In this document: one piece after another, positions 1 to 64,000 of the stretch | How the letters are laid out: every line of letters begins with the position of its first letter | How positions within the stretch are numbered: position 1 is the first letter of the stretch | Assembly (NCBI RefSeq): GCF_058153355.1 | Contig: NZ_CM177019.1 | DNA: 64,000 bases | Direction: 5' to 3' (one strand) | Position numbers and translations under genes: made by a program | The notes under the pieces: model-generated | Database searches by the model: none | Seen by the model: only the letters and a program-made list of their open reading frames with translations | What the model was told of the DNA's origin: nothing

Positions 1-422
<422 letters not shown>

Positions 423-506
423 CATGCCTGCAATCTGGGAAACCGGGGTAGAAAAAAACTTGCAGGCCATAACAGTATCTACGTGATTCCTGCAATTTAT
501 TGAATT

Positions 507-542
507 TGTAGGCCGGATTAGGCGTTTACGCCGCATCCGGCA
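507..542. repeat. REP (repetitive extragenic palindromic) element
   Basis: tgtaggccggattaggcgtttacgccgcatccggca matches the classical E. coli REP consensus (GCCGGATGCGGCGTAAACGCCTTATCCGGCCTAC family). Confidence 0.7.
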
Positions 543-600
543 TGATCAAAGCTCACTTTGTCTGTAATCTGAATCCGGACCACCATGCCCAGTTTATTCT

Positions 601-3297
601 TTACTGCCAGCCGTAACGACGGCTATAGAACCCTTTCACCAGCTGGGTTAACGTCATATACCCTGCCAGAATCGCAACCAGCCACGGGAAATAGCTTAAC
701 GGCAGCGCCTGCAGTTGCAGATAACTGGCCAACGGCGAAAACGGCAATGCGATCCCGACTATCATCACAATCACGGTCATGATCATTAACGGCCACGATG
801 CACAGCTCTGAATAAACGGTACACGACGGGTACGGATCATATGCACAATCAGCGTTTGCGACAGTAAGCCCACCACAAACCAGCCCGACTGGAACAGCGT
901 TTGCGTTTCCGGCGTGTTGGCATGGAATACCCACCACATCAGGCAAAACGTCAGAATATCGAAGATCGAACTGATCGGTCCGAAGAAGATCATAAAGCGC
1001 CCCAAATCCGCCGGATTCCAACGCTGCGGCTTTTGAATTTGCTCGTCGTCGACGTTATCAAACGGGATCGCCACCTGTGACACATCGTACAGCAGGTTCT
1101 GGATCAGTAAGTGTAAAGGCAGCATCGGCAGGAAGGGCAAGAAAGCACTCGCCACCAGCACGCTGAACACATTACCGAAGTTAGAACTCGCCGTCATTTT
1201 TATGTATTTCAGCATGTTGGCGAAAGTCCGGCGTCCTTCAATAACCCCCTCCTCCAGCACCATCAGGCTTTTTTCCAGCAGGATGATATCAGCCGCTTCA
1301 CGGGCAATATCTACCGCACCGTCCACAGAAATGCCGATATCCGCAGCGCGTAAGGCGGGCGCATCATTAATACCATCGCCCATAAAGCCAACCACATGCC
1401 CTTCGCGCTTTAGCAAGGTCACGATGCGTTCTTTATGCATCGGCGTCAGGCGAGCAAACAGCGTGGTGCGCTGTGCAAGATTTGCCAGTTCGTCGTCAGA
1501 TAGCGTTTCAATATCACTACCAATGACCACCTCTCCCGCGTCCAGTCCCACTTCATGGCACACTTTCGCCGCCACTAACTCGCTGTCGCCAGTAAGGATT
1601 TTCACGGTAATGCCACTCGCTTTTAATGCCTTCAGTGCCGGAGCTGTTGTCTCTTTCGGCGGATCAAGGAAAGCAATATATCCTTCGAGGATCAGGTCGG
1701 ATTCATCCGCCCGCTGGTAATCCCCTTCACGTGCTGGCAGGTATTTCGTCGCCACCGCAACCACGCGCAGCCCCTGACGATTCAGCGTATCAGTAACGCG
1801 CTTAATCTTACGCAGTATGATGTCATCAAGCGGCACAATCTCACCATTGTGACGCACCTGCGAACACACATTGAGGATTTCCTGCAATGCGCCTTTGCAA
1901 ACCAGTTGATGATGTTCGGTATTCTCTGCCACTACCACCGACATCCGGCGACGCTCGAAATCAAACGGAATCTCATCAATTTTTTGCCAACGACTGGCCA
2001 GCGAGCGCGCTGACTCTTCATCCGTACCTTCGAGCACCGCTGTATCAAGCAGGTTTTTAAGTCCGGTCTGATAATGACTGTTCAACCACGCGCTATGCAG
2101 CACGCGTTCGCTGGTTTTACCGGAGATATCGGTATGATTCTCCAGCACAATTTTATCCTGCGTCAGGGTGCCGGTTTTATCAGTGCACAGAATATCCATA
2201 GCGCCAAAGTTCTGAATGGCATCCAGATGTTTGACGATCACTTTCTGTTTCGACAGCTTTACGGCACCACGCGCCAGCGTCGAAGTGACAATCATCGGCA
2301 ACATTTCTGGCGTTAAGCCTACCGCGACCGAAAGTGCGAACAGTGCCGCTTCCCACCAGTCACCTTTGGTGTAACCGTTGATCAGCAACACCACCGGAGC
2401 CATCACCAGCATAAAGCGAATCAGCAGCATACTGACGCGGCTAATCCCTTGCTGAAAGGCATTCGGCTCGCTTTCCTGCTCACTAACACGCCCCGCCAGT
2501 TGACCAAACCAGGTGTTGGCTCCTGTAGCAATCACCATTGCTTGTGCCGTGCCGCTCACCACGGTGGTGCCCATAAAACACAGGGTGTCGCACTCCAGCG
2601 GATTGCTGTGCTCCGGCTGGCGAGTGGTAGCAGCTTTTTCCACGGGCAGAGACTCACCGGTTAACGACGCCTGAGCAACAAACAGATCCCGCGCCTGCAA
2701 GATACGTAAATCTGCCGGGATCATATCCCCCGCCGCCAGTTTTATAATATCGCCGGGCACTAGTTGGTCTATCGGAATTTCCAGCCAGCCATTTTCACCT
2801 TTATCGTTAATTACGCGCAGTACCGTCGCGGTATTACTGACCATCGCTTTCAGGGCATCTGCCGCTTTGGTGGAACGAGCTTCCTGAATAAAGTTCAGCA
2901 ACGTAGAAATAGCGACCATTAGCGCGATAACACCTGCGGCAAATAAATCTTCCGTGGCGTAAGAAATAGCACCGAGAATGGTGAGCAAAATATTAAAGGG
3001 GTTGCGATAGCAGACCCATAAATGCACCCACCACGGCGACGGTTGTTGCGCGGGTAATTTATTTTCACCATGTTGTTCGCGGGCAGATTCCACTTCCGCC
3101 TGATTTAACCCTTCCGGATGGGTATTGAACGTTTTCCATAATTCCTGTTCTGGCATCACCGCCATTTTCAGGCAATGCGCACTTAAGGACGGCGGGACCG
3201 CCGTATTCACTGTCTGCTGCGCGCCAGGCAATGGATCGCGATGAACCAGACGGGAAGGTAAATGGCGAATGAGCCGGGTAAAAATTTCTTTAAACAT
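601..3297 (-). CDS. mgtA: Mg2+-importing P-type ATPase MgtA
   Basis: 898-aa ORF with the P-type ATPase phosphorylation motif DKTGTLT, the TGES motif and a GDGxNDxP hinge; length and sequence match MgtA. Confidence 0.97.
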   Translation of the reverse strand: MFKEIFTRLIRHLPSRLVHRDPLPGAQQTVNTAVPPSLSAHCLKMAVMPEQELWKTFNTHPEGLNQAEVESAREQHGENKLPAQQPSPWWVHLWVCYRNPFNILLTILGAISYATEDLFAAGVIALMVAISTLLNFIQEARSTKAADALKAMVSNTATVLRVINDKGENGWLEIPIDQLVPGDIIKLAAGDMIPADLRILQARDLFVAQASLTGESLPVEKAATTRQPEHSNPLECDTLCFMGTTVVSGTAQAMVIATGANTWFGQLAGRVSEQESEPNAFQQGISRVSMLLIRFMLVMAPVVLLINGYTKGDWWEAALFALSVAVGLTPEMLPMIVTSTLARGAVKLSKQKVIVKHLDAIQNFGAMDILCTDKTGTLTQDKIVLENHTDISGKTSERVLHSAWLNSHYQTGLKNLLDTAVLEGTDEESARSLASRWQKIDEIPFDFERRRMSVVVAENTEHHQLVCKGALQEILNVCSQVRHNGEIVPLDDIILRKIKRVTDTLNRQGLRVVAVATKYLPAREGDYQRADESDLILEGYIAFLDPPKETTAPALKALKASGITVKILTGDSELVAAKVCHEVGLDAGEVVIGSDIETLSDDELANLAQRTTLFARLTPMHKERIVTLLKREGHVVGFMGDGINDAPALRAADIGISVDGAVDIAREAADIILLEKSLMVLEEGVIEGRRTFANMLKYIKMTASSNFGNVFSVLVASAFLPFLPMLPLHLLIQNLLYDVSQVAIPFDNVDDEQIQKPQRWNPADLGRFMIFFGPISSIFDILTFCLMWWVFHANTPETQTLFQSGWFVVGLLSQTLIVHMIRTRRVPFIQSCASWPLMIMTVIVMIVGIALPFSPLASYLQLQALPLSYFPWLVAILAGYMTLTQLVKGFYSRRYGWQ

Positions 3298-3560
3298 AAG
3301 GAGTCCCTCCGCACTGTCTGAAACAGTGCAGAAATGTCTTCAGGCGTGGCGAAGCCTTACCTGAAGGTAATAAAGCTGAGCTGGGACGTTAAAACGTCAC
3401 GGCCTTACGCATCCGGTAACGCCGTGAAAAGACGGACTTACCGGAAAAGTTTTAATCTCCGTCGAGGGAGAGGCGTGGGATCAGGTTCCATATAACCTCC
3501 GGTAAGTGAAAAAAGCGCCGCAAATAATAAGGAGAATCCAATAATATTCGTGGCATTTAT
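3298..3560 (-). promoter_or_regulatory. mgtA 5' leader (Mg2+/proline-responsive attenuator region containing mgtL)
   Basis: Long untranslated region between the PhoP-box promoter and the mgtA start codon that contains the proline-rich leader ORF mgtL; the upstream boundary is approximate. Confidence 0.65.
3438..3491 (-). CDS. mgtL: mgtA leader peptide MgtL (17 aa, [17 protein letters not shown])
   Basis: Reverse complement of 3438..3491 is atggaacctgatcccacgcctctccctcgacggagattaaaacttttccggtaa. The ORF track merges it into a spurious 68-aa ORF (3438..3644). Confidence 0.85.
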
Positions 3561-3584
3561 GGCGATATAATACCTACTGGCAAC

Positions 3585-3601
3585 TAAACCAACGATAAAC
3601 C
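3585..3601 (-). promoter_or_regulatory. PhoP box (direct repeat GGTTTA-N5-GGTTTA) of the mgtA promoter
   Basis: The minus strand reads GGTTTATCGTTGGTTTA, matching the (T/G)GTTTA-N5-(T/G)GTTTA PhoP consensus, followed by a TATTAT -10-like hexamer. Confidence 0.6.
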
Positions 3602-3673
3602 AGACTTTACCCATTGCTGAATGCACGGGTAAAGTTAGGCTCAAATAATGAAACGCAATTACGGGACAACAGG

Positions 3674-4621
3674 ATGCAAAATCGGCTGACCATCAAAGAC
3701 ATCGCGCGCTTAAGCGGCGTGGGGAAATCTACGGTTTCCCGAGTGCTGAATAACGAAAGCGGCGTGAGTCAGCGCACGCGCGAGCGCGTGGAAGCAGTGA
3801 TGAATCAGCATGGATTTTCCCCTTCCCGCTCTGCGCGCGCTATGCGTGGGCAAAGCGATAAAGTGGTCGCCATCATTGTTACCCGTCTGGATTCGTTGTC
3901 AGAAAATCTCGCCGTCCAAACCATGCTGCCAGCGTTCTATGAACAAGGTTACGACCCGATCATGATGGAAAGTCAGTTTTCTCCGCAATTAGTTGCCGAA
4001 CATTTGGGGGTGCTGAAACGGCGTAATATCGACGGCGTAGTGCTGTTCGGTTTTACCGGCATAACCGAAGACATGTTAGCCCACTGGCAGTCATCGCTGG
4101 TTCTGCTGGCGCGTGACGCAAAAGGCTTTGCTTCGGTCTGTTATGACGACGAAGGGGCAATCAAAATCCTGATGCAACGGCTGTATGACCAGGGGCATCG
4201 TAATATCAGTTATCTCGGCGTACCGCACAGTGACGTGACGACCGGTAAGCGACGTCACGAAGCCTACCTGGCGTTCTGCAAAGCGCATAAACTGCATCCC
4301 GTTGCCGCTCTGCCAGGCCTTGCGATGAAGCAAGGCTATGAGAACGTAGCAAAAGTGATTACGCCTGAAACTACCGCGTTACTGTGCGCAACCGACACGC
4401 TGGCACTTGGCGCAAGTAAATACCTGCAAGAGCAACGCATCGACACCTTGCAACTGGCGAGCGTCGGTAATACGCCGTTAATGAAATTCCTCCATCCGGA
4501 GATCGTCACCGTTGACCCAGGTTACGCCGAAGCTGGACGCCAGGCGGCCAGCCAGTTAATTGCGCAGGTAACCGGGCGCAGCGAACCGCAACAAATCATC
4601 ATCCCTGCCACCCTATCCTGA
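3674..4621 (+). CDS. treR: Trehalose operon repressor TreR (LacI family)
   Basis: N-terminal helix-turn-helix (TIKDIARLSGVGKSTVSRVLNN) and LacI-type periplasmic-binding fold; start placed at ATG 3674 (315 aa) rather than the ORF-track start 3614. Confidence 0.93.
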   Translation: MQNRLTIKDIARLSGVGKSTVSRVLNNESGVSQRTRERVEAVMNQHGFSPSRSARAMRGQSDKVVAIIVTRLDSLSENLAVQTMLPAFYEQGYDPIMMESQFSPQLVAEHLGVLKRRNIDGVVLFGFTGITEDMLAHWQSSLVLLARDAKGFASVCYDDEGAIKILMQRLYDQGHRNISYLGVPHSDVTTGKRRHEAYLAFCKAHKLHPVAALPGLAMKQGYENVAKVITPETTALLCATDTLALGASKYLQEQRIDTLQLASVGNTPLMKFLHPEIVTVDPGYAEAGRQAASQLIAQVTGRSEPQQIIIPATLS

Positions 4622-4674
4622 TCGTTTCCTGAACGATAAATTGTGCTCTTCGCTGCGTTTCGGGAACGTTCCCG
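4621..4674 (+). promoter_or_regulatory. treB promoter region with two palindromes (candidate TreR operators)
   Basis: atcgtttcctgaacgat (4621-4637, inverted repeat ATCGTT/AACGAT) and the perfect 14-bp palindrome cgggaacgttcccg (4661-4674), both immediately upstream of treB. Confidence 0.4.
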
Positions 4675-4739
4675 TTTTTAAATTTTTCCGCGCACTATAT
4701 TCTGCAGCCAACCAAAAATGTCATCTGCCATGGGGCTTT

Positions 4740-6161
4740 ATGATGAGCAAAATAAACCAAACGGATCTCGATCGGTTGATTGAACTGGTCGGCGGGCGCG
4801 GCAACATTGCGACGGTGAGCCACTGTATTACTCGCCTGCGCTTTGTCCTCAACCAACCGGCCAATGCCAGACCGAAAGAGATTGAGCAACTCCCCATGGT
4901 GAAAGGCTGTTTCACCAATGCCGGGCAATTTCAGGTGGTAATTGGCACCAACGTGGGTGATTACTATCAAGCGCTGATAGCGACGACCGGACAGGCGCAG
5001 GTTGATAAAGAGCAGGTGAAAAAAGCTGCCCGGCAGAATATGAAATGGCATGAGCAGTTGATCTCTCATTTCGCGGAGATCTTCTTCCCGCTGCTGCCCG
5101 CGTTGATTAGTGGTGGTTTGATCCTCGGTTTTCGCAATGTGATCGGTGATTTGCCCATGAGCAACGGTCAAACGCTGGCGCAAATGTACCCTTCCCTGCA
5201 AACGATCTACGATTTTCTATGGTTGATCGGTGAAGCGATCTTCTTCTACCTGCCGGTCGGAATTTGCTGGTCAGCGGTGAAAAAAATGGGCGGCACGCCG
5301 ATCCTCGGTATCGTGCTTGGCGTGACGCTGGTTTCCCCACAGTTGATGAACGCTTATCTGCTCGGGCAGCAGCTACCGGAAGTATGGAACTTTGGCATGT
5401 TCAGCATCGCCAAAGTGGGCTATCAGGCACAGGTTATTCCGGCACTGTTAGCCGGGCTGGCGCTGGGCGTGATAGAAACTCGCCTTAAGCGTATCGTGCC
5501 GGATTACCTCTATCTGGTGGTGGTGCCGGTCTGTTCGCTGATCCTCGCGGTGTTCCTCGCCCATGCGCTGATTGGTCCGTTTGGTCGCATGATTGGCGAT
5601 GGCGTTGCCTTTGCGGTGCGTCACCTGATGACCGGCAGCTTTGCCCCCATTGGTGCGGCATTGTTTGGCTTCCTTTATGCACCGCTGGTGATCACCGGCG
5701 TACACCAGACCACGCTTGCTATAGATTTGCAGATGATTCAAAGCATGGGTGGCACGCCAGTATGGCCGCTTATTGCGCTGTCGAATATCGCTCAGGGCTC
5801 CGCCGTGATAGGCATTATCATTTCCAGCCGCAAGAGCAATGAACGCGAGATCTCCGTACCTGCCGCTATCTCCGCCTGGCTTGGGGTCACTGAGCCTGCA
5901 ATGTACGGCATCAACCTGAAATATCGCTTCCCGATGCTGTGCGCGATGATTGGTTCTGGTCTGGCAGGATTGCTATGTGGTCTGAACGGCGTTATGGCGA
6001 ATGGCATCGGCGTAGGCGGCCTGCCGGGAATTCTCTCTATTCAACCGAGCTATTGGCAAGTGTTTGCGCTGGCAATGGCTATCGCCATCATCATCCCGAT
6101 TGTACTCACCTCATTTATCTACCAGCGGAAATACCGCCTGGGTACGCTGGACATTGTTTAA
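4740..6161 (+). CDS. treB: PTS trehalose-specific EIIBC component TreB
   Basis: 473-aa product from ATG 4740 (MMSKINQTDLDRLIELVGG...); N-terminal EIIB domain with the CITRLRF cysteine motif followed by a multi-pass EIIC domain. Confidence 0.95.
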   Translation: MMSKINQTDLDRLIELVGGRGNIATVSHCITRLRFVLNQPANARPKEIEQLPMVKGCFTNAGQFQVVIGTNVGDYYQALIATTGQAQVDKEQVKKAARQNMKWHEQLISHFAEIFFPLLPALISGGLILGFRNVIGDLPMSNGQTLAQMYPSLQTIYDFLWLIGEAIFFYLPVGICWSAVKKMGGTPILGIVLGVTLVSPQLMNAYLLGQQLPEVWNFGMFSIAKVGYQAQVIPALLAGLALGVIETRLKRIVPDYLYLVVVPVCSLILAVFLAHALIGPFGRMIGDGVAFAVRHLMTGSFAPIGAALFGFLYAPLVITGVHQTTLAIDLQMIQSMGGTPVWPLIALSNIAQGSAVIGIIISSRKSNEREISVPAAISAWLGVTEPAMYGINLKYRFPMLCAMIGSGLAGLLCGLNGVMANGIGVGGLPGILSIQPSYWQVFALAMAIAIIIPIVLTSFIYQRKYRLGTLDIV

Positions 6162-6210
6162 TTTTCTTCGGGGCGCAATTGCGCCCCCTCGCATTTGCAG
6201 GAATAACGTA

Positions 6211-7866
6211 ATGACGAATCTTCCCCACTGGTGGCAAAACGGCGTTATCTACCAGATTTATCCCAAGAGTTTTCAGGACACCACGGGTAGCGGCACCGGT
6301 GATTTACGTGGCGTTATCCAACGCCTGGACTATCTGCATAAACTGGGCGTCGATGCTATCTGGCTAACCCCCTTTTATGTCTCTCCCCAGGTCGATAACG
6401 GATACGACGTAGCGAACTATACGGCGATAGATCCCACTTACGGTACGCTGGACGATTTTGACGAAATGGTGACGCAGGCGAAATCACGCGGCATTCGTAT
6501 CATTCTCGATATGGTGTTTAACCATACCTCTACCCAACATGCCTGGTTTCGCGAGGCGCTGAGCAAAGAAAGCCCTTACCGCCAGTTTTATATCTGGCGC
6601 GATGGTGAACCAGAAACGCCACCGAATAACTGGCGTTCAAAATTTGGCGGTAGTGCGTGGCGCTGGCATGCAGAAAGCGAACAGTACTATTTGCATCTCT
6701 TTGCACCAGAACAGGCGGATCTCAACTGGGAGAATCCGGCGGTACGCGCAGAACTGAAAAAAGTCTGTGAGTTCTGGGCCGATCGCGGGGTCGACGGGTT
6801 ACGCCTGGATGTAGTGAATTTGATCTCTAAAGATCCGCGTTTTCCTAATGACCTGGATGGCGACGGGCGTCGCTTCTACACCGACGGGCCACGAGCACAC
6901 GAGTTTTTGCACGAGATGAACCGCGATGTGTTTACGCCTCGCGGTTTAATGACCGTGGGTGAAATGTCCTCCACCAGCCTTGAGCATTGCCAGCGATACG
7001 CGGCACTAACAGGCAGTGAATTGTCGATGACCTTTAATTTTCATCACCTGAAGGTCGATTATCCCGGTGGTGAAAAATGGACGCTGGCTAAACCTGACTT
7101 TGTGGCGTTGAAAGCATTGTTCCGCCACTGGCAACAAGGAATGCACAACGTGGCATGGAATGCCTTGTTCTGGTGTAACCACGATCAGCCGCGCATTGTT
7201 TCTCGTTTTGGTGATGAAGGGGACTACCGCGAACCTGCGGCAAAAATGCTGGCGATGGTGCTGCATGGCATGCAGGGAACGCCATATATCTATCAGGGCG
7301 AAGAGATTGGCATGACTAATCCACATTTCACGCGCATTACTGACTATCGCGACGTGGAGAGCCTCAATATGTTTGCCGAACTGCGCAACGATGGGCGTGA
7401 CGCCGAGGAGTTATTGGCAATCCTCGCCAGTAAATCCCGTGACAATAGTCGCACGCCAATGCAATGGAGCAACGGCGATAATGCCGGGTTTACAACGGGT
7501 GAACCGTGGATTGGCCTGGGCGATAACTATCAAGAAATCAACGTAGAAGCTGCGCTGGCCGATGAGTTCTCAGTGTTTTACACCTACCAAAAGTTAATCG
7601 CACTGCGTAAGCAAGAAGCCGTCCTGACATGGGGCAATTACCAGGATCTGCTGCCAGACAGCCCTGTATTGTGGTGCTATCGCCGTGAATGGAAGGGGCA
7701 AACCTTGCTGGTCATTGCCAACCTTAGCCGTGAGATCCAACCCTGGCAGCCAGGGCAAATGCGCGGAAACTGGCAGCTTGTGATGCATAACTACGAAGAA
7801 GCCTCAGCACAACCCTGTGCCATGACTTTACGGCCTTTTGAGGCCGTCTGGTGGTTACAGAAGTAA
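6211..7866 (+). CDS. treC: Trehalose-6-phosphate hydrolase TreC (GH13 alpha-glucosidase family)
   Basis: 551-aa product from ATG 6211 (MTNLPHWWQNGVIYQIYPKSF...); GH13 motifs DAIWLTP, GIRIILDMVFNHTS and GVDGLRLDVV. Confidence 0.95.
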   Translation: MTNLPHWWQNGVIYQIYPKSFQDTTGSGTGDLRGVIQRLDYLHKLGVDAIWLTPFYVSPQVDNGYDVANYTAIDPTYGTLDDFDEMVTQAKSRGIRIILDMVFNHTSTQHAWFREALSKESPYRQFYIWRDGEPETPPNNWRSKFGGSAWRWHAESEQYYLHLFAPEQADLNWENPAVRAELKKVCEFWADRGVDGLRLDVVNLISKDPRFPNDLDGDGRRFYTDGPRAHEFLHEMNRDVFTPRGLMTVGEMSSTSLEHCQRYAALTGSELSMTFNFHHLKVDYPGGEKWTLAKPDFVALKALFRHWQQGMHNVAWNALFWCNHDQPRIVSRFGDEGDYREPAAKMLAMVLHGMQGTPYIYQGEEIGMTNPHFTRITDYRDVESLNMFAELRNDGRDAEELLAILASKSRDNSRTPMQWSNGDNAGFTTGEPWIGLGDNYQEINVEAALADEFSVFYTYQKLIALRKQEAVLTWGNYQDLLPDSPVLWCYRREWKGQTLLVIANLSREIQPWQPGQMRGNWQLVMHNYEEASAQPCAMTLRPFEAVWWLQK

Positions 7867-7878
7867 GTATCCGCTAAG

Positions 7879-7908
7879 CCCCGGTAATACTGGTCATTCC
7901 GGGGTTTT
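7879..7908 (+). terminator. Rho-independent terminator downstream of treC
   Basis: ccccgg-N14-ccgggg stem followed by tttt. Confidence 0.6.
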
Positions 7909-8010
7909 GCCTTTCAGTATGTTGTTTTTGTTGATTTTATAATCAAAAAATTCATTAAAAAATTTACATAACGCTGTAGCGCCCGTCATCCGTACGCTCT
8001 GCTTTTTACT

Positions 8011-8055
8011 TTGAGCTACATCAAAAAAAGTTCAAACATCCTTGATGCAAAGCAC
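8011..8055 (+). promoter_or_regulatory. Two FNR-like sites upstream of nrdD, centred about 31 bp apart
   Basis: ttgagctacatcaa (8011-8024; TTGAG-N4-ATCAA) and ttgatgcaaagcac (8042-8055; half-site). A TAAAAT -10 hexamer at 8069-8074 would put them near -64.5 and -33.5, consistent with FNR-activated anaerobic nrdDG expression. Confidence 0.45.
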
Positions 8056-8098
8056 TATATATAGACTTTAAAATGCGTCCCGACCCAATATGTTGTAT
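8052..8098 (+). promoter_or_regulatory. Two NrdR boxes overlapping the nrdD core promoter
   Basis: gcactatatatagact (8052-8067) and acccaatatgttgtat (8083-8098), each about 13/16 to the NrdR consensus acaCwAtATaTwGtgt, with about 31 bp between centres. Confidence 0.45.
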
Positions 8099-8259
8099 TA
8101 ATCGACTATAATTGCTACTACAACACCACACGAAAAAGGTGCGGCGTTGTGGATAAGCGGATGGCGATTGCGGAAAGCGCCGGAAAACGAAACGAAAAAA
8201 CCGGAAAACACCTTTCCCAATTTCTGTGGATAACCTGTTCTTAAAAATATGGAGCGATC

Positions 8260-10398
8260 ATGACACCGCATGTGATGAAACGAGACGGCTGCAAAGTGCC
8301 GTTTAAATCAGAGCGCATCAAAGAAGCGATTCTGCGTGCAGCTAAAGCAGCGGAAGTCGATGATGCAGATTATTGCGCCACTGTTGCCGCGGTTGTCAGC
8401 GAGCAGATGCAGGGCCGCAGCCAGGTGGATATCAACGAGATCCAGACCGCCGTTGAAAACCAGCTTATGTCGGGTCCATACAAACAACTGGCTCGTGCTT
8501 ACATCGAGTACCGTCACGATCGCGACATTGAACGTGAAAAACGCGGTCGCCTGAATCAGGAGATCCGTGGTCTGGTCGAGCAGACCAACGCCTCGTTGCT
8601 CAACGAAAACGCCAACAAAGACAGCAAGGTGATTCCAACCCAGCGCGACCTGCTGGCCGGGATTGTGGCTAAACACTATGCACGTCAGCACCTGCTGCCG
8701 CGTGACGTGGTGCAGGCGCATGAGCGTGGCGATATTCACTATCACGATCTCGATTACTCGCCGTTCTTCCCGATGTTCAACTGCATGTTGATCGACCTGA
8801 AAGGTATGCTGACCCAAGGCTTTAAGATGGGTAACGCCGAGATTGAACCACCGAAGTCGATCTCTACGGCAACCGCGGTAACAGCGCAGATTATTGCTCA
8901 GGTCGCCAGTCATATTTATGGCGGCACCACCATTAACCGTATCGATGAAGTGCTGGCACCGTTTGTCACCGCCAGCTACAACAAACACCGCAAGACCGCA
9001 GAAGAGTGGAACATCCCGGACGCCGAAGGTTACGCTAACTCTCGTACCATCAAAGAGTGCTACGATGCCTTCCAGTCGCTGGAGTACGAAGTAAACACCC
9101 TGCACACCGCCAACGGTCAAACACCGTTTGTGACCTTTGGTTTTGGTCTGGGCACCAGCTGGGAGTCGCGCCTGATTCAGGAGTCTATCCTGCGTAACCG
9201 TATCGCGGGCCTCGGTAAAAACCGCAAAACTGCGGTGTTCCCGAAACTGGTGTTTGCGATTCGCGATGGCCTGAACCATAAAAAAGGCGATCCGAACTAC
9301 GACATCAAACAGCTGGCGCTGGAGTGCGCAAGCAAGCGCATGTATCCGGATATCCTGAACTACGATCAGGTAGTGAAAGTCACCGGTTCGTTTAAAACCC
9401 CGATGGGCTGCCGTAGCTTCCTCGGCGTGTGGGAAAATGAAAACGGCGAACAGATCCACGATGGTCGTAACAACCTCGGCGTGATCAGCCTGAACCTGCC
9501 GCGCATTGCTCTGGAAGCGAAAGGCGATGAAGCCACCTTCTGGAAGCTGCTGGATGAACGTCTGGTGCTGGCACGTAAGGCGCTGATGACCCGTATCGCT
9601 CGTCTCGAAGGCGTTAAAGCGCACGTGGCCCCGATCCTCTATATGGAAGGTGCTTGTGGCGTTCGTCTGAATGCTGACGACGACGTTTCTGAAATCTTCA
9701 AAAACGGTCGTGCGTCTATTTCGCTGGGTTACATCGGCATCCACGAAACCATTAACGCGCTGTTTGGCGGCGAGCATGTGTATGACAACGAGCAGCTGCG
9801 CGCGAAAGGTATCGCCATTGTTGAACGTCTGCGTCAGGCGGTGGATCAGTGGAAAGAAGAAACGGGTTACGGTTTTAGCCTTTACAGCACGCCAAGTGAA
9901 AACCTGTGCGACCGCTTCTGCCGTCTCGATACCGCGGAGTTTGGCGTGGTGCCGGGCGTGACTGATAAAGGTTACTACACCAACAGTTTCCACCTCGATG
10001 TCGAGAAGAAGGTGAACCCGTACGACAAGATCGACTTTGAAGCGCCTTACCCGCCGCTGGCGAACGGTGGCTTCATTTGCTACGGCGAATATCCAAACAT
10101 TCAGCACAACCTGAAGGCGCTGGAAGATGTCTGGGATTACAGCTATCAGCATGTACCGTATTACGGCACCAATACGCCGATTGATGAGTGTTACGAGTGT
10201 GGTTTTACCGGTGAGTTTGAGTGCACCAGTAAAGGCTTCACCTGCCCGAAATGCGGTAACCATGACGCCTCCCGTGTGTCGGTGACTCGCCGCGTGTGCG
10301 GATATTTAGGTAGCCCGGATGCGCGTCCGTTTAACGCTGGTAAGCAGGAAGAAGTTAAGCGCCGCGTTAAACATTTGGGAAATGGGCAGATCGGTTAA
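8260..10398 (+). CDS. nrdD: Anaerobic ribonucleoside-triphosphate reductase NrdD (class III RNR)
   Basis: 712-aa ORF; N-terminal ATP-cone, C-terminal glycyl-radical region and Cys-rich zinc ribbon (CYECGFTGEFECTSKGFTCPKCGN); RBS ggag upstream. Confidence 0.97.
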   Translation: MTPHVMKRDGCKVPFKSERIKEAILRAAKAAEVDDADYCATVAAVVSEQMQGRSQVDINEIQTAVENQLMSGPYKQLARAYIEYRHDRDIEREKRGRLNQEIRGLVEQTNASLLNENANKDSKVIPTQRDLLAGIVAKHYARQHLLPRDVVQAHERGDIHYHDLDYSPFFPMFNCMLIDLKGMLTQGFKMGNAEIEPPKSISTATAVTAQIIAQVASHIYGGTTINRIDEVLAPFVTASYNKHRKTAEEWNIPDAEGYANSRTIKECYDAFQSLEYEVNTLHTANGQTPFVTFGFGLGTSWESRLIQESILRNRIAGLGKNRKTAVFPKLVFAIRDGLNHKKGDPNYDIKQLALECASKRMYPDILNYDQVVKVTGSFKTPMGCRSFLGVWENENGEQIHDGRNNLGVISLNLPRIALEAKGDEATFWKLLDERLVLARKALMTRIARLEGVKAHVAPILYMEGACGVRLNADDDVSEIFKNGRASISLGYIGIHETINALFGGEHVYDNEQLRAKGIAIVERLRQAVDQWKEETGYGFSLYSTPSENLCDRFCRLDTAEFGVVPGVTDKGYYTNSFHLDVEKKVNPYDKIDFEAPYPPLANGGFICYGEYPNIQHNLKALEDVWDYSYQHVPYYGTNTPIDECYECGFTGEFECTSKGFTCPKCGNHDASRVSVTRRVCGYLGSPDARPFNAGKQEEVKRRVKHLGNGQIG

Positions 10399-10420
10399 TC
10401 TTCACTCTGCGCTAAGCAAA

Positions 10421-10510
<90 letters not shown>

Positions 10511-10532
10511 GACTGATAAGCCAGGCGAAATA

Positions 10533-10997
10533 ATGAATTATCATCAGTACTATCCTGTCGACATCGTCAACGGCCCCGGCACTCGCTGCACCCTGTTTGT
10601 CTCCGGGTGTGTTCATGAATGCCCCGGTTGCTATAACAAAAGCACCTGGCGGGTAAATTCCGGTCAGCCATTTACCAAAGCAATGGAAGACCAGATCATT
10701 AACGATCTGAATGACACCCGCATCAAACGCCAGGGTATTTCCCTCTCCGGCGGCGATCCGCTGCATCCGCAAAACGTGCCGGATATTCTAAAACTGGTAC
10801 AACGCATCCACGCCGAATGTCCGGGTAAAGACATCTGGGTGTGGACAGGCTATAAACTCGACGAACTCAACGCTGCGCAAATGCAGGTTGTTGATTTGAT
10901 TAACGTGCTGGTCGACGGCAAATTTATGCAGGATCTAAAAGACCCTTCCCTGATCTGGCGCGGCAGCAGCAATCAGGTGGTGCATCATTTGCGTTAG
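10533..10997 (+). CDS. nrdG: Anaerobic RNR activating enzyme NrdG (radical SAM)
   Basis: 154-aa product from ATG 10533 (MNYHQYYPVDIVNGPGTRCTLFVSGCVHECPGCYN...); radical-SAM Cys cluster. Confidence 0.95.
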   Translation: MNYHQYYPVDIVNGPGTRCTLFVSGCVHECPGCYNKSTWRVNSGQPFTKAMEDQIINDLNDTRIKRQGISLSGGDPLHPQNVPDILKLVQRIHAECPGKDIWVWTGYKLDELNAAQMQVVDLINVLVDGKFMQDLKDPSLIWRGSSNQVVHHLR

Positions 10998-11288
10998 TCA
11001 CTCATCCAGCCGTTTTGTCGCGTCTTCATAAACGGCTGAGTTCTCTCTCTTACCAATAGCTATCACCAACACGAGTAACTCTTTATCATTGACCTGATAG
11101 ACCAGGCGATATCCCAGTGTGCGAAGCTTAATTTTGTAGCAGTCCGGCAAATCCCGTAGTTTAGCCGATGGATTGCGCGGCCTTTTCAGCACATCCCCAA
11201 GCTTTTTTTTAAATTGTTCCCGGACTTTCACGCCCAGTTTTTGCCACTCCTTCAGCGCCCGCGGATCAAAAGCCAGTTCATAGTTCAT
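10998..11288 (-). CDS. RelE/StbE-family toxin (type II toxin-antitoxin mRNA interferase)
   Basis: 96-aa product MNYELAFDPRALKEWQKLG...YKIKLRTLGYRLVYQVNDKELLVLVIAIGKRE, typical RelE/ParE fold signature; ATG overlaps the stop of the upstream antitoxin gene by 11 nt. Confidence 0.8.
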   Translation of the reverse strand: MNYELAFDPRALKEWQKLGVKVREQFKKKLGDVLKRPRNPSAKLRDLPDCYKIKLRTLGYRLVYQVNDKELLVLVIAIGKRENSAVYEDATKRLDE

Positions 11289-11520
11289 CCAGTCGGACCT
11301 TAATGGCCTCCTGTGGGTTGGCCAGTCGTTCCCTGACAGTGCGTAACAAGGCTTCTTCACTATCACTGACAGTGAGCGTTTTTACCGGCATTCGTCCATT
11401 TTCCGCAACGTACTGAAACAGCAGCCGCACTGCTTCAGTAGGCGTGATATTTAATTTTTCCAGCACCGCATAAGCCTCATTTTTCAGTTTGTCATCCAGG
11501 CGGACGTTAAGTGTGGCCAT
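11278..11520 (-). CDS. RelB/DinJ-family antitoxin (ribbon-helix-helix)
   Basis: 80-aa product MATLNVRLDDKLKNEAYAVLEKLNITPTEAVRLLFQYV...; ribbon-helix-helix N-terminus; GGAGG RBS 8 nt upstream of the ATG. Confidence 0.8.
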   Translation of the reverse strand: MATLNVRLDDKLKNEAYAVLEKLNITPTEAVRLLFQYVAENGRMPVKTLTVSDSEEALLRTVRERLANPQEAIKVRLDEL

Positions 11521-11544
11521 TATGCCTCCGGTAATTATGAAAAG

Positions 11545-11575
11545 TGTAATGCATTATAGCATTACATATGCATTA
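11545..11575 (-). promoter_or_regulatory. Inverted and direct GCATTAC repeats; candidate operator of the toxin-antitoxin operon
   Basis: gtaatgcattatagcattac (palindrome GTAATGC-N6-GCATTAC) followed by atatgcattac, located 25-55 nt upstream of the antitoxin start codon. Confidence 0.45.
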
Positions 11576-11710
11576 CATTCATTTCTGGAAAACGCCTCGC
11601 AAAAATGAGGACGACACGCAGGAATATGCCGTAGTGAAGATAGATATTGCGGTGATTTTACGAAGGGGAAGAAAGCGTTGGGCGGTAACGTTTCACCGCC
11701 CAATAAGGAA

Positions 11711-12100
<390 letters not shown>

Positions 12101-12149
12101 TCACTTCCTTTTTCTTATTAAGATTTGGCGCGGCAGGTCGCGCCTTTTT

Positions 12150-13502
12150 TTACTGCCCGGCGATTTTCATCTCCGGCAACAGCACAGAACCACACTGTAT
12201 ATTGCTGCGTGTTTCAATATCGTTACCGACGGTGACAATATTGCGCCACATATCTTTTAAATTACCTGCGATGGTGATTTCGCTAACCGGATACTGAATT
12301 TCGCCATTCTCTACCCAGAAGCCTGCAGCACCACGGGAATAATCACCGGTAATGGCACTCACGCCCTGGCCCATCAGCTCCGTCACCACCAGCCCGGTGC
12401 CCATCTCTTTGAGCATTTGTTCGAAGCTTAGCCCTTGCCCGGCAATCCGCCAGTTGTGAATACCGCCCGCATGTCCGGTGCTTTTCAGCCCCAGTTTCCG
12501 CGCCGAATAGCTGGTCAGCAGCCACTGAGTCAGGATACCATCTTTGACGATATCGCGGCGCTCGGTGCGCACACCTTCGCTGTCGAATGGTGTAGATGCC
12601 AGTCCTTTCAGCAGATGCGGATGCTCTTCAATGGTCAGCCAATCCGGCAGAATTTGTTTACCCAGCGAATCCAGCAGGAAGGTGGATTTACGGTAAACCG
12701 ATCCACCCGCTATCGCCCCCACCAGATGGCCAAAAAGTCCGGTTGCCACTTCATTGGCAAAAATTACCGGCGCTTTCATGGTGGAAAGTTTACGCGGTGA
12801 CAGGCGCGATAAAGTACGGCGAGCACAGTCGGCCCCGACCCACTCTGGCGTCTGCAGATCGCTCATCGCGCGACCAATGGTGTAGGCGTAATCACGCTCC
12901 ATATCGCCATTTTCTTCGGCAATTACGCAGCTTGAGAGTGAATGACGCGTTGAGCAATAACCCTGCAACATGCCGTGGCTGTTGCCAAAAACTTTGACAC
13001 CGTAGTGGCTGTTAAAACTGCCGCCTTCGGTATTGGTGATGCGTTTATCCGCCTGTAATGCTGCCTGTTCTGCGCGAGCCGCCAGTTCAATAGCTTCATC
13101 CGGGGAAACTTCCGCAGGGTGAAACAAGTCGAGATCCGGCGCGTCAAAGGCCAGCAGCTCTTTGTCTGCCACGCCGGCACAGGGATCTGGCGAAGTGTAA
13201 CGAGCAATATCCAGCGCTGCCTGTACGGTGCGGGCAATGGCCTGCGGGCTTAAATCGGTAGACGATGCGCTACCTTTACGGTTCTGGTGATAAACAGTGA
13301 TCCCCAGCGCGCCATCGCTATTGAATTCGACATTCTCCACTTCGCCATATCGCGTGCTAACGCTAATGCCGGTGGTCTTGCTGACGGCAACTTCCGCACC
13401 GTCCGATTTGCCTGAGGCCAACTCCAGCGCAGTGGAAACTGCTTCTTCCAGAATCTTGCGCTGCGCTTCAACTTGAGAGATTACTTTCATTGCAAGTGCC
13501 AT
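12150..13502 (-). CDS. pmbA: Metalloprotease PmbA (TldE)
   Basis: 450-aa ORF, PmbA/TldD family sequence ([27 protein letters not shown]...). Confidence 0.95.
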
Positions 13503-13595
13503 AATGTAGAGAGTTTCTCTGAAGTCTAACAGAGAACCGTTTTTCAGTGCGCATCTTAACTGGTAACATTAGCCTCTTTTTTTAAGGAGCCTGAG

Positions 13596-14147
13596 ATGAC
13601 TAAGCAGCCCGAAGACTGGCTCGACGACGTTCCCGGTGATGACATCGAAGACGAAGACGATGAAATTATCTGGGTCAGTAAAAGTGAAATTAAACGCGAT
13701 GCCGAGGAGCTAAAACGCCTTGGCGCAGAAATTGTTGATCTGGGGAAAAACGCGCTGGATAAGATCCCGTTAGACGCGGATCTGCGCGCGGCTATTGAGC
13801 TCGCCCAGCGTATTAAGATGGAAGGTCGCCGCCGCCAGTTGCAGCTCATCGGTAAGATGCTGCGCCAGCGCGACGTAGAACCGATCCGTCAGGCGCTGGA
13901 TAAGCTGAAAAATCGCCACAACCAGCAGGTGGTGTTGTTCCATAAACTGGAAAACCTGCGCGATCGTCTGATCGACCAGGGTGATGACGCCATTGCTGAA
14001 GTATTAAATCTGTGGCCCGATGCCGATCGTCAGCAACTGCGTACTCTGATCCGCAACGCGAAGAAAGAGAAAGAAGGGAATAAGCCGCCGAAATCCGCGC
14101 GCCAGATTTTCCAGTATCTGCGTGAGTTAGCGGAAAACGAAGGGTAA
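13596..14147 (+). CDS. yjgA: Ribosome-associated protein YjgA (DarP, DUF615)
   Basis: 183-aa acidic/basic product [40 protein letters not shown]...; AAGGAG RBS. Confidence 0.93.
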
Positions 14148-14173
14148 TTTTCGTTGTTGATGTGAGTATGGTT

Positions 14174-14278
14174 TGCCGGATGCGGTGCACCTGTAGGCCT
14201 GATAAGACGCATCAAGCGTCGCATCAGGCACTATGCTCAAATGCCGGATGCGGCGTGAACGCCTTATCCGGCCTACAC
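14174..14278. repeat. REP/BIME cluster between yjgA and mpl
   Basis: tgccggatgcggtgcacctgtaggcctgataagacgcatcaagcgtcgcatcaggca...atgccggatgcggcgtgaacgccttatccggcctaca. Confidence 0.7.
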
Positions 14279-14302
14279 ACACTATATCAGGCTGAGGCCG
14301 AA

Positions 14303-15676
14303 TTACTGCGCGGCTTCCGCTTTTTTCGCCAGACCATCCAGCAGTTTCTGATGAATACCACCAAAACCGCCGTTGCTCATCACCAGAATATGGTCGCCAG
14401 GCTGAGCGGTTTTCACCACCATATCTGCCAGCGTATCCACATCGCCACTCCAGTGTGCAGGCTGAACGCAGGCTTCTGCCACTTCTGCGACCTGCCACGG
14501 AATATGCGCCGGTTGCAGCAGGAAGACTTCATCGGCACGACCTAATGAAGGTGCCAAATCGTCTTTGCAGATCCCCATTTTCATGGTGTTTGAGCGCGGT
14601 TCCAGCACGGCAATAATGCGCGCCGTACCGCCAACTTTGCCGCGCAGCGCAGCCAGCGTTGCCAGAATCGCCGTCGGGTGATGGGCAAAATCGTCATACA
14701 CCGTCACGCCATTTGCTTCTCCGCGCAACTCCAGACGACGACGAGCGTTAATAAACGAACCCAGCGCGTTAGCAGCATCTGCCGGCGCTACGCCAACATG
14801 ACGGGCCGCCGCAATCGCCATCAGGCCGTTGTGCATATTATGTTCGCCCACCAGCGACCATTTCACTTCGCCCACTTTTTCGCCATCCAGCAAGACTTCC
14901 CATTCGGAAGCGTCAGTGGTCAGCTTTTTCGCCTGCCAGTGCCCCTGCTCGCCCACCAGCTCCTGCTCGCTCCAGCAGCCCATCGCCATGGTCTGTTTCA
15001 GGTTGATGTCGTTTTCAGGCCAGATAATACGCCCCTGCCCCGGAACGATACGCACCAGATGGTGGAACTGTTTCTGGATCGCTTTCAGGTCGTCAAAGAT
15101 ATCGGCATGATCGAACTCAAGGTTGTTGAGGATCAGCGTACGCGGGCAGTAATGGACAAATTTAGAGCGTTTGTCGAAGAAGGCGCAGTCATACTCATCC
15201 GCTTCGATAACAAAGAAGTCGCTTTCGCCTAAACGTGCCGAAACGTCAAAGTTCCCCGGAACACCGCCGATCACAAAACCCGGTTTATAGCCACACTGTT
15301 CCAGAATCCAGGTCGCCATTCCCGCGGTGGTGGTTTTGCCGTGTGTACCGGCAACGGCCAATACCCAGCGGTCACGCAGCACAAAATCGTGCAGCCACTG
15401 CGGGCCAGACATATAAGGGATGTTTTTTTCCAGTACCGCTTCCACACACGGATTTCCACGGGTCATGGCGTTGCCAATAATCACCAGATCCGGCTGCGGG
15501 TCGAGCTGGCTGGCATCGTAACCCTGAATCAGTTCAATGCCTTGCTTCTCAAGTAAGGTGCTCATCGGCGGATACACATTGGCGTCCGAACCCGTTACTT
15601 CATGGCCTAACTGGCGCGCCAGCATCGCCAGACCGCCCATAAATGTGCCACAAATTCCTAAAATATGAATGCGCAT
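14303..15676 (-). CDS. mpl: UDP-N-acetylmuramate:L-alanyl-gamma-D-glutamyl-meso-diaminopimelate ligase Mpl
   Basis: 457-aa Mur-ligase family protein (MRIHILGICGTFMGGLAMLARQLGHEVTGSD...GTHGKTTT). Confidence 0.95.
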   Translation of the reverse strand: MRIHILGICGTFMGGLAMLARQLGHEVTGSDANVYPPMSTLLEKQGIELIQGYDASQLDPQPDLVIIGNAMTRGNPCVEAVLEKNIPYMSGPQWLHDFVLRDRWVLAVAGTHGKTTTAGMATWILEQCGYKPGFVIGGVPGNFDVSARLGESDFFVIEADEYDCAFFDKRSKFVHYCPRTLILNNLEFDHADIFDDLKAIQKQFHHLVRIVPGQGRIIWPENDINLKQTMAMGCWSEQELVGEQGHWQAKKLTTDASEWEVLLDGEKVGEVKWSLVGEHNMHNGLMAIAAARHVGVAPADAANALGSFINARRRLELRGEANGVTVYDDFAHHPTAILATLAALRGKVGGTARIIAVLEPRSNTMKMGICKDDLAPSLGRADEVFLLQPAHIPWQVAEVAEACVQPAHWSGDVDTLADMVVKTAQPGDHILVMSNGGFGGIHQKLLDGLAKKAEAAQ

Positions 15677-15851
15677 ACGTCACTATCCTTTTTTAATCTG
15701 CCGCTCATTTTACGCATATGTCGGGCAAGTGAGAAACGCATTTCAGGATAATCCGTAATTTGCTGGCGCGATTCACCTGAGCGCAACATTGAGATTATTT
15801 GTTAAGATTGTTGCGGTCGCTTTACTCCATAAACATTGCAGGGAAAGTTTT

Positions 15852-16850
15852 ATGAAAACGTTAGGTGAATTTATTGTCGAAAAGCAGCACGAGTTTTCTC
15901 ATGCTACCGGTGAGCTCACTGCTTTGCTGTCGGCAATAAAACTGGGCGCCAAGATTATCCATCGCGATATCAACAAAGCAGGACTGGTTGATATCCTGGG
16001 TGCCAGCGGTGCTGAGAACGTGCAGGGCGAGGTTCAGCAGAAACTCGACTTGTTCGCTAATGAAAAACTGAAAGCCGCACTGAAAGCACGCGATATCGTT
16101 GCGGGCATTGCCTCTGAAGAAGAAGATGAGATTGTCGTCTTTGAAGGCTGTGAACACGCAAAATACGTGGTGCTGATGGACCCACTGGATGGCTCGTCCA
16201 ACATCGATGTTAACGTCTCTGTCGGTACCATTTTCTCCATCTACCGCCGCGTTACGCCTGTTGGCACGCCGGTAACGGAAGAAGATTTCCTCCAGCCTGG
16301 TAACAAACAGGTTGCGGCAGGTTACGTGGTATACGGCTCCTCTACCATGTTGGTTTACACCACCGGATGCGGTGTTCACGCCTTTACTTACGATCCTTCG
16401 CTTGGCGTTTTCTGCTTGTGCCAGGAACGGATGCGCTTCCCGGAGAAAGGCAAAACCTACTCCATCAACGAAGGGAACTACATTAAGTTTCCAAACGGGG
16501 TGAAGAAGTACATTAAATTCTGCCAGGAAGAAGATAAGTCCACCAACCGTCCATATACCTCACGTTATATCGGTTCACTGGTCGCGGATTTCCACCGTAA
16601 CCTGCTGAAAGGTGGGATTTATCTCTACCCAAGCACCGCCAGCCACCCGGACGGCAAACTGCGTTTGCTGTATGAGTGCAACCCGATGGCATTCCTGGCG
16701 GAACAAGCGGGCGGTAAAGCGAGTGATGGCAAAGAGCGTATTCTGGATATCATCCCGGAAACTCTGCACCAGCGCCGTTCATTCTTTGTCGGCAACGACC
16801 ATATGGTTGAAGATGTCGAACGCTTTATCCGTGAGTTCCCGGACGCGTAA
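15852..16850 (+). CDS. fbp: Fructose-1,6-bisphosphatase class I
   Basis: 332-aa product from ATG 15852 ([32 protein letters not shown]...). Confidence 0.95.
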
Positions 16851-16887
16851 ATGAGTTAACGCCGGAGCAGTCCGGCGTTTTCAATTA

Positions 16888-17403
16888 TCAATTAACAAAG
16901 GTTAATTTGACTCGTTTAGATACGCAAAAATAGGGGATCCAGATTGCAAGATGGATGATACTTTTCAGAAGCTCCCATGCATCTGTCAATTCAAATGAGG
17001 CATTAAGAAAGTGCATTGTCCCCCAAATATCAGCCACAATGAATGCAAACAGTGACAGAAGAAGGGCAATATAATACTGTGGAAGCTGGCGTTTTTTGTT
17101 AAAAAACAAATAAGTAGTATAAATCAACAGCAGAAACAAAACGGCAAATCCGGCGGTTTCCAGATAAAGTGCCGTCCTGAGCGGTTCTTCGTAAATTACG
17201 TGAGTAAGCCCCCAAGTATGGATAATTGAATACGCGTTCGCAAGAATACCAAGCACTAAACCAATTGCCGGCAGAAATAGCCAGCCGCCAATCCCTGTAA
17301 GCTTTTTATCCGCACAACTTTTACAATAATCGTCAGGTGGTAAAACAGCCACACCACAGTTTTTACATGTTGTTTGTAATTCTTCGCCGTCCTTCACCCA
17401 CAT
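16888..17403 (-). CDS. Small membrane protein with an N-terminal CxxC...CxxC zinc ribbon and about four predicted TM helices (DUF2569-like)
   Basis: 171-aa ORF MWVKDGEELQTTCKNCGVAVLPPDDYCKSCADKKLTGIGGWLFLPAIGLVLGILA...; AAGGA RBS 7 nt upstream; visibly AT-rich relative to its neighbours. Confidence 0.7.
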   Translation of the reverse strand: MWVKDGEELQTTCKNCGVAVLPPDDYCKSCADKKLTGIGGWLFLPAIGLVLGILANAYSIIHTWGLTHVIYEEPLRTALYLETAGFAVLFLLLIYTTYLFFNKKRQLPQYYIALLLSLFAFIVADIWGTMHFLNASFELTDAWELLKSIIHLAIWIPYFCVSKRVKLTFVN

Positions 17404-17430
17404 AAAAATATCCTTATATATCAGTAAAAT

Positions 17431-18435
17431 TTATTCTTTTAGTCTAATTTCCGGACTCACTCTCATTACTGGCGAACTCTGGCGATTCTCCCACAGCACC
17501 GTTAATCCACGCTGTAAGGCAATAAAAATGAACAGCAAAATGCCGATGGCGATTTTCGTCCACCAGGAACTCAGCGTACCGTCAAAGTTGATATATGTCT
17601 GAATCAGTCCCTGAATCGCCACGCCAAAAAGCGTCCCAAGTACTGTTCCAACGCCACCGCTCAAAAGTGTACCGCCAATCACCACTGAGGCGATAGCGTC
17701 CAGTTCCACACCTACGCCCGCCAGCGCATATCCGGCTTGGGTATAAATCGAGAAAACAATCCCCGCCAGTGTTGCCAGCCCGGTGGAGAGCATATAAATG
17801 CGAATAGTGGTGCTGCGAGTGGAAATGCCCATCAGGTTCGCCGACGTCGCGTTGCCACCAATGGCGTATACCTGATTACCAAAACGGGTACGATGCGCGA
17901 GGAATATGCCGATAACCACCACCGCAAGCATCAGCAGCCCCATCGCACTTAAGCGACCGCCGCCAGGGATTTTCCATGCAAGGCTTGAGAGCGTGTCATA
18001 AACAGGATGATTTATCGGGATCGACTCTTCCGAAACTAGATAGCTGACGCCACGCAAAAAGAACATTCCTGCCAGAGTAATGATAAACGCCGGGATCTTC
18101 AGGGCGTCGATCAAAAGCCCCATAAATGCGCCAAAGGCACAGCCCATCACCAGCACCAGTGGAAACGCCAGCAGCGGCGAGAGGCCGAAATCGCCAATCA
18201 CTTTTGCCAGAAACACGCCGGTAAAGGCGATCACCGAACCGACGGAGAGATCGATCCCACCGGAGAGGATCACAAAGGTCATGCCAACGGCGATGATCCC
18301 CAGAAAAGCGTTATCGGTCAGGATATTGCAGATCACTCTTGTGGAAGCAAAACCGGGAAACTGCGTCAGACAGTAGAGATAACCCAGCACAAAGACGCCG
18401 ATGGTGATCATAAGCGGCAGGTTACGTTTTATCAC
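17431..18435 (-). CDS. yjfF: Galactofuranose ABC transporter permease YjfF
   Basis: Multi-pass ABC-2/monosaccharide permease; last gene of the ytfQRT-yjfF cluster; exact start uncertain. Confidence 0.9.
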   Translation of the reverse strand: MIKRNLPLMITIGVFVLGYLYCLTQFPGFASTRVICNILTDNAFLGIIAVGMTFVILSGGIDLSVGSVIAFTGVFLAKVIGDFGLSPLLAFPLVLVMGCAFGAFMGLLIDALKIPAFIITLAGMFFLRGVSYLVSEESIPINHPVYDTLSSLAWKIPGGGRLSAMGLLMLAVVVIGIFLAHRTRFGNQVYAIGGNATSANLMGISTRSTTIRIYMLSTGLATLAGIVFSIYTQAGYALAGVGVELDAIASVVIGGTLLSGGVGTVLGTLFGVAIQGLIQTYINFDGTLSSWWTKIAIGILLFIFIALQRGLTVLWENRQSSPVMRVSPEIRLKE

Positions 18436-19444
18436 GGCTACGCACTCCTTTAATCAGACTGATAAAGCGTTGCGACTGAACAATCAGCACGCAAAGCACC
18501 ACTACCGCTTTCACCACCTGGTTCATCTCTGGCGGAAAGCCAGAAAGTAAAATTCCGGTGTTCATCCCCTGAATAATCAGCGCCCCTACCACTGAGAGCA
18601 GCAGGTTAAAACGCCCGCCCATCAGCGATCCGCCGCCAATCACCACCGCAAGAATGGCGTCCAGCTCCAGCCATAATCCGGCGTTGTTGGCATCGGCACC
18701 GCGAATATCCGCCGCCACGATAATGCCCGCAATCGCCGCACACAGCCCGCTCAACACATAAGTGAGCATGACGATGATTCGTGTGTTGACTCCGGCATTT
18801 TTTGCCGCCCGAATGTTGATACCAACGGCTTCGATAAACATCCCCAGTGCCGTTTTGCGGGTCAACAGCCAGAAGAGGAGAAGCGTCAGTACCGCAATAA
18901 TGACTGGTGTTGGCAGGAACACCAGCGATCCGCTGCCAAACCATGAGAGATCCGGCGAGTTAAACGTGACGATCTGTCCGGAGGTGATCAGTTGCGCCAC
19001 GCCGCGCCCGGCGACCATCAGGATCAGGGTGGCGACAAACGGCTGAATTTTGAGGATCGCTACCAGTATGCCGTTCCACAACCCCGCTAGGATGCCGGTG
19101 CCCAGGGCGCTTAACAAAACAATCGGCAGGCTGAATCCCGCGACCGTCATCGCAGCCGTTGTGGCTCCGGCGATAGCCATCACCGCCCCTACGGAGAGAT
19201 CGATACCACCGGTGGCGATAACCAGCGTCATGCCAATCGCCAGTAGCGCAACCGGGGCGGCGCGATTAAGAATGTCGATGGGGCTACCGAACAAACGCCC
19301 ATCCTGAAGCACGACCTGCCAGAAATGCGGGGCCACCAGGCTATCGACCAGCAGCACCAGCAATAGCGCCGCCAGCTGCGGCATTCCCGTTGGCCAGCGA
19401 AAGCGCCTTTTCGACGGCGTAGTGTCCGGGAGAGATTGAGGCAT
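18422..19444 (-). CDS. ytfT: Galactofuranose ABC transporter permease YtfT
   Basis: Permease with a strong RBS (TAAGGAGAA) immediately upstream of ATG 19444; the ORF-track start 19468 is rejected. Confidence 0.9.
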   Translation of the reverse strand: MPQSLPDTTPSKRRFRWPTGMPQLAALLLVLLVDSLVAPHFWQVVLQDGRLFGSPIDILNRAAPVALLAIGMTLVIATGGIDLSVGAVMAIAGATTAAMTVAGFSLPIVLLSALGTGILAGLWNGILVAILKIQPFVATLILMVAGRGVAQLITSGQIVTFNSPDLSWFGSGSLVFLPTPVIIAVLTLLLFWLLTRKTALGMFIEAVGINIRAAKNAGVNTRIIVMLTYVLSGLCAAIAGIIVAADIRGADANNAGLWLELDAILAVVIGGGSLMGGRFNLLLSVVGALIIQGMNTGILLSGFPPEMNQVVKAVVVLCVLIVQSQRFISLIKGVRSRDKT

Positions 19445-19457
19445 CACACAGTTCTCC

Positions 19458-20960
19458 TTACGCCGCAATGGCGTTCATGATCGCCGGAACGGAAAGCTCT
19501 GCCAGCGGGATCTCCGCAACCTGTTTGCGATCGCGCATGATAATCACCCGGTCGGCATAGCCCACCAGCTCTTCCAGTTCGGAGGAGATCACCAGCAGCG
19601 CCAGACCATCGGCGCATAGCGTTTCAATCAGGCGGATGATCTCAGCGTGGGCACCAACATCAATGCCGCGCGTTGGCTCGTCGAGGATCAGAAATTGTGG
19701 ACGAGTCAGCAGCCAGCGAGAGAGCAGCACTTTTTGCTGATTGCCACCGGAGAGAAACTCAATCGGCTGTTCGGTGGAAGGTGTGCGAATGCCAAGCTGG
19801 CGGATAAAACGTTCGGCAATCTCTTGCTGTTCTTTACGGGAAATCGGCCGTAGCCAGCCGCGCTGGGCCTGGAGAGCGAGGATGATATTTTCCCGCACTG
19901 AGGCGGCGGCGATGATGCCATCAGTTTTCCTGTCTTCCGGGCAAAAGCCGATGCCCAGTACCGAAGCCTGATGTGGCGATCGTAGCGTTTGCGGTTTTCC
20001 TTTGATCAGCGCCGTGCCGCTATCGGCTGGTTTGATGCCGAAGATCACTTCAGCGGTTTCTGTCCGCCCTGATCCCAGCAAACCTGCCAGCCCGACGATC
20101 TCACCAGGACGTACTTCCAGATCAAACGGTGCGATCGTTCCTTTTTTGCCGTAATTTTTGAACGCGGCAACGGGTTTGTCGCTCAGCAATGTTCGTCCGG
20201 CACGCTGTAGCGCGTGGGTGTCCAGCTCGCGCCCCAGCATCATTTTTACCAGTTCGATCTGCGGTAGCTCGCAGGTTTCCCGACAGCCTACGAAACTGCC
20301 GTTGCGTAAGACGGTGATCCGATCGCTGACCTGATAGACCTGATCGAGAAAGTGAGTAACGAAGATCAGGCTGACGCCGCGATCGCGCAACTGACGCATC
20401 AGGCCAAACAGTAACTCTACTTCCTGAGTGTCGAGGCTGGCGGTGGGTTCATCGAGGATCAGCACTTTGGCGGAGAGATCGATGGCCCGGCAAATGGCGA
20501 CGATTTGCTGCATCGCGACTGAAAAGCGGTTGAGCGGTTCCCGCACGTCGAGGGAGAAACCGTAAGATGCCATCAGTTCGGTGGCGCGCTTTTCCATCTC
20601 TTTACGGCGTAGAAGGCCGAAACGTTTGGGTTCGCGACCTATGAATAGATTATCAGCGACCGACATATTGGGTAGCAGGTTGACTTCCTGATAGACGGTG
20701 CCGATGCCGAGTTGTTGTGCGTGGGCGGTATTTTTCGGTGAGATAGTCTGGCCTTCCAGCCAGATGGTGCCACGATCGGCGTGGTAGACACCGGTTAATG
20801 CTTTGATTAGCGTTGATTTACCTGCTCCGTTTTCACCGAGCAGCGCCATGATTTCACCACGGCGCAGGCTGAAATCAACGTTGTCTAACGCTTTGACGCC
20901 GGGGAAAAATTTACTTAATCCTTCGGTGTGGAGGATTTCCTGGTGTTGGTTAGTATTCAT
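19458..20960 (-). CDS. ytfR: Galactofuranose ABC transporter ATP-binding protein YtfR (duplicated ABC domains)
   Basis: 500-aa product from ATG 20960 (MNTNQHQEILHTEGLSKFFPGVKAL...); two Walker A (GENGAGKST / GLLGSGRTE) and two signature motifs. Confidence 0.92.
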   Translation of the reverse strand: MNTNQHQEILHTEGLSKFFPGVKALDNVDFSLRRGEIMALLGENGAGKSTLIKALTGVYHADRGTIWLEGQTISPKNTAHAQQLGIGTVYQEVNLLPNMSVADNLFIGREPKRFGLLRRKEMEKRATELMASYGFSLDVREPLNRFSVAMQQIVAICRAIDLSAKVLILDEPTASLDTQEVELLFGLMRQLRDRGVSLIFVTHFLDQVYQVSDRITVLRNGSFVGCRETCELPQIELVKMMLGRELDTHALQRAGRTLLSDKPVAAFKNYGKKGTIAPFDLEVRPGEIVGLAGLLGSGRTETAEVIFGIKPADSGTALIKGKPQTLRSPHQASVLGIGFCPEDRKTDGIIAAASVRENIILALQAQRGWLRPISRKEQQEIAERFIRQLGIRTPSTEQPIEFLSGGNQQKVLLSRWLLTRPQFLILDEPTRGIDVGAHAEIIRLIETLCADGLALLVISSELEELVGYADRVIIMRDRKQVAEIPLAELSVPAIMNAIAA

Positions 20961-20993
20961 AGTTTCCCCCGTTGTAAAGCGTGCGCCAGATAA

Positions 20994-21058
20994 GACACAA
21001 CAGCGTCGCATCAGGCATCTCGCACAACCGCCGGATGCGGCATAAACGCCTTATCCGG
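20994..21058. repeat. REP element in the ytfQ-ytfR intercistronic region
   Basis: cgtcgcatcaggcatctcgcacaaccgccggatgcggcataaacgccttatccggcggcgtaca. Confidence 0.6.
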
Positions 21059-21092
21059 CGGCGTACAAGTCGGCATCAGGTATTGATGTCCC

Positions 21093-22049
21093 TCAATACC
21101 CCATATTTTTCTTCTTCTCTAACTCTTCTTTTGCGGTATCAGGCAGGTAAAGGGTGGACTTGGTCAGCGTCAGCTTTTCAGGCATCGTGCCGTCTTTTTT
21201 GTATTTCTCCAGCGCGTCAAAAGCAGGGCCTGCCATATTCGGCGTCAGTTCAACGCTGGCGTTCGCTTCGCCATCAATCATCGCTTTGTAGATGTCCGGC
21301 ACGCCGTCGATAGAGCCTGTCAGGATATCTTTGCCCGGTTTCAGGCCCGCTTCTTTAATTGCCTGAATTGCACCAATCACCATGTCATCGTTATGGGCGT
21401 AAACCATGCAGATGTTTTTGCCGTTGTTTTCCGCTTTGATAAAGCTCTCCATCACTTCTTTGCCTTTGCTGCGGGTGAAGTCACCTGACTGCGAGCGGAT
21501 AATTTTGATATTTGGCGCATTCTTAATGGCTTCGGCAAAGCCTTTCTTACGGTCAATGGCGACGCTGGCCCCAACGGTGCCCTGCAGCTCCACCACGTTA
21601 CACGGTTTGCCATTCACTTCTTTTACCAGCCAGTCACCGATCAATTTGCCTTCGAGGATGTTGTCGGCAGTGACGGTGGTCATATAGAGAGATTTGTCTT
21701 TCACATCGATGGAACGGTCAAGCAAGAAGACCGGGATTTCGGCATCTTTCGCCTCTTTTAATATCGGCTCCCAACCGGTCGCTACCACCGGAGCGATAAA
21801 GATCGCATCCACCCCTTGCGCGACGAAGGAACGTACCGCTTTAATCTGGTTTTCCTGCTTTTGCTGACCATCGGCAATTTTCAACGTAATTCCGCGCTTT
21901 TCGGCTTCACTTTTCGCCACATTGGTTTCTGCGGCGCGCCAGCCGGATTCCGATCCGACCTGCGAAAATCCTACGGTTAATGGAGCAGCCAACGCCATAG
22001 ACGACATGGCTGCCGAGACTGCAGAGACTACAAGTAAGCGTTTCCACAT
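21093..22049 (-). CDS. ytfQ: Periplasmic galactofuranose-binding protein YtfQ
   Basis: 318-aa product with signal peptide (MWKRLLVVSAVSAAMSSMALA) and sugar-binding periplasmic protein fold. Confidence 0.93.
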   Translation of the reverse strand: MWKRLLVVSAVSAAMSSMALAAPLTVGFSQVGSESGWRAAETNVAKSEAEKRGITLKIADGQQKQENQIKAVRSFVAQGVDAIFIAPVVATGWEPILKEAKDAEIPVFLLDRSIDVKDKSLYMTTVTADNILEGKLIGDWLVKEVNGKPCNVVELQGTVGASVAIDRKKGFAEAIKNAPNIKIIRSQSGDFTRSKGKEVMESFIKAENNGKNICMVYAHNDDMVIGAIQAIKEAGLKPGKDILTGSIDGVPDIYKAMIDGEANASVELTPNMAGPAFDALEKYKKDGTMPEKLTLTKSTLYLPDTAKEELEKKKNMGY

Positions 22050-22119
22050 AGGGTTGTCCTCGTCGGGGTAATTATTATTGGTGAAAAGATGTTCGCGAAA
22101 AAACTATAGACAATTCGTT

Positions 22120-22140
22120 ATGTAACGGATTGCGTTACAT
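22120..22140. promoter_or_regulatory. Palindrome ATGTAACG-N5-CGTTACAT in the ytfQ/ppa divergent promoter region (candidate LacI/GalR-type operator)
   Basis: atgtaacggattgcgttacat, a perfect 8-bp inverted repeat about 70 nt upstream of ytfQ. Confidence 0.3.
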
Positions 22141-22358
22141 CACACTTCAAAAAAGTAAATAAAACGTTAATCACAAGTTTGTAATCGCTTTCATCTCACT
22201 ATGAAAAATGCGGCTACGGTTATGGATTTTCCTGCTCTGTAAACCTTCTTAAAACTGGCGAAAAAGGAAAATGAAGACGAAAACAAGCGAAGACATTCGG
22301 CGCGAGTTGGCTATAATACTCGGCACTTGTTTGCCACATATTTTTAAAGGAAACAGAC

Positions 22359-22889
22359 ATGAGCTTACTCAACGTCCCTGCGGGTAAAGATCTGCCGGAA
22401 GACATCTACGTTGTTATTGAGATCCCGGCTAACGCAGATCCGATCAAATACGAAATCGACAAAGAGAGCGGCGCACTGTTCGTTGACCGCTTCATGTCCA
22501 CCGCGATGTTCTATCCGTGCAACTACGGTTACATCAACCACACCCTGTCTCTGGACGGTGACCCGGTTGACGTACTGGTCCCGACTCCGTACCCGCTGCA
22601 GCCAGGTTCTGTGATTCGCTGCCGTCCGGTTGGCGTTCTGAAAATGACCGACGAAGCTGGTGAAGATGCGAAACTGATTGCTGTTCCGCACACCAAGCTG
22701 AGCAAAGAATACGATCACATCAAAGACGTTAACGATCTGCCTGAACTGCTGAAAGCACAGATCGCTCACTTCTTCGAGCACTACAAAGACCTCGAAAAAG
22801 GCAAGTGGGTGAAAGTTGAAGGCTGGGAAAACGCAGAAGCCGCTAAAGCTGAAATCGTTGCCTCCTTCGAGCGCGCAAAGAATAAATAA
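22359..22889 (+). CDS. ppa: Inorganic pyrophosphatase
   Basis: 176-aa product [45 protein letters not shown]... Confidence 0.97.
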
Positions 22890-23237
22890 GTTCTTCTAGT
22901 GCCATAACCCTGAACGCCGGGCTTCGGTTAGTAAGGGTTTTTTATGCCCGCGATAAATAAACTCTCTATTCCCCTATCATTATTCTCAGCGCTTGCAAGG
23001 CTTGAACGGTAAGAACAAGCAAACACGACCACCATTTTGCTGTTCATAGCCGCTTGCTGGAAATTAGCCGACCTCACTCATTCTCACCGTTCAAAGCATG
23101 CCCCCGTTTTACCCCTACGTAATTGTGAACGCCAGCAGAGTTTTTTATGCGTTTACGGATATGGAAAGCGGCTCGGAGAGAAAAGCTAAAGATAGGGAAG
23201 TTACAAAAAAAATCGCGAGATACATCGCATAAAACAA

Positions 23238-23263
23238 CGCCACCCGAAGGTGGCGTGCTTTTA
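23238..23263 (-). terminator. Rho-independent terminator downstream of ytfP
   Basis: cgccacc-cgaa-ggtggcg stem flanked by an A-tract and a T-tract (potentially bidirectional). Confidence 0.6.
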
Positions 23264-23266
23264 TTA

Positions 23267-23608
23267 TTACTTATCCCTGTCTAACCAGTCGCCGCTTTCA
23301 ATTAGCTTTAATCCATCGACGGGTCGTTGATAAACGTACATCCATGCACTCCCGTACGGCGTCTGAATCAACTGGCGCGCATATTCACCGCCCCTGGTGC
23401 GCAAGGCATCAAGTTCGGCCAGCGTGGCGTTGTCAATACGATAAACTTCACCGTGTACTGTTCCGTTCCCCGGAACTGCGCCTGGATAGTGGCCCAGGCT
23501 ATACAACTGGTAGTTATCGATACTGAAATCGCCCAGTAACTGGGCATTGGTCATCCAGTGACTGTTGCCTTGTTTGTGGCGTAAACTGCCGTAGACAAAT
23601 ATTCGCAT
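23267..23608 (-). CDS. ytfP: Gamma-glutamylcyclotransferase-family protein YtfP
   Basis: 113-aa product MRIFVYGSLRHKQGNSHWM... (AIG2/GGCT fold motif YGSL). Confidence 0.9.
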   Translation of the reverse strand: MRIFVYGSLRHKQGNSHWMTNAQLLGDFSIDNYQLYSLGHYPGAVPGNGTVHGEVYRIDNATLAELDALRTRGGEYARQLIQTPYGSAWMYVYQRPVDGLKLIESGDWLDRDK

Positions 23609-23610
23609 TG

Positions 23611-29162
<5,552 letters not shown>

Positions 29163-29325
29163 TTAAACGGCTTAACAAAAATCCAGTAATATGGATTAAA
29201 AAGCAGACTAAACCCCAAATATTTCTTATGTTTTACTTTAGACCTATTCACGGTGGTTATTGTGTGCAAATACGTCTCTTGTTACAACCTTAACCCCAAT
29301 GACCGATTTTCGGGAGAGCGACACC

Positions 29326-29964
29326 ATGAGTTTATTTGATAAAAAGCATCTGGTTTCCCCCGCCGATGCCCTGCCTGGACGTAACACCCCGATGCCCGTA
29401 GCCACGCTGCATGCGGTCAATGGTCACTCAATGACCAATGTACCTGACGGAATGGAGATTGCCATTTTTGCGATGGGTTGTTTCTGGGGTGTGGAGCGTC
29501 TGTTCTGGCAGCTACCCGGCGTTTACAGCACCGCCGCAGGTTACACCGGCGGATATACGCCAAACCCCACTTATCGGGAAGTGTGCTCCGGTGATACTGG
29601 TCATGCCGAAGCGGTGCGCATTGTTTACGATCCTTCCGTCATCAGCTATGAGCAGTTGCTACAAGTATTTTGGGAGAATCACGATCCCGCCCAGGGAATG
29701 CGTCAGGGCAATGACCACGGCACGCAGTATCGTTCAGCGATTTATCCGCTGACCCCAGAACAGGATGCCGCCGCTCGTGCCAGTCTGAAGCGTTTTCAGG
29801 CGGCGATGCTTGCCGCCGATGACGATCGTCACATCACCACGGAAATCGCTAACGCCTCACCATTTTATTATGCCGAAGATGACCACCAGCAATATCTGCA
29901 TAAAAACCCATATGGTTACTGTGGAATTGGCGGAATTGGCGTCTGTCTGCCGCCGGAAGCATAG
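29326..29964 (+). CDS. msrA: Peptide methionine sulfoxide reductase MsrA
   Basis: 212-aa product from ATG 29326; active-site GCFWG motif. Confidence 0.95.
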
Positions 29965-30010
29965 CGTTACGGTTACAAACTCAGATTGTTGATAAAGTGA
30001 GCTTTGTTTA

Positions 30011-30110
30011 TGCCGGATGCGGCGTAAACGCCTTGCCAGGCCTACAAAACCCTCAAAATTCAATGTATTGCAGAGACTTCGTAGGCCTGAACAGCATAGC
30101 GCATCAGGCA
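30011..30110. repeat. REP/BIME cluster downstream of msrA
   Basis: tgccggatgcggcgtaaacgccttgccaggcctaca ... cgtaggcctgaacagcatagcgcatcaggca. Confidence 0.65.
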
Positions 30111-30286
30111 GTTTTGCATTTATCAGTCGTCTGAATTTTAACCCTCTGGCGACTTTACAGTACCTTACGCTATACTAGCCACTGAAAATGCCGGTTCACT
30201 TTCTTCGAATCGGCTTTCAATGTGTATTTCACACAAATTAATCAACTTCCCCTTCCGAGGATCTGGCCTGAAAGGTCGGATAAGAT

Positions 30287-31630
30287 ATGTTAAACAGTAT
30301 TTTTGTCATACTCTGCTTGATCGCTGTAAGTGCGTTCTTCTCGATGTCCGAGATCTCACTTGCCGCTTCACGCAAAATCAAACTAAAACTGCTGGCTGAT
30401 GAAGGCAATATAAATGCCCAACGCGTTCTGAATATGCAAGAAAATCCTGGCATGTTCTTTACCGTGGTACAAATCGGTCTTAACGCAGTGGCGATTCTCG
30501 GCGGTATTGTCGGTGATGCGGCGTTTTCTCCAGCTTTTCACAGCCTGTTCTCCCGCTATATGTCGGCGGAACTCTCTGAGCAACTGAGCTTTATTCTCTC
30601 TTTCTCGTTAGTAACTGGCATGTTTATCCTGTTTGCGGATTTAACTCCGAAACGCATCGGTATGATTGCGCCAGAAGCGGTGGCTTTGCGTATCATCAAC
30701 CCGATGCGCTTCTGCCTGTACGTTTGCACCCCGTTGGTGTGGTTCTTCAACGGCCTGGCGAACATGATCTTCCGTATCTTTAAACTGCCAATGGTACGTA
30801 AAGATGACATCACTTCTGATGACATCTATGCAGTTGTGGAAGCAGGTGCACTGGCAGGCGTGTTACGTAAACAGGAACACGAGCTGATAGAAAACGTCTT
30901 TGAGCTGGAATCCCGTACCGTTCCGTCGTCAATGACACCGCGTGAAAACGTGATTTGGTTTGATCTCCACGAAGATGAGCAAAGTCTGAAGAATAAGGTG
31001 GCGGAACATCCGCACTCGAAATTTCTCGTCTGTAATGAAGATATTGACCACATCATCGGCTATGTCGATTCTAAAGACCTGCTGAACCGCGTGCTGGCTA
31101 ACCAAAGCCTGGCACTGAACAGCGGCGTACAAATTCGCAACACACTGATTGTGCCGGATACATTAACCCTTTCAGAGGCATTGGAAAGTTTTAAAACTGC
31201 GGGTGAAGACTTCGCGGTGATCATGAACGAGTACGCGCTGGTCGTGGGGATCATCACCCTCAACGACGTAATGACCACACTAATGGGCGATCTGGTCGGT
31301 CAGGGACTGGAAGAGCAGATTGTCGCCCGTGATGAGAACTCATGGTTGATTGATGGCGGCACCCCGATTGACGACGTAATGCGTGTGCTGGATATTGATG
31401 AGTTCCCGCAGTCAGGCAACTACGAAACCATCGGCGGCTTTATGATGTTTATGCTGCGTAAAATCCCGAAACGCACCGACTCGGTGAAATTCGCCGGCTA
31501 CAAATTTGAAGTGGTGGATATCGATAACTACCGCATCGACCAGTTGCTGGTAACGCGGATCGACAGCAAGGCCACCGCCCTTTCGCCCAAACTGCCTGAC
31601 GTTAAAGATAAAGAAGAAAACGTCGCGTAA
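30287..31630 (+). CDS. ytfL: Inner-membrane protein YtfL (CNNM/HlyC-CorC family: DUF21 + CBS pair + CorC domain)
   Basis: 447-aa product MLNSIFVILCLIAVSAFFSMSEISLAASRKIKLKLLADEGN... Confidence 0.93.
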   Translation: MLNSIFVILCLIAVSAFFSMSEISLAASRKIKLKLLADEGNINAQRVLNMQENPGMFFTVVQIGLNAVAILGGIVGDAAFSPAFHSLFSRYMSAELSEQLSFILSFSLVTGMFILFADLTPKRIGMIAPEAVALRIINPMRFCLYVCTPLVWFFNGLANMIFRIFKLPMVRKDDITSDDIYAVVEAGALAGVLRKQEHELIENVFELESRTVPSSMTPRENVIWFDLHEDEQSLKNKVAEHPHSKFLVCNEDIDHIIGYVDSKDLLNRVLANQSLALNSGVQIRNTLIVPDTLTLSEALESFKTAGEDFAVIMNEYALVVGIITLNDVMTTLMGDLVGQGLEEQIVARDENSWLIDGGTPIDDVMRVLDIDEFPQSGNYETIGGFMMFMLRKIPKRTDSVKFAGYKFEVVDIDNYRIDQLLVTRIDSKATALSPKLPDVKDKEENVA

Positions 31631-31645
31631 CCCCAAGAAACATCA

Positions 31646-31675
31646 ACGGCTCCTGAATCAGGAGCCGTCTTATTT
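31646..31675. terminator. Bidirectional rho-independent terminator between ytfL and ytfK
   Basis: acggctcctg-aat-caggagccgt stem followed by a T-rich tract. Confidence 0.6.
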
Positions 31676-31692
31676 ACTGCATAGCACTTTGG

Positions 31693-31899
31693 TTAAGCCA
31701 TCTCTGTTTGCAGACGCATAACCTGACGGTTAACTTCGGACATCACTGACAAATGCAGCTTATCCTTCACTTTTGGGATAAGAATCTTACCCTTATCAAA
31801 TTCAAAAGCGCCAACGTCCTTGATGTATAACCGTCCACGGAACAGGATCTTTACGTACTTCGCCACCTGCAGTGGGTTGTACCGTTGGAAAATTTTCAT
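31693..31899 (-). CDS. ytfK: Small protein YtfK (DUF1107)
   Basis: 68-aa product [38 protein letters not shown]... with AGGAGA RBS; the ORF-track N-terminal extension is rejected. Confidence 0.85.
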
Positions 31900-32224
31900 T
31901 GTTATCTCCTGCTGAGTATTACGCCTTTGCGGTGCCACAATCGGCCCAACTATTATGAGGCGCAAATTTTAATGCTTAGTGACTATAGACTATCCGGGTA
32001 ATGTTTCCACCGCGTATAACTTTTTTTACCTAAAGGTTACAATTATTCAGAATTATCTTTTTACCGAAGCGCGGTATTCAGTATAAGCATTCATTTTTCA
32101 TATGATTTGTGCGCTTGACCGCAAACTGGCATCACACTTGCGGGAAATTCGATAAATAGCACATATGATTAAAAGTCAGACCCCAAGTGGTCGGATCACC
32201 TGCATATCATAAGAAGGATACACC

Positions 32225-32779
32225 ATGACCCTACGTAAGATTCTGGCACTCACCTGCCTGCTGTTGCCGATGATGGCTTCCGCACATCAGTTTGAAACCG
32301 GTCAACGAGTGCCACCGATAGGCATTACCGATCGGGGCGAGTTGGTGCTTGATAAAGATCAGTTTAGCTACAAAACCTGGAACAGCGCGCAGTTAGTGGG
32401 AAAAGTGCGAGTACTGCAACATATTGCTGGTCGCACCTCTGCAAAAGAGAAAAACGCGACGCTGATTGAAGCGATTAAATCAGCAAAGTTACCGCATGAT
32501 CGTTACCAGACCACCACCATTGTGAACACCGACGACGCGATTCCGGGTTCTGGCATGTTTGTGCGCAGCAGTCTGGAGAGTAATAAAAAGCTTTATCCCT
32601 GGTCGCAGTTTATTGTCGATAGCAATGGCGTCGCCCGCGGTGCCTGGCAGCTAGATGAAGAAAGTTCCGCTGTAGCGGTGCTGGACAAAGACGGTCGAGT
32701 GCAATGGGCCAAAGACGGTGCGCTCACTCAGGAAGAGGTGCAGCAAGTGATGAACCTGCTGCAAAAGTTGCTCAAATAA
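32225..32779 (+). CDS. ytfJ: Periplasmic protein YtfJ
   Basis: 184-aa product with signal peptide MTLRKILALTCLLLPMMASA. Confidence 0.9.
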   Translation: MTLRKILALTCLLLPMMASAHQFETGQRVPPIGITDRGELVLDKDQFSYKTWNSAQLVGKVRVLQHIAGRTSAKEKNATLIEAIKSAKLPHDRYQTTTIVNTDDAIPGSGMFVRSSLESNKKLYPWSQFIVDSNGVARGAWQLDEESSAVAVLDKDGRVQWAKDGALTQEEVQQVMNLLQKLLK

Positions 32780-32811
32780 TGTTAATAACATAAATTCTGG
32801 AAAAATAAATT

Positions 32812-32840
32812 TCCCCTATCGATATATATGGGATAGGGGA
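32812..32840. terminator. Hairpin between convergent ytfJ and ytfI (weak terminator candidate)
   Basis: tcccctatc-N11-gatagggga stem. Confidence 0.4.
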
Positions 32841-32879
32841 ATTAAGTCTCTGAGTTTTTACGCCGAACTCATACTAGTA

Positions 32880-33803
32880 TCAATAACCATTATTCGCGTT
32901 TAACGGTTTTACCTCTTTTTTAAACGCTTCAATGGTAGATTTATATTTCTCGGAAATCTTTTCTTCGGTATAATTACCATTTGCGGCCAGATTTGCACTT
33001 ATAATCGCTTCCACTTGCTCGGTTATTTCCACTTGTTGGCAACCTGCATTAACCAGAAAATTATAAATAAGAGAGTAATCTTCACCCTGCAAAAAAATAT
33101 AAGAGCCAGTTCGAAATTCCTCATCCCCTCCATAGATTTTAAGAGCAAAGCCCAAAGATTCTATGACCATGGCATAATTTCTATTATTTATTTCCTCGCA
33201 AAAATACCATCCTTCACATTCTTTAATGCTACCTTCTGGCCCTTCAAGTTCAAATTTACCCCGTTTTAATTTGCTTACTACATTCTCCAAATAAGCAGAA
33301 TCGTAAGATAAGTTACCCGCCGCCTTCCGAAAATAACCGTTAATCCTTTCAGGTATGTCAGACTGTTTTTTCTGCAAAATATCATAGGCATACAATCTTC
33401 TATTTTGTGCTAGTGGAAATTCACGGTTTTTAAAGTCTATAAATGAGTTATACTCATTTATTGTTATAGGGATTTCTTCGTATTCAAATCCAGTGCCTCG
33501 CAATGTCATTGTATATTCGGCACCGTTATCTTTAAGGCGGAAGCTGATAAGAAAATTATCCATGGAGTGAACGGTTTCATCTTTTGATGAAAGCACCTGA
33601 TAACTATTTTTATCAATCTGTGTTGCTCTAAGAAAGAACTCCCTTAAAATTAACAGACTATCATAATTCGAAATCCAATCCCTTTTCTTAAATGCATGCT
33701 GAATATTATTAAAGAAATTATTTGAATGTATTTTTGTATGCGATGACTTTACAAATAACTCCACTGCACCAAAAAAATTATTGTGTCTGATCTTGGGTAA
33801 CAT
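32880..33803 (-). CDS. ytfI: Hypothetical protein, YtfI-like (function unknown)
   Basis: 307-aa AT-rich ORF with ATG start and no recognisable domain; position between ytfJ and cysQ corresponds to K-12 ytfI (from memory). Confidence 0.6.
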   Translation of the reverse strand: MLPKIRHNNFFGAVELFVKSSHTKIHSNNFFNNIQHAFKKRDWISNYDSLLILREFFLRATQIDKNSYQVLSSKDETVHSMDNFLISFRLKDNGAEYTMTLRGTGFEYEEIPITINEYNSFIDFKNREFPLAQNRRLYAYDILQKKQSDIPERINGYFRKAAGNLSYDSAYLENVVSKLKRGKFELEGPEGSIKECEGWYFCEEINNRNYAMVIESLGFALKIYGGDEEFRTGSYIFLQGEDYSLIYNFLVNAGCQQVEITEQVEAIISANLAANGNYTEEKISEKYKSTIEAFKKEVKPLNANNGY

Positions 33804-34015
33804 ATGACAACCTTATTATATTTGGTTATTCTATGTCGCCATTAAATATCTTATTAAAGAAGTAAACTATCAAAAAAAGCTCATTATTAAAACATAACTT
33901 ATTAACGTTAGAATATTTACACTTTAAATACAATCCCTTTATATCTATAACTTTTTAGGTTGGAAACAAATCAGGATGGCAGAATCAGGAAATACACTGT
34001 TTCTGCCATATATAT

Positions 34016-34756
34016 TTAATAAATAGAGACTCTGAACCCAGGATTCAGGAACGACTCGCGCGGGGTATAATCCAGCGGTTTACCCTGCCAGTCGTGAACG
34101 TGCGCTCCGGCCGCTGCCGCAACTGCGTGACCGGCAGCGGTATCCCAAATATTAGTTGGCCCGAAACGCGGATAGAGTTGAGCCTGCCCTTCCGCCACCA
34201 GGCAGAATTTCAGCGAAGAGCCGATAGACGTGGTTTGATGTTCGCCAAGCTGTTGCAGATACTCTTTCAGCTCCGCATCCGCATGGGAACGGCTGATCAC
34301 CACCAGCGGCGGGCGCGCATCGCGGACCTGAATCTGCTTGCGTACACCGCACTCTTCTTTCCAGGCTTTGCCGTCTGCCGCGCTGTACATTACGTTCATT
34401 ACCGGCGCATACACCACACCTAAAATCGGTTTGCCGTGGTCGATGAGCGCAATATTAACGGTGAATTCACCATTACGTTTAATAAACTCTTTAGTACCAT
34501 CCAGCGGGTCTACCAGCCAGTAACGCTGCCAGTGTTGACGGACTTCCCAACCGGGAGGATCTTCTTCAGAAAGGACCGGAATATCCGGTGTCAGCGTACG
34601 TAAACCGTCCATGATAACGGTGTGTGCGGCAATATCCGCTGCCGTTACCGGAGAATTGTCCGCTTTGCTGACGACGTCCATCGGTTTCGTCCCGTCGTAG
34701 ACCTGCATAATGGCATCGCCTGCATTCCGTGCAAGCTGGCATACTTGATCTAACAT
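34016..34756 (-). CDS. cysQ: 3'(2'),5'-bisphosphate nucleotidase CysQ
   Basis: 246-aa inositol-monophosphatase-family protein ([22 protein letters not shown]... with DPLDGT motif). Confidence 0.95.
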
Positions 34757-34945
34757 TTCTCCACCTCGTCTCTGTGAGCGGTGTTAACTTGTTGTTTTAC
34801 TTATACCCTATCGTTAAAGAATGCGCCAACTGTGATAGTGTCATCATTTTCAAAGCGTTAAATTGTGGCATTCTTCACTGTTCTAAAAGTAAGAGGTTTA
34901 TTCTCCCTTTTCTTTCGAATTCCCGATGATAAAAGGATGTCCCTG

Positions 34946-36889
34946 ATGATTAAGTTTAGCGCAACGCTCCTGGCCACGCTGATTGCCGCGAGTGTGAATG
35001 CAGCGACGGTCGATCTGCGTATCATGGAAACCACTGATTTGCATAGCAACATGATGGATTTCGATTATTACAAAGACACCGCCACGGAAAAATTCGGACT
35101 GGTACGTACGGCAAGCCTGATTAACGATGCCCGCAATGAAGTGAAAAACAGCGTACTGGTCGATAATGGCGATTTGATTCAGGGGAGTCCGCTGGCCGAT
35201 TACATGTCGGCGAAAGGATTAAAAGCCGGAGATATTCACCCTGTCTATAAGGCATTGAATACGCTGGACTATACCGTCGGCACACTCGGTAACCACGAGT
35301 TTAACTACGGTCTGGATTACCTGAAAAATGCACTGGCAGGAGCGAAATTCCCTTATGTAAACGCCAACGTCATTGACGCTAAAACCAAACAGCCCATGTT
35401 TACACCGTATTTGATTAAAGACACCGAAGTGATCGATAAAGACGGAAAAAAACAGACGCTGAAGATTGGCTATATTGGCGTCGTACCGCCGCAGATTATG
35501 GGATGGGATAAAGCTAATTTATCTGGCAAAGTCACCGTTAACGATATAACGGAAACTGTGCGCAAGTACGTACCTGAAATGCGCGAGAAAGGTGCCGATC
35601 TCGTTGTCGTTTTGGCGCATTCTGGTCTCTCTGCCGATCCGTATAAAGTGATGGCAGAAAACTCAGTTTATTATCTCAGTGAAATTCCGGGCGTTGACGC
35701 CATTATGTTTGGCCATGCTCACGCCGTCTTCCCGAGTAAAGATTTTGCGAATATCAAAGGGGCTGATATCGCCAAAGGCACGCTGAACGGCGTTCCGGCG
35801 GTAATGCCGGGCATGTGGGGCGATCATCTCGGCGTGGTCGATCTGCAACTCAATAATGACAGCGGAAAATGGCAGGTGACGCAGGCGAAAGCGGAAGCAC
35901 GGCCAATTTACGATATCGCCAATAAAAAATCCCTCGCGGCGGAAGACAGCAAGCTGGTAGAAACACTTAAGGCCGATCACGAGGCCACACGCCAGTTTGT
36001 CAGCAAACCAATCGGTAAATCTGCCGACAATATGTATAGCTATTTGGCGCTGGTGCAGGACGATCCGACCGTGCAGGTGGTGAATAATGCACAAAAAGCG
36101 TATGTCGAACATTACATTCAGGGCGATCCGGATCTGGCAAAACTGCCGGTGCTTTCAGCTGCCGCACCGTTTAAAGTCGGTGGTCGCAAAAATGATCCGG
36201 CAAGCTATGTGGAGGTGGAAAAAGGCCAATTAACCTTCCGTAACGCCGCCGATCTTTACCTCTATCCCAATACGCTGATTGTGGTGAAAGCCAGCGGTAA
36301 AGAGGTGAAAGAGTGGCTGGAATGCTCCGCCGGACAGTTTAACCAGATTGATCCTAACAGCACGAAACCACAGTCACTGATCAACTGGGATGGTTTCCGC
36401 ACCTATAACTTTGACGTCATTGATGGTGTGAATTATCAGATTGATGTTACTCAGCCCGCTCGCTATGACGGCGAGTGCCAGGTGGTTAATGCCAATGCGG
36501 AAAGGATTAAGAACCTGACCTTTAACGGCAAGCCGCTTGATCCGAACGCGATGTTCCTCGTTGCCACCAATAACTATCGCGCTTACGGCGGCAAATTTGC
36601 AGGTACGGGCGATAGCCATATCGCTTTTGCTTCACCGGATGAGAACCGCTCGGTGCTGGCAGCGTGGATTGCAGATGAGTCGAAGCGTGCGGGAGAAATT
36701 CACCCGGCGGCAGATAACAACTGGCGTTTAGCACCGATTCCCGGCGATAAGAAACTGGATATCCGTTTCGAAACCTCTCCGTCAGATAAAGCCGCAGCGT
36801 TTATTAAAGAGAAAGGGCAGTATCCGATGAATAAAGTCGCGACCGATGATATCGGCTTTGCGATTTATCAGGTGGATTTGAGTAAGTAA
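34946..36889 (+). CDS. cpdB: 2',3'-cyclic-nucleotide 2'-phosphodiesterase / 3'-nucleotidase CpdB
   Basis: 647-aa product from ATG 34946 with signal peptide ([19 protein letters not shown]) and calcineurin-like metallophosphatase motifs. Confidence 0.95.
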
Positions 36890-36914
36890 AACACTTTTCC
36901 CGTCTATAGATATG

Positions 36915-37012
36915 AACCGCATCCGGCATTTATTGGCGGATGCGGTGCTGCTGCATCTTATCCGCCCTACAGGTCATGAACCGTAGGCCGAATAAGCGCA
37001 GCGCATCCGGCT
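36915..37012. repeat. REP/BIME cluster between cpdB and ytfH
   Basis: Multiple gcatccggc / gccggatgcg REP half-sites. Confidence 0.65.
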
Positions 37013-37013
37013 G

Positions 37014-37394
37014 TTATGCCGCACGTTCATCCCGCACTGCCAACACCTCAGGCAAATTCAACTCAATCCAGTCCGCCAGTGCAGCAACCTTTTCGCTCAC
37101 CTGCTCGCCCAGCGGCGTGAGGCTGTATTCCACATGCGGCGGCACCACCGGATAAGAGATACGGTTAAGAAACCCATCCTGCTCTAACGCCTGTAACGAC
37201 TGCGCAAGCATCTTTTCACTCACCCCACCCATCTTGCGGCGCAGGTCGCTAAAACGGTGCGTACCTTCGCGAAGCGCGACCAGAATCAATACCCCCCAAC
37301 GACTGGTGACGTGTTTCAACACCTCGCGCGACGGGCACTGTTCGGCGAAGAGGTTACCCTCTTTCAGTTGTTGCGACAGGCTAGCCTGGCTCAT
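37014..37394 (-). CDS. ytfH: HxlR-family transcriptional regulator YtfH
   Basis: 126-aa winged-helix protein (MSQASLSQQLKEGNLFAEQCPSREVLKHVTSRWGVLILVALREGTHRFSDL...). Confidence 0.9.
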   Translation of the reverse strand: MSQASLSQQLKEGNLFAEQCPSREVLKHVTSRWGVLILVALREGTHRFSDLRRKMGGVSEKMLAQSLQALEQDGFLNRISYPVVPPHVEYSLTPLGEQVSEKVAALADWIELNLPEVLAVRDERAA

Positions 37395-37481
37395 TCATAC
37401 TTACCTTTTTGTACGTACTTACTAAAAGTAAGTTTAGGTGGTAGCGTATTTAAACACAAGACAAACCGATGGAGGCTTCCC

Positions 37482-38342
37482 ATGATCGCAATTACCGGCG
37501 CAACCGGCCAACTTGGTCACCATGTTATTAACTCCTTACTGAAAACCGTTCCTGCCAGCCAAATAGTGGCTATCGCACGTAACCCGGCAAAAGCGCAGGC
37601 ATTGAGCGCGCAAGGCATTACTGTACGTCAGGCTGAATACGGCGATGAAGCCGCACTGACATCTGCGCTTCAGGGAGTGGAAAAACTGCTGCTGATCTCT
37701 TCCAGCGAAGTGGGGCAACGTGCCCCGCAGCATCAAAATGTTATTAATGCCGCTAAGGCGGCGGGCGTGAAATTTATCGCTTATACCAGCCTGCTACATG
37801 CTGATACCTCCCCGCTCGGCCTCGCCGATGAGCACATCGAGACGGAGAAAATGCTGGCTGTTTCTGGCATCGCTTACACCTTGCTGCGCAACGGCTGGTA
37901 CACCGAAAACTATCTCGCCAGCGCCCCGGCAGCACTGGAGCACGGCGTATTTATCGGTGCCGCGGGCGATGGCAAAATTGCCTCAGCTACGCGAGCTGAT
38001 TATGCGGTAGCTGCGGCGCGCGTAATTAGCGAAGCAGGTCACGAAGGCAAGGTTTATGAACTGGCAGGTGATAGCGCCTGGACACTGACACAATTAGCGG
38101 CGGAACTCACCAAACAGAGCGGCAAACAGGTTACCTATCAAAACCTGAGCGAAGCTGATTTCGCCGCGGCGCTGAAAAGCGTCGGTCTGCCTGACGGGCT
38201 GGCGGATATGCTGGCAGATTCTGACGTTGGCGCATCGAAAGGCGGCCTGTTTGATGACAGCAAAACGCTTAGCAAATTGATTGGCCGCCCAACGACAACA
38301 TTAGCCGAGAGCGTAAGCCATCTTTTTAATGTTAATAACTAG
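37482..38342 (+). CDS. ytfG: NAD(P)H:quinone oxidoreductase YtfG (NmrA-like SDR)
   Basis: 286-aa product from ATG 37482 (MIAITGATGQLGHHVINSLL...); Rossmann GxxGxxG motif. Confidence 0.92.
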   Translation: MIAITGATGQLGHHVINSLLKTVPASQIVAIARNPAKAQALSAQGITVRQAEYGDEAALTSALQGVEKLLLISSSEVGQRAPQHQNVINAAKAAGVKFIAYTSLLHADTSPLGLADEHIETEKMLAVSGIAYTLLRNGWYTENYLASAPAALEHGVFIGAAGDGKIASATRADYAVAAARVISEAGHEGKVYELAGDSAWTLTQLAAELTKQSGKQVTYQNLSEADFAAALKSVGLPDGLADMLADSDVGASKGGLFDDSKTLSKLIGRPTTTLAESVSHLFNVNN

Positions 38343-38440
38343 TTAATTAAAGTGGCATCCTCACGCATCCTCTCTGATAATGACGGGATGCCGGGAGCAA
38401 TCATGTCTGCTTCCTGAACTTTCTTCTGACAGACCAATGG

Positions 38441-39415
38441 ATGCCAGTAATGATTAGCGGCGTGCTGTACGCCCTGTTAGCAGGGTTGATGTGGGGGCTT
38501 ATATTTGTCGGGCCGTTGATCGTGCCGGAATACCCGGCGATGTTGCAGTCGATGGGCCGTTATCTGGCGTTAGGGTTAATTGCGCTCCCCATTGCCTGGC
38601 TGGGGCGCGTGCGTCTGCGTCAGTTGGCGCGTCGCGACTGGCTTACCGCCTTGATGCTCACCATGATGGGCAACCTCATCTATTACTTCTGCCTTGCCAG
38701 TGCCATTCAACGTACTGGCGCGCCTGTTTCCACGATGATTATCGGCACCCTGCCGGTGGTGATTCCTGTCTTCGCCAATCTGCTTTATAGCCAGCGTGAC
38801 GGTAAACTCGCGTGGGGGAAACTCGCCCCGGCGCTGGTTTGTATTGGCATCGGCCTGGCATGTGTAAATATTGCTGAGTTAGACCACGGACTCCCCGATT
38901 TTGACTGGGCACGTTATACCTCTGGCATCGTGTTGGCGTTAGTTTCCGTGGTCTGCTGGGCGTGGTATGCCTTGCGCAACGCCCGTTGGCTGCGGGAAAA
39001 CCCAGACAAACATCCGATGATGTGGGCAACGGCGCAGGCGCTGGTCACGCTGCCGGTTTCTCTCATCGGCTATCTCGTCGCCTGTTACTGGCTGAATACG
39101 CAAACGCCGGGCTTCTCCCTACCTTTTGGCCCCCGTCCGCTGGTGTTTATTAGTCTGATGATTGCGATAGCCGTGCTTTGCTCATGGGTTGGCGCACTCT
39201 GCTGGAACGTCGCCAGCCAGCGATTACCGACGGTGATTCTCGGGCCGCTGATTGTCTTCGAAACGCTGGCAGGTTTGCTGTACACCTTTTTGTTACGCCA
39301 GCAAATGCCGCCGCTGATGACGCTGAGCGGTATCGCGCTGTTAGTGGTTGGCGTGGTCATTGCGGTCAGAGCAAAACCGGAAAAACCCTTAATTGAACCT
39401 GTCTCAGAAAGTTGA
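38441..39415 (+). CDS. ytfF: Inner-membrane transporter YtfF (DMT/EamA-like)
   Basis: About 10 predicted TM helices; start codon ambiguous (38441 or 38450). Confidence 0.88.
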   Translation: MPVMISGVLYALLAGLMWGLIFVGPLIVPEYPAMLQSMGRYLALGLIALPIAWLGRVRLRQLARRDWLTALMLTMMGNLIYYFCLASAIQRTGAPVSTMIIGTLPVVIPVFANLLYSQRDGKLAWGKLAPALVCIGIGLACVNIAELDHGLPDFDWARYTSGIVLALVSVVCWAWYALRNARWLRENPDKHPMMWATAQALVTLPVSLIGYLVACYWLNTQTPGFSLPFGPRPLVFISLMIAIAVLCSWVGALCWNVASQRLPTVILGPLIVFETLAGLLYTFLLRQQMPPLMTLSGIALLVVGVVIAVRAKPEKPLIEPVSES

Positions 39416-39473
39416 CACGCTGGCAGTGAGTTAAATAAGCCTCTGCTACGTAAGGGTTATAGCATTTGCCTTA

Positions 39474-39496
39474 AAGATGCATTTAAAATACATCTT
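39474..39496 (+). promoter_or_regulatory. NsrR operator in the ytfE promoter
   Basis: aagatgcatttaaaatacatctt is a near-perfect match to the NsrR palindrome consensus, 27 nt upstream of the ytfE ATG. Confidence 0.8.
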
Positions 39497-39522
39497 ATAT
39501 TATTAAGAATGAGGTATCAGCT

Positions 39523-40185
39523 ATGGCTTATCGCGACCAACCTTTAGGTGAACTGGCGCTCTCTATTCCTCGCGCTTCGGCTCTGTTTCGTCAATATGAT
39601 ATGGATTACTGCTGCGGCGGTAAGCAAACGCTGGCGCGTGCGGCGGCACGTAAAGAACTGGATGTTGACGTCATTGAAGCCGAACTGGCAAAGCTTGCTG
39701 AACAACCGATTGAGAAAGACTGGCGTAGCGCCCCACTGGCGGAAATCATCGACCATATCATCGTGCGCTACCACGATCGTCACCGTGAACAACTGCCGGA
39801 ACTGATTCTGCAAGCGACTAAAGTCGAACGCGTTCACGCCGACAAACCGAGCGTGCCAAAAGGGCTGACAAAATACCTGACCATGCTGCATGAAGAGCTT
39901 TCCAGCCACATGATGAAAGAAGAGCAGATCCTCTTCCCGATGATCAAACAAGGCATGGGTAGCCAGGCGATGGGGCCAATTAGCGTAATGGAAAGCGAGC
40001 ACGATGAAGCGGGTGAACTGCTGGAAGTAATCAAACACACTACCAATAACGTCACACCGCCGCCGGAAGCCTGCACCACCTGGAAAGCGATGTATAACGG
40101 TATTAATGAACTGATTGATGACCTGATGGAGCACATCAGTCTGGAAAACAATGTGCTGTTCCCGCGCGCGCTGGCGGGTGAGTGA
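39523..40185 (+). CDS. ytfE: Iron-sulfur cluster repair di-iron protein YtfE (RIC)
   Basis: 220-aa product [38 protein letters not shown]... Confidence 0.95.
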
Positions 40186-40193
40186 TTCGTTCG

Positions 40194-40226
40194 ATCAACG
40201 ATCCTGACATGTACAGGATCGTTGAT
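40194..40226. other. 13-bp perfect inverted repeat (hairpin) at the boundary between ytfE and the accessory operon
   Basis: atcaacgatcctg-acatgta-caggatcgttgat; no flanking T-tract. Confidence 0.4.
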
Positions 40227-40237
40227 TGTTAAGAGGT

Positions 40238-41731
40238 TCAGTCTTTCAATGGACGTAATTCATTGTTGTAACTGGTGTAACTGCCTTCAACGGTAAGTAG
40301 ATTGCCGTTTTCATCAAGATGCGCCGCATTGAGTTGTCGAGTTTCATTACGCCGCTTCGCATCACGTACCAGCCCATCGCCTACGTAATAAATATAGTGG
40401 TCATCATGAGCAAAGGTATCTGATAATTGACCATTGGCGTATTTAAACCACGTCCATTGGCCTTTCAGTTCAAATTGCTCAACCGTGTTTTCATCAATAA
40501 AATACGTAAAGCGATCGTCATGTGCTAAATAATTTAATGGTGTGCCATCGTGGCTTTTATACCACTGCCATTGCCCATTAATATCAAAAATAGTCACATC
40601 ATCGCTCGCAATGAAATAAAATTTATTCCCTATAATATTAACGCCTTCATGTAATTCTTGTTGTGGGTCGGGTAAATGAATAACCGACAGTGTTTTTTCG
40701 ACCCCAGAAACATACTTCACCAGATAGAGCGAATCTTTATATTGCGCCACATTCTTCGTCAGCGGGCGAAAATATTCCGGATCAACATCAGGAATGGTCG
40801 CAACCCGGCAGTCATTGGCACGCCAGGAAACGTCACGCGTCATCCATGTTACTTTATCCCGCTGTAGGTCAAACGTATTTCGGCACTCTTTACCGAACGC
40901 ATAACGTTTCTCCCCGTCCTTATCGCGATAAATCAGCAGGGAACCGGCTATCCAGCGCACAATATGAAAGGTGTCCGGATCGGCGTTGATGGAATCTCCG
41001 TTCACAAAGACCTGCGATTTTGTCCGCCAGATTGTATCCCAGGGTGCGGGATGCCCCCAATTTTCACAAGTGTTTGGCAAATAAAGAATATTCCGTTGGG
41101 CCCAGGGTTTAATGTCAAGAATAGAATATCCTTGCGTACTACCCAACCAGCGTCCCTGAAAGTAAAGATTGCGACGATCTTTCAGTACATCCGCGGAATC
41201 AATTAAATTCATCCTCCCCCCCACCTGTTGCAGCGAATCCATATCGACCTGCTTTTCGCCGTGATTATCATCCGTGCGTTCGCCATCAAAATAGAGGCTG
41301 TCTTTATCAGCGGCAAAACGCCCCCATGCGCGGAATGTTGCGGCATCGACTTTCGGTGTTCCCGGCGGGTTCTGAACTATTTTCCCTGCCCATAAAATAT
41401 GGCGACCATCGGTCAACCAGTCGAAACGCCAACTACCGTTAGTTCTGATATTAGTGCCAGCATCTACCTGAACATAATCATTATTGATATCATCAGGAGA
41501 ATCATATTTATCATCAGTGCCGTTGGGTACGCGGCGAAGTTGCTTAAACTTCACCTGCGATAAATGAATATCCGGAAAATAGAGTCCGTAACCATCACTA
41601 TCTTCAACGATATATTTTGTTCCTTGCCCCCACGGCTGGTAGTAAAACGCAGCAGCAGGCACACCGGAGCAGGCTAGTGAGGAGGTTGAAAATAAAGCCA
41701 GTGCGAGACAAACGGGTTTAATTGGCAACAT
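40238..41731 (-). CDS. Secreted repeat protein, paralogue 1 (DKNYY-like repeats; function unknown)
   Basis: 497-aa product with signal peptide MLPIKPVCLALALFSTSSLA; repeated D-K-x-x-[LIV]-Y-[FY] and A-D-x-x-T/S-F motifs (e.g. VDAATFRAWGRFAADKDSLYFDG); AGGA RBS. Confidence 0.75.
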   Translation of the reverse strand: MLPIKPVCLALALFSTSSLACSGVPAAAFYYQPWGQGTKYIVEDSDGYGLYFPDIHLSQVKFKQLRRVPNGTDDKYDSPDDINNDYVQVDAGTNIRTNGSWRFDWLTDGRHILWAGKIVQNPPGTPKVDAATFRAWGRFAADKDSLYFDGERTDDNHGEKQVDMDSLQQVGGRMNLIDSADVLKDRRNLYFQGRWLGSTQGYSILDIKPWAQRNILYLPNTCENWGHPAPWDTIWRTKSQVFVNGDSINADPDTFHIVRWIAGSLLIYRDKDGEKRYAFGKECRNTFDLQRDKVTWMTRDVSWRANDCRVATIPDVDPEYFRPLTKNVAQYKDSLYLVKYVSGVEKTLSVIHLPDPQQELHEGVNIIGNKFYFIASDDVTIFDINGQWQWYKSHDGTPLNYLAHDDRFTYFIDENTVEQFELKGQWTWFKYANGQLSDTFAHDDHYIYYVGDGLVRDAKRRNETRQLNAAHLDENGNLLTVEGSYTSYNNELRPLKD

Positions 41732-41763
41732 AGCATCATCCTGAAGCTGTTAGCGTGAAGAGG

Positions 41764-42921
41764 TTATTTAAATAAGGGTTTAAGACCGCTCGGGGGTTGC
41801 TTCACCGATGACCAACCTCCCTTACCTAAGTTATAACGCAGCCATTCACCTTGTTGGGCGTGCTCTTTCCCAATTCCAGTCGCTTGTTGAGTGTAAAGCT
41901 GCCCGTCTGTTGATATAAACGTGTTAGTTAATCCCCAACTACCACCTGCTTCAAGTGAGTCGGTGAGATCCTCTGGCTTGAGATTAATCAACTCCCCTTC
42001 GCCCAGGGCGTTGGTTGTTACTTTATAAATTTGGTTCTTATATAAACCGGTATTCCGAACAAACAGATAAAAATATTCCGGATCAACTCCCGCCAGCGTT
42101 TCATAAACACAATCACTACCCGCTGGCGTTGCTTCTTGTTTGAGCCAGGACACAGTCTTCAAACCAATATTAAATGACGCACAACTGTGACTAATATCCT
42201 CCAACTTATAGTCATGCTCACCGCTTTTATCGCGATAAACCAACCGTTCGCCAGGCATCCAACGTTTAATCTGAAAAGTTTTGCGATCGGCGGGCAGTGG
42301 CTTGCCATTAACGATCACCTGCGAATTTGTCAGCACAACAAATTGCAGGGCGGAATCATGCCGCACGATTTGAAATCCATCGGCATGACCCAACCAGCGC
42401 CCTTTATGCCAGAGGCCATTTTTATCACGCAGTAAATTCCAGATGTCCGTCTCTTCCAGCGTTGACATATCCACCTGCTTATCACCGCTATTATCATCGG
42501 TACGCTGGCCGTCAAAATAGATACTGCGTTTATCGGCAGCGAAAGCGCCGAATGCCTGAAAACTGGCAGCGTCGACTTTAGGTTTACCGGGGGGATTTTT
42601 CAGGACTTTGCCTGCCCAAATAACAAAGCGTCCATCGGTGAGCCAGGAATGCTGGCAATCCCCCTTATCATCGCAATCGAACTTATCGGGATTAAAATCG
42701 GACAGTAACCGGCAATCTTGCTTATTAGCTAAATTGGCAATGCGCCAGAGGCGGGAAAAATTAACGTCTGGTAATTCGGAGAGGATCTCATCTTCTTTTC
42801 CCTTCTGTTCGGCAACGTAAACCGTGCCTTTATCATGCTGGCGGTAATAAAAATCCGCGCCCCAGGAAGGTAAAATGGAGAGAGGTAATGCGGCGATTAA
42901 TAACCAACTGCGCTTAACCAT
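41764..42921 (-). CDS. Secreted repeat protein, paralogue 2 (DKNYY-like repeats; function unknown)
   Basis: 385-aa product from ATG 42921 with signal peptide MVKRSWLLIAALPLSILPSWGA; shares long identical or similar blocks with paralogue 1 (WLTDGRxxxWAGKxxxNPPGxPKVDAAxFxAxGxFAADKxSxYFDGxRTDDNxGxKQVDM). The ORF-track N-terminal extension (to 43080) overlapping cycA is rejected. Confidence 0.7.
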   Translation of the reverse strand: MVKRSWLLIAALPLSILPSWGADFYYRQHDKGTVYVAEQKGKEDEILSELPDVNFSRLWRIANLANKQDCRLLSDFNPDKFDCDDKGDCQHSWLTDGRFVIWAGKVLKNPPGKPKVDAASFQAFGAFAADKRSIYFDGQRTDDNSGDKQVDMSTLEETDIWNLLRDKNGLWHKGRWLGHADGFQIVRHDSALQFVVLTNSQVIVNGKPLPADRKTFQIKRWMPGERLVYRDKSGEHDYKLEDISHSCASFNIGLKTVSWLKQEATPAGSDCVYETLAGVDPEYFYLFVRNTGLYKNQIYKVTTNALGEGELINLKPEDLTDSLEAGGSWGLTNTFISTDGQLYTQQATGIGKEHAQQGEWLRYNLGKGGWSSVKQPPSGLKPLFK

Positions 42922-43013
42922 AGTGAACTCTGCAACGAGTGGCAAAGATCCACGGTAAGCTCGCGCCTGAGGGCTGTCTATGATGGTAGATTTTTTTAGG
43001 AATATATAAAGAC

Positions 43014-43035
43014 AAAGGCACCCGCAGGTGCCTTT
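43014..43035 (-). terminator. Rho-independent terminator downstream of cycA
   Basis: aaaggcacc-cgca-ggtgccttt stem with flanking T/A tracts, 20 nt after the cycA stop. Confidence 0.55.
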
Positions 43036-43054
43036 CAGAGTTATAAACGCGGCA

Positions 43055-44458
43055 TTACTTCGCCATGCGTTTTTTACCAATAAACAACCAGCCCAACCCC
43101 AGCGCGATAAACCACAGCGGGGTAACTATCAGCGCCTGGCGAGTGTCATCTTCCAGTGTCAGCAGCACGACCACGAACACAAAGAACGCCATACATACCC
43201 AGCACATCAGCTTGCCGAGCGGCATCTTGTAGATAGACTTCTCATGCAGGTGCGGACGCTGTTTGCGATACACCAGGTATGAGCAAAGGATAATCGTCCA
43301 GACGAACATAAACAGAATCGCGGAAACAGTCGTGATCATCGTGAACGCGCCAATTACACTTGGATTCACATACAACATCACCACGCCGCCAAGCAGACAG
43401 ATACAAGAGAAGGTCAGCCCTTTCGCGGGTACGGCGCGCTTAGAAAGTTTAGCGAACGCTTTCGGCGCAACACCTTCCTGGGCCAGACCAAACAGCATAC
43501 GGCTGGTAGAGAAGACGCCGCTGTTAGCGGAAGACGCCGCAGAGGTCAGCACCACAAAGTTGATTACGCTGGCAGCCGCAGGCAAACCCACCAACACAAA
43601 CAATTCAACAAACGGGCTTTTCTCCGGGACTACTGAACTCCACGGCGTCACGGACATAATCACAATCAGCGCGAAGACGTAGAACATAATGATACGGATC
43701 GGAATGGAGTTAATCGCACGTGGCAGTGATTTCTCCGGATCTTTCGTTTCCGCAGCGGTTGTACCGACCAGCTCAATCCCCACGAAAGCGAAAACCGCTA
43801 TCTGGAATCCGGCAAAGAAGCCACTTAAACCTTTCGGGAACCAGCCGCCGTCATTCCACAAATGCGCGAATGACGCTTCCACACCGGTCGGTGACTGAAA
43901 GTGCATCGCCACCATGACCAGGCCGACGACAATCAGTGACACGATGGCGACAATTTTGATCATCGCAAACCAGAACTCCATCTCACCGAACATTTTCACG
44001 GTGGCGAGGTTAAGCGTCAGCAGCAGCACTATCACCGCCAGCGAGGCGACCCAGTCGGAGAGATCGGGGAACCAGAACTGAGCATAGGCAGTGATGGCCA
44101 CCACGTCCGCCATACCGGTAACCACCCAGCAGAACCAGTAGGTCCAGCCAGTGAAATATCCCGCCCATGGCCCCAGTAAATCGGAAGCGAAGTCACTAAA
44201 AGATTTGTATTCCAGATTCGAAAGCAGCAATTCCCCCATTGCCCGCATCACGAAAAAGAGCATAAAACCGATGATCATATAAACGAAGATGATCGACGGT
44301 CCGGCAAGGCTGATTGTTTTACCGGACCCCATAAACAACCCCGTACCAATGGCCCCACCAATGGCAATAAGCTGAATATGTCGGTTTGTGAGATTGCGCC
44401 GTAGCGACTGTTCAGCCGGAGCCTGATCATCGGCAACGACTTTTACCTGATCTACCAT
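43055..44458 (-). CDS. cycA: D-serine/D-alanine/glycine:H+ symporter CycA (APC family)
   Basis: 467-aa product MVDQVKVVADDQAPAEQSLRRNLTNRHIQLIAIGGAIGTGLFMGSG... Confidence 0.95.
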   Translation of the reverse strand: MVDQVKVVADDQAPAEQSLRRNLTNRHIQLIAIGGAIGTGLFMGSGKTISLAGPSIIFVYMIIGFMLFFVMRAMGELLLSNLEYKSFSDFASDLLGPWAGYFTGWTYWFCWVVTGMADVVAITAYAQFWFPDLSDWVASLAVIVLLLTLNLATVKMFGEMEFWFAMIKIVAIVSLIVVGLVMVAMHFQSPTGVEASFAHLWNDGGWFPKGLSGFFAGFQIAVFAFVGIELVGTTAAETKDPEKSLPRAINSIPIRIIMFYVFALIVIMSVTPWSSVVPEKSPFVELFVLVGLPAAASVINFVVLTSAASSANSGVFSTSRMLFGLAQEGVAPKAFAKLSKRAVPAKGLTFSCICLLGGVVMLYVNPSVIGAFTMITTVSAILFMFVWTIILCSYLVYRKQRPHLHEKSIYKMPLGKLMCWVCMAFFVFVVVLLTLEDDTRQALIVTPLWFIALGLGWLFIGKKRMAK

Positions 44459-44766
44459 GTTTTTTTCTTCCTGTACCTGTCTGTGTTGTTCAGGCTCTGC
44501 GGCCTTTAGTCAGTCTATGATACGACGAATCTGTATCGGGACTCATCGATATTAGGTAACAATACGCGGGATGAATACTAAGATTTAGATCTAATGTTAA
44601 TTTTATGTTTAAAGTGAGTGTCATATCACGGTGATAACGCGAAACAGCTCACAAAAATACACGCTTACGTGGTCTTTGCAACACAAAATAGCGCCATTTG
44701 GCAAACTGAAGGGTTTATTGCTGAATGCCTGCTCCCCTCTGGCTCGAGGGGAACAGAATGCGCTGC

Positions 44767-45387
44767 TTAGAGGATTTCCAGCAGTTCGACTTCAAACACC
44801 AGGGTGCTGAACGGAGGGATGGACGCGCCTGCGCCACGCTCGCCATATGCCAGTTCCTGCGGGATAGTCAGTTCCCATTTAGAACCTACCGGCATCAGAG
44901 TCAGTGCTTCAATCCAGCCAGGGATCACGCCGTTAACCGGGAATTCAGCTGGCTCGCCACGGGCAACAGAGCTGTCAAACACAGTGCCGTCGATCAGTTT
45001 ACCGGTGTAATGAACACGAACGCGGTCAGTGCGTGCCGGAATTGCGCCTTCCCCCTGATTGATCACGCGGAATTGCAGGCCAGATTCGGTGCTATTCACA
45101 CCTTCTTTTTTGGCGTTTTCTTCCAGGTATTTCACACCTTCAGCAGCCATCGCCTGGAAACGCTGACGACGAACGGCATCGGCGCGTTCGTGGATTTCAC
45201 GCAGCGCGCGGTGCACCACATCAACCGGAACAGCCGGATGTTTGCCTTCCAGCGCATCGGCAATGCCTGCAACCAGTGCTTCTGGCAGCAGCCCTTCCAG
45301 GCCAGATTCACTCAGTTGTTGCCCTACCTGCAAACCAATGCCGTAGCTTGCTTGCGCTTCGATGGTGTCAAAAGTTGGGGTGGTCAT
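44767..45387 (-). CDS. fklB: FKBP-type peptidyl-prolyl cis-trans isomerase FklB
   Basis: 206-aa product from ATG 45387 ([25 protein letters not shown]...); FKBP domain at the C-terminus. Confidence 0.95.
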
Positions 45388-45604
45388 CGTATTTCCTTTC
45401 TTAGGGTATAAAGTAGCGGGCAGCATATCAGCCACACTTCTTTGGGTAAAACTTTGTCGCGGGAATGATGACAAATCCCGGGGAAAAAGAAACAATAGCA
45501 ATATCCCGTATGAATATAATAAAGGCGGGTTTACCACGGACATCATAGCGTTAGCTTATTCATAGGCTATGATTGAGGAACAAGACGCGGAGCAGGAGGA
45601 AACC

Positions 45605-46243
45605 ATGCCCGGGCGCTTTGAACTAAAACCAACCCTGGAGAAAGTCTGGCACGCGCCGGACAATTTTCGCTTCATGGACCCGCTACCGCCGATGCATCGT
45701 CGGGGGATCATTATTGCCGCTATTGTATTGGTGGTCGGATTTCTACTCCCGTCTGATGATACGCCAAACGCGCCGGTGGTGACGCGTGAAGCACAGTTAG
45801 ATATTCAGTCGCAATCACAACCGCCGACAGAAGAACAGCTGCGGGCGCAATTAGTCACACCACAAAATGATCCTGATCAGGTGGCTCCGGTCGCTCCAGA
45901 ACCGATACAGGAAGGCCAACCGGAAGAGCAGCCGCAAACCTCGCAAGTGCAACCTTTCCAGCCAGATAGCGGAATTGACAATCAATGGCGCTCTTATCGT
46001 GTCGAACCCGGTAAAACAATGGCGCAGCTGTTCCGCGACCACGGACTGCCCGCTACCGATGTCTATGCAATGGCGCAGGTAGAAGGCGCGGATAAGCCAC
46101 TGAGTAATTTGCAAAATGGGCAGATGGTGAAAATCCGCCAGAACGCCAGCGGCGTGGTGACGGGCTTAACCATTGATACGGGAAATAATCAACAGGTCCT
46201 GTTTACCCGCCAGCCGGATGGCAGTTTTATTCGCGCGCGGTAG
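45605..46243 (+). CDS. ytfB: Cell-division protein YtfB (OapA/LysM-like)
   Basis: 212-aa product from ATG 45605 ([42 protein letters not shown]...). Confidence 0.9.
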
Positions 46244-46874
46244 ATGAAGGGTCAACCAGAAGCCAGCTAAGGATCGTCTCTTTGATGACCTTACGCCTGG
46301 CTTCCAGTGCCTGCGGTGAAACCATACTGATGTGATAAACCAGGCCAAGCGTATGTTGGTTGATCAAATAATATCCTCCAAGAGCAGCAATATTAATATT
46401 CACCTGCAACGGGTCGATATCTGGCTTAAAAATATTGCGCCGTTTGCCTTCAGCTAATAATGACTCCATTAACTGTAAGTGTGCGTGGTTAATTTCTAAA
46501 AGGCGCTGTGATTTTGCATAATGCACCCCTTTACTCTGGTTTTCACTATGCACAATTTTTAAAAACCAGGGGTTAGCAATGTAATAATCCCAGGTGAAAT
46601 CGATAATTTTCTCAATGGCTTTTTGTGGCGGAAGACCTGAGAAATCAAGGGATTTTTCTTTTTGCCGAATATCATTCCAGGTATATTCCAGCACTTCGAT
46701 AAATAAATTTTCTTTATTACCAAAGTGATGATAAACCGTCTGTTTACTGCACTCCGCGGCCTTGACGATATTATCGACTCTGGCCCCTTCGTAACCATAT
46801 TCGGCAAATTCATTAACCGCACATAACAACAGCTTTTCCTTCAGGCTTTGTACGTTGCTGGTATCAAGATACAT
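46227..46874 (-). CDS. TetR/AcrR-family transcriptional regulator (divergent from the catabolic operon)
   Basis: N-terminal TetR helix-turn-helix ([44 protein letters not shown]); start placed at ATG 46874 (the ORF track begins at a GTG at 46934). Confidence 0.75.
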
Positions 46875-46996
46875 TCCGCTTCCCCACGTCTTCTTCGTGA
46901 TGACTATCTTAACCCGATTTGTTAGAAGCTCCACTAAAATGGCTAAAAACTCGCAATTTCATCGGGTTATCAAATGCTCTGTGATCATTATCGCAT

Positions 46997-47018
46997 ATCA
47001 ACCAACTAGATGGTTGAT
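46997..47018. promoter_or_regulatory. Perfect 8-bp inverted repeat ATCAACCA-N6-TGGTTGAT in the divergent promoter region (candidate TetR operator)
   Basis: atcaaccaactagatggttgat, between the regulator gene and the first gene of the operon. Confidence 0.4.
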
Positions 47019-47085
47019 CTTTCTTGCCACACATTGCAAGCTAATCGTCACTTAAGGAAATAATATTCAAAAAGAGGGTTATTGT

Positions 47086-47877
47086 ATGAAGTCAACACGT
47101 CCTGTTGCTGTCATCACTGGAGCCGCACGTGGTATTGGAAAGGGCTGTGCACTGGAACTTGCGCGTGGCGGATTTAATCTGCTGATTAATGATCGTCCGG
47201 ATGCCGACAGCGTAGAAAAATTACATGCCACACAACAAGAATGTCTGGCGGAAGGCGTGGAAGTCATTTGCTTCCCTGCCGATGTCGGCGATCTCTCCTT
47301 GCATGAAGAGATGCTCGACGCGGCGCAAAACCAGTGGGGGCGTCTGGACTGCCTGCTCAATAACGCCGGGATTTCAGTGAAAAAACGCGGTGACCTCCTC
47401 GACCTCGAACCAGACAGCTTCGACCAAAACATTGCCATTAACACCCGTGCGCCGTTCTTCCTTGCTCAGGCATTCAGTAAGCGATTACTGGCACAGCCGA
47501 AACCGGAAGCAGAACTGCCGCACCGCTCGATTATTTTTGTCAGTTCCATAAACGCCATCATGCTGGCGATGAATCGCGGCGAATATACCATTGCCAAAAC
47601 TGCCGTCTCCGCCGCAGCTCGCCTGTTTGCCGCTCGCCTTTGCAATGAACAAATTGGCGTTTATGAAGTGCGCCCTGGCCTAATCAAAACCGATATGACC
47701 ATTCCGGCAACGGCTTATTACGACGAACTGATTGCTAAGGGGTTAGTGCCGTGGGGACGTTGGGGTTATCCGGCTGATATTGCCTCAACGGTCCGCGCGA
47801 TGGCGGAAGGCAAACTGATTTACACCTGTGGTCAGGCGGTCGCCATCGACGGCGGCTTAAGTATGCCGCGCTTCTGA
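47086..47877 (+). CDS. Short-chain dehydrogenase/reductase (SDR) family oxidoreductase
   Basis: 263 aa; TGAARGIGKG cofactor motif, NNAG, catalytic YTIAK; RBS AGAGGG. Confidence 0.85.
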   Translation: MKSTRPVAVITGAARGIGKGCALELARGGFNLLINDRPDADSVEKLHATQQECLAEGVEVICFPADVGDLSLHEEMLDAAQNQWGRLDCLLNNAGISVKKRGDLLDLEPDSFDQNIAINTRAPFFLAQAFSKRLLAQPKPEAELPHRSIIFVSSINAIMLAMNRGEYTIAKTAVSAAARLFAARLCNEQIGVYEVRPGLIKTDMTIPATAYYDELIAKGLVPWGRWGYPADIASTVRAMAEGKLIYTCGQAVAIDGGLSMPRF

Positions 47878-47886
47878 GGCTGAATC

Positions 47887-48729
47887 ATGAGAGATCTGTT
47901 ACAACGCCCGGATTTATTCAGTATCAATACTGCGACACTGGGCTATAAAACACCGCTACCTGCCATTATTGATGCCTGCGCCGCACGCGGTATTGGCGCG
48001 ATTGCCCCCTGGCGCAGGGAGTTACAGGGTGAAGATCTCCAACAAATCGCCCGCCAGCTTGCTGCCAGTAACATGAGCGTTTCCGGTTTGTGCCGTAGCA
48101 CCTATTACACCGCGCCGACGCTGACGGAACGCAAACTGGCGATTGATGATAACCGCCGGGCGCTGGACGACGCCGCTGTACTGAACGCCGCCTGTTATAT
48201 GCAGGTGGTTGGCGGTCTGCCAATGGGAACAAAAGATCTGTACGAAGCGCGGGAACAGGTGAAACAAGGGATTCGCCAGTTGCTGCCACATTCGAAAGAT
48301 GTCGGCGTACCAATTGCGCTGGAGCCGCTACACCCGATGACCGCCGCCGATCGCTCTTGCCTGTGCACGTTACGTCAGGCGCTGGACTGGTGTGATGAAC
48401 TCGATCCCGATGGGGAGTTTGGCCTCGGCGTGGCGGTGGATGTTTATCACGTCTGGTGGGACCCGGATCTCGCCAGTCAGATCCTGCGTGCCGGAAAGCG
48501 CATCCTCGCGTTTCATGTTTCCGACTGGCTGGTGCCAACCACCGATTTAGTCAATGACCGGGGAATGCCGGGAGATGGCGTAATCAATATTCCGTCTATT
48601 CGTCGCCAGGTAGAAAATGCCGGATTTAACGGTGCTATTGAACTGGAAATATTCTCACCGTACTGGTGGCAAAAAGATATTAACAGCACACTGGATATTA
48701 GCGTCGATCGCATCGCGCATTATTGCTAA
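47887..48729 (+). CDS. Sugar-phosphate isomerase/epimerase-like TIM-barrel protein (xylose-isomerase-like fold)
   Basis: 280 aa; pattern typical of the AP-endonuclease-2/xylose-isomerase-like TIM-barrel family (family-level call only). Confidence 0.7.
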   Translation: MRDLLQRPDLFSINTATLGYKTPLPAIIDACAARGIGAIAPWRRELQGEDLQQIARQLAASNMSVSGLCRSTYYTAPTLTERKLAIDDNRRALDDAAVLNAACYMQVVGGLPMGTKDLYEAREQVKQGIRQLLPHSKDVGVPIALEPLHPMTAADRSCLCTLRQALDWCDELDPDGEFGLGVAVDVYHVWWDPDLASQILRAGKRILAFHVSDWLVPTTDLVNDRGMPGDGVINIPSIRRQVENAGFNGAIELEIFSPYWWQKDINSTLDISVDRIAHYC

Positions 48730-48732
48730 GGA

Positions 48733-49515
48733 ATGATCATGAGTGACCAACCCGTTCTGTTCAGCAGAGCGGCGGCTTCCTGCCGCCTGACATTGAACCG
48801 TGAAGATAAATGTCATGCTATTAATGAAGAAATGATCGAATCTCTCGACCATTATTTAAATGAAATTGAAAACGACACCACATTACGATTAGTCGAATTA
48901 ACGGCAACCGGCGATAAATTCTTTTGTGCAGGCGGCGATATTAAATCGTGGTCAGCCTATTCGCCATTAGATATGGGCAGAAAATGGATTAAACGCGGCA
49001 ATGACGTTTTTAATCGCCTGCGCAACTTACCCCAATTAACCGTTGCGAATCTCAACGGTCATACCATCGGCGGCGGTATTGAACTTGCCTTGTGCTGTGA
49101 TATTCGTATTGCCCGCCCCGGCGCGAAATTCTCTAACCCGGAAGTGATGCTCGGCATGGTACCTGGCTGGATGGGCATTGAACGCGTGCTTAATCAGGTC
49201 GGTCCGGTGGTCGGTCGCCAGATGCTGATGCTGGGTAAACGCCTGACGGCGCAGGAAGCTCAGGCGGCGAATTTAATTGATGAAGTGGTAGAAAAAGAAC
49301 AGGTGGAAAGCTGGATGGCGAATCAGTTAGCGCAACTGGAAAAATGTGGTCCGGTAGCGCTGGCACATATTAAGCAACTGATTCTGGCGCTGGAAAATAA
49401 ACACGCCGATTACCCGCACCAGTTACTGGCTGGATTAATGTCCGCCACTCAGGATTGCCAGCAGGCGACGCGCGCATTTGCCGAAAAAGCCAGCGTGAGC
49501 TTCCATAATCAATAA
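48733..49515 (+). CDS. Enoyl-CoA hydratase/isomerase (crotonase) family protein
   Basis: 260 aa; crotonase signature region FFCAGGDIKSW ... NGHTIGGGIELALCCDIRIA. Confidence 0.85.
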   Translation: MIMSDQPVLFSRAAASCRLTLNREDKCHAINEEMIESLDHYLNEIENDTTLRLVELTATGDKFFCAGGDIKSWSAYSPLDMGRKWIKRGNDVFNRLRNLPQLTVANLNGHTIGGGIELALCCDIRIARPGAKFSNPEVMLGMVPGWMGIERVLNQVGPVVGRQMLMLGKRLTAQEAQAANLIDEVVEKEQVESWMANQLAQLEKCGPVALAHIKQLILALENKHADYPHQLLAGLMSATQDCQQATRAFAEKASVSFHNQ

Positions 49516-49524
49516 GGAAATTGT

Positions 49525-51066
49525 ATGCGTAAGATAACAACCGCCGAGACACTGGCGGCGCAAATTCAGGACGGCGCAACCATTGCCATTAGCGGTAATG
49601 GCGGTGGCATGGTGGAAGCGGACCATATTCTGGCTGCTATTGAAGCGCGTTTCCTGCAAACCGGACACCCGCGCGATCTGACATTAATCCACTCACTGGG
49701 CATTGGCGATCGCGACTGCAAAGGCACTAACCGCTTCGCTCATGCAGATATGCTCAAACGCATCATTGCCGGACATTTTACCTGGTCGCCCAAGATGCAG
49801 GATCTGGTGAAAAACAATGCTATTGAAGCCTACTGCTTCCCTGGTGGCGTAATTCAGGCACTGCTGCGGGAGATCGGTGCCGGACGTCCAGGGCTTTTTA
49901 CCCACGTTGGGCTGGGATCGTTTGTTGATCCGCGCAACGGCGGCGGTAAGTCGAACGCCAGCACCACTGAGGATCTGGTAGAACTGATTGAAATCGACGG
50001 TGAAACCAAACTTCGTTATCGCCCTTTCAAAGTGGACTACGCGATTTTGCGTGGCACTTATGCCGATCCGCGTGGCAACGTCAGCCTCGAAGAAGAGGCG
50101 ATTGATATGGATAGCTATTCCATGGCGCTGGCAGCACACAACAGCGGCGGCAAAGTGTTCGTACAGGTGCGCGATGTGCTGGAAGCTGGTGCCATTGAAC
50201 CACGCCGGGTCAAATTACCGGGCATTCTGGTTGATGGCATCGTTGAACACCGCGAACAACCGCAAACCTATCTTGGCGGTTACGACCTGACCATCAGCGG
50301 TCAGCATCGCCGTCTAAGTTCTAACGACGCTATTGAACTGGTTAGTCATCCGGTGCGCCGCCTGATTGCCCGTCGGGCAGCACGCGAACTGGTGGCTGGC
50401 GCTTCAACCAACTTTGGCTTTGGTATTCCGGGCGGTATTCCAGGAGTAGCGCTGCGCGAAGGCGTGCCTTATCAAAGTTTATGGCTGAGCGTAGAACAGG
50501 GCGTACATAACGGCATGATGCTGGATGATGCTCTGTTCGGCTGCGCCCGTAACGCCGATGCCATTATTCCATCACTCGATCAATTCGAATTCTACAGTGG
50601 CGGAGGGATCGATATCACCTTCCTCGGCATGGGAGAGATGGATCAGTACGGTAACGTCAACGTCTCCCATCTCAATGGCAATCTCATTGGCCCCGGCGGA
50701 TTTCTCGAAATTGCGCAAAACGCCCGTAAAGTGGTGTTCTGCGGCACGTTCGACGCCAAAGGTAGCAAGATTGATGTAACACCAGATGGCTTGCATATTG
50801 CCCAGTCAGGTCAAATCCCTAAACTGGTTACCCAGGTGGAAAAAATCACTTTTAGCGCCGCCTACGCACAGCAAAGCGGTCAGGAAGTGTTGTATATCAC
50901 TGAACGTGCAATATTCCAGTTAACGGCAGAAGGCGTTGAATTAATTGAAATCGCACCAGGTGTGGAGATTGAGCGCGACATTCTGCCATATATGGCTTTC
51001 CGTCCAATTATCAATCAGCCACGCCTGATGGAAAGTAGCCTGTTTACGCCGATGGAGGATGCATGA
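49525..51066 (+). CDS. Fused alpha/beta family-I CoA-transferase (acyl-CoA:acetate/3-ketoacid CoA-transferase-like)
   Basis: 513 aa; resembles fused short-chain acyl-CoA transferases (YdiF type); stop overlaps the next start (ATGA). Confidence 0.75.
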   Translation: MRKITTAETLAAQIQDGATIAISGNGGGMVEADHILAAIEARFLQTGHPRDLTLIHSLGIGDRDCKGTNRFAHADMLKRIIAGHFTWSPKMQDLVKNNAIEAYCFPGGVIQALLREIGAGRPGLFTHVGLGSFVDPRNGGGKSNASTTEDLVELIEIDGETKLRYRPFKVDYAILRGTYADPRGNVSLEEEAIDMDSYSMALAAHNSGGKVFVQVRDVLEAGAIEPRRVKLPGILVDGIVEHREQPQTYLGGYDLTISGQHRRLSSNDAIELVSHPVRRLIARRAARELVAGASTNFGFGIPGGIPGVALREGVPYQSLWLSVEQGVHNGMMLDDALFGCARNADAIIPSLDQFEFYSGGGIDITFLGMGEMDQYGNVNVSHLNGNLIGPGGFLEIAQNARKVVFCGTFDAKGSKIDVTPDGLHIAQSGQIPKLVTQVEKITFSAAYAQQSGQEVLYITERAIFQLTAEGVELIEIAPGVEIERDILPYMAFRPIINQPRLMESSLFTPMEDA

Positions 51067-53135
51067 GTCAGCTTGATGACACCCTCCTTGATGCGCTGAC
51101 GCACGTCACTTTCCCGAAGGGTTTTGTGTCAGCAGAGCCAGCGTCAATTGTCACGGTTGAAGATGTCGATTACCCGATCTGGCAAGTTGATGCGCTAGTC
51201 GTTGGTAGCGGCGCGGCAGGGCTGCGCGCAGCGGTTGAACTTAAGCGCCGCCAGCAAAATGTGCTGATCGCCTCCGCCGGGTTATATATGGGGACATCGG
51301 CATGTTCTGGTTCCGATAAACAGACGCTGTTTACCGCCGCTACCGCGGGCAACGGCGATAACTTCGCCAAACTGGCGGAAGCACTGGCGAGCGGTGGGGC
51401 GATGGATCACGACACCGCTTATGTCGAAGCGGTAGGTTCTCTGCACACTCTTGGCGGGTTGCAATATCTTGGTCTGGAATTACCGGAAGATCGCTATGGC
51501 GCAATTCTTCGTTATCAAACCGACCATGACGAAGCCGGGCGAGCAACCTCGTGTGGGCCGCGTACTTCTCGCCTAATGGTGAAAGTATTGCTGGAGGAAG
51601 TGCAGCGTCTTGCCATACCACTACTGACCAGTGCAACGGTGATTAAGCTCCTGCATCAGCACGGAGAGAATGGCGAAGATCGCGTTGCGGGGGCTATTCT
51701 CGCAACCGGTTCCCGCGCCTATAACCCCTGGGGGCTGGCTATTGTGACGGCGCCCAATGTGGTACTGGCAACGGGCGGACCGGGCGAGCTTTATCGCGAC
51801 AGTGTTTATCCACATAAATGCTTCGGCTCGCTGGGACTGGCACTGGAAGAAGGTTTGACGCTAACCAATCTGACCGAAAGCCAGTTTGGTATAGGCACGC
51901 CGCGCAGCACGTTTCCGTGGAATTTGTCCGGCACCTATGTACAGGTGATCCCATATATCTATTCCGTGGATGCCGGGGGCAACGAGTATAACTTCCTCGC
52001 AGATTACTATCGCACCACCCAGGAGCTGGCTTCAAACATCTTCCGTAAAGGCTATCAGTGGCCGTTTCACGCCACACGAGTGATGGATTTTGGCTCCAGC
52101 TTGTTAGATATGGCAGTAGCGCAAGAGCAGCAATCAGGACGTCAGGTATTTATGGATTTCAATCGCAATCCTGAACCTGTGCCGGGTGACCTGCCGTTCT
52201 CATTAGATCGACTGGACGACGACGTTCGCGCGTATCTGGAAAATAACGACGCTCTGGCACCATCGCCCATCGAACGACTGCAACGAATGAATCCGCTGTC
52301 TATCTCGCTGTATAAGATGCACGGTTACGATCTCACCACGCAGCCATTGCAGTTTGCCATGAATAATCAGCATATAAATGGCGGCATTGAAGTGGATATC
52401 TGGGGGCAAACCTCCCTGCCCGGATGTTTCGCCGTGGGGGAAGTTGCTGGCACACACGGCGTCACTCGCCCTGGTGGTGCGGCATTGAATGCCGGGCAGG
52501 TTTTTGCTGTTCGTCTGGCACGTTTTATTGGTTGCACGCAAAAACGTAATATTGATGGAGATATAGCACAGCTGGTAGCTCCGGCACTGGCTTCTATAAG
52601 AGAGATCATTACTCAGGCGCACGATAACGGGACCGGGATGCCGTTGTCGGTTGTGAGGGAAAAAATTCAGGCACGAATGTCTGACTACGCGGGATTTATT
52701 TGCCATGCCGATAAAGTCCGACGCGCCACTCGTGATGCCCTGCTATTGAACGAATTTGTGCAACGGCATGGATTGGCAATCAAACATGTGGGTGAAGTTG
52801 CCGAGCTATTTATGTGGCGGCATATGGCGCTGACTTCTGCCGCGGTATTAACACAATTAACGCATTATATTGATGCTGGTGGTGGTAGCCGTGGGGCGCG
52901 TATGGTTATTGATCCACAAGGCAAATGCCTACCACAAACTCGTCGCGGCGCAAAAGAAGAATGGCGTTTTCGCTCTGAACTCGCTGAAGACAAAAATCAC
53001 AAATTAACAATTCAATATTCGCAAGGTTCTTTTATTACCGAAGTAAAGTCTTTACGTATGCAACCGTGTATTAACGGTATTTACTTTGAAAAAAACTGGC
53101 CAGACTTTTTAAAGGGAGACATTTACACACAGTAA
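51063..53135 (+). CDS. FAD-dependent oxidoreductase (fumarate-reductase/succinate-dehydrogenase flavoprotein-like superfamily)
   Basis: 690 aa; N-terminal dinucleotide-binding motif DALVVGSGAAGLRAAVEL and a second glycine-rich region (VLATGGPGELY). Confidence 0.75.
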   Translation: MSQLDDTLLDALTHVTFPKGFVSAEPASIVTVEDVDYPIWQVDALVVGSGAAGLRAAVELKRRQQNVLIASAGLYMGTSACSGSDKQTLFTAATAGNGDNFAKLAEALASGGAMDHDTAYVEAVGSLHTLGGLQYLGLELPEDRYGAILRYQTDHDEAGRATSCGPRTSRLMVKVLLEEVQRLAIPLLTSATVIKLLHQHGENGEDRVAGAILATGSRAYNPWGLAIVTAPNVVLATGGPGELYRDSVYPHKCFGSLGLALEEGLTLTNLTESQFGIGTPRSTFPWNLSGTYVQVIPYIYSVDAGGNEYNFLADYYRTTQELASNIFRKGYQWPFHATRVMDFGSSLLDMAVAQEQQSGRQVFMDFNRNPEPVPGDLPFSLDRLDDDVRAYLENNDALAPSPIERLQRMNPLSISLYKMHGYDLTTQPLQFAMNNQHINGGIEVDIWGQTSLPGCFAVGEVAGTHGVTRPGGAALNAGQVFAVRLARFIGCTQKRNIDGDIAQLVAPALASIREIITQAHDNGTGMPLSVVREKIQARMSDYAGFICHADKVRRATRDALLLNEFVQRHGLAIKHVGEVAELFMWRHMALTSAAVLTQLTHYIDAGGGSRGARMVIDPQGKCLPQTRRGAKEEWRFRSELAEDKNHKLTIQYSQGSFITEVKSLRMQPCINGIYFEKNWPDFLKGDIYTQ

Positions 53136-53227
53136 TTTTCAATATTTACTCTGTACCTGATTTTTATTGCCTATTACATGGAAATACCAACAACCAGGGT
53201 TTATTAATATAATTAAAAGGTTTAAAA

Positions 53228-54505
53228 ATGAATAAAATAAAGAATTATCGATGGCATATGATTGCCCTCGTATGCTTTATCACTGTAATCAATTATCTGG
53301 ACAGAACGGCGTTAGGTATTGCGGCTCCAACGATTATGGAGACAACCGGAATAACCAAAGAACAATATTCATGGATTGTCAGTGCATTCCAGTTGGCCTA
53401 TACATTGGGGCAACCGGTAATGGGCTTCTTTATTGATACCGTGGGTCTGAAGTTAAGTTTTGCGATATGTGCCGCAATCTGGGGCCTGGCGACAATGGGG
53501 CATGCCTTGACAGGAACATGGTCAGGTCTGGCATTTATGCGCGCCCTGATGGGTTTCAGCGAAGCATCGGCAATTCCTGCGGGTGTAAAAACCGCATCAA
53601 CATGGTTCCCGGCAAAAGAGCGTGGCGTGGCGACAGGTGTTTTCAATATGGGCACCTCACTCGGCGCGATGCTTGCTCCACCGTTGATTGCCTGGTGCAT
53701 TATGTTTCATAGCTGGCAATTTGCGTTTATTGTCTCAGGTAGCCTTGCTTTACTCGCGGCTTTATTTTGGTTCTTTTGTTATAAAGATCCAAAAGATGCT
53801 AAACGCCTTTCTGATGAAGAGCGCCACTATATTGAGTCTGGGCAAGAACAGCATCTTAAAACAGATAAGAAAGAAAAAACGTCAATCAAGCATATCCTCA
53901 GCCAACGTAATTTCTGGGGGATTGGCATCGCGCGTTTTCTCGCTGACCCGGCATGGGGAACCATTAACTTCTGGGTACCGATTTTCTTCGTCGAAACGCT
54001 GCATTTTAGCCTGAAAGAAATTGCCATGTTCGTCTGGCTGCCTTTCCTGCTGGGCGATCTCGGCTGTTTAGCCAGTGGTTTTGTCGCGAAGTTCTTCCAC
54101 GATCGCGGCGTGAGTTTAATTAACTCACGAAGAATTACCTTCACTATTGCAGCCGTCATTATGATGACGATTGGTCTGGTGAGTATTGTCGAAAATCCCT
54201 ACATCGCCGTATTACTGATTAGCATTGGCGCATTCTCGCATCAATGTCTTTCTACTGTAGCAGCAACTCTGGGCGGTGACCTATTCAAAAAAGACGAAGT
54301 AGCTACCGCAGTGGGTATGGCAGGAGCCTGTGCGTGGAGCGGTCAGTTGATTTTCAACCTGTTCATCGGGGCATTCGTTCACATTATCGGCTTCGCGCCG
54401 TTCTTTATTGCCCTGGCTTTCTTTGACATTATTGGTGCTATTGCGTTGTGGACGCTTATCAAAGTTAAAGATGAAGAACCACAAGTACAGTTAGCTACCC
54501 ACTAA
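53228..54505 (+). CDS. MFS transporter, anion:cation symporter (ACS) family, ExuT-like (hexuronate / sugar-acid type)
   Basis: 425 aa, about 12 TM helices; N-terminus (MNKIKNYRWHMIALVCFITVINYLDRTALGIAAPTIME...WFPAKERGVATGVFNMGTSLGAMLAPPLIAW) closely parallels hexuronate-transporter family proteins. Confidence 0.8.
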   Translation: MNKIKNYRWHMIALVCFITVINYLDRTALGIAAPTIMETTGITKEQYSWIVSAFQLAYTLGQPVMGFFIDTVGLKLSFAICAAIWGLATMGHALTGTWSGLAFMRALMGFSEASAIPAGVKTASTWFPAKERGVATGVFNMGTSLGAMLAPPLIAWCIMFHSWQFAFIVSGSLALLAALFWFFCYKDPKDAKRLSDEERHYIESGQEQHLKTDKKEKTSIKHILSQRNFWGIGIARFLADPAWGTINFWVPIFFVETLHFSLKEIAMFVWLPFLLGDLGCLASGFVAKFFHDRGVSLINSRRITFTIAAVIMMTIGLVSIVENPYIAVLLISIGAFSHQCLSTVAATLGGDLFKKDEVATAVGMAGACAWSGQLIFNLFIGAFVHIIGFAPFFIALAFFDIIGAIALWTLIKVKDEEPQVQLATH

Positions 54506-54520
54506 TTATTTTAAATAAAA

Positions 54521-54549
54521 ACGCTATAATTGAGGTTATGGCGTTTTTA
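54521..54549 (+). terminator. Rho-independent terminator after the MFS transporter gene
   Basis: acgctataa-ttgagg-ttatggcgt stem followed by ttttt. Confidence 0.5.
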
Positions 54550-54774
54550 AAGAAGCTTGAGTTATCGAACCTCGCTTACCAACGCGTTGTCAGTCATCTC
54601 CCCCCTCCCTGGTGCATCGTTATATCCGTGATGAGCGATTTTTGATATTAATATCTTTCACCATCCGCTATTTTCACCACTTCAGAAAACAAACTTATTT
54701 TTATTAATATCAATTCTTTTTCTTTGAACATTCAACTGCGATATTTGTAAAAATATTAAACAGGCAACAATAAA

Positions 54775-55569
54775 ATGACATTACCAACAACTATTTATTC
54801 ATTCCCCGCATATTTACCTCGTTTTTCGTCCACCGACAAACCAGCAAAACTAAAATTTCATCAATACGCACGCGCTACATTACTGTCAAATCGTGGAAGA
54901 GATCATAATTGCGATGGCAGACGTACTGTTGAGATCCACAAACTAGATCTCTCAGACTGGCAAGCATTCAATAAGCTAGCGACGAGGTGTAATACTTACG
55001 ATGGAATAACAATGAATGGTGATAATTCTTTTGGATGGAACCATGAAGCTACATTAGATAATATTCACGCCCAGAAATACAATAAAGCTTACGCGGGTGC
55101 GCGGTTAACCGCAGAACTGAAATATTTATTGCAAGATGTCGAATCCTTCGAACCCAACAGTAAATACACAATACACGAAGTGGTTTTGGGACCTGGTTAT
55201 GGTACTCCAGACTATACCGGCCAAACGATAGGATACGTTGTAACCCTTCCTGCCCAAATGCCTAATTGCTGGTCATCTGAACTACCAACAATCGATCTTT
55301 ATATCGACCAACTTCGCACTGTTACAGGCGTTTCTAATGCCCTCGGATTCATCATTGCTGCATTGCTAAACGCGTATTCTGATTTACCCCATGATTTGAA
55401 AATTGGTCTACGTTCCTTATCAAATTCAGCCGCAATCTACTCGGGTTTAGGTTTCGAGCGAGTGCCGCAGGACCGAGACATAAGGAGTGATCGTATGCAT
55501 CTAACGCCAGCAAACCATCCTGACTTATGGACACAAGAGAATGGTGAATGGATCTACTTGCGAAATTAA
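54775..55569 (+). CDS. yjfZ: Hypothetical protein YjfZ (function unknown)
   Basis: 264-aa ORF with ATG start, preceded by a very AT-rich 270-bp region; no recognisable catalytic motif. Confidence 0.8.
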   Translation: MTLPTTIYSFPAYLPRFSSTDKPAKLKFHQYARATLLSNRGRDHNCDGRRTVEIHKLDLSDWQAFNKLATRCNTYDGITMNGDNSFGWNHEATLDNIHAQKYNKAYAGARLTAELKYLLQDVESFEPNSKYTIHEVVLGPGYGTPDYTGQTIGYVVTLPAQMPNCWSSELPTIDLYIDQLRTVTGVSNALGFIIAALLNAYSDLPHDLKIGLRSLSNSAAIYSGLGFERVPQDRDIRSDRMHLTPANHPDLWTQENGEWIYLRN

Positions 55570-55591
55570 TGCCTGACGAAAAATAGAAAGC

Positions 55592-55619
55592 AAAACGCCG
55601 ACCAATGGTCGGCGTTTTT
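55592..55619. terminator. Bidirectional rho-independent terminator (yjfZ on plus strand; rpsF-priB-rpsR-rplI operon on minus strand)
   Basis: aaaa-acgccgacc-aat-ggtcggcgt-ttttt. Confidence 0.65.
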
Positions 55620-55639
55620 ACGTCTCGTTGAATAACGAA

Positions 55640-56101
<462 letters not shown>

Positions 56102-56130
56102 TCAAAGTCGTATTAATGGACCGTGACCGA

Positions 56131-56677
<547 letters not shown>

Positions 56678-56683
56678 CAGAAA

Positions 56684-57097
<414 letters not shown>

Positions 57098-57406
57098 TTA
57101 TTCAGCCTCCTGTCTGGGTCAGCCGAATCCCGGGGAGGCAAGGAACGTGTTAAAGGTCGGCTGAAAAATGACGCGTTATAGTACTGACATACCCCGCTAA
57201 ACTCAAGGCCAGCCGACAAATAAATCTCATCTTTCACCAAATCGTACTAACACGCTGATTTGAAGTTCATCACACCTCATCATGGTGTTTTTTTGAACAA
57301 CTGCATCAGAAATGGTCACCATCCACTTCTTTATCATTGATTAAAATTAAATCAGAAGATCACCACAAGAGGAGAGCACACAAAGTCAGCCGTCGAGGAG
57401 GTATCT

Positions 57407-57682
57407 ATGTTCAGCCGTGTTTTAGCCCTTCTGGCTGTGCTTTTGCTAAGTGCAAATACATGGGCAGCCATTGAAATTAATAACCACCAGGCCAGAAATA
57501 TGGACGATGTGCAAAGCTTAGGCGTGATTTATATCAATCATAATTTCGCCACTGAAAGTGAAGCACGTCAGGCATTAAATGAAGAGACAGATGCGCAGGG
57601 CGCAACGTACTACCATGTGATTCTGATGCGGGAACCGGGGAGTAACGGCAATATGCACGCCAGCGCGGATATTTATCGCTAG
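57407..57682 (+). CDS. yjfY: Small periplasmic protein YjfY (YdgH/BhsA/McbA-like, DUF1471)
   Basis: 91-aa product with signal peptide MFSRVLALLAVLLLSANTWA; GGAGG RBS. Confidence 0.9.
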   Translation: MFSRVLALLAVLLLSANTWAAIEINNHQARNMDDVQSLGVIYINHNFATESEARQALNEETDAQGATYYHVILMREPGSNGNMHASADIYR

Positions 57683-57722
57683 CACCAGGTATAACCAACG
57701 AAACATTGCCATAGTTTGCTTT

Positions 57723-57746
57723 GCCCCCTTCTCAGGGGGCTTTTTT
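57723..57746 (+). terminator. Rho-independent terminator downstream of yjfY
   Basis: gccccc-ttctca-gggggc followed by tttttt. Confidence 0.6.
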
Positions 57747-57755
57747 ATGCGCCAT

Positions 57756-58307
57756 TCAACGAATAACGACTTCCGGATCCGGCTCATGAGTAATGCGATT
57801 ACGTAAGTCGCGGCGCATAATTTCTATTATCCAGAACCAGAAAATGTGCCCAAGGATTTCAGATGCATATTCGTCAAAAGGCAATTGAGTGAGCGGCGGC
57901 GTTAAATTCAGCGCCGGGCAAAATATACCGTGGACTGCCACTGTCACAATAAGCCCTGCTAATATCCCCTGCCATAATTTCACTTTCGGGAAAATTTCCG
58001 CGACCACACAATACCCTATCGCAAAAACCAGTGAGAAAATGATATGCGTCACCATCACCGGGTTGATAATATGTTCCGAGAATGTATACACAGTTTGGGT
58101 TGGGTCGATCCCTAAATAATCCCGTAGAAAGATATACGGCGGATTAAACTCATCGCGACCACCGGAAAATGTGCGCGGTGGCAAGGGAACTTCCGCTCCC
58201 CATTTAACAAATGCTGAAATAATTCCTGAAAGTACACCCACAAGTAACGCAACGCCATAACGGCGACGCTGCGGATCCGTTCTGACAAACAATCCGTTGA
58301 TAGCCAT
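57756..58307 (-). CDS. YagU-like inner-membrane protein (DUF1440)
   Basis: 183-aa product [47 protein letters not shown]...[26 protein letters not shown], strongly similar in pattern to the YagU family. Confidence 0.8.
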
Positions 58308-58403
58308 AAAAACACCTGTTGTTTATACGATTTTTTAACAGAAACGGCCCCGGAATCAGACCAATTACATCCCGCAGGAGGTAATAATTCCGGGGCGCAC
58401 TGC

Positions 58404-59090
58404 TTACTTCTGCCCGTAATAGGCGTTAGGACCGTGCTTACGCATGAAGTGTTTATTCATGAGATAGCTGTCGATGTGATTCAGTTGTGGGTTAATGCCG
58501 CGGGCAATCCACGCCATTTTCGCCACTTCTTCCATTACCACCGCGTTATGCACCGCATCGTGAGCATCTTTCCCCCAGGCGAATGGCCCGTGCTGATACA
58601 CCACAATTCCCGGCGTATGCAGCGGCTCGGCGTCACCCAGCGTTTCGATAATCACTTTGCCAGTGTTTAGCTCGTATTCCCCCTGCACTTCTTCTTCGCT
58701 TAACCCGCGCGTACAGGGGATATCGCCAAAGAAGTAGTCAGCATGCGTGGTGCCTAATGCCGGGATAGCCAGCCCCGCCTGCGCCCATGCGGTGGCATGC
58801 GTGGAATGGGTATGGACAATGCCACCAAGCGACGGATAACGACGGTAGAGTTCAAGATGCGTCGCAGTGTCGGAAGACGGACGATACTCCCCTTCCACCA
58901 CCTTGCCGCTCATATCAACCACCACCATATCGTCTGCTTTCATGGTTTCGTAGGCGACACCGCTGGGCTTGATCACCACCAGCCCGCGTTCGCGGTCAAT
59001 GGCGCTGACGTTACCCCAGGTAAAGGTCACCAGCCCGTAACGCGGCAGATCCATGTTGGCTTCAAATACCTGCTGTTTCAGCTTTTGCAT
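58404..59090 (-). CDS. ulaF: L-ribulose-5-phosphate 4-epimerase UlaF
   Basis: 228-aa class-II aldolase/epimerase; start overlaps the ulaE stop (TAATG). Confidence 0.95.
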
Positions 59091-59944
59091 TATGTCGCCT
59101 CCACCATGCCTGCTTTAGCCATGCGCGCTTTCACCCAATCACGCGCTTTCGCCACTTCTGCCGCCGGGTCTTCCGCCGTTTCGCTCCACATCTCAATCAG
59201 GTACGGCCCGCAATAACCACTCTGTTTGAGCGTTTCGAAGCAACGTTCGAAATCCACTACACCTTCCCCAAACTGGACGTTTTTGAAGACGCCTGGTTTG
59301 GTGTCTTTCACATGCACCGCGACGATATGCCCGATCCCGGCCTGCAACTCCATCTGCACGTCGTTATCCCACGCCGACAAGTTGCCGATATCCGGGTAGA
59401 GCTGGAACCACGGGTTGTTAAGATAGTGCGCGTAACCCAGCGCCTTGCTGATGGAGTTCATCAACGGGTAATCCATGATCTCCATTGCCAGCGTCACCTG
59501 CGCGCGGCTCGCCATCTCAACGCTCTCTTTCAGGCCGTCACGGAAACGACGACGCGTTTCGTTATTGGCTTCCTGATAGTAAACGTCGTAGCCCGCCAGT
59601 TGGATCACGCGAATACCGACATCCTGGGCGAACTGGATAGCTTTGCGCATAATCTCCAGCCCCTGCGCCCGCACTGCGTCATCTTCGCTGCCCAGCGGGA
59701 AACGACGATGAGCAGAAAGGCACATGGATGGTACGCGCACGCCGGTTTCAACAATCGCGTTCACCAGCGCCAGACGCTGCTCGCGGCTCCAGTCAAGGCG
59801 CGAGAGGCGATCGTCCGTTTCATCTACCGACATCTCGACAAAATCGAAGCCTAACGTTTTTGCCAGTTGCAGCCGTTCCAGCCAGCACTCCCCGGCGGGG
59901 AGCGCTTTTTCGTAGATGCCAAGCGGGATTTGTTTGGACAACAT
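59090..59944 (-). CDS. ulaE: L-ribulose-5-phosphate 3-epimerase UlaE
   Basis: 284-aa xylose-isomerase-like TIM-barrel protein [42 protein letters not shown]... Confidence 0.95.
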
Positions 59945-59953
59945 ATCCGCTCC

Positions 59954-60604
59954 TTAGCCCCACAGTTCGGCGATGGAACGTTTGAACTGACGCGCGGCTT
60001 CAACCGGAGAGGCGGCATCACGGATACTACGCCCAGCGATAAACACATGAATCGGAATGCCTTTGAACAGCGGCAGGTCTTCCAGCGCCAGGCCACCGGT
60101 GACGGTGACTTTGAAGCCCATATCGGAAAGACGTTTGATCGCGGTGATATCCGCTTCGCCCCACGCCACGCCTGCGGCCTGCGCGTCACGGCTGCGGTGA
60201 TAAACCACCTGCTGGATACCTGCGTCGCGCCACTGCTGCGCCTGTTCCCAGGTCCAGTAACCGGTCAGTTCGATCTGCACGTCGCCATTAAACTCTTTTG
60301 CCACGTCCAGCGCGCCTTTGGCGGTGTTGATATCTGCACAACAAATCACGGTCACCCAGTCAGCGTTAGCTTCAAAGCACATACGAGAAAGGATTTTGCC
60401 CGCATCGGCGATTTTGGCGTCTGCCAGCACGATTTTGTGCGGATAAAGCGCTTTCAGATCGCGAACCGCACGCACACCTTCGCCCACGCACAGAATGGTG
60501 CCCACTTCGATAATGTCGACTTCTTCGGCAATCAGGCGAGTGGTTTCGTAGGCGCTAGCCATAGTCTGGTTGTCCAGCGCGACTTGCAACATCGGTAATG
60601 ACAT
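59954..60604 (-). CDS. ulaD: 3-keto-L-gulonate-6-phosphate decarboxylase UlaD
   Basis: 216-aa product from ATG 60604 ([36 protein letters not shown]...); the ORF-track extension is rejected. Confidence 0.95.
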
Positions 60605-60617
60605 TTTCAATTCCTTC

Positions 60618-61082
60618 TTAAGCAGCCGCGTTGGTGCGGTCAATGAGATCCAGGACTTCCTGCTCGGTACGGCAGGCGCGTAAACGGTCGAAATTCTCTT
60701 CATCTTCAAACAGGTTGACGATCTGCATGATGCCCACTTCCTGATGCGTGTTGGCATCGACCGCCGCCATCGTGATGAGGATATCCACCGGGTCGTTATC
60801 TTCGTGGTTGAACTCCAGCGGCTTTTTCAGCGTCACCAGTGCAAAACCCGTTTTCTTAACGCCCTCTTCCGGGCGACCATGCGGCATTGCCAGGCCCGGT
60901 GCGAGCACAAAGTACGGACCGTGCTGTTCAACCGCATCCAGAATCGCCTGGTAGTAACGCGGCTCGACAACATCCGCCGCCACCAGCAGGTCAACGCCGA
61001 TTTTTACGGCTTCCTGCCAGGTATTGGCTTCCGCCTGTAAACGGATGGATTTATTCTCAGCCAGCGAATCACGTAATTTCAT
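60618..61082 (-). CDS. ulaC: PTS ascorbate-specific EIIA component UlaC
   Basis: 154-aa product [33 protein letters not shown]... Confidence 0.95.
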
Positions 61083-61091
61083 AGCGCGCCC

Positions 61092-61397
61092 TTACTTCAC
61101 GTCCTGCGGGAAATGTTCTTTGATCACTTCCAGCAGTTTCGGGCCAAAGTCAGCAGGAGAGAGCATGTTGCGCACGCCAACGACATATTTGTTGCCGGTC
61201 ACGGTGATTTCGCCCGCGATGTGCGTAGAAGCGATGATGATATCCGCGCCGCTCAACTCGCTTTTGTATTCACCAACCGCGCAGCTGTTTACCGTGTGGT
61301 CGATGTTCGACTGGGTTAAAAACTGGTCCACTTTCATTTTCATGATCATGGAACTGCCTTGTCCGTTGCCACACACAGCCAGAATACGTACGGTCAT
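61092..61397 (-). CDS. ulaB: PTS ascorbate-specific EIIB component UlaB
   Basis: 101-aa product from ATG 61397 ([23 protein letters not shown]...); phosphorylatable Cys in the CGNGQGSS motif. Confidence 0.95.
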
Positions 61398-61412
61398 AAT
61401 CAAAACTCCTTA

Positions 61413-63164
<1,752 letters not shown>

Positions 63165-64000
63165 ATGAGTAAAGTGAAAAGTATCACCCGTGAATCCTGG
63201 ATCCTGAGCACTTTCCCGGAGTGGGGTAGCTGGTTGAATGAAGAAATTGAACAAGAACAGGTAGCTCCTGGCACATTCGCGATGTGGTGGCTAGGCTGCA
63301 CCGGGATCTGGCTGAAATCGGAAGGTGGCACCAACGTTTGCGTCGATTTCTGGTGTGGTACTGGCAAACAAAGTCACGGTAACCCACTAATGAAACAGGG
63401 TCACCAGATGCAGCGCATGGCTGGCGTGAAAAAACTGCAGCCAAACCTGCGCACCACCCCGTTTGTTCTTGATCCGTTTGCGATTCGCCAGATCGACGCA
63501 GTACTGGCAACTCACGATCACAACGATCATATCGACGTCAACGTCGCTGCTGCCGTGATGCAGAACTGCGCTGATGACGTGCCATTTATCGGGCCGAAAA
63601 CCTGCGTGGATTTGTGGATTGGCTGGGGTGTGCCGAAAGAACGTTGCATCGTGGTCAAACCGGGCGATGTCGTTAAAGTGAAAGACATTGAAATTCATGC
63701 CCTTGACGCGTTTGACCGTACTGCACTGATCACTTTGCCTGCCGATCAAAAAGCGGCTGGCGTACTGCCAGACGGCATGGACGATCGCGCGGTAAACTAC
63801 CTGTTCAAAACGCCGGGCGGTACCCTGTATCACAGTGGCGATTCCCACTACTCTAACTACTATGCGAAGCACGGTAACGAGCATCAGATCGACGTGGCAT
63901 TAGGTTCATACGGTGAAAACCCACGTGGTATCACCGACAAAATGACCAGTGCTGATATCCTGCGTATGGCAGAAGCGCTGAATACAAAAGTGGTTATCCC
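63165..64000 (+). CDS. ulaG: L-ascorbate-6-phosphate lactonase UlaG (metallo-beta-lactamase fold), 5' portion; continues beyond the window
   Basis: ATG at 63165 opens a frame to the window end ([51 protein letters not shown]...HDHNDHID). It is missing from the ORF track because no stop codon lies in the window. Confidence 0.9.

Follow-up and report, generated by a model that had tools for sequence, protein, structure and literature searches.

The PhoP box, mgtL leader peptide and alternative RNA stems of the mgtA regulatory region in an Escherichia coli genome

The window (the whole 64,000-nt stretch of DNA that was analysed) contains the divergent genes mgtA and treR, and the analysis centred on the mgtA regulatory interval on the minus strand (3298..3601), which has as its limits the base that precedes the mgtA ATG (3297) and the PhoP box's first base. 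The two genes are as follows:
601..3297, minus strand: mgtA, Mg2+-importing P-type ATPase of 898 aa, assigned by the ORF, TIGR01524 and the RefSeq annotation of near-identical DNA
3674..4621, plus strand: treR, divergent from mgtA (TIGR02405, 588 bits)

MgtA was assigned to the TIGR01524 equivalog (magnesium-translocating P-type ATPase) with 1603 bits against a cut-off of 611. On the mgtA strand, the sequence upstream of mgtA reads TCTGGTTTATCGTTGGTTTAGTTGCCAGTAGGTATTATATCGCC and, further downstream, CTTACCGGAGGTTATATGGAACCTGATCCCACGCCTCTCCCTCGACGGAGATTAAAACTTTTCCGGTAAG. Of 5426 complete E. coli genomes, 5425 contain a 471-nt stretch around the interval (3250..3720), and the RefSeq labels under this stretch, taken from 99.8%-identical DNA, are 'mgtA regulatory leader peptide MgtL', mgtA and treR. 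One of the 5426 genomes is without the mgtL/mgtA leader region; three E. coli matches to this region lie on plasmid-labelled records, and two copies occur in at least one genome.

The promoter and the transcribed leader comprise the following features:
3585..3601, minus strand: PhoP box, direct repeat GGTTTA-TCGTT-GGTTTA (GGTTTATCGTTGGTTTA), the same in K-12
3567..3572, minus strand: -10 hexamer TATTAT, without a -35 consensus, read from the sequence; TAT(N)AT is kept in the promoter alignment
3298..3561, minus strand: mgtA 5' leader, about 264 nt, its putative start placed by the -10 hexamer and the Salmonella leader length

A sequence-only reading of this DNA had placed a GGTTTA-N5-GGTTTA PhoP box upstream of the leader peptide, and the repeat was found to be perfect and to lie exactly there, at 3601..3585 on the minus strand. 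The pattern has this single match in the whole 64-kb window, and dinucleotide-preserving shuffles of the window gave a mean of 0.01 matches, with any match in 1 of 100 shuffles. The box is directly oriented towards the -10 hexamer at a spacing of 12 nt (3584..3573). Among PhoP-activated promoters, 'architecture I', which includes mgtA, is defined by a single direct box with 12 nt between it and the -10 hexamer downstream, an overlap with the -35 position and class II activation (PMC3335776), and the mgtA promoter here fits it with its perfect direct repeat, its 12-nt spacing and the lack of a -35 consensus. The PhoP-box consensus and the mgtA box have been described (PMC3335776, PMC5775216); binding of phosphorylated PhoP to the mgtA promoter was demonstrated in Shigella flexneri by gel shift (EMSA) and DNase footprint (PMC5775216), and binding and activation are also known from Salmonella (PMC3335776). 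A sigma-70 consensus scan over 3200..3750 found no promoter, which is expected because the activator site replaces the -35 in a PhoP-dependent promoter; activator-dependent promoters are without a -35, and this null result was not counted against the promoter. From the position of the -10 hexamer and the 264-nt length of the Salmonella mgtA leader (PMC3335776), we infer a transcription start for mgtA at about 3561-3560.

Within the leader lies the gene for the leader peptide:
3438..3491, minus strand: mgtL, 17 codons plus stop, with a translation the same as that of K-12 b4702 and RefSeq WP_001387276.1

The gene begins with an ATG at 3491 and ends with a TAA at 3440..3438, and it has what is expected of a MgtL leader peptide, namely a length of about 17 codons, an acidic and proline-rich N-terminus, proline at codons 3, 5, 7 and 9 (3485-3483, 3479-3477, 3473-3471 and 3467-3465) and a Shine-Dalgarno sequence, GGAGG at 3500..3496, 4 nt before the ATG. 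In K-12 MG1655, mgtL (b4702) occupies the same position, and its translation and effect on read-through were established there by toeprinting and reporter fusions (PMC11282234); by analogy, mgtL here would be translated and would control read-through in the same way.

Coding sequence and RNA structure overlap in this part of the leader, for which the following elements were delimited (the percentages are of alignment cells paired):
3391..3506, minus strand: Magnesium-II (Rfam RF01056), made up of stem A, which holds two inner hairpins, then a linker, then stem-loop B; 123.9 bits
3437..3506, minus strand: stem A, 11 pairs (arms 3506..3496 and 3447..3437), which encloses mgtL; 97.3% paired
3399..3425, minus strand: stem-loop B (arms 3425..3416 and 3408..3399); 98.6% paired
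3413..3444, minus strand: alternative stem C (3444..3437 with 3420..3413), which excludes both A and B; 91.3% paired

The match to RF01056 scored three times as high as the gathering threshold of 40 (E = 1.8e-26), covered model positions 1-115 of 115 and was not truncated. It stops 94 nt short of the mgtA ATG, in the mgtA 5' UTR. A search of Rfam at a permissive E-value over 3100..3800 on both strands returned RF01056 alone, with no second or antisense RNA family. RNA structure prediction, which had been named as a check on the leader, gave a fold of -93.7 kcal/mol for the whole leader (z = -5.5 against shuffles), next to the full-length RF01056 match. The E. coli mgtA transcription start and the published numbering of the stems follow secondary sources.

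The stems were tested on a 45-species alignment of the segment covered by the Rfam model. For stems A and B together, 96.2% of cells were paired and 6 pairs had compensatory changes; none of 500 shuffles reached the observed values, and slid controls paired in 35-48% of cells. Most of the covariation is held by stem B, in which 5 of 10 pairs were compensatory and in which a G.G mismatch (3420/3404) is also flagged in the Rfam alignment. The 3' arm of stem A shares bases with the final codons of mgtL and with its stop codon. The 8-pair core of stem C is almost invariant, and for this reason stem C itself shows little covariation; its 91.3% pairing compares with 13-57% for slid controls. Alignment columns 1, 70 and 87 and the stem-B partner 107 form the corner shared by stems A, C and B, and these four columns, which read C-G-C-G in most species, change together to U-A-U-A in several Klebsiella. 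This linked change is the strongest support for the mutual exclusion of the stems.

The computed energies in this sequence were -19.9 kcal/mol for stem A with its inner hairpins, -12.5 kcal/mol for B and -16.0 kcal/mol for C. When core nucleotides 1-33 were masked, as for a ribosome at the early proline codons, the B-type and C-type folds were isoenergetic at -26.0 kcal/mol, and when core nucleotides 53-80 were masked, as for a ribosome at the stop codon, B alone remained. These modelled energies are compatible with the published model of control by mgtL translation (PMC11552253, PMC11282234, PMC12360218).

The 3' part of the leader carries two further hairpins and the ribosome-binding site of mgtA:
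3338..3366, minus strand: conserved hairpin (CUUCAGG...CCUGAAG), from the RNAalifold consensus of 38 species, with compensatory changes; also in the MFE fold
3311..3329, minus strand: conserved 8-pair hairpin that immediately precedes the mgtA ribosome-binding site, most of its pairs compensatory; in the MFE fold
3305..3310, minus strand: mgtA Shine-Dalgarno sequence GGAGGG, read from the sequence

In the 38-species alignment, compensatory changes were found in 10 of the 17 pairs of the two hairpins, and the motif G(A/G)GGGAC at the ribosome-binding site was kept in 33 species. The hairpin 3329..3311 abuts the Shine-Dalgarno sequence (3310..3305). Upstream of both hairpins lies a conserved GUCCC (3387..3383) whose complement, GGGAC (3307..3303), stands at the ribosome-binding site, and the two are paired in the MFE fold; as modelled, this helix could enclose both 3' hairpins and occlude the mgtA ribosome-binding site. 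Some species have wobble-compatible changes in it, and it is otherwise invariant in most, so that it gives no covariation signal.

Conservation beyond E. coli was assessed by a degenerate-pattern scan of one genome per species, which returned 51 loci, 49 of them from Enterobacteriaceae or MAGs with the same leader; the other two (Marinicaulis and Rhodospirillaceae) were chance matches to the pattern and were excluded. All 49 loci encode a peptide of 14-17 aa that starts M[DE]P[DE]P[TA]P..PR. In 28 of these 49 other species, a perfect (T/G)GTTTA-N5-(T/G)GTTTA repeat stood upstream of the mgtL ATG at a distance of 100-118 nt; most of the remaining species have a PhoP box with one or two mismatches, and in Kosakonia and Phytobacter the box lies about 80 nt upstream of mgtL. 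A leader that could not be aligned with those of other enterobacteria would have spoken against the sequence-only reading; the leader aligned with those of the 49 other species, and its helices covary.

K-12 MG1655 (mgtL b4702, mgtA b4242) has the same gene order, with treR divergent, then mgtL, then mgtA. In a three-way alignment, the PhoP box, the -10 hexamer, the mgtL coding sequence and the arms of stem A, stem-loop B and stem C were identical to those of K-12, so that comparison with the annotated mgtL/mgtA leader, which had also been suggested as a check, came out in favour of the assignment. The differences from K-12 in the leader are minor, and none of them touches the PhoP box, the -10 hexamer, mgtL or any of stems A, B and C; the one at 3328 falls within the hairpin that precedes the mgtA ribosome-binding site. 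Towards treR, the intergenic region is more diverged from K-12 and includes a 2-nt indel. Just 10 E. coli genomes have an identity of at least 99% over the 471 nt, and by this measure of sequence the window is from a less common E. coli lineage.

Another of these differences is the U at 3436, located 2 nt beyond the stop codon of mgtL; 7 of 5424 complete E. coli genomes carry it, EC42405, the closest genome in the alignment, does not, and S. enterica arizonae also has U at this position. It is unpaired in the A+B, B and C folds and shifts the energies by at most 0.2 kcal/mol, and we rejected it as a switch-altering variant on these two grounds and treated it as neutral. The A at 3382, a second lineage variant in the leader and one that EC42405 shares, lies in an otherwise highly conserved GUCCCUG motif.

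The Salmonella enterica mgtA leader is alike in its PhoP box 12 nt from the -10 hexamer, its length of about 264 nt, the position of mgtL inside stem A, the alternative stems B and C and the two downstream hairpins. Its MgtL (MDPEPTPLPRW-R[IV]FLFR) differs from the peptide here. A further difference is at 3420 (leader nucleotide 142, core position 87), where Escherichia (E. coli, E. albertii, E. whittamii and others) has a G that is mismatched (G.G) in stem B, with 3404, and in stem C, with 3437, whereas other genera have a C or U that pairs in each of the helices and varies in step with its partners; Salmonella has C, and its stems B and C are fully paired.

A related arrangement is found in the corA leader with corL in E. 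coli and Salmonella, which likewise has an upstream ORF inside stem A, mutually exclusive A+B and C(+D) folds and attenuation linked to Mg2+; it differs in gene and sequence, corL starts with UUG and has a single proline, and corA is without a PhoP-dependent promoter (PMC11552253).

The assignment of the interval as the expected regulatory leader of mgtA, already made from the letters, is shared by the downstream TIGR01524 equivalog, the full-length RF01056 match and the RefSeq and K-12 annotations, and we hold with high confidence that the region is the E. coli mgtA regulatory region, with control of the Mg2+ importer at two levels; no finding speaks against this identification. This is a textbook case, in which a two-component system at the promoter is combined with a translation-coupled RNA switch in the leader; every part of the control region is already known, the region is ordinary, and the analysis leaves the textbook picture of mgtA control unchanged.

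At the first level, low external Mg2+ would be sensed by PhoQ, and phosphorylated PhoP would bind the repeat at 3601..3585, which would stand in for the -35 at 12 nt upstream of the -10 hexamer, and activate transcription. At the second level, elongation into mgtA would be set by mutually exclusive pairings of the leader RNA that are coupled to translation of mgtL. The segment CCGGUAAG (3444..3437), which overlaps the end and stop codon of mgtL, could pair back with CUUACCGG in stem A or forward with GUUACCGG in stem C, and formation of stem C would exclude stem-loop B. With ample Mg2+ (and proline), ribosomes would complete mgtL and cover 3444..3437, stem-loop B would form, and transcription would stop before mgtA. 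With low cytoplasmic Mg2+, ribosomes would stall or drop off at Glu-Pro-Asp-Pro early in mgtL, 3444..3437 would be free to form stem C, stem-loop B would be blocked, and RNA polymerase would continue into mgtA. Such read-through at low Mg2+ or low proline, by way of the EPDP and proline stretch, has been modelled before (PMC11552253, PMC11282234, PMC12360218), and the response of mgtA to cytoplasmic Mg2+ is known for K-12 and Salmonella (PMC11552253, PMC11282234). The present analysis itself showed that the parts are present, where they lie and that they are conserved, that the helices covary and that the alternative folds have nearly equal energies; PhoP binding, the response to Mg2+ and proline and the destabilisation of ribosomes come from the K-12 and Salmonella literature. 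Since the functional parts are identical, we infer that the strain here would behave like K-12.

It is debated whether Mg2+ acts on the RNA itself or is sensed by way of mgtL translation (PMC11552253). The leader could be chiefly a true riboswitch, in which Mg2+ binds the RNA and stabilises the A+B fold and translation of mgtL is secondary. Rfam files the RF01056 element as a magnesium riboswitch aptamer, the helices of the leader covary, structural probing has found two Mg2+-dependent folds (PMC11552253), and in Salmonella Mg2+-dependent folding alone was enough to modulate Rho termination in vitro (PMC11552253). The latest studies, however, place sensing in the elongation of mgtL, through its proline and acidic codons, bL31 and EttA (PMC11552253, PMC11282234), and the peptide M[DE]P[DE]P[TA]P..PR is kept in 49 species although RNA structure alone would have no need of it. 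We consider a mainly RNA-based sensor unlikely and keep sensing through mgtL translation as the preferred reading; the two mechanisms are not mutually exclusive.

A second alternative concerns the way in which the leader shuts off mgtA. Rho dependence has been shown for the Salmonella mgtA leader and is disputed for E. coli (PMC12360218, PMC5499598). A scan for intrinsic terminators over 3200..3750 found none; termination in the mgtA leader is not driven by a hairpin and U-tract, and the null result is to be read in that light. In E. coli the leader might lower mgtA expression independently of Rho, by RNA decay or by occlusion of the ribosome-binding site, instead of by Rho termination of the Salmonella type. 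The Rho termination score of E. coli mgtA was 1.0 by ChIP-qPCR (PMC5499598), a value repeated in two later papers, which note that E. coli may not share the Rho dependence of Salmonella (PMC11552253, PMC12360218); the conserved hairpin that abuts the Shine-Dalgarno sequence, the complementarity of GUCCC (3387..3383) to GGGAC (3307..3303) and the Escherichia G.G mismatch in both stems B and C point in the same direction. On the other side, Term-seq work places mgtA among the Rho-regulated 5' UTRs of E. coli, and other E. coli studies (including PMC11282234) treat the terminator of the mgtA leader as Rho-dependent. Stretches suited to Rho loading, rich in C and poor in G, span leader nucleotides 71-110 and 171-200, with 30-nt windows of 13 C and 5 G (nucleotides 71-100) and of 10 C and 3 G (nucleotides 171-200), and the GUCCC/GGGAC helix, invariant in most species, gives no covariation support. 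A shut-off independent of Rho is thus a doubtful reading, about as much so as the chiefly RNA-based sensor, and stopping of transcription before mgtA is retained. That G3420, by weakening both helices, underlies the difference in shut-off between E. coli (Rho score 1.0) and Salmonella (Rho-dependent) is conceivable from the sequence comparison and would be quite improbable.

The mechanical ORF list presents the leader peptide in another form:
3438..3644, minus strand: its 68-aa entry, which is no gene; TTG start at 3644, upstream of the promoter

The last 17 codons of this ORF (3644..3438) are mgtL, exactly as the sequence-only reading had it when it placed a proline-rich, 17-codon mgtL at the 3' end of the entry on the minus strand. 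It had also called the longer ORF spurious, and rightly so, since the extension is unconserved across species and the TTG at 3644 lies upstream of both PhoP box and -10 hexamer, which puts the start outside the mgtA transcript. That the ORF is a real protein with MgtL as its C-terminus has in its favour an unbroken reading frame with a TTG start, but it is almost certainly wrong, and the ORF was rejected as a gene: ahead of the mgtL ATG the frame is open over 5-119 codons across species (16 in E. albertii), an upstream in-frame start is absent in 17 of 50 sequences, RefSeq and K-12 annotate just the 17-codon mgtL, and a strong GGAGG stands in front of the internal ATG. With its start upstream of the promoter and its extension variable, the 68-aa ORF is an artefact that comes from taking the 'first start after a stop'. 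The consequence is for annotation only: naive ORF lists hide a real 17-codon regulatory gene within a meaningless 68-codon frame, and leader peptides therefore need to be read in the context of promoter position, ribosome-binding site, RNA structure and conservation.

Several lineages depart from the common spacing of the leader. The E. coli E69 species cluster and E. whittamii are without about 10-12 nt (the ATTCTCCTTATT region) between the promoter and stem A, and in both the PhoP box is 100 nt, not 110 nt, from the mgtL ATG. In Kosakonia and relatives (L003, L010, L013, L024, L025, L034, L038, L045 and L053) the part of the 5' leader ahead of stem A is much shorter, and an insertion of about 45 nt stands between the conserved block described below, with a GGTTTA half-site, and another PhoP-like box, CGTATACGTTTGGTTTA, which lies about 80 nt upstream of mgtL; the Kosakonia-type arrangement is also that of L010, a soil MAG labelled 'Proteobacteria bacterium'. 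The three Phytobacter loci share the short 5' leader and have a perfect box, GGTTTACGTTCGGTTTA, about 80 nt upstream, without the Kosakonia-type insertion.

Directly upstream of the PhoP box is a conserved 15-nt block (3604..3618; AGACTTTACCCATTG on the plus strand, CAATGGGTAAAGTCT on the mgtA strand), which has at most 2 mismatches in about 40 species and variable flanks. Its distance to the treR ATG is roughly constant, at about 56-71 nt; in C. koseri an insertion parts it from the PhoP box and the block stays with treR, and loci without an adjacent treR (L008, L009 and L020) lack it. Because of the constant distance to treR and the absence without an adjacent treR, we tentatively assign the block to the treR promoter, of which it is probably a part, back-to-back with the PhoP box. 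TTTACC-N18-TAAAGT in this region is a weak -35/-10 candidate for treR. A third PhoP half-site and a mar/sox/rob box were considered for the block by eye, and it fits neither consensus.

Elsewhere in the window, the following matches scored above the Rfam gathering score:
14196..14273 and 20984..21060, minus strand: naRNA4, two copies
30168..30225, plus strand: STnc450
34823..34945, minus strand: ES239 sRNA
57077..57161, minus strand: RpsF leader

Follow-up and report, generated by a model that had tools for sequence, protein, structure and literature searches.

At the nir promoter of Escherichia coli, Fis and IHF modulate activation by FNR (Browning, Cole and Busby 2000, 2004). Another FNR-dependent promoter, PnrdDG, controls the nrdDG operon, which supplies dNTPs for anaerobic growth; tandem FNR sites are studied on this promoter as a model, and metabolic engineers use it as an oxygen-responsive part. 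Two FNR sites of PnrdDG have been mapped, at −64.5 (FNR-2) and −33.5 (FNR-1) relative to the transcription start site (PMC10425943); in the account of Roca 2008 given by the same source, FNR-2 is both required and sufficient for expression, so any effect of the more distal element described here would be modulatory. H-NS has been named as an nrdDG regulator (PMC12176259), and Fis and DnaA regulate nrdAB, with DnaA also binding at nrdD. The published dissection of PnrdDG that we found covers the region from approximately −90 to the leader (FNR sites, NrdR boxes, DnaA boxes and an 87-bp construct) and stops short of this element. A construct in which PnrdDG extended no more than 87 bp upstream of the start site was judged 'too weak' for use.

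The locus studied here lies in a 64,000-nucleotide stretch of DNA from an Escherichia coli lineage (contig NZ_CM177019.1; hereafter, the window), in which the treC stop is at 7866 and the nrdD ATG at 8260. FNR-2 (TTGAGCTACATCAA; 8011–8024), which is included in Table S6 of Myers 2013, and FNR-1 (TTGATGCAAAGCAC; 8042–8055) place the transcription start site at approximately 8082–8083, as inferred from their −64.5 and −33.5 positions. Two NrdR boxes with a 15-bp linker (8052–8098; approximately 8052–8067 and 8083–8098), the oligonucleotide and spacing of which are taken from PMC12176259, flank the inferred −10 element TAAAAT (8069–8074) and the start site. An intrinsic terminator of treC, read from the sequence on the plus strand at 7879–7908 (CCCCGG, a 14-nt loop, CCGGGG and TTTT), is located upstream of the conserved block described below and is not part of it; this terminator cannot be aligned between genera. 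No strand is assigned to the FNR sites, the NrdR boxes, or the palindrome, block and Fis core described below.

An earlier note on this DNA had pointed to a perfect palindrome in the treC–nrdD spacer. Sequence inspection and a pattern search confirm that 7931–7946 reads TTGATTTTATAATCAA, i.e. TTGATT-TTAT-AATCAA, with perfect 6-bp arms and a non-symmetric 4-bp spacer. Its restatement as TTGAT-N6-ATCAA is correct, and the 'about 80 bp' by which it was said to lie upstream of the FNR site at 8011–8024 is 79 bp, centre to centre; relative to the inferred nrdDG start the palindrome is at approximately −144/−145. The perfect form is allele-specific. The exact pattern TTGATT-N4-AATCAA is expected 0.02 times per window, in what is a post hoc test, the pattern having been picked once the sequence had been seen. 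When the 393-bp treC–nrdD spacer (60% A+T) was subjected to dinucleotide shuffling, 68% of the shuffles contained at least one perfect 6+6 palindrome with a spacer of 0–8 (mean 1.4); the whole window holds 207 such palindromes, compared with approximately 166 expected. Symmetry alone is not evidence of function, because so large a proportion of shuffled spacers holds such a palindrome; the case for something functional here rests on conservation, not on symmetry.

Conservation was analysed using nrdD upstream regions from 80 species and a 30-column alignment of 55 sequences (47 of them distinct). Immediately past the upstream gene, the DNA of different genera does not align; at approximately 7922 column conservation jumps from 0.0–0.4 to 0.6–0.8, and remains at this level within a block spanning 7922–7950 (inter-genus consensus CTGTTTTTGTTGAATAWTTAATCAG; window form T5-G-N13-C-A6), with the columns of the FNR and NrdR sites reaching at least 0.9. 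Variable stretches separate the block from the next conserved blocks. It is present in more than 10 enterobacterial genera, at −328 to −337 from the ATG; the carriers are Escherichia, Salmonella, Citrobacter, Enterobacter, Lelliottia, Trabulsiella, Pseudocitrobacter, Kosakonia and Phytobacter, with more divergent forms in Cedecea, Siccibacter and others. Five columns (T9, G11, G14, T17 and C25) are at least 90% invariant across the 55 sequences, of which G11 lies outside the dyad formed by the palindrome arms. The block is kept, within this same range from the ATG, where the upstream gene is not treC but a treR-like gene, a small membrane-protein gene or others, each with its own terminator 0–40 nt before the block, and since it persists when the upstream gene changes, it belongs to the nrdD side. 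The distance between the centres of the block and FNR-2 is 79–81 bp in 41 of 43 genomes; in the same spacing survey, the FNR-2 to FNR-1 distance is exactly 32 bp in all 43, and that from FNR-1 to the ATG is 206–217 bp. Centred approximately −145 from the start and 80 bp upstream of FNR-2, the block most likely forms the outer limit of the control region of nrdDG. The element is not described in the literature that we searched.

E. coli genomes carry two principal forms of the element. A 521-bp query spanning the treC/nrdD junction is matched in 5,425 of 5,426 complete E. coli genomes, with identities of 95–99% in most and of at least 99% in only 10. The 45-mer around the palindrome occurs exactly in 1,093 of the 5,426 genomes (approximately 20%), including that of Nissle 1917, and the K-12 version of the 45-mer in 4,293 (79%). 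The K-12 MG1655 counterpart, GTTGATTTTTCAACCAGC, has TTGATT-TTTC-AACCAG in place of the perfect palindrome; the window and K-12 thus differ at five positions within nine bases (7939, 7940, 7943, 7946 and 7947), the remainder of the spacer being nearly identical, and the natural E. coli alleles of the element are TATAATCAAA and TTCAACCAGC. Among the Escherichia genomes compared, the left arm is nearly invariant and the right arm differs in almost every lineage, being AATCAG in E. albertii, AACCAG in E. whittamii and one divergent 'E. coli', and GAACAG in another divergent 'E. coli'. These outgroups (E. albertii, E. whittamii and two further divergent Escherichia genomes) carry intermediate states. 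The outgroup intermediate of the TATAACCAGA type is three changes from K-12, and because the window allele is only two transitions from it, ordinary stepwise divergence is enough to account for the cluster, with no unusual mutational mechanism. An inversion, or a templated 'quasipalindrome correction', was considered for the five-SNP cluster and rejected, as visual comparison shows that reverse complementing the window segment does not give that of K-12. A repeated or mobile element was likewise rejected (the 45-mer is single-copy per genome), as was a small open reading frame across the block, since inspection found that the reading frames differ between the alleles. Underlying the palindrome is most likely a conserved AT-rich element of roughly dyad symmetry, of which it is the natural variant with the highest symmetry.

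The half-sites of the palindrome resemble those of FNR, and the earlier note had proposed that it could form a third site for an FNR/CRP-family regulator, to be checked by matrix scanning. We used a symmetrised matrix made from the 63 FNR 14-mers that coincide with ChIP-seq peaks in Table S6 of Myers et al. 2013, the weakest of which scores 11.9. This matrix scores FNR-2 at 18.0, the highest value in the 64-kb window, and FNR-1 at 10.7; in contrast to the two mapped sites, and to the training sites, no 14-mer register across 7915–7963 exceeds −1.1. When two neutral columns are inserted into the matrix, creating a hypothetical gap 2 bp longer, the palindrome rises to 19.4, the top score in the window, from which it follows that the half-sites are excellent and the spacing alone is wrong. 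This property is particular to the window allele: the highest canonical score over the block among the 55 orthologous sequences is 3.5, and the score with the longer gap has a median of 3.3 across the 55 genomes, the common Salmonella/Citrobacter/Enterobacter form reaching 3.8 and K-12 3.9. The window and all aligned genera alike have a TGA-N8-TCA core; a spacing of N6, as in FNR and CRP sites, is never seen.

When compared with the canonical FNR operator, TTGAT-N4-ATCAA (for example FNR-2), this allele has near-perfect TTGAT/ATCAA half-sites and similar flanks (a T-run on the 5′ side and an A-run on the 3′ side). However, its spacer is 2 bp too long, which would shift one half-site by approximately 7 Å and 70 degrees, and its half-sites, unlike the columns of FNR-2 and FNR-1, are unconserved in other genera and in most E. 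coli genomes. It was in K-12, which lacks the palindrome and yet shows normal FNR control, that the regulation of nrdDG by FNR was elucidated. The K-12 FNR ChIP-seq summit (4460925–36) lies on FNR-2 (4460919), in a strain without the palindrome allele and at a ChIP resolution of approximately 100 bp. The CRP motif TGTGA-N6-TCACA also differs from the element, which has TTGA/TCAA half-sites and N8 spacing. CRP needs GTGA, not TTGA, and −144 is far outside the known class I and class II positions of FNR. It is therefore extremely unlikely that FNR, CRP or another dimer of the CRP/FNR family uses the palindrome as a third site, acting with those at −64.5 and −33.5, and the proposal in this form is not borne out; wrongly spaced FNR-like half-sites of this type are tempting false positives, and should not be annotated as FNR sites.

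The conserved block does match the reported sequence determinants of a different dimeric protein, Fis. The only critical base contacts made by Fis are to a G at −7 and a C at +7 of its 15-bp core; the centre from −2 to +2 is A/T, an A at −4 and a T at +4 are excluded, as are a G at −8 and a C at +8 (T or A being preferred), and flanking A-tracts enhance bending (Hancock et al. 2016, PMC4784862). By these rules, a candidate Fis core, GTTGATTTTATAATC, is located at 7930–7944 with its centre at 7937. In this register column G11 (G7930) is at −7 and column C25 (C7944) at +7, all five central bases are A/T, T7929 at −8 ends a T-tract (7925–7929; −12 to −8), and A7945 at +8 begins an A-tract (7945–7950; +8 to +13), both tracts being phased with the centre, such that the window allele can be written TTTTT-G-TTGATTTTATAAT-C-AAAAAA. 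The G/C pair at −7/+7 is retained in 42 of the 47 distinct orthologous sequences, and 33 of the 47 comply with every Fis rule in this one register, including genera without the TTGA/TCAA dyad; the background rate is 36 of 63,983 window positions (0.056%), rising to 0.32% in sequence of at least 70% A+T. The upstream T-tract is conserved; Escherichia, Cedecea and Siccibacter have an A-rich downstream tract, and Salmonella and Citrobacter a T-rich one. The rules are loose, as they are also passed at 8059, 8099 and 8111 in the same spacer (the NrdR-box/promoter region), and since no more than three G/C columns of the block are well conserved, chance could produce a G-N13-C frame in roughly 1 of 5 to 10 cases.

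High-affinity Fis sites have a 15-bp G-N13-C core with an A/T centre (the reference site F1 being aaatttGTTTGAATTTTGAGCaaattt), and the window shares with them G at −7, C at +7, an all-A/T centre, T/A at −8/+8, a purine at +4, the lack of A at −4, and A-/T-tracts extending outward from −8/+8. It differs from them in its −4/−3 step, which is G-A rather than Y-R, and in two features that Fis does not explain: the additional, nearly invariant G7933 (column G14; −4), which is accounted for by the dyad, and the covariation of the arms. The Fis centre (7937) and the dyad centre (7938.5) are 1.5 bp apart.

IHF is an alternative candidate. A region of anaerobic IHF enrichment in K-12 ChIP-chip data, 4460993–4461454 (Myers Table S4), corresponds to window positions 7489–7950 (v2 coordinate = 4,468,943 minus window position, a conversion checked on FNR-2), so that on the nrdD side it stops where the block ends; the centre of the region is approximately 220 bp away, inside treC. 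When compared with IHF sites (WATCAR-N4-TTR, with an A/T-rich 5′ flank), the window allele, AATCAAAAAATTC, matches the core at 12 of 13 positions and its 5′ flank is A/T at 13 of 15. Unlike IHF sites, the K-12 allele, which is the one present in the ChIP experiment, matches at 10 of 13 positions with three mismatches, and the ATC of the core varies between genera. No perfect IHF core occurs within the ChIP-chip interval. For FNR-2, 80 bp from the block, Table S6 of Myers 2013 gives no overlap with regions enriched in Fis, H-NS or IHF, and we found no H-NS region at the corresponding coordinate prefixes in Table S3 of the same study.

Our leading reading, which we hold tentatively and at somewhat under an even chance, is that the block binds a DNA-bending nucleoid protein and that this protein modulates the FNR-dependent transcription of nrdDG, with Fis as the best sequence fit and IHF as the alternative. 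In this model, a dimeric nucleoid-associated protein would dock at the block, bend the upstream DNA and tune FNR-dependent transcription to the growth state of the cell. Of the possibilities raised in the earlier note, the FNR/CRP reading is rejected and 'another dimeric factor' is plausible, because a conserved, nrdD-linked element fits both a Fis dimer site and a register-specific dyad; that a protein binds, its identity and the direction of its effect on transcription are inferred.

The dyad itself is visible across the alignment. Complementarity of the six arm pairs is found in 70.9% of cells; sliding the register yields no more than 48.9%, and shuffling 64.8 ± 1.4%, with none of 500 shuffles reaching 70.9%; the covariation score is 0.264, compared with 0.179 in shuffles, and for both measures the shuffle control ignores phylogeny. 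Since that control does not correct for phylogeny, we consider the register-specific covariation to be moderate evidence for a dyad at the block. The signal comes from pairs 12–27, 13–26, 14–25 and 17–22; pair 13–26 is UA in 29 sequences and CG in 8, and the nearly invariant G7933 pairs with C7944. Symmetric arm variants comprise TTGA/TCAA (the window and Kosakonia), CTGA/TCAG (C. amalonaticus and C. werkmanii), TCGATT/AATCGA (Siccibacter) and ATGC/GCAT (K. cowanii), and the symmetry continues through the centre of the element, as it does in protein sites. These symmetric changes could point to an operator for a sequence-specific dimeric transcription factor reading YTGA(W)T-N4-A(W)TCAR, which would provide a further dedicated input to nrdDG. 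We regard such an operator as unlikely, since the conserved part consists of the outer three to four pairs and one inner pair only (15–24 and 16–23 fail in 23 and 33 of the 47 sequences, respectively), several genera retain the G-N13-C frame without the dyad, the commonest form, TTGA...TCAG, lacks symmetry, and each genome has a single copy of the element. The covarying YTGA-N8-TCAR dyad is weaker than the Fis-type features. To our knowledge, no E. coli factor has this motif. RutR (TTGACCA-N2-TGGTCAA) has the same outer spacing and different inner bases. A single ARG box of ArgR matches at 9 of 10 positions in the Salmonella form and is a lead, although the TT of ATTCA is unconserved and a second box is absent; the Fur box and its 7-1-7 motif are presumably off by one in spacing relative to the element; and we know of no consensus for ArcA, NarL/NarP, PhoP, PhoB, Lrp, MetR, DeoR, Cra, KdgR or NrdR that fits it. 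A bolder formulation, in which the block is the operator of a dimeric regulator reading YTGA-N8-TCAR or, more radically, of a CRP/FNR-family protein at +2 spacing, appears rather improbable. If it were true, the anaerobic ribonucleotide reductase operon would gain an input beyond FNR, NrdR and DnaA, and the two E. coli alleles (a perfect dyad in 20% and a degraded dyad in 79% of genomes) would be natural regulatory variants.

Readings that do not involve a dimeric regulator were also weighed. The block could act as the −35 element, or as UP-like DNA, of a weak secondary sigma-70 promoter or RNA polymerase docking site directed toward nrdD. In genomic SELEX, the RpoD holoenzyme binds the K-12 nrdD–treC spacer in vitro, and a 'constitutive' promoter, TTTTCA-16-AAAAAT, has been proposed for K-12 (PMC3946193); by alignment it maps to 7936–7963 on the plus strand, with its hexamers at 7936–7941 and 7958–7963. 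The sequence ending in AAT at 7963 and the adjoining TTTACA are conserved, and the window allele contains a perfect TATAAT (7938–7943). Nonetheless, each proposed hexamer matches at only four of six positions, the proposed −35 (TTTATA in the window) falls where the block is least conserved, SELEX is too coarse to distinguish this site from the known promoter, 120 bp away, and the TATAAT lacks a usable −35 and is missing in 79% of E. coli genomes. Our consensus promoter scan of 7700–8400 found no sigma-70-like site on either strand, and we consider a promoter role quite doubtful. Much the same doubt applies to the proposal that the element has no function, being a chance AT-rich palindrome whose conservation reflects slowly diverging DNA beside a constrained promoter. 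The frequency of such palindromes in shuffled spacers, the succession of right arms among Escherichia lineages (AATCAA, AACCAG, AATCAG, GAACAG), the lack of the perfect form in 79% of E. coli genomes and the sufficiency of FNR-2 alone for activation are each compatible with it. The abrupt rise in conservation at 7922, followed by variable stretches before the next conserved blocks, the survival of the block when the upstream gene is replaced, and the presence of specific columns that are at least 90% invariant argue against it.

A hairpin in RNA or single-stranded DNA, serving as a second terminator, a read-through insulator or a structure in a long nrdD leader, was assessed by folding five orthologues and scoring them against shuffles. 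The arms co-vary, and the common TTGA...TCAG would pair as U·G on the plus strand; folding energies are −5.0 kcal/mol for the window and −6.8 kcal/mol for K-12 (z = −1.8 and −2.3, respectively), a strong GC-rich hairpin occupies the aligned position in Buttiauxella, and in E. cloacae the stem of the upstream terminator abuts the T-run of the block. The most widespread (Salmonella-type) sequence, however, folds at −0.6 kcal/mol with z = +0.9, the stems comprise only four to six A-U-rich pairs, and no U-tract follows the element in E. coli. As the mapped nrdDG start is 145 bp downstream, the element lies outside the known transcript. A terminator scan found nothing at the block and Rfam gave no match above noise; with weak or no support from these analyses, an RNA hairpin or terminator was rejected as an explanation, and the hairpin reading in its wider form is very unlikely. 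Given the weak folding, the Rfam result and symmetry that extends through the would-be loop, we favour a role for the element as duplex DNA rather than RNA.

That a conserved element is present at −145, and keeps a fixed distance to FNR-2, implies that the constructs in use are shorter than the natural promoter. It also implies that signals of growth phase or nucleoid state may reach the supply of dNTPs under anaerobiosis, as happens through Fis for nrdAB.

The closest described parallel to the preferred reading, i.e. that a nucleoid protein acts at the block, is the E. coli nir promoter. The nir sites have been footprinted, and are repressive in a manner relieved by NarL or NarP; nrdDG differs from nir in that no NarL or NarP heptamers are evident and in the unusual positions, −64.5 and −33.5, of its tandem FNR sites. 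Nonetheless, both promoters are FNR-activated, and at nir the sites for nucleoid proteins, which lie well upstream of the FNR site, modulate activation rather than drive it. The Fis I site of nir is located at approximately −142, near the position of approximately −145 occupied by the nrdDG block.

At the palindrome in the treC-nrdD spacer, positions 7939-7947 exist in E. coli as two haplotypes, TATAATCAAA and TTCAACCAGC, which differ at five of the nine adjacent bases and are carried by 1,093 and 4,293 of the 5,426 complete genomes, respectively; the flanks of this dimorphic segment are nearly invariant. Both haplotypes are present within phylogroup B2 (Nissle 1917 versus ST131), which suggests that recombination lies behind their distribution. 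The palindrome allele of the window contains a perfect -10 hexamer, TATAAT (7938-7943, plus strand), with neither a recognisable -35 element nor a TG extension; the K-12 allele is without this hexamer. A 521-bp query matched only 10 of 5,425 E. coli genomes at 99% identity or higher, with the rest at 95-97%, and the window therefore either belongs to a minority lineage or is a recombinant segment.

The conserved AT-rich distal block (7922-7950), which contains the palindrome, lies within a region enriched for IHF under anaerobic conditions by ChIP-chip (Myers 2013, Table S4; K-12 U00096.2 4460993-4461454, equivalent to window 7489-7950). This region spans the 3′ end of treC, the treC terminator and the distal block, and its edge at 7950 coincides exactly with the end of the block. 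The treC end and terminator (7780-7930) are unusually divergent in the window.

Two further conserved blocks, AAAATTTACA (7958-7968) and CGCCCGTCATCCGTAC (7980-7995), each with column conservation of 0.6-0.9, are located between the distal block and FNR-2, the upstream of the two FNR sites; TTTACA within these blocks is a -35-like hexamer, with no -10 element at 16-18 bp downstream. In every one of the 43 genomes compared (loci L006-L072), FNR-2 and FNR-1 (8011-8055) lie exactly 32 bp apart, centre to centre; the length of the leader varies by 11 bp. Elsewhere in the window, strong matches to the FNR matrix occur at 57524-57537 (GTGATTTATATCAA, score 17.2), 41978-41991 (TTGAGATTAATCAA, 15.5), 57337-57350 (TTGATTAAAATTAA, 15.0) and 21083-21096 (TTGATGTCCCTCAA, 13.9).

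A perfect DnaA box, TGTGGATAA, which reads TTATCCACA on the opposite strand, is present twice in the nrdD leader, at 8235-8254 and at 8148-8156, and both copies are invariant in Escherichia, Salmonella and Citrobacter. The proximal box forms part of a double box, TTAAGAACAggTTATCCACA, which is already known, since it matches a peak in DnaA ChIP-seq data that appeared in 2024 (PMC11317965).

In Buttiauxella (L049, L053, L058 and L059), the position of the AT-rich distal block is aligned with a long, perfect, GC-rich hairpin, approximately 340-355 bp upstream of nrdD (for example GATCTCCCT-AATAATTG-AGGGAGATC). No T-run follows this hairpin, and its loop is similar to the centre of the Salmonella-type block.

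Follow-up and report, generated by a model that had tools for sequence, protein, structure and literature searches.

The segment from position 8011 to position 8098 of the window, that is, of the whole 64,000-nucleotide stretch of DNA that was analysed, very probably forms the central part of the nrdDG promoter of Escherichia coli, working as it has been published. It comes from an Escherichia coli-type genome, has treC on one side and nrdD-nrdG on the other, and extends from the first base of an upstream FNR site (FNR-2) to the last base of the second of two NrdR boxes, which is the very span marked out in an earlier note made from the letters of this DNA. The sequence itself shows the motifs, how they are spaced and that they are conserved, and the binding and regulatory effects would carry over from published experiments in K-12 and Salmonella on near-identical DNA. 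The earlier note had read the segment as fitting the known anaerobic activation by FNR and repression by NrdR of the class III ribonucleotide reductase (RNR), and had called this a consistency check and not a novelty; the reading is borne out, with operators identical to those of K-12 and with published binding and mutant data, and the nrdDG architecture, which matches the published values, was indeed already known. The positions of the features are collected in Table 1.

Table 1. Features of the nrdDG control region and its surroundings, in window positions.
Feature	Position	Strand	Remarks
treC-nrdD intergenic space	7867-8259		treC stop at 7866, nrdD ATG at 8260
FNR-2, TTGAGCTACATCAA	8011-8024	+	Centre 8017.5; 1 mismatch to TTGAT-N4-ATCAA; identical in K-12
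FNR-1, TTGATGCAAAGCAC	8042-8055	+	Centre 8048.5; 2 mismatches, right half-site degenerate
NrdR box 1, GCACTATATATAGACT	8052-8067	+	-30 to -15 of P1; inside the published 57-mer
P1 -10 hexamer, TAAAAT	8069-8074	+	Between the NrdR boxes, in their linker; -13 to -8
P1 transcription start	8082	+	Inferred from the published -64.5/-33.5; G here, A in K-12
NrdR box 2, ACCCAATATGTTGTAT	8083-8098	+	+2 to +17 of P1, -36 to -21 of putative P2; inside the 57-mer
Putative P2 -10 hexamer, TATAAT	8107-8112	+	Perfect consensus; 8 bp past NrdR box 2
Predicted P2 transcription start	8119	+	7 nt past TATAAT; 141-nt leader
Perfect DnaA box, TTATCCACA	8148-8156	-	nrdD leader; kept in 81/82 species
Double DnaA box, perfect TTATCCACA (8225-8233) and weak TTAAGAACA (8236-8244)	8225-8244	-	Kept in 82/82 species
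nrdD, anaerobic ribonucleoside-triphosphate reductase	8260-10398	+	712 aa; NF006732, 1219 bits, full length
nrdG, activating enzyme	10533-10997	+	154 aa from the ATG at 10533

The surroundings of the promoter are those known from K-12. Upstream lie treC and, farther out, treB; treB, treC, nrdD and nrdG are all named by full-length NCBIfam equivalog matches (for nrdG, NF008335 covers residues 16-169 of a longer ORF), and their order is that of K-12. A REP-like repeat, GCCGGATGCGGCGTAAACGCCTTATCCGGCCTAC, occupies positions 10415-10475 in the spacer between nrdD and nrdG. The intergenic region is 97% identical over 411 nt to that of K-12 MG1655 (NC_000913.3), where nrdD occupies 4460522-4462660 on the minus strand and the window runs antiparallel to the coordinates (window position x corresponds to 4462660 + (8260 - x)), and a 401-bp intergenic query was found in 5425 of the 5426 complete E. 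coli genomes. Within 8011-8098 just two substitutions separate the window from K-12, both outside the motifs: C>T at 8031, in the spacer between the FNR sites, and A>G at 8082, which is a base of the NrdR linker as well as the inferred start nucleotide of P1. The four operators and the -10 hexamer are identical at the same treC-nrdD locus, and in both genomes the FNR centres lie 31 bp apart, as do the NrdR boxes, with a linker of 15 bp; the window differs further from K-12 by clustered substitutions upstream, at 7944-7953. By gene context and operator identity the region is thus the orthologue of the E. coli nrdDG promoter region. The substitution at 8031 also disrupts an inverted repeat specific to K-12, TTTGAGCT...AGCTCAAA. 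The nrdDp promoter of K-12 is said to have been described by Boston and Atlung in 2003, by Torrents et al. in 2007 and by Roca et al. in 2008. It has also been described by Rozman Grinberg et al. (2025).

The strongest signal in the segment is the NrdR operator. When the 64 kb were scanned with the NrdR consensus ACACWATATATWGTGT (acaCwAtATaTwGtgt, a 16-bp palindrome with a central AT) allowing at most 3 mismatches, boxes 1 and 2 were the sole matches, each with 3 mismatches and the central AT, and the "about 31 bp" that the earlier note had given for their separation is exactly 31 bp from centre to centre, with the P1 -10 hexamer flanked by the two boxes. Chance would produce about 1.6e-5 pairs at 30-33 bp per window, and none of 400 first-order Markov simulations contained one; the pair is far beyond chance, and the NrdR operator is recoverable from the sequence alone. 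The spacing found here is that of NrdR operators (31-32 bp between centres, a linker of 15-16 bp, over an RNR promoter), and tandem 16-bp boxes with a 15-bp linker over the promoter are likewise the arrangement of the nrdAB and nrdHIEF operators. Two NrdR boxes, 15 bp apart, have been reported for nrdDG, and NrdR-ATP-dATP binds a K-12 nrdDG 57-mer with a KD of about 160 nM (PMC12176259); this 57-mer corresponds to 8047-8103 of the window, the sole difference being the linker base at 8082. In Salmonella, mutation of either NrdR box strongly derepresses nrdDG, and box 1 was noted to overlap the FNR site by a few nucleotides (Panosa et al., 2010); in the window, FNR-1 and box 1 share 4 bp (8052-8055).

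The FNR sites stand differently. FNR-like matches with at most 2 mismatches number 51 in the 64 kb, against 34.8 expected, and for pairs of them separated by 20-42 bp the expectation is 0.41 per window, with at least one in 124 of the 400 simulations. The only other FNR-like pair at such a distance lies at 63108-63142 (TTAATCAAAACCAA and TTGATTCAAATTGA, starting 21 bp apart at 63108 and 63129). Because pairs of this kind are expected about 0.4 times per window, the FNR sites, FNR-1 above all, are not established from pattern matching by itself, and the matches are not significant on their own; the earlier statement that the promoter architecture can be recovered from sequence therefore stands for NrdR and claims rather much for FNR. 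The FNR site calls rest on position, conservation and the literature (ChIP-seq, gel-shift and SAXS). PMC10425943 quotes Roca et al. (2008) for two FNR sites in the nrdDG promoter, site 1 with its centre at -33.5 and site 2, bound with the higher affinity and both necessary and sufficient, at -64.5. The 54-mer on which FNR binding was studied corresponds to 8008-8061 of the window with one difference, the spacer base at 8031, and the mechanism of activation by FNR at nrdDG is termed "a remaining mystery" (PMC10425943). In K-12, all FNR ChIP-seq data sets have a peak at nrdD, for which the site TTGATGTAGCTCAA was called with a PWM score of 15.68; this is FNR-2 in reverse complement.

The start of P1 is placed at 8082 because the figures of -64.5 and -33.5 require +1 there; it is a second-hand position, derived from the FNR positions quoted in PMC10425943. 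It falls 8 nt past TAAAAT and gives a leader of 178 nt, and the position of the -10 hexamer agrees with the published start site. With this start the FNR-like sites and the TAAAAT hexamer are found where the earlier note had put them, with centres at -64.5 and -33.5, and the comparison with published mapping, which had been named there as a check, comes out compatible as far as the positions quoted from Roca et al. (2008) go. A synthetic nrdDG promoter described as "87 bp until TSS" and judged too weak ends at 8087 of the window. As an alternative start, 8087 would be +6 and would misfit -64.5 and -33.5, and the wording was taken as loose.

A scan of 7800-8300 with the sigma-70 consensus (-10 and -35 elements 16-18 bp apart) returned 0 sites, because neither of the two -10 hexamers of the region has a -35 partner. 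A missing -35 match is usual for activator-dependent promoters, and the absent -35 partners fit the activator dependence of the nrdDG promoter. In canonical FNR- and CRP-dependent promoters the activator is centred at -41.5 (class II) or at -61.5, -71.5, -82.5 or -92.5 (class I). The nrdDG promoter resembles them in having an FNR dimer upstream of a promoter without a -35 match, but the centres counted from P1, -64.5 and -33.5, fit neither class. Class II activation from FNR-2 would call for a start at 8059, and from FNR-1 for a start at 8090; at neither is there a -10-like hexamer where it would be needed.

For the comparison across species, 108 loci were retrieved from species-representative genomes with a degenerate pattern of the peptide KRDGCKVPF from the N-terminus of NrdD, and 82 unique sequences make up the Enterobacteriaceae set. 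In this family NrdR box 1 is preceded by the start of FNR-2 at 41 bp and by that of FNR-1 at 10 bp, the two NrdR boxes are separated by 31 bp in nearly all sequences, and two DnaA boxes lie around -112 and -35 relative to the ATG; the elements and their spacing are kept in at least 80 of the 82 species. The core (8003-8112) has a mean identity to the majority base of 0.89, against 0.53-0.60 in variable segments of the leader (82 sequences), and in 80/82 exactly 102 nt are counted from the first base of FNR-2 to the last of the putative P2 -10 hexamer at 8112. The bases TTG...TCAA of FNR-2 are kept in 82/82, and the P1 -10 hexamer reads TAAAAT in 64 sequences and TAGAAT in the other 18, so that TA[A/G]AAT is invariant. 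A reading of the motif matches as coincidence, without any part in regulation, might draw some colour from the frequency of FNR-like strings in the window and from the pairs of them expected by chance. It is given practically no credence and is already refuted by this conservation and by the literature, since the NrdR pair is vastly above chance, elements and spacing are shared by so many species, and published binding and mutational evidence exists on near-identical DNA.

Outside the Enterobacteriaceae (loci L018, L023, L025, L065, L084, L085, L098 and L108), NrdR box 1 is preceded, at 39-40 bp, by only one FNR site in Pantoea, Tatumella, Rouxiella, Ewingella, Budviciaceae and Affinibrenneria. 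These other families of the Enterobacterales keep a -10-like element in the linker and both NrdR boxes, FNR-1 is absent, and the FNR site, being 2 bp closer, has a centre equivalent to the canonical -61.5. Because FNR-2, the NrdR pair and the linker -10 are kept there without FNR-1, they form the older core of the promoter; FNR-1 and the 2-bp shift are features of the Enterobacteriaceae.

FNR-1 is also the least uniform of the operators within the family. It occurs in 7 variants, the better form TTGATGCAAATCAC, with 1 mismatch, being found in 66 of the 82 sequences, whereas Escherichia carries the G variant, the weaker form. It may be asked if FNR-1 is a real activator site in Escherichia at all, or if it is a degenerate remnant whose main service would be to supply the -35-proximal part of P1 or a surface competing with NrdR box 1. 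Besides the weaker form in Escherichia, the 2 mismatches with loss of the TCAA half-site would agree with this, as would the form TTAATGCAAAGCAC, with 3 mismatches, in three other genomes of the Escherichia lineage, a centre at -33.5 that is unusual for an activator, and the published description of site 1 as weaker and auxiliary, with a gel-shift affinity below that of site 2 (PMC10425943). On the other hand, wild-type FNR occupies both sites of the 54-mer with the K-12 sequence in SAXS at high concentration (PMC10425943), and conservation extends to the left half-site of FNR-1 and to its spacing. The remnant reading is accordingly held to be improbable, and FNR-1 is retained as a weak, auxiliary site.

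The three genomes carrying TTAATGCAAAGCAC, namely an E. coli-labelled genome (L019), Escherichia sp. E1V33 (L057) and E. whittamii (L092), also have TAAACT as the putative P2 -10 hexamer, and the combination suggests a lineage-specific weakening of FNR-1 and P2. This putative second promoter, together with the DnaA boxes treated below, was omitted from the model of the earlier note, which is incomplete in this respect. Its hexamer has the form TAnnnT in 81/82 Enterobacteriaceae species, with T1, A2 and T6 kept, and positions 3-5 vary freely, giving 14 sequence variants over the 82 species; such variation looks like the pattern of a working -10 element, unlike that of a protein operator.

Start sites that would correspond to both promoters are known from Salmonella. 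In the dRNA-seq data of Salmonella SL1344, two nrdD start sites are listed, at 4715452 and 4715415 (Ramachandran et al., 2014), which with the nrdD ATG at 4715274 give leaders of 178 and 141 nt. The two are 37 nt apart, and carrying their distances from the ATG over to the window leads to 8082 for the 178-nt leader and to 8119 for the 141-nt leader. Their application to the window would follow from the identical geometry in S. enterica arizonae and diarizonae, which differ from the window in the better FNR-1 form TTGATGCAAATCAC, in FNR-2 (TTGTTCTACGTCAA) and in a P2 hexamer TACAAT instead of TATAAT. The Salmonella Typhimurium nrdDG promoter is like that of the window in its architecture, in its geometry from the ATG, with start sites at -178 and -141, in the function of both NrdR boxes and in the overlap of box 1 with the FNR site. 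P2 in E. coli is a prediction: among Cappable-seq, Kim 2012 and SMRT-Cappable-seq, no E. coli start-site table covering nrdD was found, the 2012 Salmonella supplement gave no nrdD start-site entry, and a literature search for primer extension of nrdD returned nothing.

Counted from the putative P2, the centre of FNR-2 is at -101.5 and that of FNR-1 at -70.5, and it is only from this start that the nrdDG centres come near those of canonical class I promoters. For CRP and FNR, -71.5 and about -102.5, on the same face of the helix, are known class I positions, from which the two centres are within 1 bp. P2 could thus be the promoter that matters most, with the FNR sites as a class I-type tandem, NrdR box 2 as a blocker of its -35 region and P1 as minor or condition-specific. 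A perfect consensus -10 hexamer of conserved form would be in keeping with this, and so would the weakness of the synthetic construct, which stops short of P2, and the lack of an explanation for the -33.5/-64.5 geometry. In the type column of the SL1344 table, moreover, the -141 start is P (primary), in the wild type only, and the -178 start is S (secondary); these data, however, were obtained in aerobic stationary phase and have no bearing on FNR dependence (Ramachandran et al., 2014). Against a leading role of P2 stand the published FNR-dependent start of E. coli, which, as far as it is quoted, puts the sites at -33.5 and -64.5, the invariance of the P1 -10 hexamer, and Pantoea and Tatumella, which are without P2 and yet keep the FNR site, the -10-like element of the linker and the NrdR boxes. 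A promoter centred on P2 is therefore considered a possible though rather unlikely arrangement, and P1 is kept as the main FNR-dependent promoter.

Downstream of both starts the leader contains the DnaA boxes, already known at nrdD; one further copy of the exact TTATNCACA is the only one elsewhere in the window. In K-12, DnaA ChIP-seq has a peak at nrdD that maps between both boxes, and the double box listed for this peak, tTTAAGAACAggTTATCCACAg (PMC11317965, 2024), is the reverse complement of 8224-8245 of the window. In addition, the NrdD protein is up in a DARS2 mutant. DnaA boxes are tied to an RNR operon in nrdAB too, with the difference that those of nrdDG are transcribed, being placed in the leader past both starts, and do not precede the promoter. 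In Budviciaceae and Affinibrenneria, TTATCCACA...ATCCACA follows straight after NrdR box 2 and, because the boxes are carried at this place, the association of DnaA boxes with nrdD predates the family Enterobacteriaceae. An Rfam scan of 7800-8400 (E at most 1) gave two chance-level matches only, neither in the leader, and the folding of the nrdD leader (z = -1.5) was not significant; on these two results the idea of a structured leader or riboswitch was dropped.

Taken together with the published work, these elements would act as follows. Under anoxia, dimeric [4Fe-4S] FNR would bind the strong site FNR-2 at -64.5, being needed there for transcription from P1, and FNR at the weak site FNR-1 (-33.5) would add to the activation. 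At dATP levels that are high for the demand, a tetramer of NrdR with ATP and dATP would sit on both 16-bp boxes, box 1 covering the spacer of P1 together with 4 bp of FNR-1, and box 2 covering +2 to +17; because the boxes cover the P1 spacer, FNR-1 and the start, NrdR would exclude RNA polymerase and compete with FNR at site 1. Directly downstream, the putative P2 would have NrdR box 2 as its -35 region, so that one NrdR tetramer could shut P1 and P2 alike, and the two DnaA boxes in the shared leader may add a replication-linked input. The view of the nrdDG control region as a tandem-promoter unit, with FNR near class I positions for P2, NrdR silencing both promoters and DnaA acting on both transcripts, is offered tentatively, with the odds rather against it; it is only a mildly new angle, the rest of the nrdDG architecture being already known.

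Some further features of the intergenic space deserve mention. Directly upstream of FNR-2, positions 7975-8010 hold a conserved block, AGCGCCCGTCATCyGTAC.CTC....TTTTTAC, which is 36 nt long in 81/82 species and the T-rich end of which may be UP-like. Readings of this block and of the conserved spacer as PurR-, IscR- or NarL-like sites were set aside, the matches being poor by eye. Farther upstream, in an AT-rich region, a TTGA-N8-TCAA palindrome, TTGATTTTATAATCAA, lies at 7936-7951; K-12 has TTGATTTTTCAACCAG there, with clustered substitutions, and Salmonella and Citrobacter have related forms, TTGA...ATCAG. As an FNR site the palindrome has a spacing 2 bp too long, and it is possibly an IHF-like or H-NS region. 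Just past the treC stop, a hairpin CCCCGG...CCGGGG followed by TTTT (7879-7908) probably terminates treBC; owing to its loop of 14 nt it escaped the terminator scan.

As for what these observations mean, the confirmed finding shows only that a textbook regulatory region can be recognised by a reader of the sequence, and what modest value there is comes from the comparison of species. The block of 102 nt, invariant in length, argues for one integrated architecture, in which FNR, NrdR and polymerase at two starts are followed by DnaA. If P2 were confirmed in E. coli, the published picture of how FNR and NrdR act at nrdDG would have to be redrawn with two promoters, and such a second promoter, if true, may resolve how FNR activates from the non-canonical positions -33.5 and -64.5.

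Follow-up and report, generated by a model that had tools for sequence, protein, structure and literature searches.

A Probable RelBE Toxin-Antitoxin Operon beside nrdG and Its Predicted relO-like, Three-Box Operator

The window, i.e., the whole 64-kb stretch of DNA analyzed here, carries on its minus strand a gene pair that is very probably a chromosomal type II RelBE toxin-antitoxin operon (Table 1). Directly upstream of this pair, a relO-like site of 24 bp is predicted, which has an extended -10 element at its center; a putative third half-site lies one helical turn farther upstream. Comparison across genera indicates that the module is of ancient origin beside nrdG in Enterobacteriaceae, where it has been passed on vertically, and that it has been lost from most Escherichia coli, including K-12. 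The module is already known, as a RefSeq-annotated member of a well-understood family: at the same site, RefSeq labels the pair "RelE family toxin" and "RelB/DinJ family antitoxin". What the present analysis adds is descriptive, and for the window copy toxicity, neutralization, and DNA binding would be expected from its sequence and from its better known relatives.

Table 1. Features of the module and of its upstream region, with positions in the window
Feature	Positions	Strand	Basis or remarks
Segment of module-bearing genomes	10998..11701	.	about 36-44 bp with a different hairpin in its place in K-12-like genomes
relE-like toxin gene	10998..11288	-	96 aa; PF05016, TIGR02385, alignment with K-12 RelE, RefSeq call
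TCATCCAG microhomology, left copy	11002..11009	.	alignment with the antitoxin-only alleles of E200086 and O145
relB-like ribbon-helix-helix antitoxin gene, predicted autorepressor	11278..11520	-	80 aa; PF04221, NF008412, TIGR02384
TCATCCAG microhomology, right copy	11285..11292	.	read from sequence and deletion-allele alignment
Shine-Dalgarno sequence GGAGG	11525..11529	-	4 nt before the antitoxin ATG; read from sequence
Predicted 24-bp relO-like bipartite operator core	11544..11567	-	ATGTAATGCTAT/AATGCATTACAC; box 2 (11559-11566) and box 3 (11545-11552)
Extended -10, TGcTATAAT	11553..11561	-	inside the operator palindrome; read from sequence
Box 1, putative distal third half-site	11568..11578	-	ATGTAATGCAT; direct repeat of box 2 at 11-nt spacing

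The ORF listing of the window matches the coordinates of the two overlapping minus-strand genes described in the initial annotation, with an antitoxin of 80 aa, a toxin of 96 aa, and an overlap of 11 nt (11278-11288). The antitoxin gene precedes the toxin gene and overlaps it, which is the classic type II arrangement that had been proposed. The same 11-nt overlap is common to all orthologs, and the two genes are predicted to be translationally coupled through it. The toxin start is placed at the internal ATG at 11288, rather than at the GTG at 11366 to which the mechanical ORF list runs, because this position agrees both with the RefSeq call in strain E04 and with residue 1 of K-12 RelE. At its other end, the toxin gene is convergent to nrdG, and its stop codon abuts that of nrdG (10995-10997). 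The genes around the module in the ORF listing are housekeeping genes, namely nrdDG, cybC, and pmbA. Neither the toxin nor the antitoxin matched any of the PADLOC defense-system models. Rfam gave no match within the module and a sub-threshold REP/naRNA4-like match between nrdD and nrdG.

Profile HMM searches bear out the family membership that had been suggested for both proteins. The antitoxin exceeds the cutoffs of the RelB/DinJ ribbon-helix-helix family models PF04221 (58.6 bits, cutoff 22.4, E = 6e-16), TIGR02384 RelB_DinJ (73.8 bits, cutoff 45.65), and NF008412, the NCBI RelB equivalog (130.1 bits, cutoff 96), while the toxin exceeds those of the RelE/ParE models PF05016 (53.3 bits, cutoff 23, E = 4.2e-14) and TIGR02385 RelE_StbE (28.6 bits, cutoff 27.9). 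Regarding the antitoxin, it aligns end to end with K-12 RelB (PDB 4fxe_A) at 47.5% identity. The DNA-contact residues of RelB are S3, R7, K13, and S28; R7 and K13 are essential, and a change in either of them abolishes relO binding (PMC2812701). At the corresponding positions of the window antitoxin, R7 and K13 are identical, and S3 and S28 are replaced by threonine, so that the hydroxyl group is kept. The RelE-binding motif in the C-terminal helix of K-12 RelB comprises L58, V59, V62, and R65 (PMC3507626), and its counterpart in the window antitoxin reads L58, L59, V62, R65, and L66. The antitoxin is thus a RelB-type ribbon-helix-helix protein with a C-terminal RelE-wrapping helix motif.

For the toxin, the alignment with E. 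coli RelE of 4V7K/4FXE (phmmer, E = 4e-34) is ungapped over residues 1-94, with 63.8% identity. K52, K54, R61, R81, and Y87, which are established in the RelE literature as the catalytic residues of this enzyme, are identical in this alignment and are also retained in all syntenic orthologs. Tyr87 of RelE is required for catalysis (PMC3507626), and the R81A variant is a nontoxic form (PMC2812701). The window protein is a RelE-type protein possessing the complete catalytic set of a ribosome-dependent mRNA endonuclease. Collectively, the match to the RelB equivalog, the RelE and RelB alignments, and the conserved residues identify the pair specifically as a RelBE paralog, to which K-12 RelBE is more closely related than StbDE or DinJ-YafQ.

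When species-representative genomes were scanned with the toxin, 80 loci were obtained. Citrobacter amalonaticus, several Enterobacter and four Kosakonia species, and an unclassified Proteobacteria MAG (L029) all have the pair convergent to nrdG, with 3-8 bp between it and the nrdG stop codon. The Salmonella enterica locus, found via the antitoxin, exhibits the same arrangement convergent to nrdG. Within E. coli, the flanking genes nrdG and cybC are present in 5,425 of 5,426 complete genomes, and the full module is found between them in 390-391 (7%). Only 44 bp separate nrdG from cybC in K-12 MG1655 and in DH5alpha, in agreement with the statement in the initial annotation that the site is free of genes in K-12. 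The limits of the segment confined to module-bearing genomes were taken from annotated regions and from aligning the window to strains E04, GS04, and DH5alpha. The exact toxin and antitoxin sequences occur in public databases under both E. coli and E. fergusonii names. In view of the many cluster members named E. fergusonii, an assignment of the window to that species was considered; it was rejected, since the identity of nrdD to E. coli genomes reaches 99.7%.

Allelic states other than the full module were also observed. About 60 complete E. coli genomes lack exactly the toxin but retain the antitoxin together with its promoter and predicted operator. The toxin gene is removed in these other strains by a 283-bp deletion between the two TCATCCAG copies, both of which encode "LDE" at the C-termini of the two proteins; the deletion leaves a 79-aa RelB ending in RLDE. 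The deletion alleles reside on at least three haplotypes, one differing from the window allele at 1 of 419 nt and the others at 10 and 14 nt, and the junction base differs between two of the alleles, so the microhomology deletion of the toxin has probably recurred. A rarer state, in which the toxin is frameshifted and most of the antitoxin is gone, occurs in E. albertii and in one E. coli-labeled strain. More generally, the E. coli toxin gene is often decayed, whether by deletion, by truncation to forms of 64, 82, or 86 aa, or by frameshifts. These patterns fit ordinary toxin-first decay, and selection for toxin function within E. coli may be weak.

Among the syntenic orthologs, the mean identity is 84% for the antitoxin vs 73% for the toxin, and dN is 0.10 vs 0.20, respectively. 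The dN/dS ratio is about 0.08-0.09 for both genes, a rough value given that dS is saturated in many pairs, and both genes appear to be under purifying selection. The higher conservation of the antitoxin, the common truncated toxins, and the toxin-only losses seen on at least three haplotypes would all accommodate a different reading, in which the module is in functional decay in E. coli. The toxin of this copy would then be weak or inactive, and selection would maintain the autoregulated RelB antitoxin, whose role might be, e.g., anti-addiction directed at mobile RelE toxins or regulation in its own right. The presence of a mobile K-12-type relBE in 23% of complete E. coli genomes is also in line with this reading, which is nevertheless unlikely. 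The window toxin is full length and has every catalytic residue, and every other genus has intact toxins subject to purifying selection. Furthermore, a toxin-antitoxin module can decay viably only by losing the toxin first, so orphan antitoxins should arise even in the absence of any special role, and RelB-RelE recognition is usually cognate-specific (PMC12301738). A type II RelBE operon remains the preferred interpretation. In addition to it, an nrdG-linked RelB with a three-box operator could have a selectable role independent of the toxin, either as immunity against mobile RelE or as a small regulator. This proposal is doubtful, although it fits the persistence of the module at one site across Enterobacteriaceae, the evolution of the antitoxin at about half the rate of the toxin, and the retention of an intact antitoxin after microhomology deletions that take out the toxin alone and that appear to have occurred repeatedly and independently.

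The origin of the module can be assessed by comparison with the K-12-type relBE. The latter shows no less than 99% identity wherever it is present in complete E. coli genomes, which befits a mobile prophage or plasmid gene, whereas the nrdG-linked alleles of E. coli diverge by 0.5-4%, as does the surrounding backbone. This difference, together with the cross-genus synteny, points to an old chromosomal resident. A recent horizontal insertion of a mobile island in the lineage of the window strain would account for the low frequency of the module in complete E. coli genomes (7%); toxin-antitoxin modules are typically mobile, and the between-genus dS of the module exceeds that of nrdG. Such an event is, however, very unlikely, because the pair occupies the same position in the same orientation, 0-8 bp from the nrdG stop codon, in Escherichia, Citrobacter, Enterobacter, Kosakonia, and Salmonella, and because neither mobile-element genes nor flanking repeats were found at the window module. 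No close copy was detected in the plasmid search, where the best true plasmid match reaches 66%; a 96.9% match in the plasmid collection is a chromosome-sized E. coli record of 4.9 Mb. Similarly, the phage collection contained no close copy on a true phage: one true phage carries a K-12-type RelB at 47.5%, and a match at 83.8%, obtained with the antitoxin as query, is a chromosome-sized Salmonella contig of 501 kb. Since the module is syntenic beside nrdG in other genera, the gene-free state of K-12 is most likely derived, i.e., the result of a loss.

On the plus strand, the region upstream of the antitoxin gene reads TGTAATGC (11545-11552), ATTATA, GCATTACA (11559-11566), TAT, and again GCATTACA (11570-11577). 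Read on the coding strand, this corresponds to ATGTAATGCAT-ATGTAATGC-TATAAT-GCATTACAC, followed by 15 nt, GGAGG, CATA, and the ATG. Boxes 2 and 3 form a perfect inverted repeat of 8 nt with a 6-nt spacer. The initial annotation had described a palindrome, GTAATGC-N6-GCATTAC, with a third GCATTAC. All three copies are indeed present (11546-11552, 11559-11565, and 11570-11576), but the end given for the repeat region, 11575, falls 1 nt short, and the boxes are really 8 nt long rather than 7. This palindrome plus third copy is most readily described as a relO-like 24-bp bipartite site with an additional half-site upstream of it.

K-12 relO consists of four [A/T]TGT[A/C]A hexads in two contiguous 12-bp half-sites, as determined by mutagenesis and footprinting (PMC2812701), and its genomic sequence is TTGTAATGACAT/TTGTAATTACAA. 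The hexad of the window boxes, ATGTAA, fits this consensus, and the outer hexads, TGTAAT-N10-ATTACA, have identical spacing in the window operator and in K-12 relO. In the window operator, the inner hexads share their bases with the -10 element, which is why they are degenerate.

The boxes are also distinguished by their clustering and conservation. The 64-kb window has four TGTAATGC 8-mers, three of which fall within 33 bp at the predicted operator. A MAFFT alignment was made of 12 upstream sequences from five or more genera, the comparison covering Escherichia, Citrobacter, Enterobacter, Kosakonia, and Salmonella, with a 1-nt indel between genera. In this alignment, 22 of the 24 box columns are invariant vs 17 of the 63 other upstream columns. 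Taken together, these two observations place the clustering of the boxes beyond chance. The Shine-Dalgarno region, GGAGGCATAATG, is invariant in 11 of the 12 orthologous upstream regions. The exact 33-bp three-box pattern occurs at 16 nrdG-linked loci and at none of the non-syntenic loci fetched from the genome scan. Upstream of more distantly related RelB homologs, relO-type hexads number 2.2 per 80 nt, vs a background of 0.17. There is thus strong sequence evidence for the boxes as the predicted binding site of the antitoxin, and the autoregulatory operator proposed initially finds support in the relO hexad, in the perfect -10 that the boxes straddle, and in the phylogenetic footprint.

It is highly improbable that the repeats are mere promoter sequence, a chance palindrome, or a terminator hairpin instead of an antitoxin operator. 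The spacer of the palindrome is the -10 element, so promoter function alone would give some conservation; yet it is the boxes that supply the invariant columns, whereas the -10 hexamer varies between orthologs (TATAAT, TAAACT, or TATATT, with TGC before it every time), and box 1 is conserved although it lies outside any promoter element. Furthermore, the box hexad is the one mapped for RelB (PMC2812701), and a Pasteurellaceae homolog (L022) with only 57.5% antitoxin identity shows the same TGTAATGC-N6-GCATTACA as the window. A scanner flagged the palindrome as terminator-like, but this assignment was rejected, since the hairpin sits upstream of the gene, across the probable transcription start, and not after a gene. 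Transcription is predicted to begin near 11546, about 7 nt downstream of TATAAT. The consensus promoter scan found no promoter at the module; this scanner demands a -35 element and missed the extended -10 only for that reason.

If the operator functions as in K-12 RelBE, RelB dimers, with RelE as a stabilizing co-repressor, would occupy the boxes and occlude the extended -10, blocking RNA polymerase. The operon would then be derepressed when RelE is in excess or when RelB is lost through proteolysis, and free RelE would be expected to cleave A-site mRNA. In view of the degenerate inner hexads and the third half-site, operator stoichiometry and conditional cooperativity may differ from those of relO.

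Among the known systems, K-12 RelB-RelE (b1564/b1563, Qin prophage; PDB 4FXE, 4V7J/K, and 2K29) shares several features with the window pair: the alignments span both proteins from end to end, the catalytic residues of RelE are identical, R7/K13 of the ribbon-helix-helix domain and the C-terminal RelE-binding motif of RelB are present, the antitoxin gene comes first, and the operator, predicted in the case of the window, consists of [A/T]TGT[A/C]A hexads in a 24-bp, two-half-site geometry. The identity is, however, only 64% for the toxin and 47.5% for the antitoxin, and the genes overlap by 1 nt in K-12 vs 11 nt in the window. Unlike relO, the window operator contains the -10 element, has degenerate inner hexads, and carries an extra half-site at 11-bp spacing. 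K-12 relBE resides in a prophage and also on plasmids, whereas the window module occupies a core-chromosome site beside nrdG. The possibility that the window module is the K-12 relBE locus itself was rejected, given the different site (nrdG-cybC vs the Qin prophage, hokD/ydfV) and these identities, which make the window module a paralog.

Salmonella enterica STM4449-STM4450 appears to be the ortholog: it is convergent to nrdG-nrdD, has the 11-nt overlap, is 84-88% (antitoxin) and 68% (toxin) identical to the window proteins, and possesses a three-box operator identical to that of the window. It differs in having a toxin of 94 rather than 96 aa, TAAACT rather than TATAAT as the -10 hexamer, and a PRD/PTS-type regulator gene rather than cybC as the upstream neighbor. 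STM4449-STM4450 has been listed as a relEB module, in a paper that is retracted (PMC3868539). In another study, relBE2ST corresponds to SL4379-SL4380; RelE2ST was reported to be growth-inhibitory in a toxicity assay and is absent from the listed non-neutralized pairs (PMC4366850). Judging from gene-number order and locus arrangement, STM4449-STM4450, relBE2ST (SL4379-SL4380), and the nrdG-adjacent pair are probably one and the same. A literature search on relBE near nrdG/cybC and on toxin-antitoxin distribution in E. coli found no paper on the E. coli locus.

The plasmid RelE/StbE-RelB/StbD stability modules, e.g., those of small Aeromonas, Plesiomonas, and Edwardsiella plasmids, resemble the window pair in their RelE_StbE and RelB_DinJ families and in gene order; they differ in toxin identity, which is at most 66%, in being plasmid-borne, and in their role in plasmid stabilization. 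E. coli DinJ-YafQ has an antitoxin of the same RelB/DinJ family (TIGR02384), and YafQ is a ribosome-dependent RNase of the RelE superfamily. This system is much more distant: the direct matches of the window proteins are to the RelB equivalog and to RelE, and the solved-structure matches of the window toxin in phmmer did not include YafQ. Finally, the chance that the toxin is a ParE-type gyrase poison instead of an mRNA endonuclease is negligible, and this assignment is excluded for practical purposes: PF05016 "ParE toxin" is its best Pfam match and PF15781 "ParE-like" matches as well, but PF05016 spans the whole RelE/ParE superfamily, the toxin matches the mRNA interferase model TIGR02385 RelE_StbE and is 64% identical end to end to a bona fide RelE with K52/K54/R61/R81/Y87 kept, and its partner is RelB and not ParD, the RelB_ParD model remaining below cutoff.

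The direct value of these results is small, as they confirm that the gene call was right and that the module is of a textbook type, probably autoregulated, whose apparent Salmonella ortholog is already catalogued. The decay series, from the full module through the toxin-deleted state and the state with a frameshifted toxin and lost antitoxin to the empty site, may be used for studying how such modules are lost. Regarding the family, the cross-genus RelB operator footprint suggests that the relO hexad code and the 24-bp geometry extend to a paralog with the -10 element inside the site. Regarding the organism, the results indicate that the module is a stable chromosomal resident beside nrdG rather than a mobile element and that the gene-free site of K-12 most likely represents the derived state.

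Among the orthologs adjoining nrdG (comparison loci L009-L054 and L089 from other genomes), compared with window 10998-11520, the antitoxin is better conserved than the toxin, with mean identities of 84% vs 73% and dN values of 0.10 vs 0.20, respectively; nrdG itself reaches 90% identity in the same comparison. Toxins are usually expected to be more conserved than their antitoxins, and the ratio is here reversed. In Enterobacter sp. Bisph1 (L045, 2501-2854), the orthologous toxin lacks its stop codon and reads into the convergent nrdG as a 117-aa protein, and box 1 of the predicted operator is altered (TGTAATTC).

The toxin gene alone is deleted in about 60 complete E. coli genomes. Two TCATCCAG repeats delimit the 283-bp deletion responsible for this loss (loci L005, L006 and L092), after which a 79-aa orphan RelB remains intact, with its promoter and operator preserved. 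The deletion occurs in at least three distinct haplotypes, and the junction base is not the same in all alleles, suggesting that the deletion probably had more than one origin. In L006 (E. coli O145 RM9467-C1), a G-to-A change is observed in operator box 3 (ACATTACA), upstream of the orphan antitoxin; such a change might weaken autorepression, the toxin being gone. The opposite state of decay is found in L007 (1501-1848; strain SCPM-O-B-7615, labelled E. coli) and in the E. albertii locus L017, where the toxin is frameshifted and the antitoxin is reduced to its last ~22 codons. The position of this remnant between nrdG and cybC is retained.

On the nrdG side, the nrdG stop codon (TAG, 10995-10997) directly abuts the convergent toxin stop codon (10998-11000), with no intergenic base. 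A hairpin within the toxin 3′ end could terminate nrdDG transcription. For the toxin-antitoxin transcript, no terminator could be identified, and this transcript may therefore run antisense into nrdG.

Directly upstream of box 1, a second conserved element is common to several genera. It is non-coding in E. coli; in Salmonella, the regulator gene located upstream has its stop codon within this element. The same is assumed for Enterobacter and Citrobacter, the upstream sequences of which are similar.

Coordinates of features in and around the module
Feature	Window position	Strand or sense	Details
REP-like element, between nrdD and nrdG	10411-10452		Rfam naRNA4, 41 bits (below gathering score, 59.5)
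TCATCCAG repeat pair	11002-11009 and 11285-11292
Hairpin within toxin 3′ end	11007-11038	nrdG sense	dG -14.8 kcal/mol, z -2.5
Second conserved element	about 11579-11610	- strand	TTTTTGCGAGGCGTTTTCCAGAA; pattern TTTTGnGAG...T(T/A)TCCAGAA
cybC terminator hairpin (module-bearing genomes)	11678-11703		TTGGGCGGT...ACCGCCCAA
cybC (cytochrome b562)	11711-12097		128 aa

On the cybC side, the cybC ORF is intact in the window, whereas that of K-12 MG1655 carries a pseudogene annotation. At the place of the cybC terminator hairpin of module-bearing genomes, K-12-like genomes carry a different one (TTCCCTGTT...AACAGGGAA); the difference between the two alleles is thus a segment replacement and not a simple insertion.

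Follow-up and report, generated by a model that had tools for sequence, protein, structure and literature searches.

What is a short, AT-rich gene for a membrane protein doing between yjfF and fbp, directly after the genes of the YtfQRT-YjfF galactofuranose ABC transporter, in the 64-kb stretch of DNA analysed here (the whole of which is referred to below as the window)? A first-pass annotation drew attention to it and proposed that it might have been acquired horizontally. The gene itself is ordinary and is annotated in RefSeq, its locus-specific zinc-ribbon subfamily being a further member of a known, uncharacterised family (DUF2569). Its locus is a small hotspot of presence/absence and allele replacement at a conserved operon end, which separates E. 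coli sensu stricto from the cryptic Escherichia clades. The sections below follow the gene from its immediate surroundings to its product, its distribution, its mode of exchange and its relatives in contact-dependent inhibition (CDI) arrays, from which a possible role is derived.

The gene and its flanking signals

The gene is flanked by the following features.

16888..17403, minus strand: coding sequence of the zinc-ribbon DUF2569 protein, 171 aa plus stop, from the ORF list and a DNA match
17431..18435, minus strand: yjfF, the upstream permease gene, 334 aa here and 331 aa in K-12
17411..17415, minus strand: AAGGA, Shine-Dalgarno-like, 7 nt 5′ of the ATG and within the spacer between yjfF and the ORF
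16858..16879, no strand assigned: GC-rich hairpin AACGCCGGA-GCAG-TCCGGCGTT, between the convergent ends of the DUF2569 gene and fbp

The ORF list bore out the 171-aa reading frame that had been described on the same strand as yjfF, whose stop codon ends at 17431 and leaves the described spacer of 27 nt (17404-17430). The DNA of 16888..17403 is a 100% match to a gene of E. coli 2020CK-00188, the product of which (WP_032185775.1) is labelled ‘DUF2569 domain-containing protein’ in RefSeq, and the identical gene had thus previously been annotated. On the plus strand opposite, the ORF list contains no overlapping ORF of at least 50 aa. The AAGGA motif that had been read as the gene's own ribosome-binding site is indeed suitably placed, 7 nt before the ATG, and is retained in all six Escherichia alleles that were aligned. 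A consensus scan of the interval between yjfF and the ORF revealed neither a promoter (no sigma-70-like site) nor a terminator, and folding of the spacer gave no significant RNA structure (z -0.39). Since the gene starts 27 nt after yjfF, has its own Shine-Dalgarno motif and is separated from yjfF by no terminator, it is probably co-transcribed with ytfQRT-yjfF. At its other end, the hairpin at 16858-16879, which is kept in all the alleles aligned and has folding energies of -16.0 kcal/mol on the minus and -17.4 kcal/mol on the plus strand (z -4.5 and -5.3, respectively), is a probable bidirectional terminator, missed in the consensus terminator scan because its T-run is short. A search of Rfam with both strands of 16000-18500 returned no match.

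The AT-richness that first singled out the gene is pronounced, with a GC content of 0.409 and a GC3 of 0.384 versus 0.509-0.574 and 0.565-0.674 in eight neighbouring genes, and a dip in GC is visible at the gene in the composition profile. K-12 indeed has no gene between fbp and yjfF, the interval in MG1655 being only 32 nt.

A zinc ribbon joined to a four-helix membrane domain

The product is an inner-membrane protein with a predicted N-terminal four-cysteine zinc ribbon and four transmembrane (TM) helices, encoded as follows.

17314..17367, minus strand: four-cysteine zinc ribbon CKNC-x10-CKSC, predicted cytoplasmic, residues 13-30
16894..17298, minus strand: DUF2569 (PF10754) domain, residues 36-170, four TM helices and a C-terminal amphipathic tail

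DUF2569 had been named as a guess for an HMM search, and the guess was right: the Pfam profile (PF10754) matches with 89.7 bits versus a gathering score of 26.5 (E=3.1e-25), residues 36-170 aligning with profile positions 2-143 of 143. The cysteine spacing proposed at the outset, CxxC-N13-CxxC, has to be corrected, the four cysteines (C13, C16, C27 and C30) forming C-x2-C-x10-C-x2-C. Matches to zinc-ribbon Pfam families are weak and sub-threshold only; the four cysteines are aligned in all 16 zinc-ribbon DUF2569 members compared. With its CxxC-x10/11-CxxC directly before GIGGWL, the window protein can be assigned by its motifs to an Enterobacterales subgroup of zinc-ribbon-fused DUF2569 proteins.

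The family as a whole is large, an exhaustive HMMER search having returned 2,098 cluster representatives at E<=1e-3. Its conserved motifs are GIGGWL at the start of TM1, LFFxKKRxxP between TM2 and TM3 and WIPYFxxSKRVKxTF at the C-terminus, and the window protein has every column found to be invariant or nearly so in an alignment of 88 sequences (G40, W41, L42, F100, P108, W155, Y158, S162, R164, V165, T168 and F169). An AlphaFold2 model built with this alignment (mean pLDDT 88.4, pTM 0.75) is a generic four-helix bundle with helices at residues 40-69, 73-102, 107-133 and 139-161 and a short C-terminal helix. This agrees with the first-pass count of about four TM helices, three of which have strong and the fourth weaker support from Kyte-Doolittle hydropathy. 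The positive-inside rule predicts a cytoplasmic location for the two termini (the N-terminal ribbon and the SKRVK tail) and for the KKRQ loop, which would place all the conserved motifs at the cytoplasmic face. Other searches with the window protein gave little: nothing informative in NCBIfam or PADLOC, a chance-level match only in PHROGs (E=0.41), no colicin- or microcin-immunity Pfam family at E<=1 and no Foldseek match in the PDB at E<=0.001. In the literature searched, a single paper mentions ‘DUF2569’, and only in a table, and the papers that list ydgK, the K-12 member of the family, are omics lists.

These family traits bring in a first explanation of what the protein does, namely that it is a general-purpose membrane adaptor that takes no part in antagonism. 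Its cytoplasmic face and ribbon would bind a housekeeping partner or lipid, and its outer half would be weakly constrained, so that the gene drifts fast and is easily lost. The invariant residues all lie at the cytoplasmic boundary, the family is huge and includes a core K-12 gene (ydgK), the fold is generic and homologs are found in scattered genomic contexts. Moreover, DUF2569 domains are fused to TPR, DnaJ and GYF_2 interaction domains, and these fusions, together with a double zinc-ribbon fusion and the core status of ydgK, point to a general function at the cytoplasmic face. Such an adaptor is a possible, if rather doubtful, identity for the window protein; what it leaves unexplained is taken up below with the evidence concerned.

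Distribution and origin

That the gene is accessory is clear from the 5,426 complete genomes labelled E. coli, only 12 of which carry it (99.8% are without it), always on the chromosome. The 12 carriers fall into three identity classes, seven at >=99%, two at 81.9% and three at 78.0%, and in all three the gene lies between yjfF and fbp. An E. albertii-type contig, Citrobacter enshiensis and Klebsiella spallanzanii share this order, yjfF-gene-fbp on the same strand; E. whittamii and Escherichia sp. E1V33 (cryptic Escherichia) have the gene as well, and there the aligned flanks are those of the same yjfF/fbp slot. These five (E. albertii, E. whittamii, E1V33, C. enshiensis and K. spallanzanii) are the only named database matches to the gene, and since a contig scan with the single protein gave only two close relatives, the cross-genus distribution rests on these named matches and four look-ups. 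Neighbour-joining groups the yjfF/fbp orthologs in a clade of their own. In K. spallanzanii, the slot contains two tandem zinc-ribbon DUF2569 genes of different subfamilies; the upstream copy being of another subfamily, the two are unrelated and make up a small array.

The genome from which the window comes is itself divergent. Over the part compared (positions 479-44320), the window is 94.6-96.7% identical to K-12, and over a segment of tamB, identity reaches only 97.2% in the best complete genome and is 90-95% in 5,400 of 5,425 genomes. The window therefore derives from a divergent Escherichia lineage, which may be something like cryptic clade I.

It is against this background that the idea of a recently acquired foreign gene, inserted between fbp and yjfF, has to be judged. 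It would account for a GC content of 0.41 next to flanks of ~0.53 and for the absence of the gene from K-12 and from 99.8% of the complete E. coli genomes, and tblastn did find homologs on plasmids. However, orthologs that are just as AT-rich are found at this slot in three genera, which largely refutes this reading: in every genus checked, the gene has a GC content of 0.41-0.44 versus 0.51-0.57 for yjfF, so that low GC is a standing property and no sign of recent arrival. In addition, no mobility genes, repeats or att-like duplications were found at the boundaries of the segment that carries the gene, tblastn against 50,697 phage records gave no homolog, and it is not the gene alone that sets the window apart from K-12. 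Recent acquisition is thus highly unlikely, and a gene can evidently remain AT-rich over long periods without this signalling that it has just arrived. Instead, the gene has long occupied the yjfF/fbp slot in Enterobacteriaceae and is absent from E. coli sensu stricto. The first-pass suggestion of horizontal acquisition is therefore not supported as regards a recent foreign insertion (same slot and AT-richness in three genera) and holds in another form, as replacement of alleles, or of the whole cassette, through the flanks.

A cassette exchanged through conserved flanks

The unit that comes and goes is larger than the gene.

16851..17467, no strand assigned: presence/absence cassette of 617 bp, comprising the hairpin, the gene, the spacer and the last 12 codons and stop of yjfF

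In two gene-less sister strains (L025 and L026), this cassette is replaced, with sharp boundaries, by 61 unrelated bp, which consist of a terminator of the K-12 type and a yjfF tail and are also seen in the alignment of a K-12-like strain. The 334 residues of the yjfF product here versus 331 in K-12 are explained by the same boundary, since the 3′ tail of yjfF is within the cassette. Strains without the gene can have a ytfT-yjfF flank 99.9% identical to the window, and presence is thus polymorphic even among close relatives. The gene-less K-12 form was also considered as a simple deletion, and this was rejected, the 61 bp being unrelated sequence with its own terminator.

Where the gene is present, its alleles do not follow their flanks. 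In L003/L011, nucleotide identity drops from 98-100% in the flanks to 62-82% exactly across the cassette, with dS of 0.03-0.05 in the flanks and 0.93 in the gene, and in L004/L006 the reverse is seen (gene dS 0.09, flank dS 0.25-0.62). The E1V33 allele is a mosaic, whittamii-like in its first ~100 nt and window-like in the remainder. This disagreement between alleles and flank phylogeny establishes, at the level of aligned sequence, that recombination in the conserved flanks exchanges the gene as a cassette of 0.6 kb, with old, diverged alleles persisting. Old mosaic alleles at a single slot (gene dS 0.93 with flank dS 0.05) are one of the two observations for which a general-purpose adaptor offers no explanation.

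Rates of evolution

Across Escherichia and Citrobacter alleles, the omega (dN/dS) of the gene is 0.13-0.37, which indicates a functional protein under purifying selection. Because at least eight diverged alleles from three genera have kept the frame open over 170-171 aa, with dN/dS in this range, the ORF at 16888..17403 is, on comparative evidence, a real gene and not a chance one, and it can be regarded as functional, accessory and non-essential. Decay or loss of function might be suspected from its rarity and AT-richness and from a plasmid paralog in EC93 that is frameshifted; this is contradicted by the intact frame, by the four cysteines and family motifs kept across genera and by the omega values, and its likelihood is negligible.

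Compared with its neighbours, the gene evolves fast. The identity of other alleles to the window protein is 46-91%, versus 87-100% for YjfF, Fbp and YtfT; dN is 0.03-0.43, versus 0.007-0.06 for yjfF and ytfT, i.e. ~4-30-fold higher. Omega for yjfF, fbp and ytfT is 0.02-0.08 in most pairs, the values of 0.25-0.28 in the near-identical pair L003/L011 resting on very few substitutions. When six Escherichia alleles are pooled, sliding windows of 15 codons give an omega of 0.06-0.14 on the cytoplasmic face (ribbon/TM1 junction, TM2-TM3 loop and C-terminus) and of 0.4-0.74 at residues ~46-100 and 121-145, in the periplasm-proximal halves of the bundle, this split into inner and outer halves having been chosen post hoc with the alignment already seen. 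No 15-codon window had an omega above 1, the maximum being 0.74. The divergence thus appears, from these alleles, fast and spatially focused, and no claim of positive selection is made; as omega never exceeds 1, relaxed constraint accounts equally well for the variation. Omega below 1 everywhere is also what a general-purpose adaptor would lead one to expect.

The rates bear most directly on the idea suggested by the position of the gene, namely that its product, made from the same mRNA, serves the YtfQRT-YjfF galactofuranose ABC transporter as an accessory or regulatory subunit. The two are on the same strand, 27 nt apart, with a ribosome-binding site for the second gene and no terminator between, their synteny is kept in Escherichia, Citrobacter and Klebsiella, and the C-terminal tail of YjfF changes along with the presence of the gene. 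The latter change, however, arises because the cassette boundary falls within yjfF. Moreover, of 5,426 genomes, 5,425 have the transporter and 12 the gene, 5,414 keeping the transporter without it; the dN of the gene, ~4-30 times that of YjfF/YtfT, is unlike that of a stoichiometric partner; and the remaining zinc-ribbon DUF2569 homologs, where their surroundings were examined, do not adjoin this transporter. A role as transporter subunit is therefore quite unlikely.

Relatives in CDI orphan arrays

An idea of another role came from the relatives of the gene. Two other zinc-ribbon DUF2569 subfamilies (types 1 and 2) were found to sit in CDI orphan arrays at all 11 loci examined, and in nine of the eleven the DUF2569 gene lies directly 3′ of a glycine-zipper ionophore CdiA-CT and a 2-TM CdiI. 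Type 1 (e.g. WP_000388880.1) is 164 aa long and present in 34 of the 5,426 genomes, and at each of the seven loci examined it is preceded by a glycine-rich CdiA-CT and a two-TM protein of 82-85 aa. These loci are on E. coli plasmids (L016, L018 and L019), on an Enterobacter plasmid (L020), on chromosomes (L027 and L029) and in an ICE context (L028). The last was considered as an exception to the CDI link and rejected as such, an ionophore CT/CdiI pair and remnants being present directly upstream. Type 2 (e.g. WP_129541708.1), with 173 aa and found in 16 genomes, is likewise in arrays at four of four loci: in L029 and L031 a glycine-rich CT/CdiI pair is just upstream, in L030 the gene is preceded by a frameshifted pre-toxin fragment and in L015, on plasmid pCP127 of EC93, it is itself frameshifted and preceded by a DUF769/DUF596 orphan pair. 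Type 2 is ~37% identical to the window protein over its full length, and the frameshifted EC93 copy 42.6% (by tblastn). Other zinc-ribbon DUF2569 genes have unrelated surroundings: they adjoin csc sucrose genes, or a DeoR regulator together with an Opp-like transporter, or are carried by plasmids of Pantoea and Phytobacter. No similarity to CdiA, VENN, CT or CdiI was detected within the 64-kb window, the neighbours of the gene being yjfF and fbp.

Glycine-zipper CTs are ionophores, and the corresponding CdiI are N-in/C-in hairpins of 72-100 aa that are highly polymorphic and specific (Halvorsen et al., 2024; PMC11630599). For the protection of K-12 target cells, cognate CdiI is sufficient (PMC11630599), and the array DUF2569 genes are therefore not needed for that immunity. 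Between E. coli and Enterobacter, type 1 DUF2569 proteins are 85% identical versus 61% for the adjacent CT and 56% for CdiI; being more conserved than its CT/CdiI neighbours, the array DUF2569 protein is the opposite of a specificity determinant. The gene is mentioned neither by Halvorsen et al. (2024; PMC11630599) nor in the EC93 genome paper or the 2011 orphan-module paper, and no description of an association between zinc-ribbon DUF2569 genes and CDI arrays was found in the literature searched.

The same biology offers a further explanation, in which the window protein is a susceptibility factor, a non-essential protein of the inner membrane exploited by a toxin or phage for entry, and hosts are selected to vary or delete its gene. 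The entry domains of CDI ionophores hijack assorted inner-membrane proteins (AcrB, SecY, YciB, PuuP/PlaP and DtpA/B) (PMC11630599), nearly all E. coli lack the gene, which is polymorphic in the nearest clade, and its variation is concentrated in the periplasm-proximal half. Such a factor would nevertheless leave unexplained why homologs are inside the cdi arrays of inhibitor strains themselves, all six E. coli ionophore groups have other assigned receptors (PMC11630599) and omega stays below 1. This explanation is very unlikely.

A possible role in inter-bacterial antagonism

The role proposed here, tentatively and with more doubt than confidence, is that the window protein, embedded in the membrane, has a protective, immunity-like part in antagonism between bacteria. 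Its conserved cytoplasmic face (zinc ribbon, GIGGWL and WIPYFxxSKRVKxTF) would be an invariant scaffold or a contact for a partner, while the fast-evolving outer helix halves and periplasmic turns would form the surface that meets membrane-inserting toxins, candidates for which are CDI ionophores and pore-forming bacteriocins. On this proposal, the protein would act outside galactofuranose transport.

The balance of the evidence was drawn up as follows. Counted in favour of an immunity-like protein were the behaviour of the cassette, the divergence of the outer half, the relatives in CDI arrays, the tandem pair in K. spallanzanii and the likeness to CdiI. Counted against it were that the window holds no toxin, that CdiI alone is sufficient, that the array copies are conserved and that omega is below 1, to which the very large size of the family, its scattered contexts and the lack of a PADLOC or colicin-immunity match have to be added. 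A cognate toxin, adjacent or in the same array, which is the usual mark of an immunity protein, is found with the paralogous subfamilies only and not with the window gene. A general-purpose adaptor, for its part, leaves unexplained why two sister subfamilies are in CDI ionophore arrays at 11 of 11 loci.

The protective, immunity-like role can be extended to the whole group, although this extension is more speculative and has to be called unlikely. Zinc-ribbon DUF2569 proteins would then be an unrecognised, membrane-embedded class of protection or modulation proteins tied to CDI ionophores, encoded by the third gene of CT/CdiI modules, and the yjfF/fbp gene would be a chromosomal, stand-alone version, the divergent and recombining alleles of which might be kept by frequency-dependent selection in Escherichia and its relatives. 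Whatever the fate of this idea, the recurrence of zinc-ribbon DUF2569 genes after CDI ionophore modules is a testable lead. If the association is functional, it would provide the first testable role for DUF2569, a family of ~2,100 cluster representatives.

Comparison with known systems

Among known systems, the immunity proteins of colicin A-type pore-formers come close in outline, being N-in/C-in proteins of ~175 aa with four TM helices that act while embedded in the membrane. They are plasmid-borne, beside the colicin gene, and have no zinc ribbon. The window protein is comparable to them in size and predicted topology, with no match to a Pfam colicin-immunity family. The CdiI proteins of CDI ionophores are likewise small, very hydrophobic, inner-membrane, N-in/C-in, strain-polymorphic and accessory (PMC11630599). 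However, they are two-helix hairpins of 72-100 aa with neither a zinc ribbon nor conserved motifs, are always paired with a toxin, confer immunity on their own when cognate and have no sequence similarity to the window protein.

The likeness is closer within the family. The CDI-array DUF2569 proteins of types 1 and 2 share with the window protein a CxxC-x10/11-CxxC followed by DUF2569, a similar length and 26-43% identity, and their genes are AT-rich and accessory as well; unlike the window gene, which has no toxin neighbour, they mostly follow an ionophore CdiA-CT/CdiI pair, and they form separate clades. YdgK (b1626), the DUF2569 protein of the K-12 inner membrane, whose gene lies upstream of rsxA, differs more, with 25-33% identity, no zinc ribbon and a core gene of 49% GC at another locus. 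Yet it belongs to the same Pfam family, has four TM helices too and shares with the window protein the GGWL at the start of TM1, an FFKRRRxxP loop and a PYFxxSxRVKxTFVN C-terminus.

Zinc-ribbon DUF2569 genes in CDI arrays

Zinc-ribbon DUF2569 genes of two subfamilies, type 1 (164 aa) and type 2 (173 aa), have a repeated home in CDI orphan toxin/immunity arrays, a recurrence of which no mention was found in the literature searched. In most loci read, a glycine-zipper ionophore CdiA-CT/CdiI pair is followed directly by the zinc-ribbon DUF2569 gene, and a single array (L029) holds both subfamilies. In plasmid arrays, type 1 DUF2569 is followed ~1 kb downstream by an orphan gene for colicin V immunity (cvi), which suggests that these regions gather membrane immunity genes.

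Array-borne zinc-ribbon DUF2569 genes and neighbouring cvi
L016 (E. coli plasmid) 5005-6504, array segment with zinc-ribbon DUF2569
L020 (Enterobacter plasmid) 4786-6510, array segment with zinc-ribbon DUF2569
L015 (E. coli EC93 pCP127) 4992-5491, zinc-ribbon DUF2569
L027, L028, L029, L030 and L031 (further CDI-array loci), zinc-ribbon DUF2569
L016 7514-7750, cvi
L018 (E. coli plasmid) 8514-8750, cvi
L019 (E. coli plasmid) 8453-8689, cvi

The yjfF/fbp slot in relatives

In Klebsiella spallanzanii, the yjfF-fbp interval contains two zinc-ribbon DUF2569 genes in tandem (L009 5245-5748 and 6001-6513). A recent duplication is ruled out because their products, which share ~32% and ~45% identity with the query, belong to separate subfamilies. 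The E. albertii-type contig has an additional ~180-bp insert between the DUF2569 gene and fbp (L011 ~6520-6730); REP-like palindromes lie within it, and the terminator hairpin occurs there a second time. Flanks nearly identical to those of this contig are found in 'E. coli' SCPM-O-B-9504, in which the annotation marks ytfT as a pseudogene interrupted by an internal stop (L003 5536-6558) and the DUF2569 gene downstream of it is intact. As for ytfT itself, RefSeq names its product 'galactofuranose ABC transporter, ATP-binding protein' (comparison loci L001 and L002, and other annotations); its sole family match is the permease family BPD_transp_2 (PF02653), and the 'ATP-binding protein' label is probably a naming slip.

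Lineage of the window and differences from K-12

Identity between the window and K-12 is only 94.6-96.7% (compared part 479-44320), and in tamB the window shares 97.2% identity with the closest complete 'E. coli' genome. Judged from these sequence identities, the window comes from a divergent Escherichia lineage that is scarce among complete genomes.

The ytfE-cycA interval encodes, on the minus strand, two paralogous ORFs of 497 and 438 aa (40238-43080), one with a weak, sub-threshold match to DKNYY (PF13644) and the other matching no Pfam family; K-12 is without the ~2.9 kb that holds them. Toxin-antitoxin content differs as well. Between nrdG and cybC, the window carries a RelE/RelB-type pair (10998-11520):

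11278-11520, RelE/RelB-type antitoxin, 80 aa
10998-11366, RelE/RelB-type toxin ORF

The ~700 bp that holds this pair is missing from K-12, where cybC is a pseudogene, whereas it is intact in the window (11711-12097). Conversely, the K-12 ytfP-ppa interval houses the chpS-chpB toxin-antitoxin module (~650 bp), which is absent from the window since the same interval there (22962-23105) spans just ~140 bp.

Follow-up and report, generated by a model that had tools for sequence, protein, structure and literature searches.

The spacer between ytfQ and ytfR in the stretch of DNA analyzed here (64,000 nucleotides of contig NZ_CM177019.1, assembly GCF_058153355.1; hereafter the window) holds two REPs inverted to each other, one Y-type and one Z2-type. 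We give a probability of roughly 0.6 to the reading that this pair delimits a ytfQ-only mRNA and so yields more ytfQ than ytfRT-yjfF message, a reading in which we infer both the causal part of the REPs and the route by which it would be exerted. The arrangement itself is an ordinary one, and a REP pair in the ytfQ-ytfR spacer has been described already. The original prediction had placed one REP hairpin between ytfQ and ytfR of the same operon; the location was borne out, and the single hairpin had to be replaced by two inverted REPs. The interval it proposed, 20994-21058, falls inside the element but cuts the outer arm of each unit. The correct extent is 20981-21069, and the element is a two-unit REP orthologous to REP336 of E. 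coli K-12.

Gene Order Around the Spacer

The genes and signals that frame the spacer are as follows.

21093-22049, minus strand: ytfQ, galactofuranose-binding periplasmic protein of 318 aa (list of open reading frames, with concordant E. coli annotation)
21095-21093, minus strand: TGA stop codon of ytfQ
20964-20970, minus strand: Shine-Dalgarno sequence GGGGGAA of ytfR, 5' of the ATG
19458-20960, minus strand: ytfR, ABC ATPase of 500 aa, with its ATG at 20960-20958
18422-19447, minus strand: ytfT, permease gene (NF041862, 633 bits)
17440-18435, minus strand: yjfF, permease gene (NF008630, 568 bits)

The NCBIfam equivalog scores of YtfQ, YtfR, YtfT, and YjfF all exceeded the curated cut-offs (for YtfQ, 632 bits with NF041827 YtfQ_transport against a cut-off of 510; for YtfR, 864.6 bits with NF041861 YtfR_transport against a cut-off of 850), and the same four gene names recur across thousands of annotated E. 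coli genomes. The permease genes are close-packed, with a gap of 10 nt between ytfR and ytfT and an overlap of 14 nt between ytfT and yjfF; the ytfQ-ytfR spacer spans 132 nt (20961-21092). Both ytfQ and ytfR are cAMP-CRP-dependent (PMC4512719).

A longer ytfR starting from the ATG at 21011, which appears as a mechanical open reading frame with 17 additional in-frame codons and a start within the Z2 REP, was dropped. This start was ruled out because it has no Shine-Dalgarno sequence and its ATG sits in a hairpin arm, because the counterpart ATG in K-12 is out of frame (61 nt upstream of the ytfR ATG versus 51 nt here), and because the NCBIfam YtfR model fits the 500-aa protein. As a separate observation, UUUUUCCCC at 20901-20909 is a candidate partner for pairing with the ytfR Shine-Dalgarno sequence, possibly lowering YtfR synthesis.

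The Spacer Contains an Inverted Pair of REPs

The element is extragenic, flanked by the stop codon of ytfQ (21093) and the ATG of ytfR (20960), and overlaps no coding sequence. The parts of the spacer, in the order in which they would occur on the mRNA, are listed below.

21069-21091, minus strand: 5' part of the spacer, with a weak hairpin at 21072-21091 (-5.4 kcal/mol) and a truncated Z-REP 5' arm, CCTGATGCCGA
21030-21066, canonical on the plus strand: Y-type REP, GCCGGATGCGGCATAAACGCCTTATCCGGCGGCGTAC, of which the mRNA has the inverted copy
21019-21069, minus strand: extended RNA stem of the Y-type REP, 17 bp, -34 kcal/mol (from inverted repeat I1 and the fold)
21017-21025, minus strand: linker between the Y and Z2 REPs, about 9-12 nt (from the sequence and from alignment with K-12 and with the REP cluster of the window at 14196)
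20981-21016, minus strand: Z2-type REP, GCCTGATGCGACGCTGTTGTGTCTTATCTGGCGCAC, in mRNA-sense orientation
20971-20984, minus strand: A/U-rich stretch GCACGCUUUACAAC, 3' of the Z2 hairpin and 5' of the ytfR ribosome-binding site, with a probability of being unpaired of 0.8-0.97

The Y unit gave motif matches at 21030-21042 (plus strand) and 21047-21059 (minus strand); its 41-nt core, which carries GCCGGATG, folds with -26 kcal/mol, compared with -34 kcal/mol for the extended stem. In the Z2 unit, GCCTGATGCGACGC is matched exactly at 21003-21016 (minus strand), and the core carries GCCTGATG with a longer loop. The Z2 hairpin (21016-20985) has a folding energy of -14.8 kcal/mol, and versions of 32-38 nt range from -14.8 to -16.3 kcal/mol. 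A direct repeat, D1, occurs at 21008-21018 and 21073-21083, the CCTGATGCCGA copy repeating the start of the Z2 REP.

The weak hairpin at 21072-21091 begins one base 3' of the ytfQ stop codon, the first strong stem lies 23 nt and the REP core 26 nt from that codon, and 24 nt separate the last hairpin from the ytfR translation start. These REP hairpins are the sole strong structures between ytfQ and ytfR. Judged from its modeled pairing, the A/U-rich stretch at 20971-20984 is a possible endonuclease entry site.

The Pair Belongs to the REP Family and Resembles BIME-2

The RNA of the whole spacer folds with -59 kcal/mol (z = -4.28), and none of 200 shuffled sequences was as stable. A 6-kb search with Rfam RF02564 (naRNA4), a REP-pair model built from REP325, returned 68.1 bits at 20984-21060 on the minus strand (E = 6e-11) against a gathering score of 59.5; on the plus strand the same model gave only 34.8 bits. 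Other Rfam matches near the site (OrzO-P, mir-1260b, and the S15 leader) stayed far under their gathering scores. In the 64-kb window the REP core motif was matched 20 times versus 3.0 expected, and none of 100 shuffles reached 20; the element itself contains both the GCCGGATGCGGC and the GCCTGATGCGACGC cores. It can be aligned with four other REPs of the window and with K-12 REP336, and a REP-containing query matched a median of 39 places per E. coli genome (40 or more in 2763 records). The element thus has the extragenic site, the stable imperfect palindrome of ∼35-40 nt, the shared consensus, and the many copies per genome that define REPs; the GTAG tetranucleotide at the hairpin foot, the guide for TnpA-REP, is absent.

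The units are arranged as in BIME-2, that is, as inverted Y and Z2 REPs with a short linker and without the long L linker that bears an IHF site. At ∼9-12 nt the linker is too short for an IHF site, and BIME-1 or RIP with an IHF site was therefore ruled out. The assignment of one unit to Y and the other to Z2 follows the consensus sequences of Gilson and Bachellier. On the strength of its sequence, the element would be classed as BIME-2-like.

The K-12 counterpart, REP336, has been cataloged at 4450945-4451029 as a "Tandem" element between ytfQ and ytfR (bioRxiv 10.64898/2026.03.23.713779, supplement). REP336 (MG1655, EcoCyc numbering) shares with the window element the locus, the flanking genes, and the architecture and orientation of the Y and Z2 units, and it likewise begins 26 nt after the ytfQ stop codon. 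The spacers differ in length (132 nt in the window versus 139 nt in K-12), and a 9-bp tail of the Z2 unit, ATGCCTACT, is present in K-12 and deleted in the window. At the Y foot the window has GTAC, with a 3-nt insertion and a longer Y stem, whereas K-12 has GTAG. The remaining differences are loop changes or replacements of G-C by G-U that keep the stems, and the window hairpins are at least as stable as those of K-12 (-59 versus -53.5 kcal/mol for the spacer fold).

Two inverted REPs with a short linker constitute a REPIN or BIME by definition, and the GTAG tetranucleotide is needed by TnpA-REP for binding and cleavage (PMC3479197). REPINs and BIMEs are mobilized by this RAYT transposase, and the window element matches their layout of two inverted units and a short linker. 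K-12 has GTAG in both units, whereas the window has it in neither, since the Y foot is GTAC and the Z2 tail that contains CTAC is deleted. The window copy, decayed in this respect and unaffected in its hairpins, is therefore probably no longer a TnpA-REP substrate.

Published Expression Data Show a Step Between ytfQ and ytfR

The REP family was first exemplified by REPs that follow binding-protein genes in ABC importer operons, and the intercistronic REPs of malE-malF and hisJ-hisQ were reportedly described by Higgins in 1982 and Newbury in 1987. As at ytfQ, the REPs of these two operons lie directly after the gene for the periplasmic binding protein of an ABC importer and precede the membrane or ATPase genes, and the upstream gene is expressed at the higher level. 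Deletion experiments addressed how the malEFG REPs affect the stability of the upstream mRNA. The step in ytfQRT-yjfF is smaller and refers to basal expression only. In K-12, DESeq2 baseMean values were 300.4 for ytfQ (957 nt) and 205.8 for ytfR (1503 nt) (bioRxiv 10.64898/2026.03.23.713779), which gives a ratio of ∼2.3-fold per nucleotide at very low, uninduced expression; the values for malE and malF, from another table of the same work, were 31709.6 and 4526.97, or ∼9-fold per nucleotide. Across tandem gene pairs with REPs, the median log upstream/downstream ratio was 0.96, compared with -0.09 in controls (bioRxiv 10.64898/2026.03.23.713779).

A step in the same direction was seen upon induction. 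In EHEC FORC_035 exposed to plant material for 3 h, the log2 fold changes were 5.77/5.58 for ytfQ, 3.66/2.90 for ytfR, 3.96/1.83 for ytfT, and 3.54/0.50 for yjfF (PMC6186786, Table 2), so that ytfQ was above ytfR by about 2-2.7 log2 units, these being fold changes and not absolute levels. All of the expression data come from the K-12 or EHEC alleles and not from the window allele. Separately, the 2.3-fold ratio could reflect differing intrinsic decay of the coding regions, which counts against a bias caused by the REPs.

A Term-seq 3' end maps to 4451058 (plus strand) in K-12, with 1505 average reads in the LB OD 2.0 sheet only, and is classed as "internal, distance 1" to ytfR (PMC7815308, supplements 1 and 3). 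This position, the A of the ytfR start codon, lies 29 nt past REP336 and is equivalent to 20960 in the window. Dar and Sorek located the ends of Rho-dependent transcripts at stable stem-loops, of which 24% are annotated REPs, as would fit trimming by exonucleases up to a structure that protects the RNA (PMC6061677). The RepRanger supplements do not contain ytfQ. The K-12 end is itself weak, and its offset of 29 nt counts against a boundary set by REP336; something else may define it.

Two expectations of the original prediction meet these data. That the binding-protein message exceeds the downstream messages agrees, only indirectly and in other strains, with the published K-12 and EHEC values, and the REPs are the proposed cause. 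Mapping of 3' ends, which it had named as a check, did yield a K-12 end in the spacer region, but one that lies beyond REP336 and not at the hairpin foot.

The REP Pair as a Candidate 3' Boundary of a ytfQ-only mRNA

No stem followed by a U-tract, as in an intrinsic terminator, was found on the mRNA strand of the spacer, and the only stem followed by a T-run lies on the antisense strand (21079-21100) and is weak. A sigma-70-like promoter for ytfR was likewise not found in the spacer. Given the absence of both, the element should be co-transcribed with the flanking genes, and ytfR should rely on read-through from the ytfQ promoter. Transcription of the element in the window is deduced from the K-12 data.

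We propose that the element is transcribed within the ytfQRT-yjfF mRNA and that a ytfQ-only mRNA would have its 3' boundary at the pair of G+C-rich hairpins or at a composite hairpin of both. The hairpins may impose this boundary by blocking a 3'-to-5' exonuclease after downstream cleavage, by partially attenuating transcription, or by both routes. The ytfQ message would then exceed the ytfR-ytfT-yjfF message, as would fit a transporter whose periplasmic binding protein is required in larger amounts than its membrane complex.

The Spacer Varies Rapidly Within E. coli

We compared the locus with E. coli genomes. Over 15 kb around it, the best identity to complete E. coli genomes was 98.6%, with 95-99% in 5420 records. 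A 192-nt spacer query gave 60-90% identity in most records and at best 99.5%; it reached 95% or more in 158 of the 5171 records, and the window therefore carries a minority allele. Between the window and most E. coli, the spacer is ∼79-81% identical and the flanks are ∼97-98% identical, so evolution is much more rapid in the spacer than on either side of it. The number of REPs varies as well, and three classes of spacer were distinguished.

76 nt: Z2 unit only (strain 1332KP)
131-139 nt: two REP units, at least 4472 of 5426 genomes
309 nt: three REPs plus a different G+C-rich palindrome, 635 of 5426 genomes

Among 60 evenly spaced rows the 76-nt allele did not occur, a rough count only, since BLAST joins split pieces. 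The segment missing from this allele is exactly the one between the copies of the direct repeat, CCTGATGC(C/G)GA. At least one REP hairpin was kept in every E. coli allele inspected. The element is thus also a fast-evolving repeat, present as one, two, or three REPs among strains.

A Structured Spacer Recurs at the Same Junction in Other Species

From 80 loci with YtfQ relatives, one genome per species, we extracted the ytfQ-ytfR spacer, and 75 spacers of 30-350 nt (median 104 nt) were folded. The z score was below -2 in 61 of the 75 species and below -3 in 44, with a median of -3.31. Only two Serratia loci had a spacer of 19-20 nt without a hairpin. The ytfR-ytfT gap measures 10 nt in enterics and did not exceed 32 nt in any of 73 loci, to be set against the 104-nt median at ytfQ-ytfR. 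Despite the shared structure, the spacer sequences are unrelated between groups, which carry the following.

REP pairs: Escherichia and Citrobacter youngae
Other REP-like pairs: Citrobacter and Enterobacter
Palindromes of the CCCTCTCCC/GGGAGAGGG type: Pseudocitrobacter, Pluralibacter, and Enterobacter cloacae
Plain hairpins, six of them with a U-tract: Pantoea, Erwinia, Aeromonas, Vibrio, and Rhizobiales

Across these groups, conservation extends to the presence of structure in the spacer downstream of the binding-protein gene and not to the REP itself.

The strain-level and species-level comparisons bear in opposite ways on the alternative that the REPs are passengers, a selfish or neutral repeat that settled where a long spacer permitted it and that does not meaningfully affect ytfQRT-yjfF expression, any excess of ytfQ over ytfR being due, for example, to how stable the coding regions are intrinsically or to how efficiently ytfR is translated. 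The low identity of the spacer within well-conserved surroundings, the variable number of REPs, and the direct repeat that flanks the Y unit, as an insertion or deletion would leave it, all speak for a passenger, as does the published finding that REPs do not change mRNA half-lives uniformly (bioRxiv 10.64898/2026.03.23.713779). The recurrence of a structured spacer at exactly the same junction in 61 of 75 species whose spacer sequences are unrelated, the restriction of short unstructured spacers to two Serratia loci, and the retention of at least one hairpin in all of the E. coli alleles seen argue the other way. So do the stem differences between the window and K-12, which keep the hairpins, and the presence of an RNA 3' end in the K-12 spacer. 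On this balance we consider it unlikely that the REPs are mere passengers. Quick divergence and variation in REP number would also be expected of a neutral repeat, and to that extent they count against a regulatory role.

Attenuation, Ribosome Stalling, and DNA-level Functions

A further alternative is that the element acts mainly as a partial Rho-assisted attenuator, lowering transcription into ytfR instead of protecting the ytfQ mRNA. BIME-associated attenuation, which would favor this alternative, was reportedly described by Espeli et al. in 2001. A parallel is REP325 of the yjdM-yjdN operon, the source of naRNA4, which acts as a partly Rho-dependent attenuator and as a stabilizer of the upstream mRNA and cuts transcription into the downstream gene about 8-10-fold, partly via Rho (bioRxiv 10.64898/2026.03.23.713779). 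The yjdM and yjdN genes, like ytfQ and ytfR, are arranged in tandem within one operon; the window element consists of one REP pair and matches the REP325-derived RF02564 in sequence and structure above the gathering score. The position of the K-12 3' end, downstream of the REPs and not at their foot, and a region of C over G at ∼20975-20886, at the start of ytfR, also point toward attenuation. Against these stand the lack of a U-tract and the start of ytfR translation 24 nt past the last hairpin, so that only a short untranslated segment is available for Rho to load. The table of Rho regions in PMC7815308 (supplement 2) has no entry at 44508xx-44511xx, weak evidence given the low expression, and the sole rut peak tied to REP336 in the preprint table is antisense (bioRxiv 10.64898/2026.03.23.713779). 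Taken together, a predominantly attenuating element is improbable, more so than a passenger.

Ribosome stalling at a REP near the ytfQ stop codon, leading to mRNA cleavage, tmRNA tagging, and lower YtfQ output, is reported for REPs at most 15 nt from the stop codon (summarized in PMC12306157) and might be sought in the weak hairpin that starts one base after the ytfQ stop, but the strong stem at 23 nt and the REP core at 26 nt (as also in K-12 REP336) lie beyond the 15-nt window, and stalling predicts less binding protein, opposite to the transcript bias, so that we regard it as highly improbable here.

Equally hard to credit is a primary role at the level of DNA, as a putative gyrase-binding BIME-2 site or a putative naRNA4-like nucleoid-associated RNA acting with HU. 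The match to naRNA4 above threshold favors such a role, and BIME-2 elements are said, by Espeli and Boccard in 1997, to be gyrase-binding sites; the Rfam match, on the other hand, reflects REP-pair sequence and not a demonstrated function, and nothing in the sequence sets the window copy apart from hundreds of others. Moreover, REP325/naRNA4 produced no measurable nucleoid compaction, and REP-REP contacts were absent in Hi-C (bioRxiv 10.64898/2026.03.23.713779).

Discussion

The reading that the REP pair delimits a ytfQ-only mRNA is of mostly confirmatory importance, as the K-12 copy has already been cataloged and the regulatory interpretation is the textbook one. The ytfQRT-yjfF operon nonetheless offers a well-posed case for separating the roles of REPs as stabilizers and as attenuators, with natural alleles of one, two, and three REPs at the same site.

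The structure of the spacer is conserved by position and not by sequence across many Proteobacteria, which argues that a hairpin, rather than a REP, is what has been retained. A more speculative proposal, which we put forward tentatively and consider possible but doubtful, is that the junction is a selected "hairpin slot," refilled by whatever mobile palindrome each genome carries, and that the one-, two-, and three-REP alleles of E. coli set different ratios of binding protein to transporter. If this were true, transporter stoichiometry could be tuned from strain to strain by the turnover of repeats.

Length alleles of the ytfQ-ytfR spacer in E. coli

The ytfQ-ytfR spacer occurs in E. coli in alleles that differ in their palindrome content. 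A 309-nt allele, which 635 of the 5426 complete genomes of this species carry and which is represented by the loci of strains AR_0118 and ST2350 (L082 and L083, positions 431–739 in each), has a third REP and a different palindrome, CCCCTCGCCCCTTCGGGGAGAGGGTTAGGGTGAGGGG. In other enterobacterial genera, the spacer is filled by similar palindromes (GGGAGAGGG/GGGTGAGGG). A rare 76-nt allele, as in E. coli 1332KP (L084, 431–506), retains the Z2 REP only. Exactly one segment of 63 nt separates it from the common allele, and the direct repeat CCTGATGC(C/G)GA bounds that segment; this points to gain or loss of a single REP unit, which would have been inserted or deleted through the repeat.

A 3' end and an antisense site at the junction

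The sole Term-seq 3' end reported for the ytfQ-ytfR junction lies at K-12 position 4451058 (+), equivalent to window position 20960 (PMC7815308). This position coincides exactly with the A that opens the ytfR ATG; it is 29 nt beyond the REPs and is not a hairpin foot. Candidate determinants of this end are weak pairing of the G-run over a long range, a cut by an endonuclease, or termination.

A terminator-type scan of the spacer returned one site, which lies antisense to ytfQ:

21079–21100, +, weak stem followed by a T-run, overlapping the ytfQ stop codon

A rut (Rho-loading) peak has been reported on the antisense strand of K-12 at 4450793–4450944 (-), 1 bp from REP336, the orthologous K-12 element (bioRxiv 10.64898/2026.03.23.713779, supplement). 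Antisense transcripts that cross the REPs may be halted here.

Other elements in the window

Further REP copies were found by Rfam search with the REP-pair model naRNA4 (first line) and by matches to the Y core motif (remaining lines, single units or small clusters):

14175–14273, Y, Z2 and a partial third unit, naRNA4 86.2 bits
512–541, REP copy
10422–10451, REP copy
30012–30024, REP copy
36915–37011, REP copy

The cluster at 14175–14273 is better preserved than the ytfQ-ytfR element, with its GTAG/CTAC feet intact, and sits between convergent ORFs of 457 aa (-) and 183 aa (+), the former being mpl as judged by size and position. Four additional Rfam matches, all above gathering score, are unrelated to the ytfQ-ytfR REP element:

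3391–3506, -, Mg2+ riboswitch (mgtA leader type)
30168–30225, +, STnc450
34823–34945, -, ES239 sRNA
57077–57161, -, RpsF leader

The ppa-ytfP gap (22890–23266) measures 377 nt in the window, whereas K-12 has 886 nt there. The window lacks the K-12 toxin-antitoxin pair chpS-chpB: tblastn gave no match, and only a remnant of ~100 nt of chpB, 76% identical, is left.

The ytfR start region

Within the Z2 REP, an ATG at 21011 (-) shares the ytfR reading frame in the window allele only, where mechanical ORF calling yields a 517-aa product. We rejected it as the ytfR start, as it is without a ribosome-binding site and its K-12 counterpart is out of frame; an automatic annotator could nonetheless mis-call the start there.

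RNA fold prediction in the window joined two segments around the annotated start:

20964–20970, -, ytfR Shine-Dalgarno, GGGGGAA
20901–20909, -, UUUUUCCCC, predicted pairing partner

The Shine-Dalgarno was predicted to be almost fully paired (probability of being unpaired, ~0) with UUUUUCCCC, which lies ~52–60 nt inside ytfR and encodes K-F-F-P-G. The same pairing was predicted in K-12 and several further enterics. It could be a by-product of a conserved protein motif; alternatively, pairing of the Shine-Dalgarno with UUUUUCCCC could reduce translation of the ATPase independently of the REP element.
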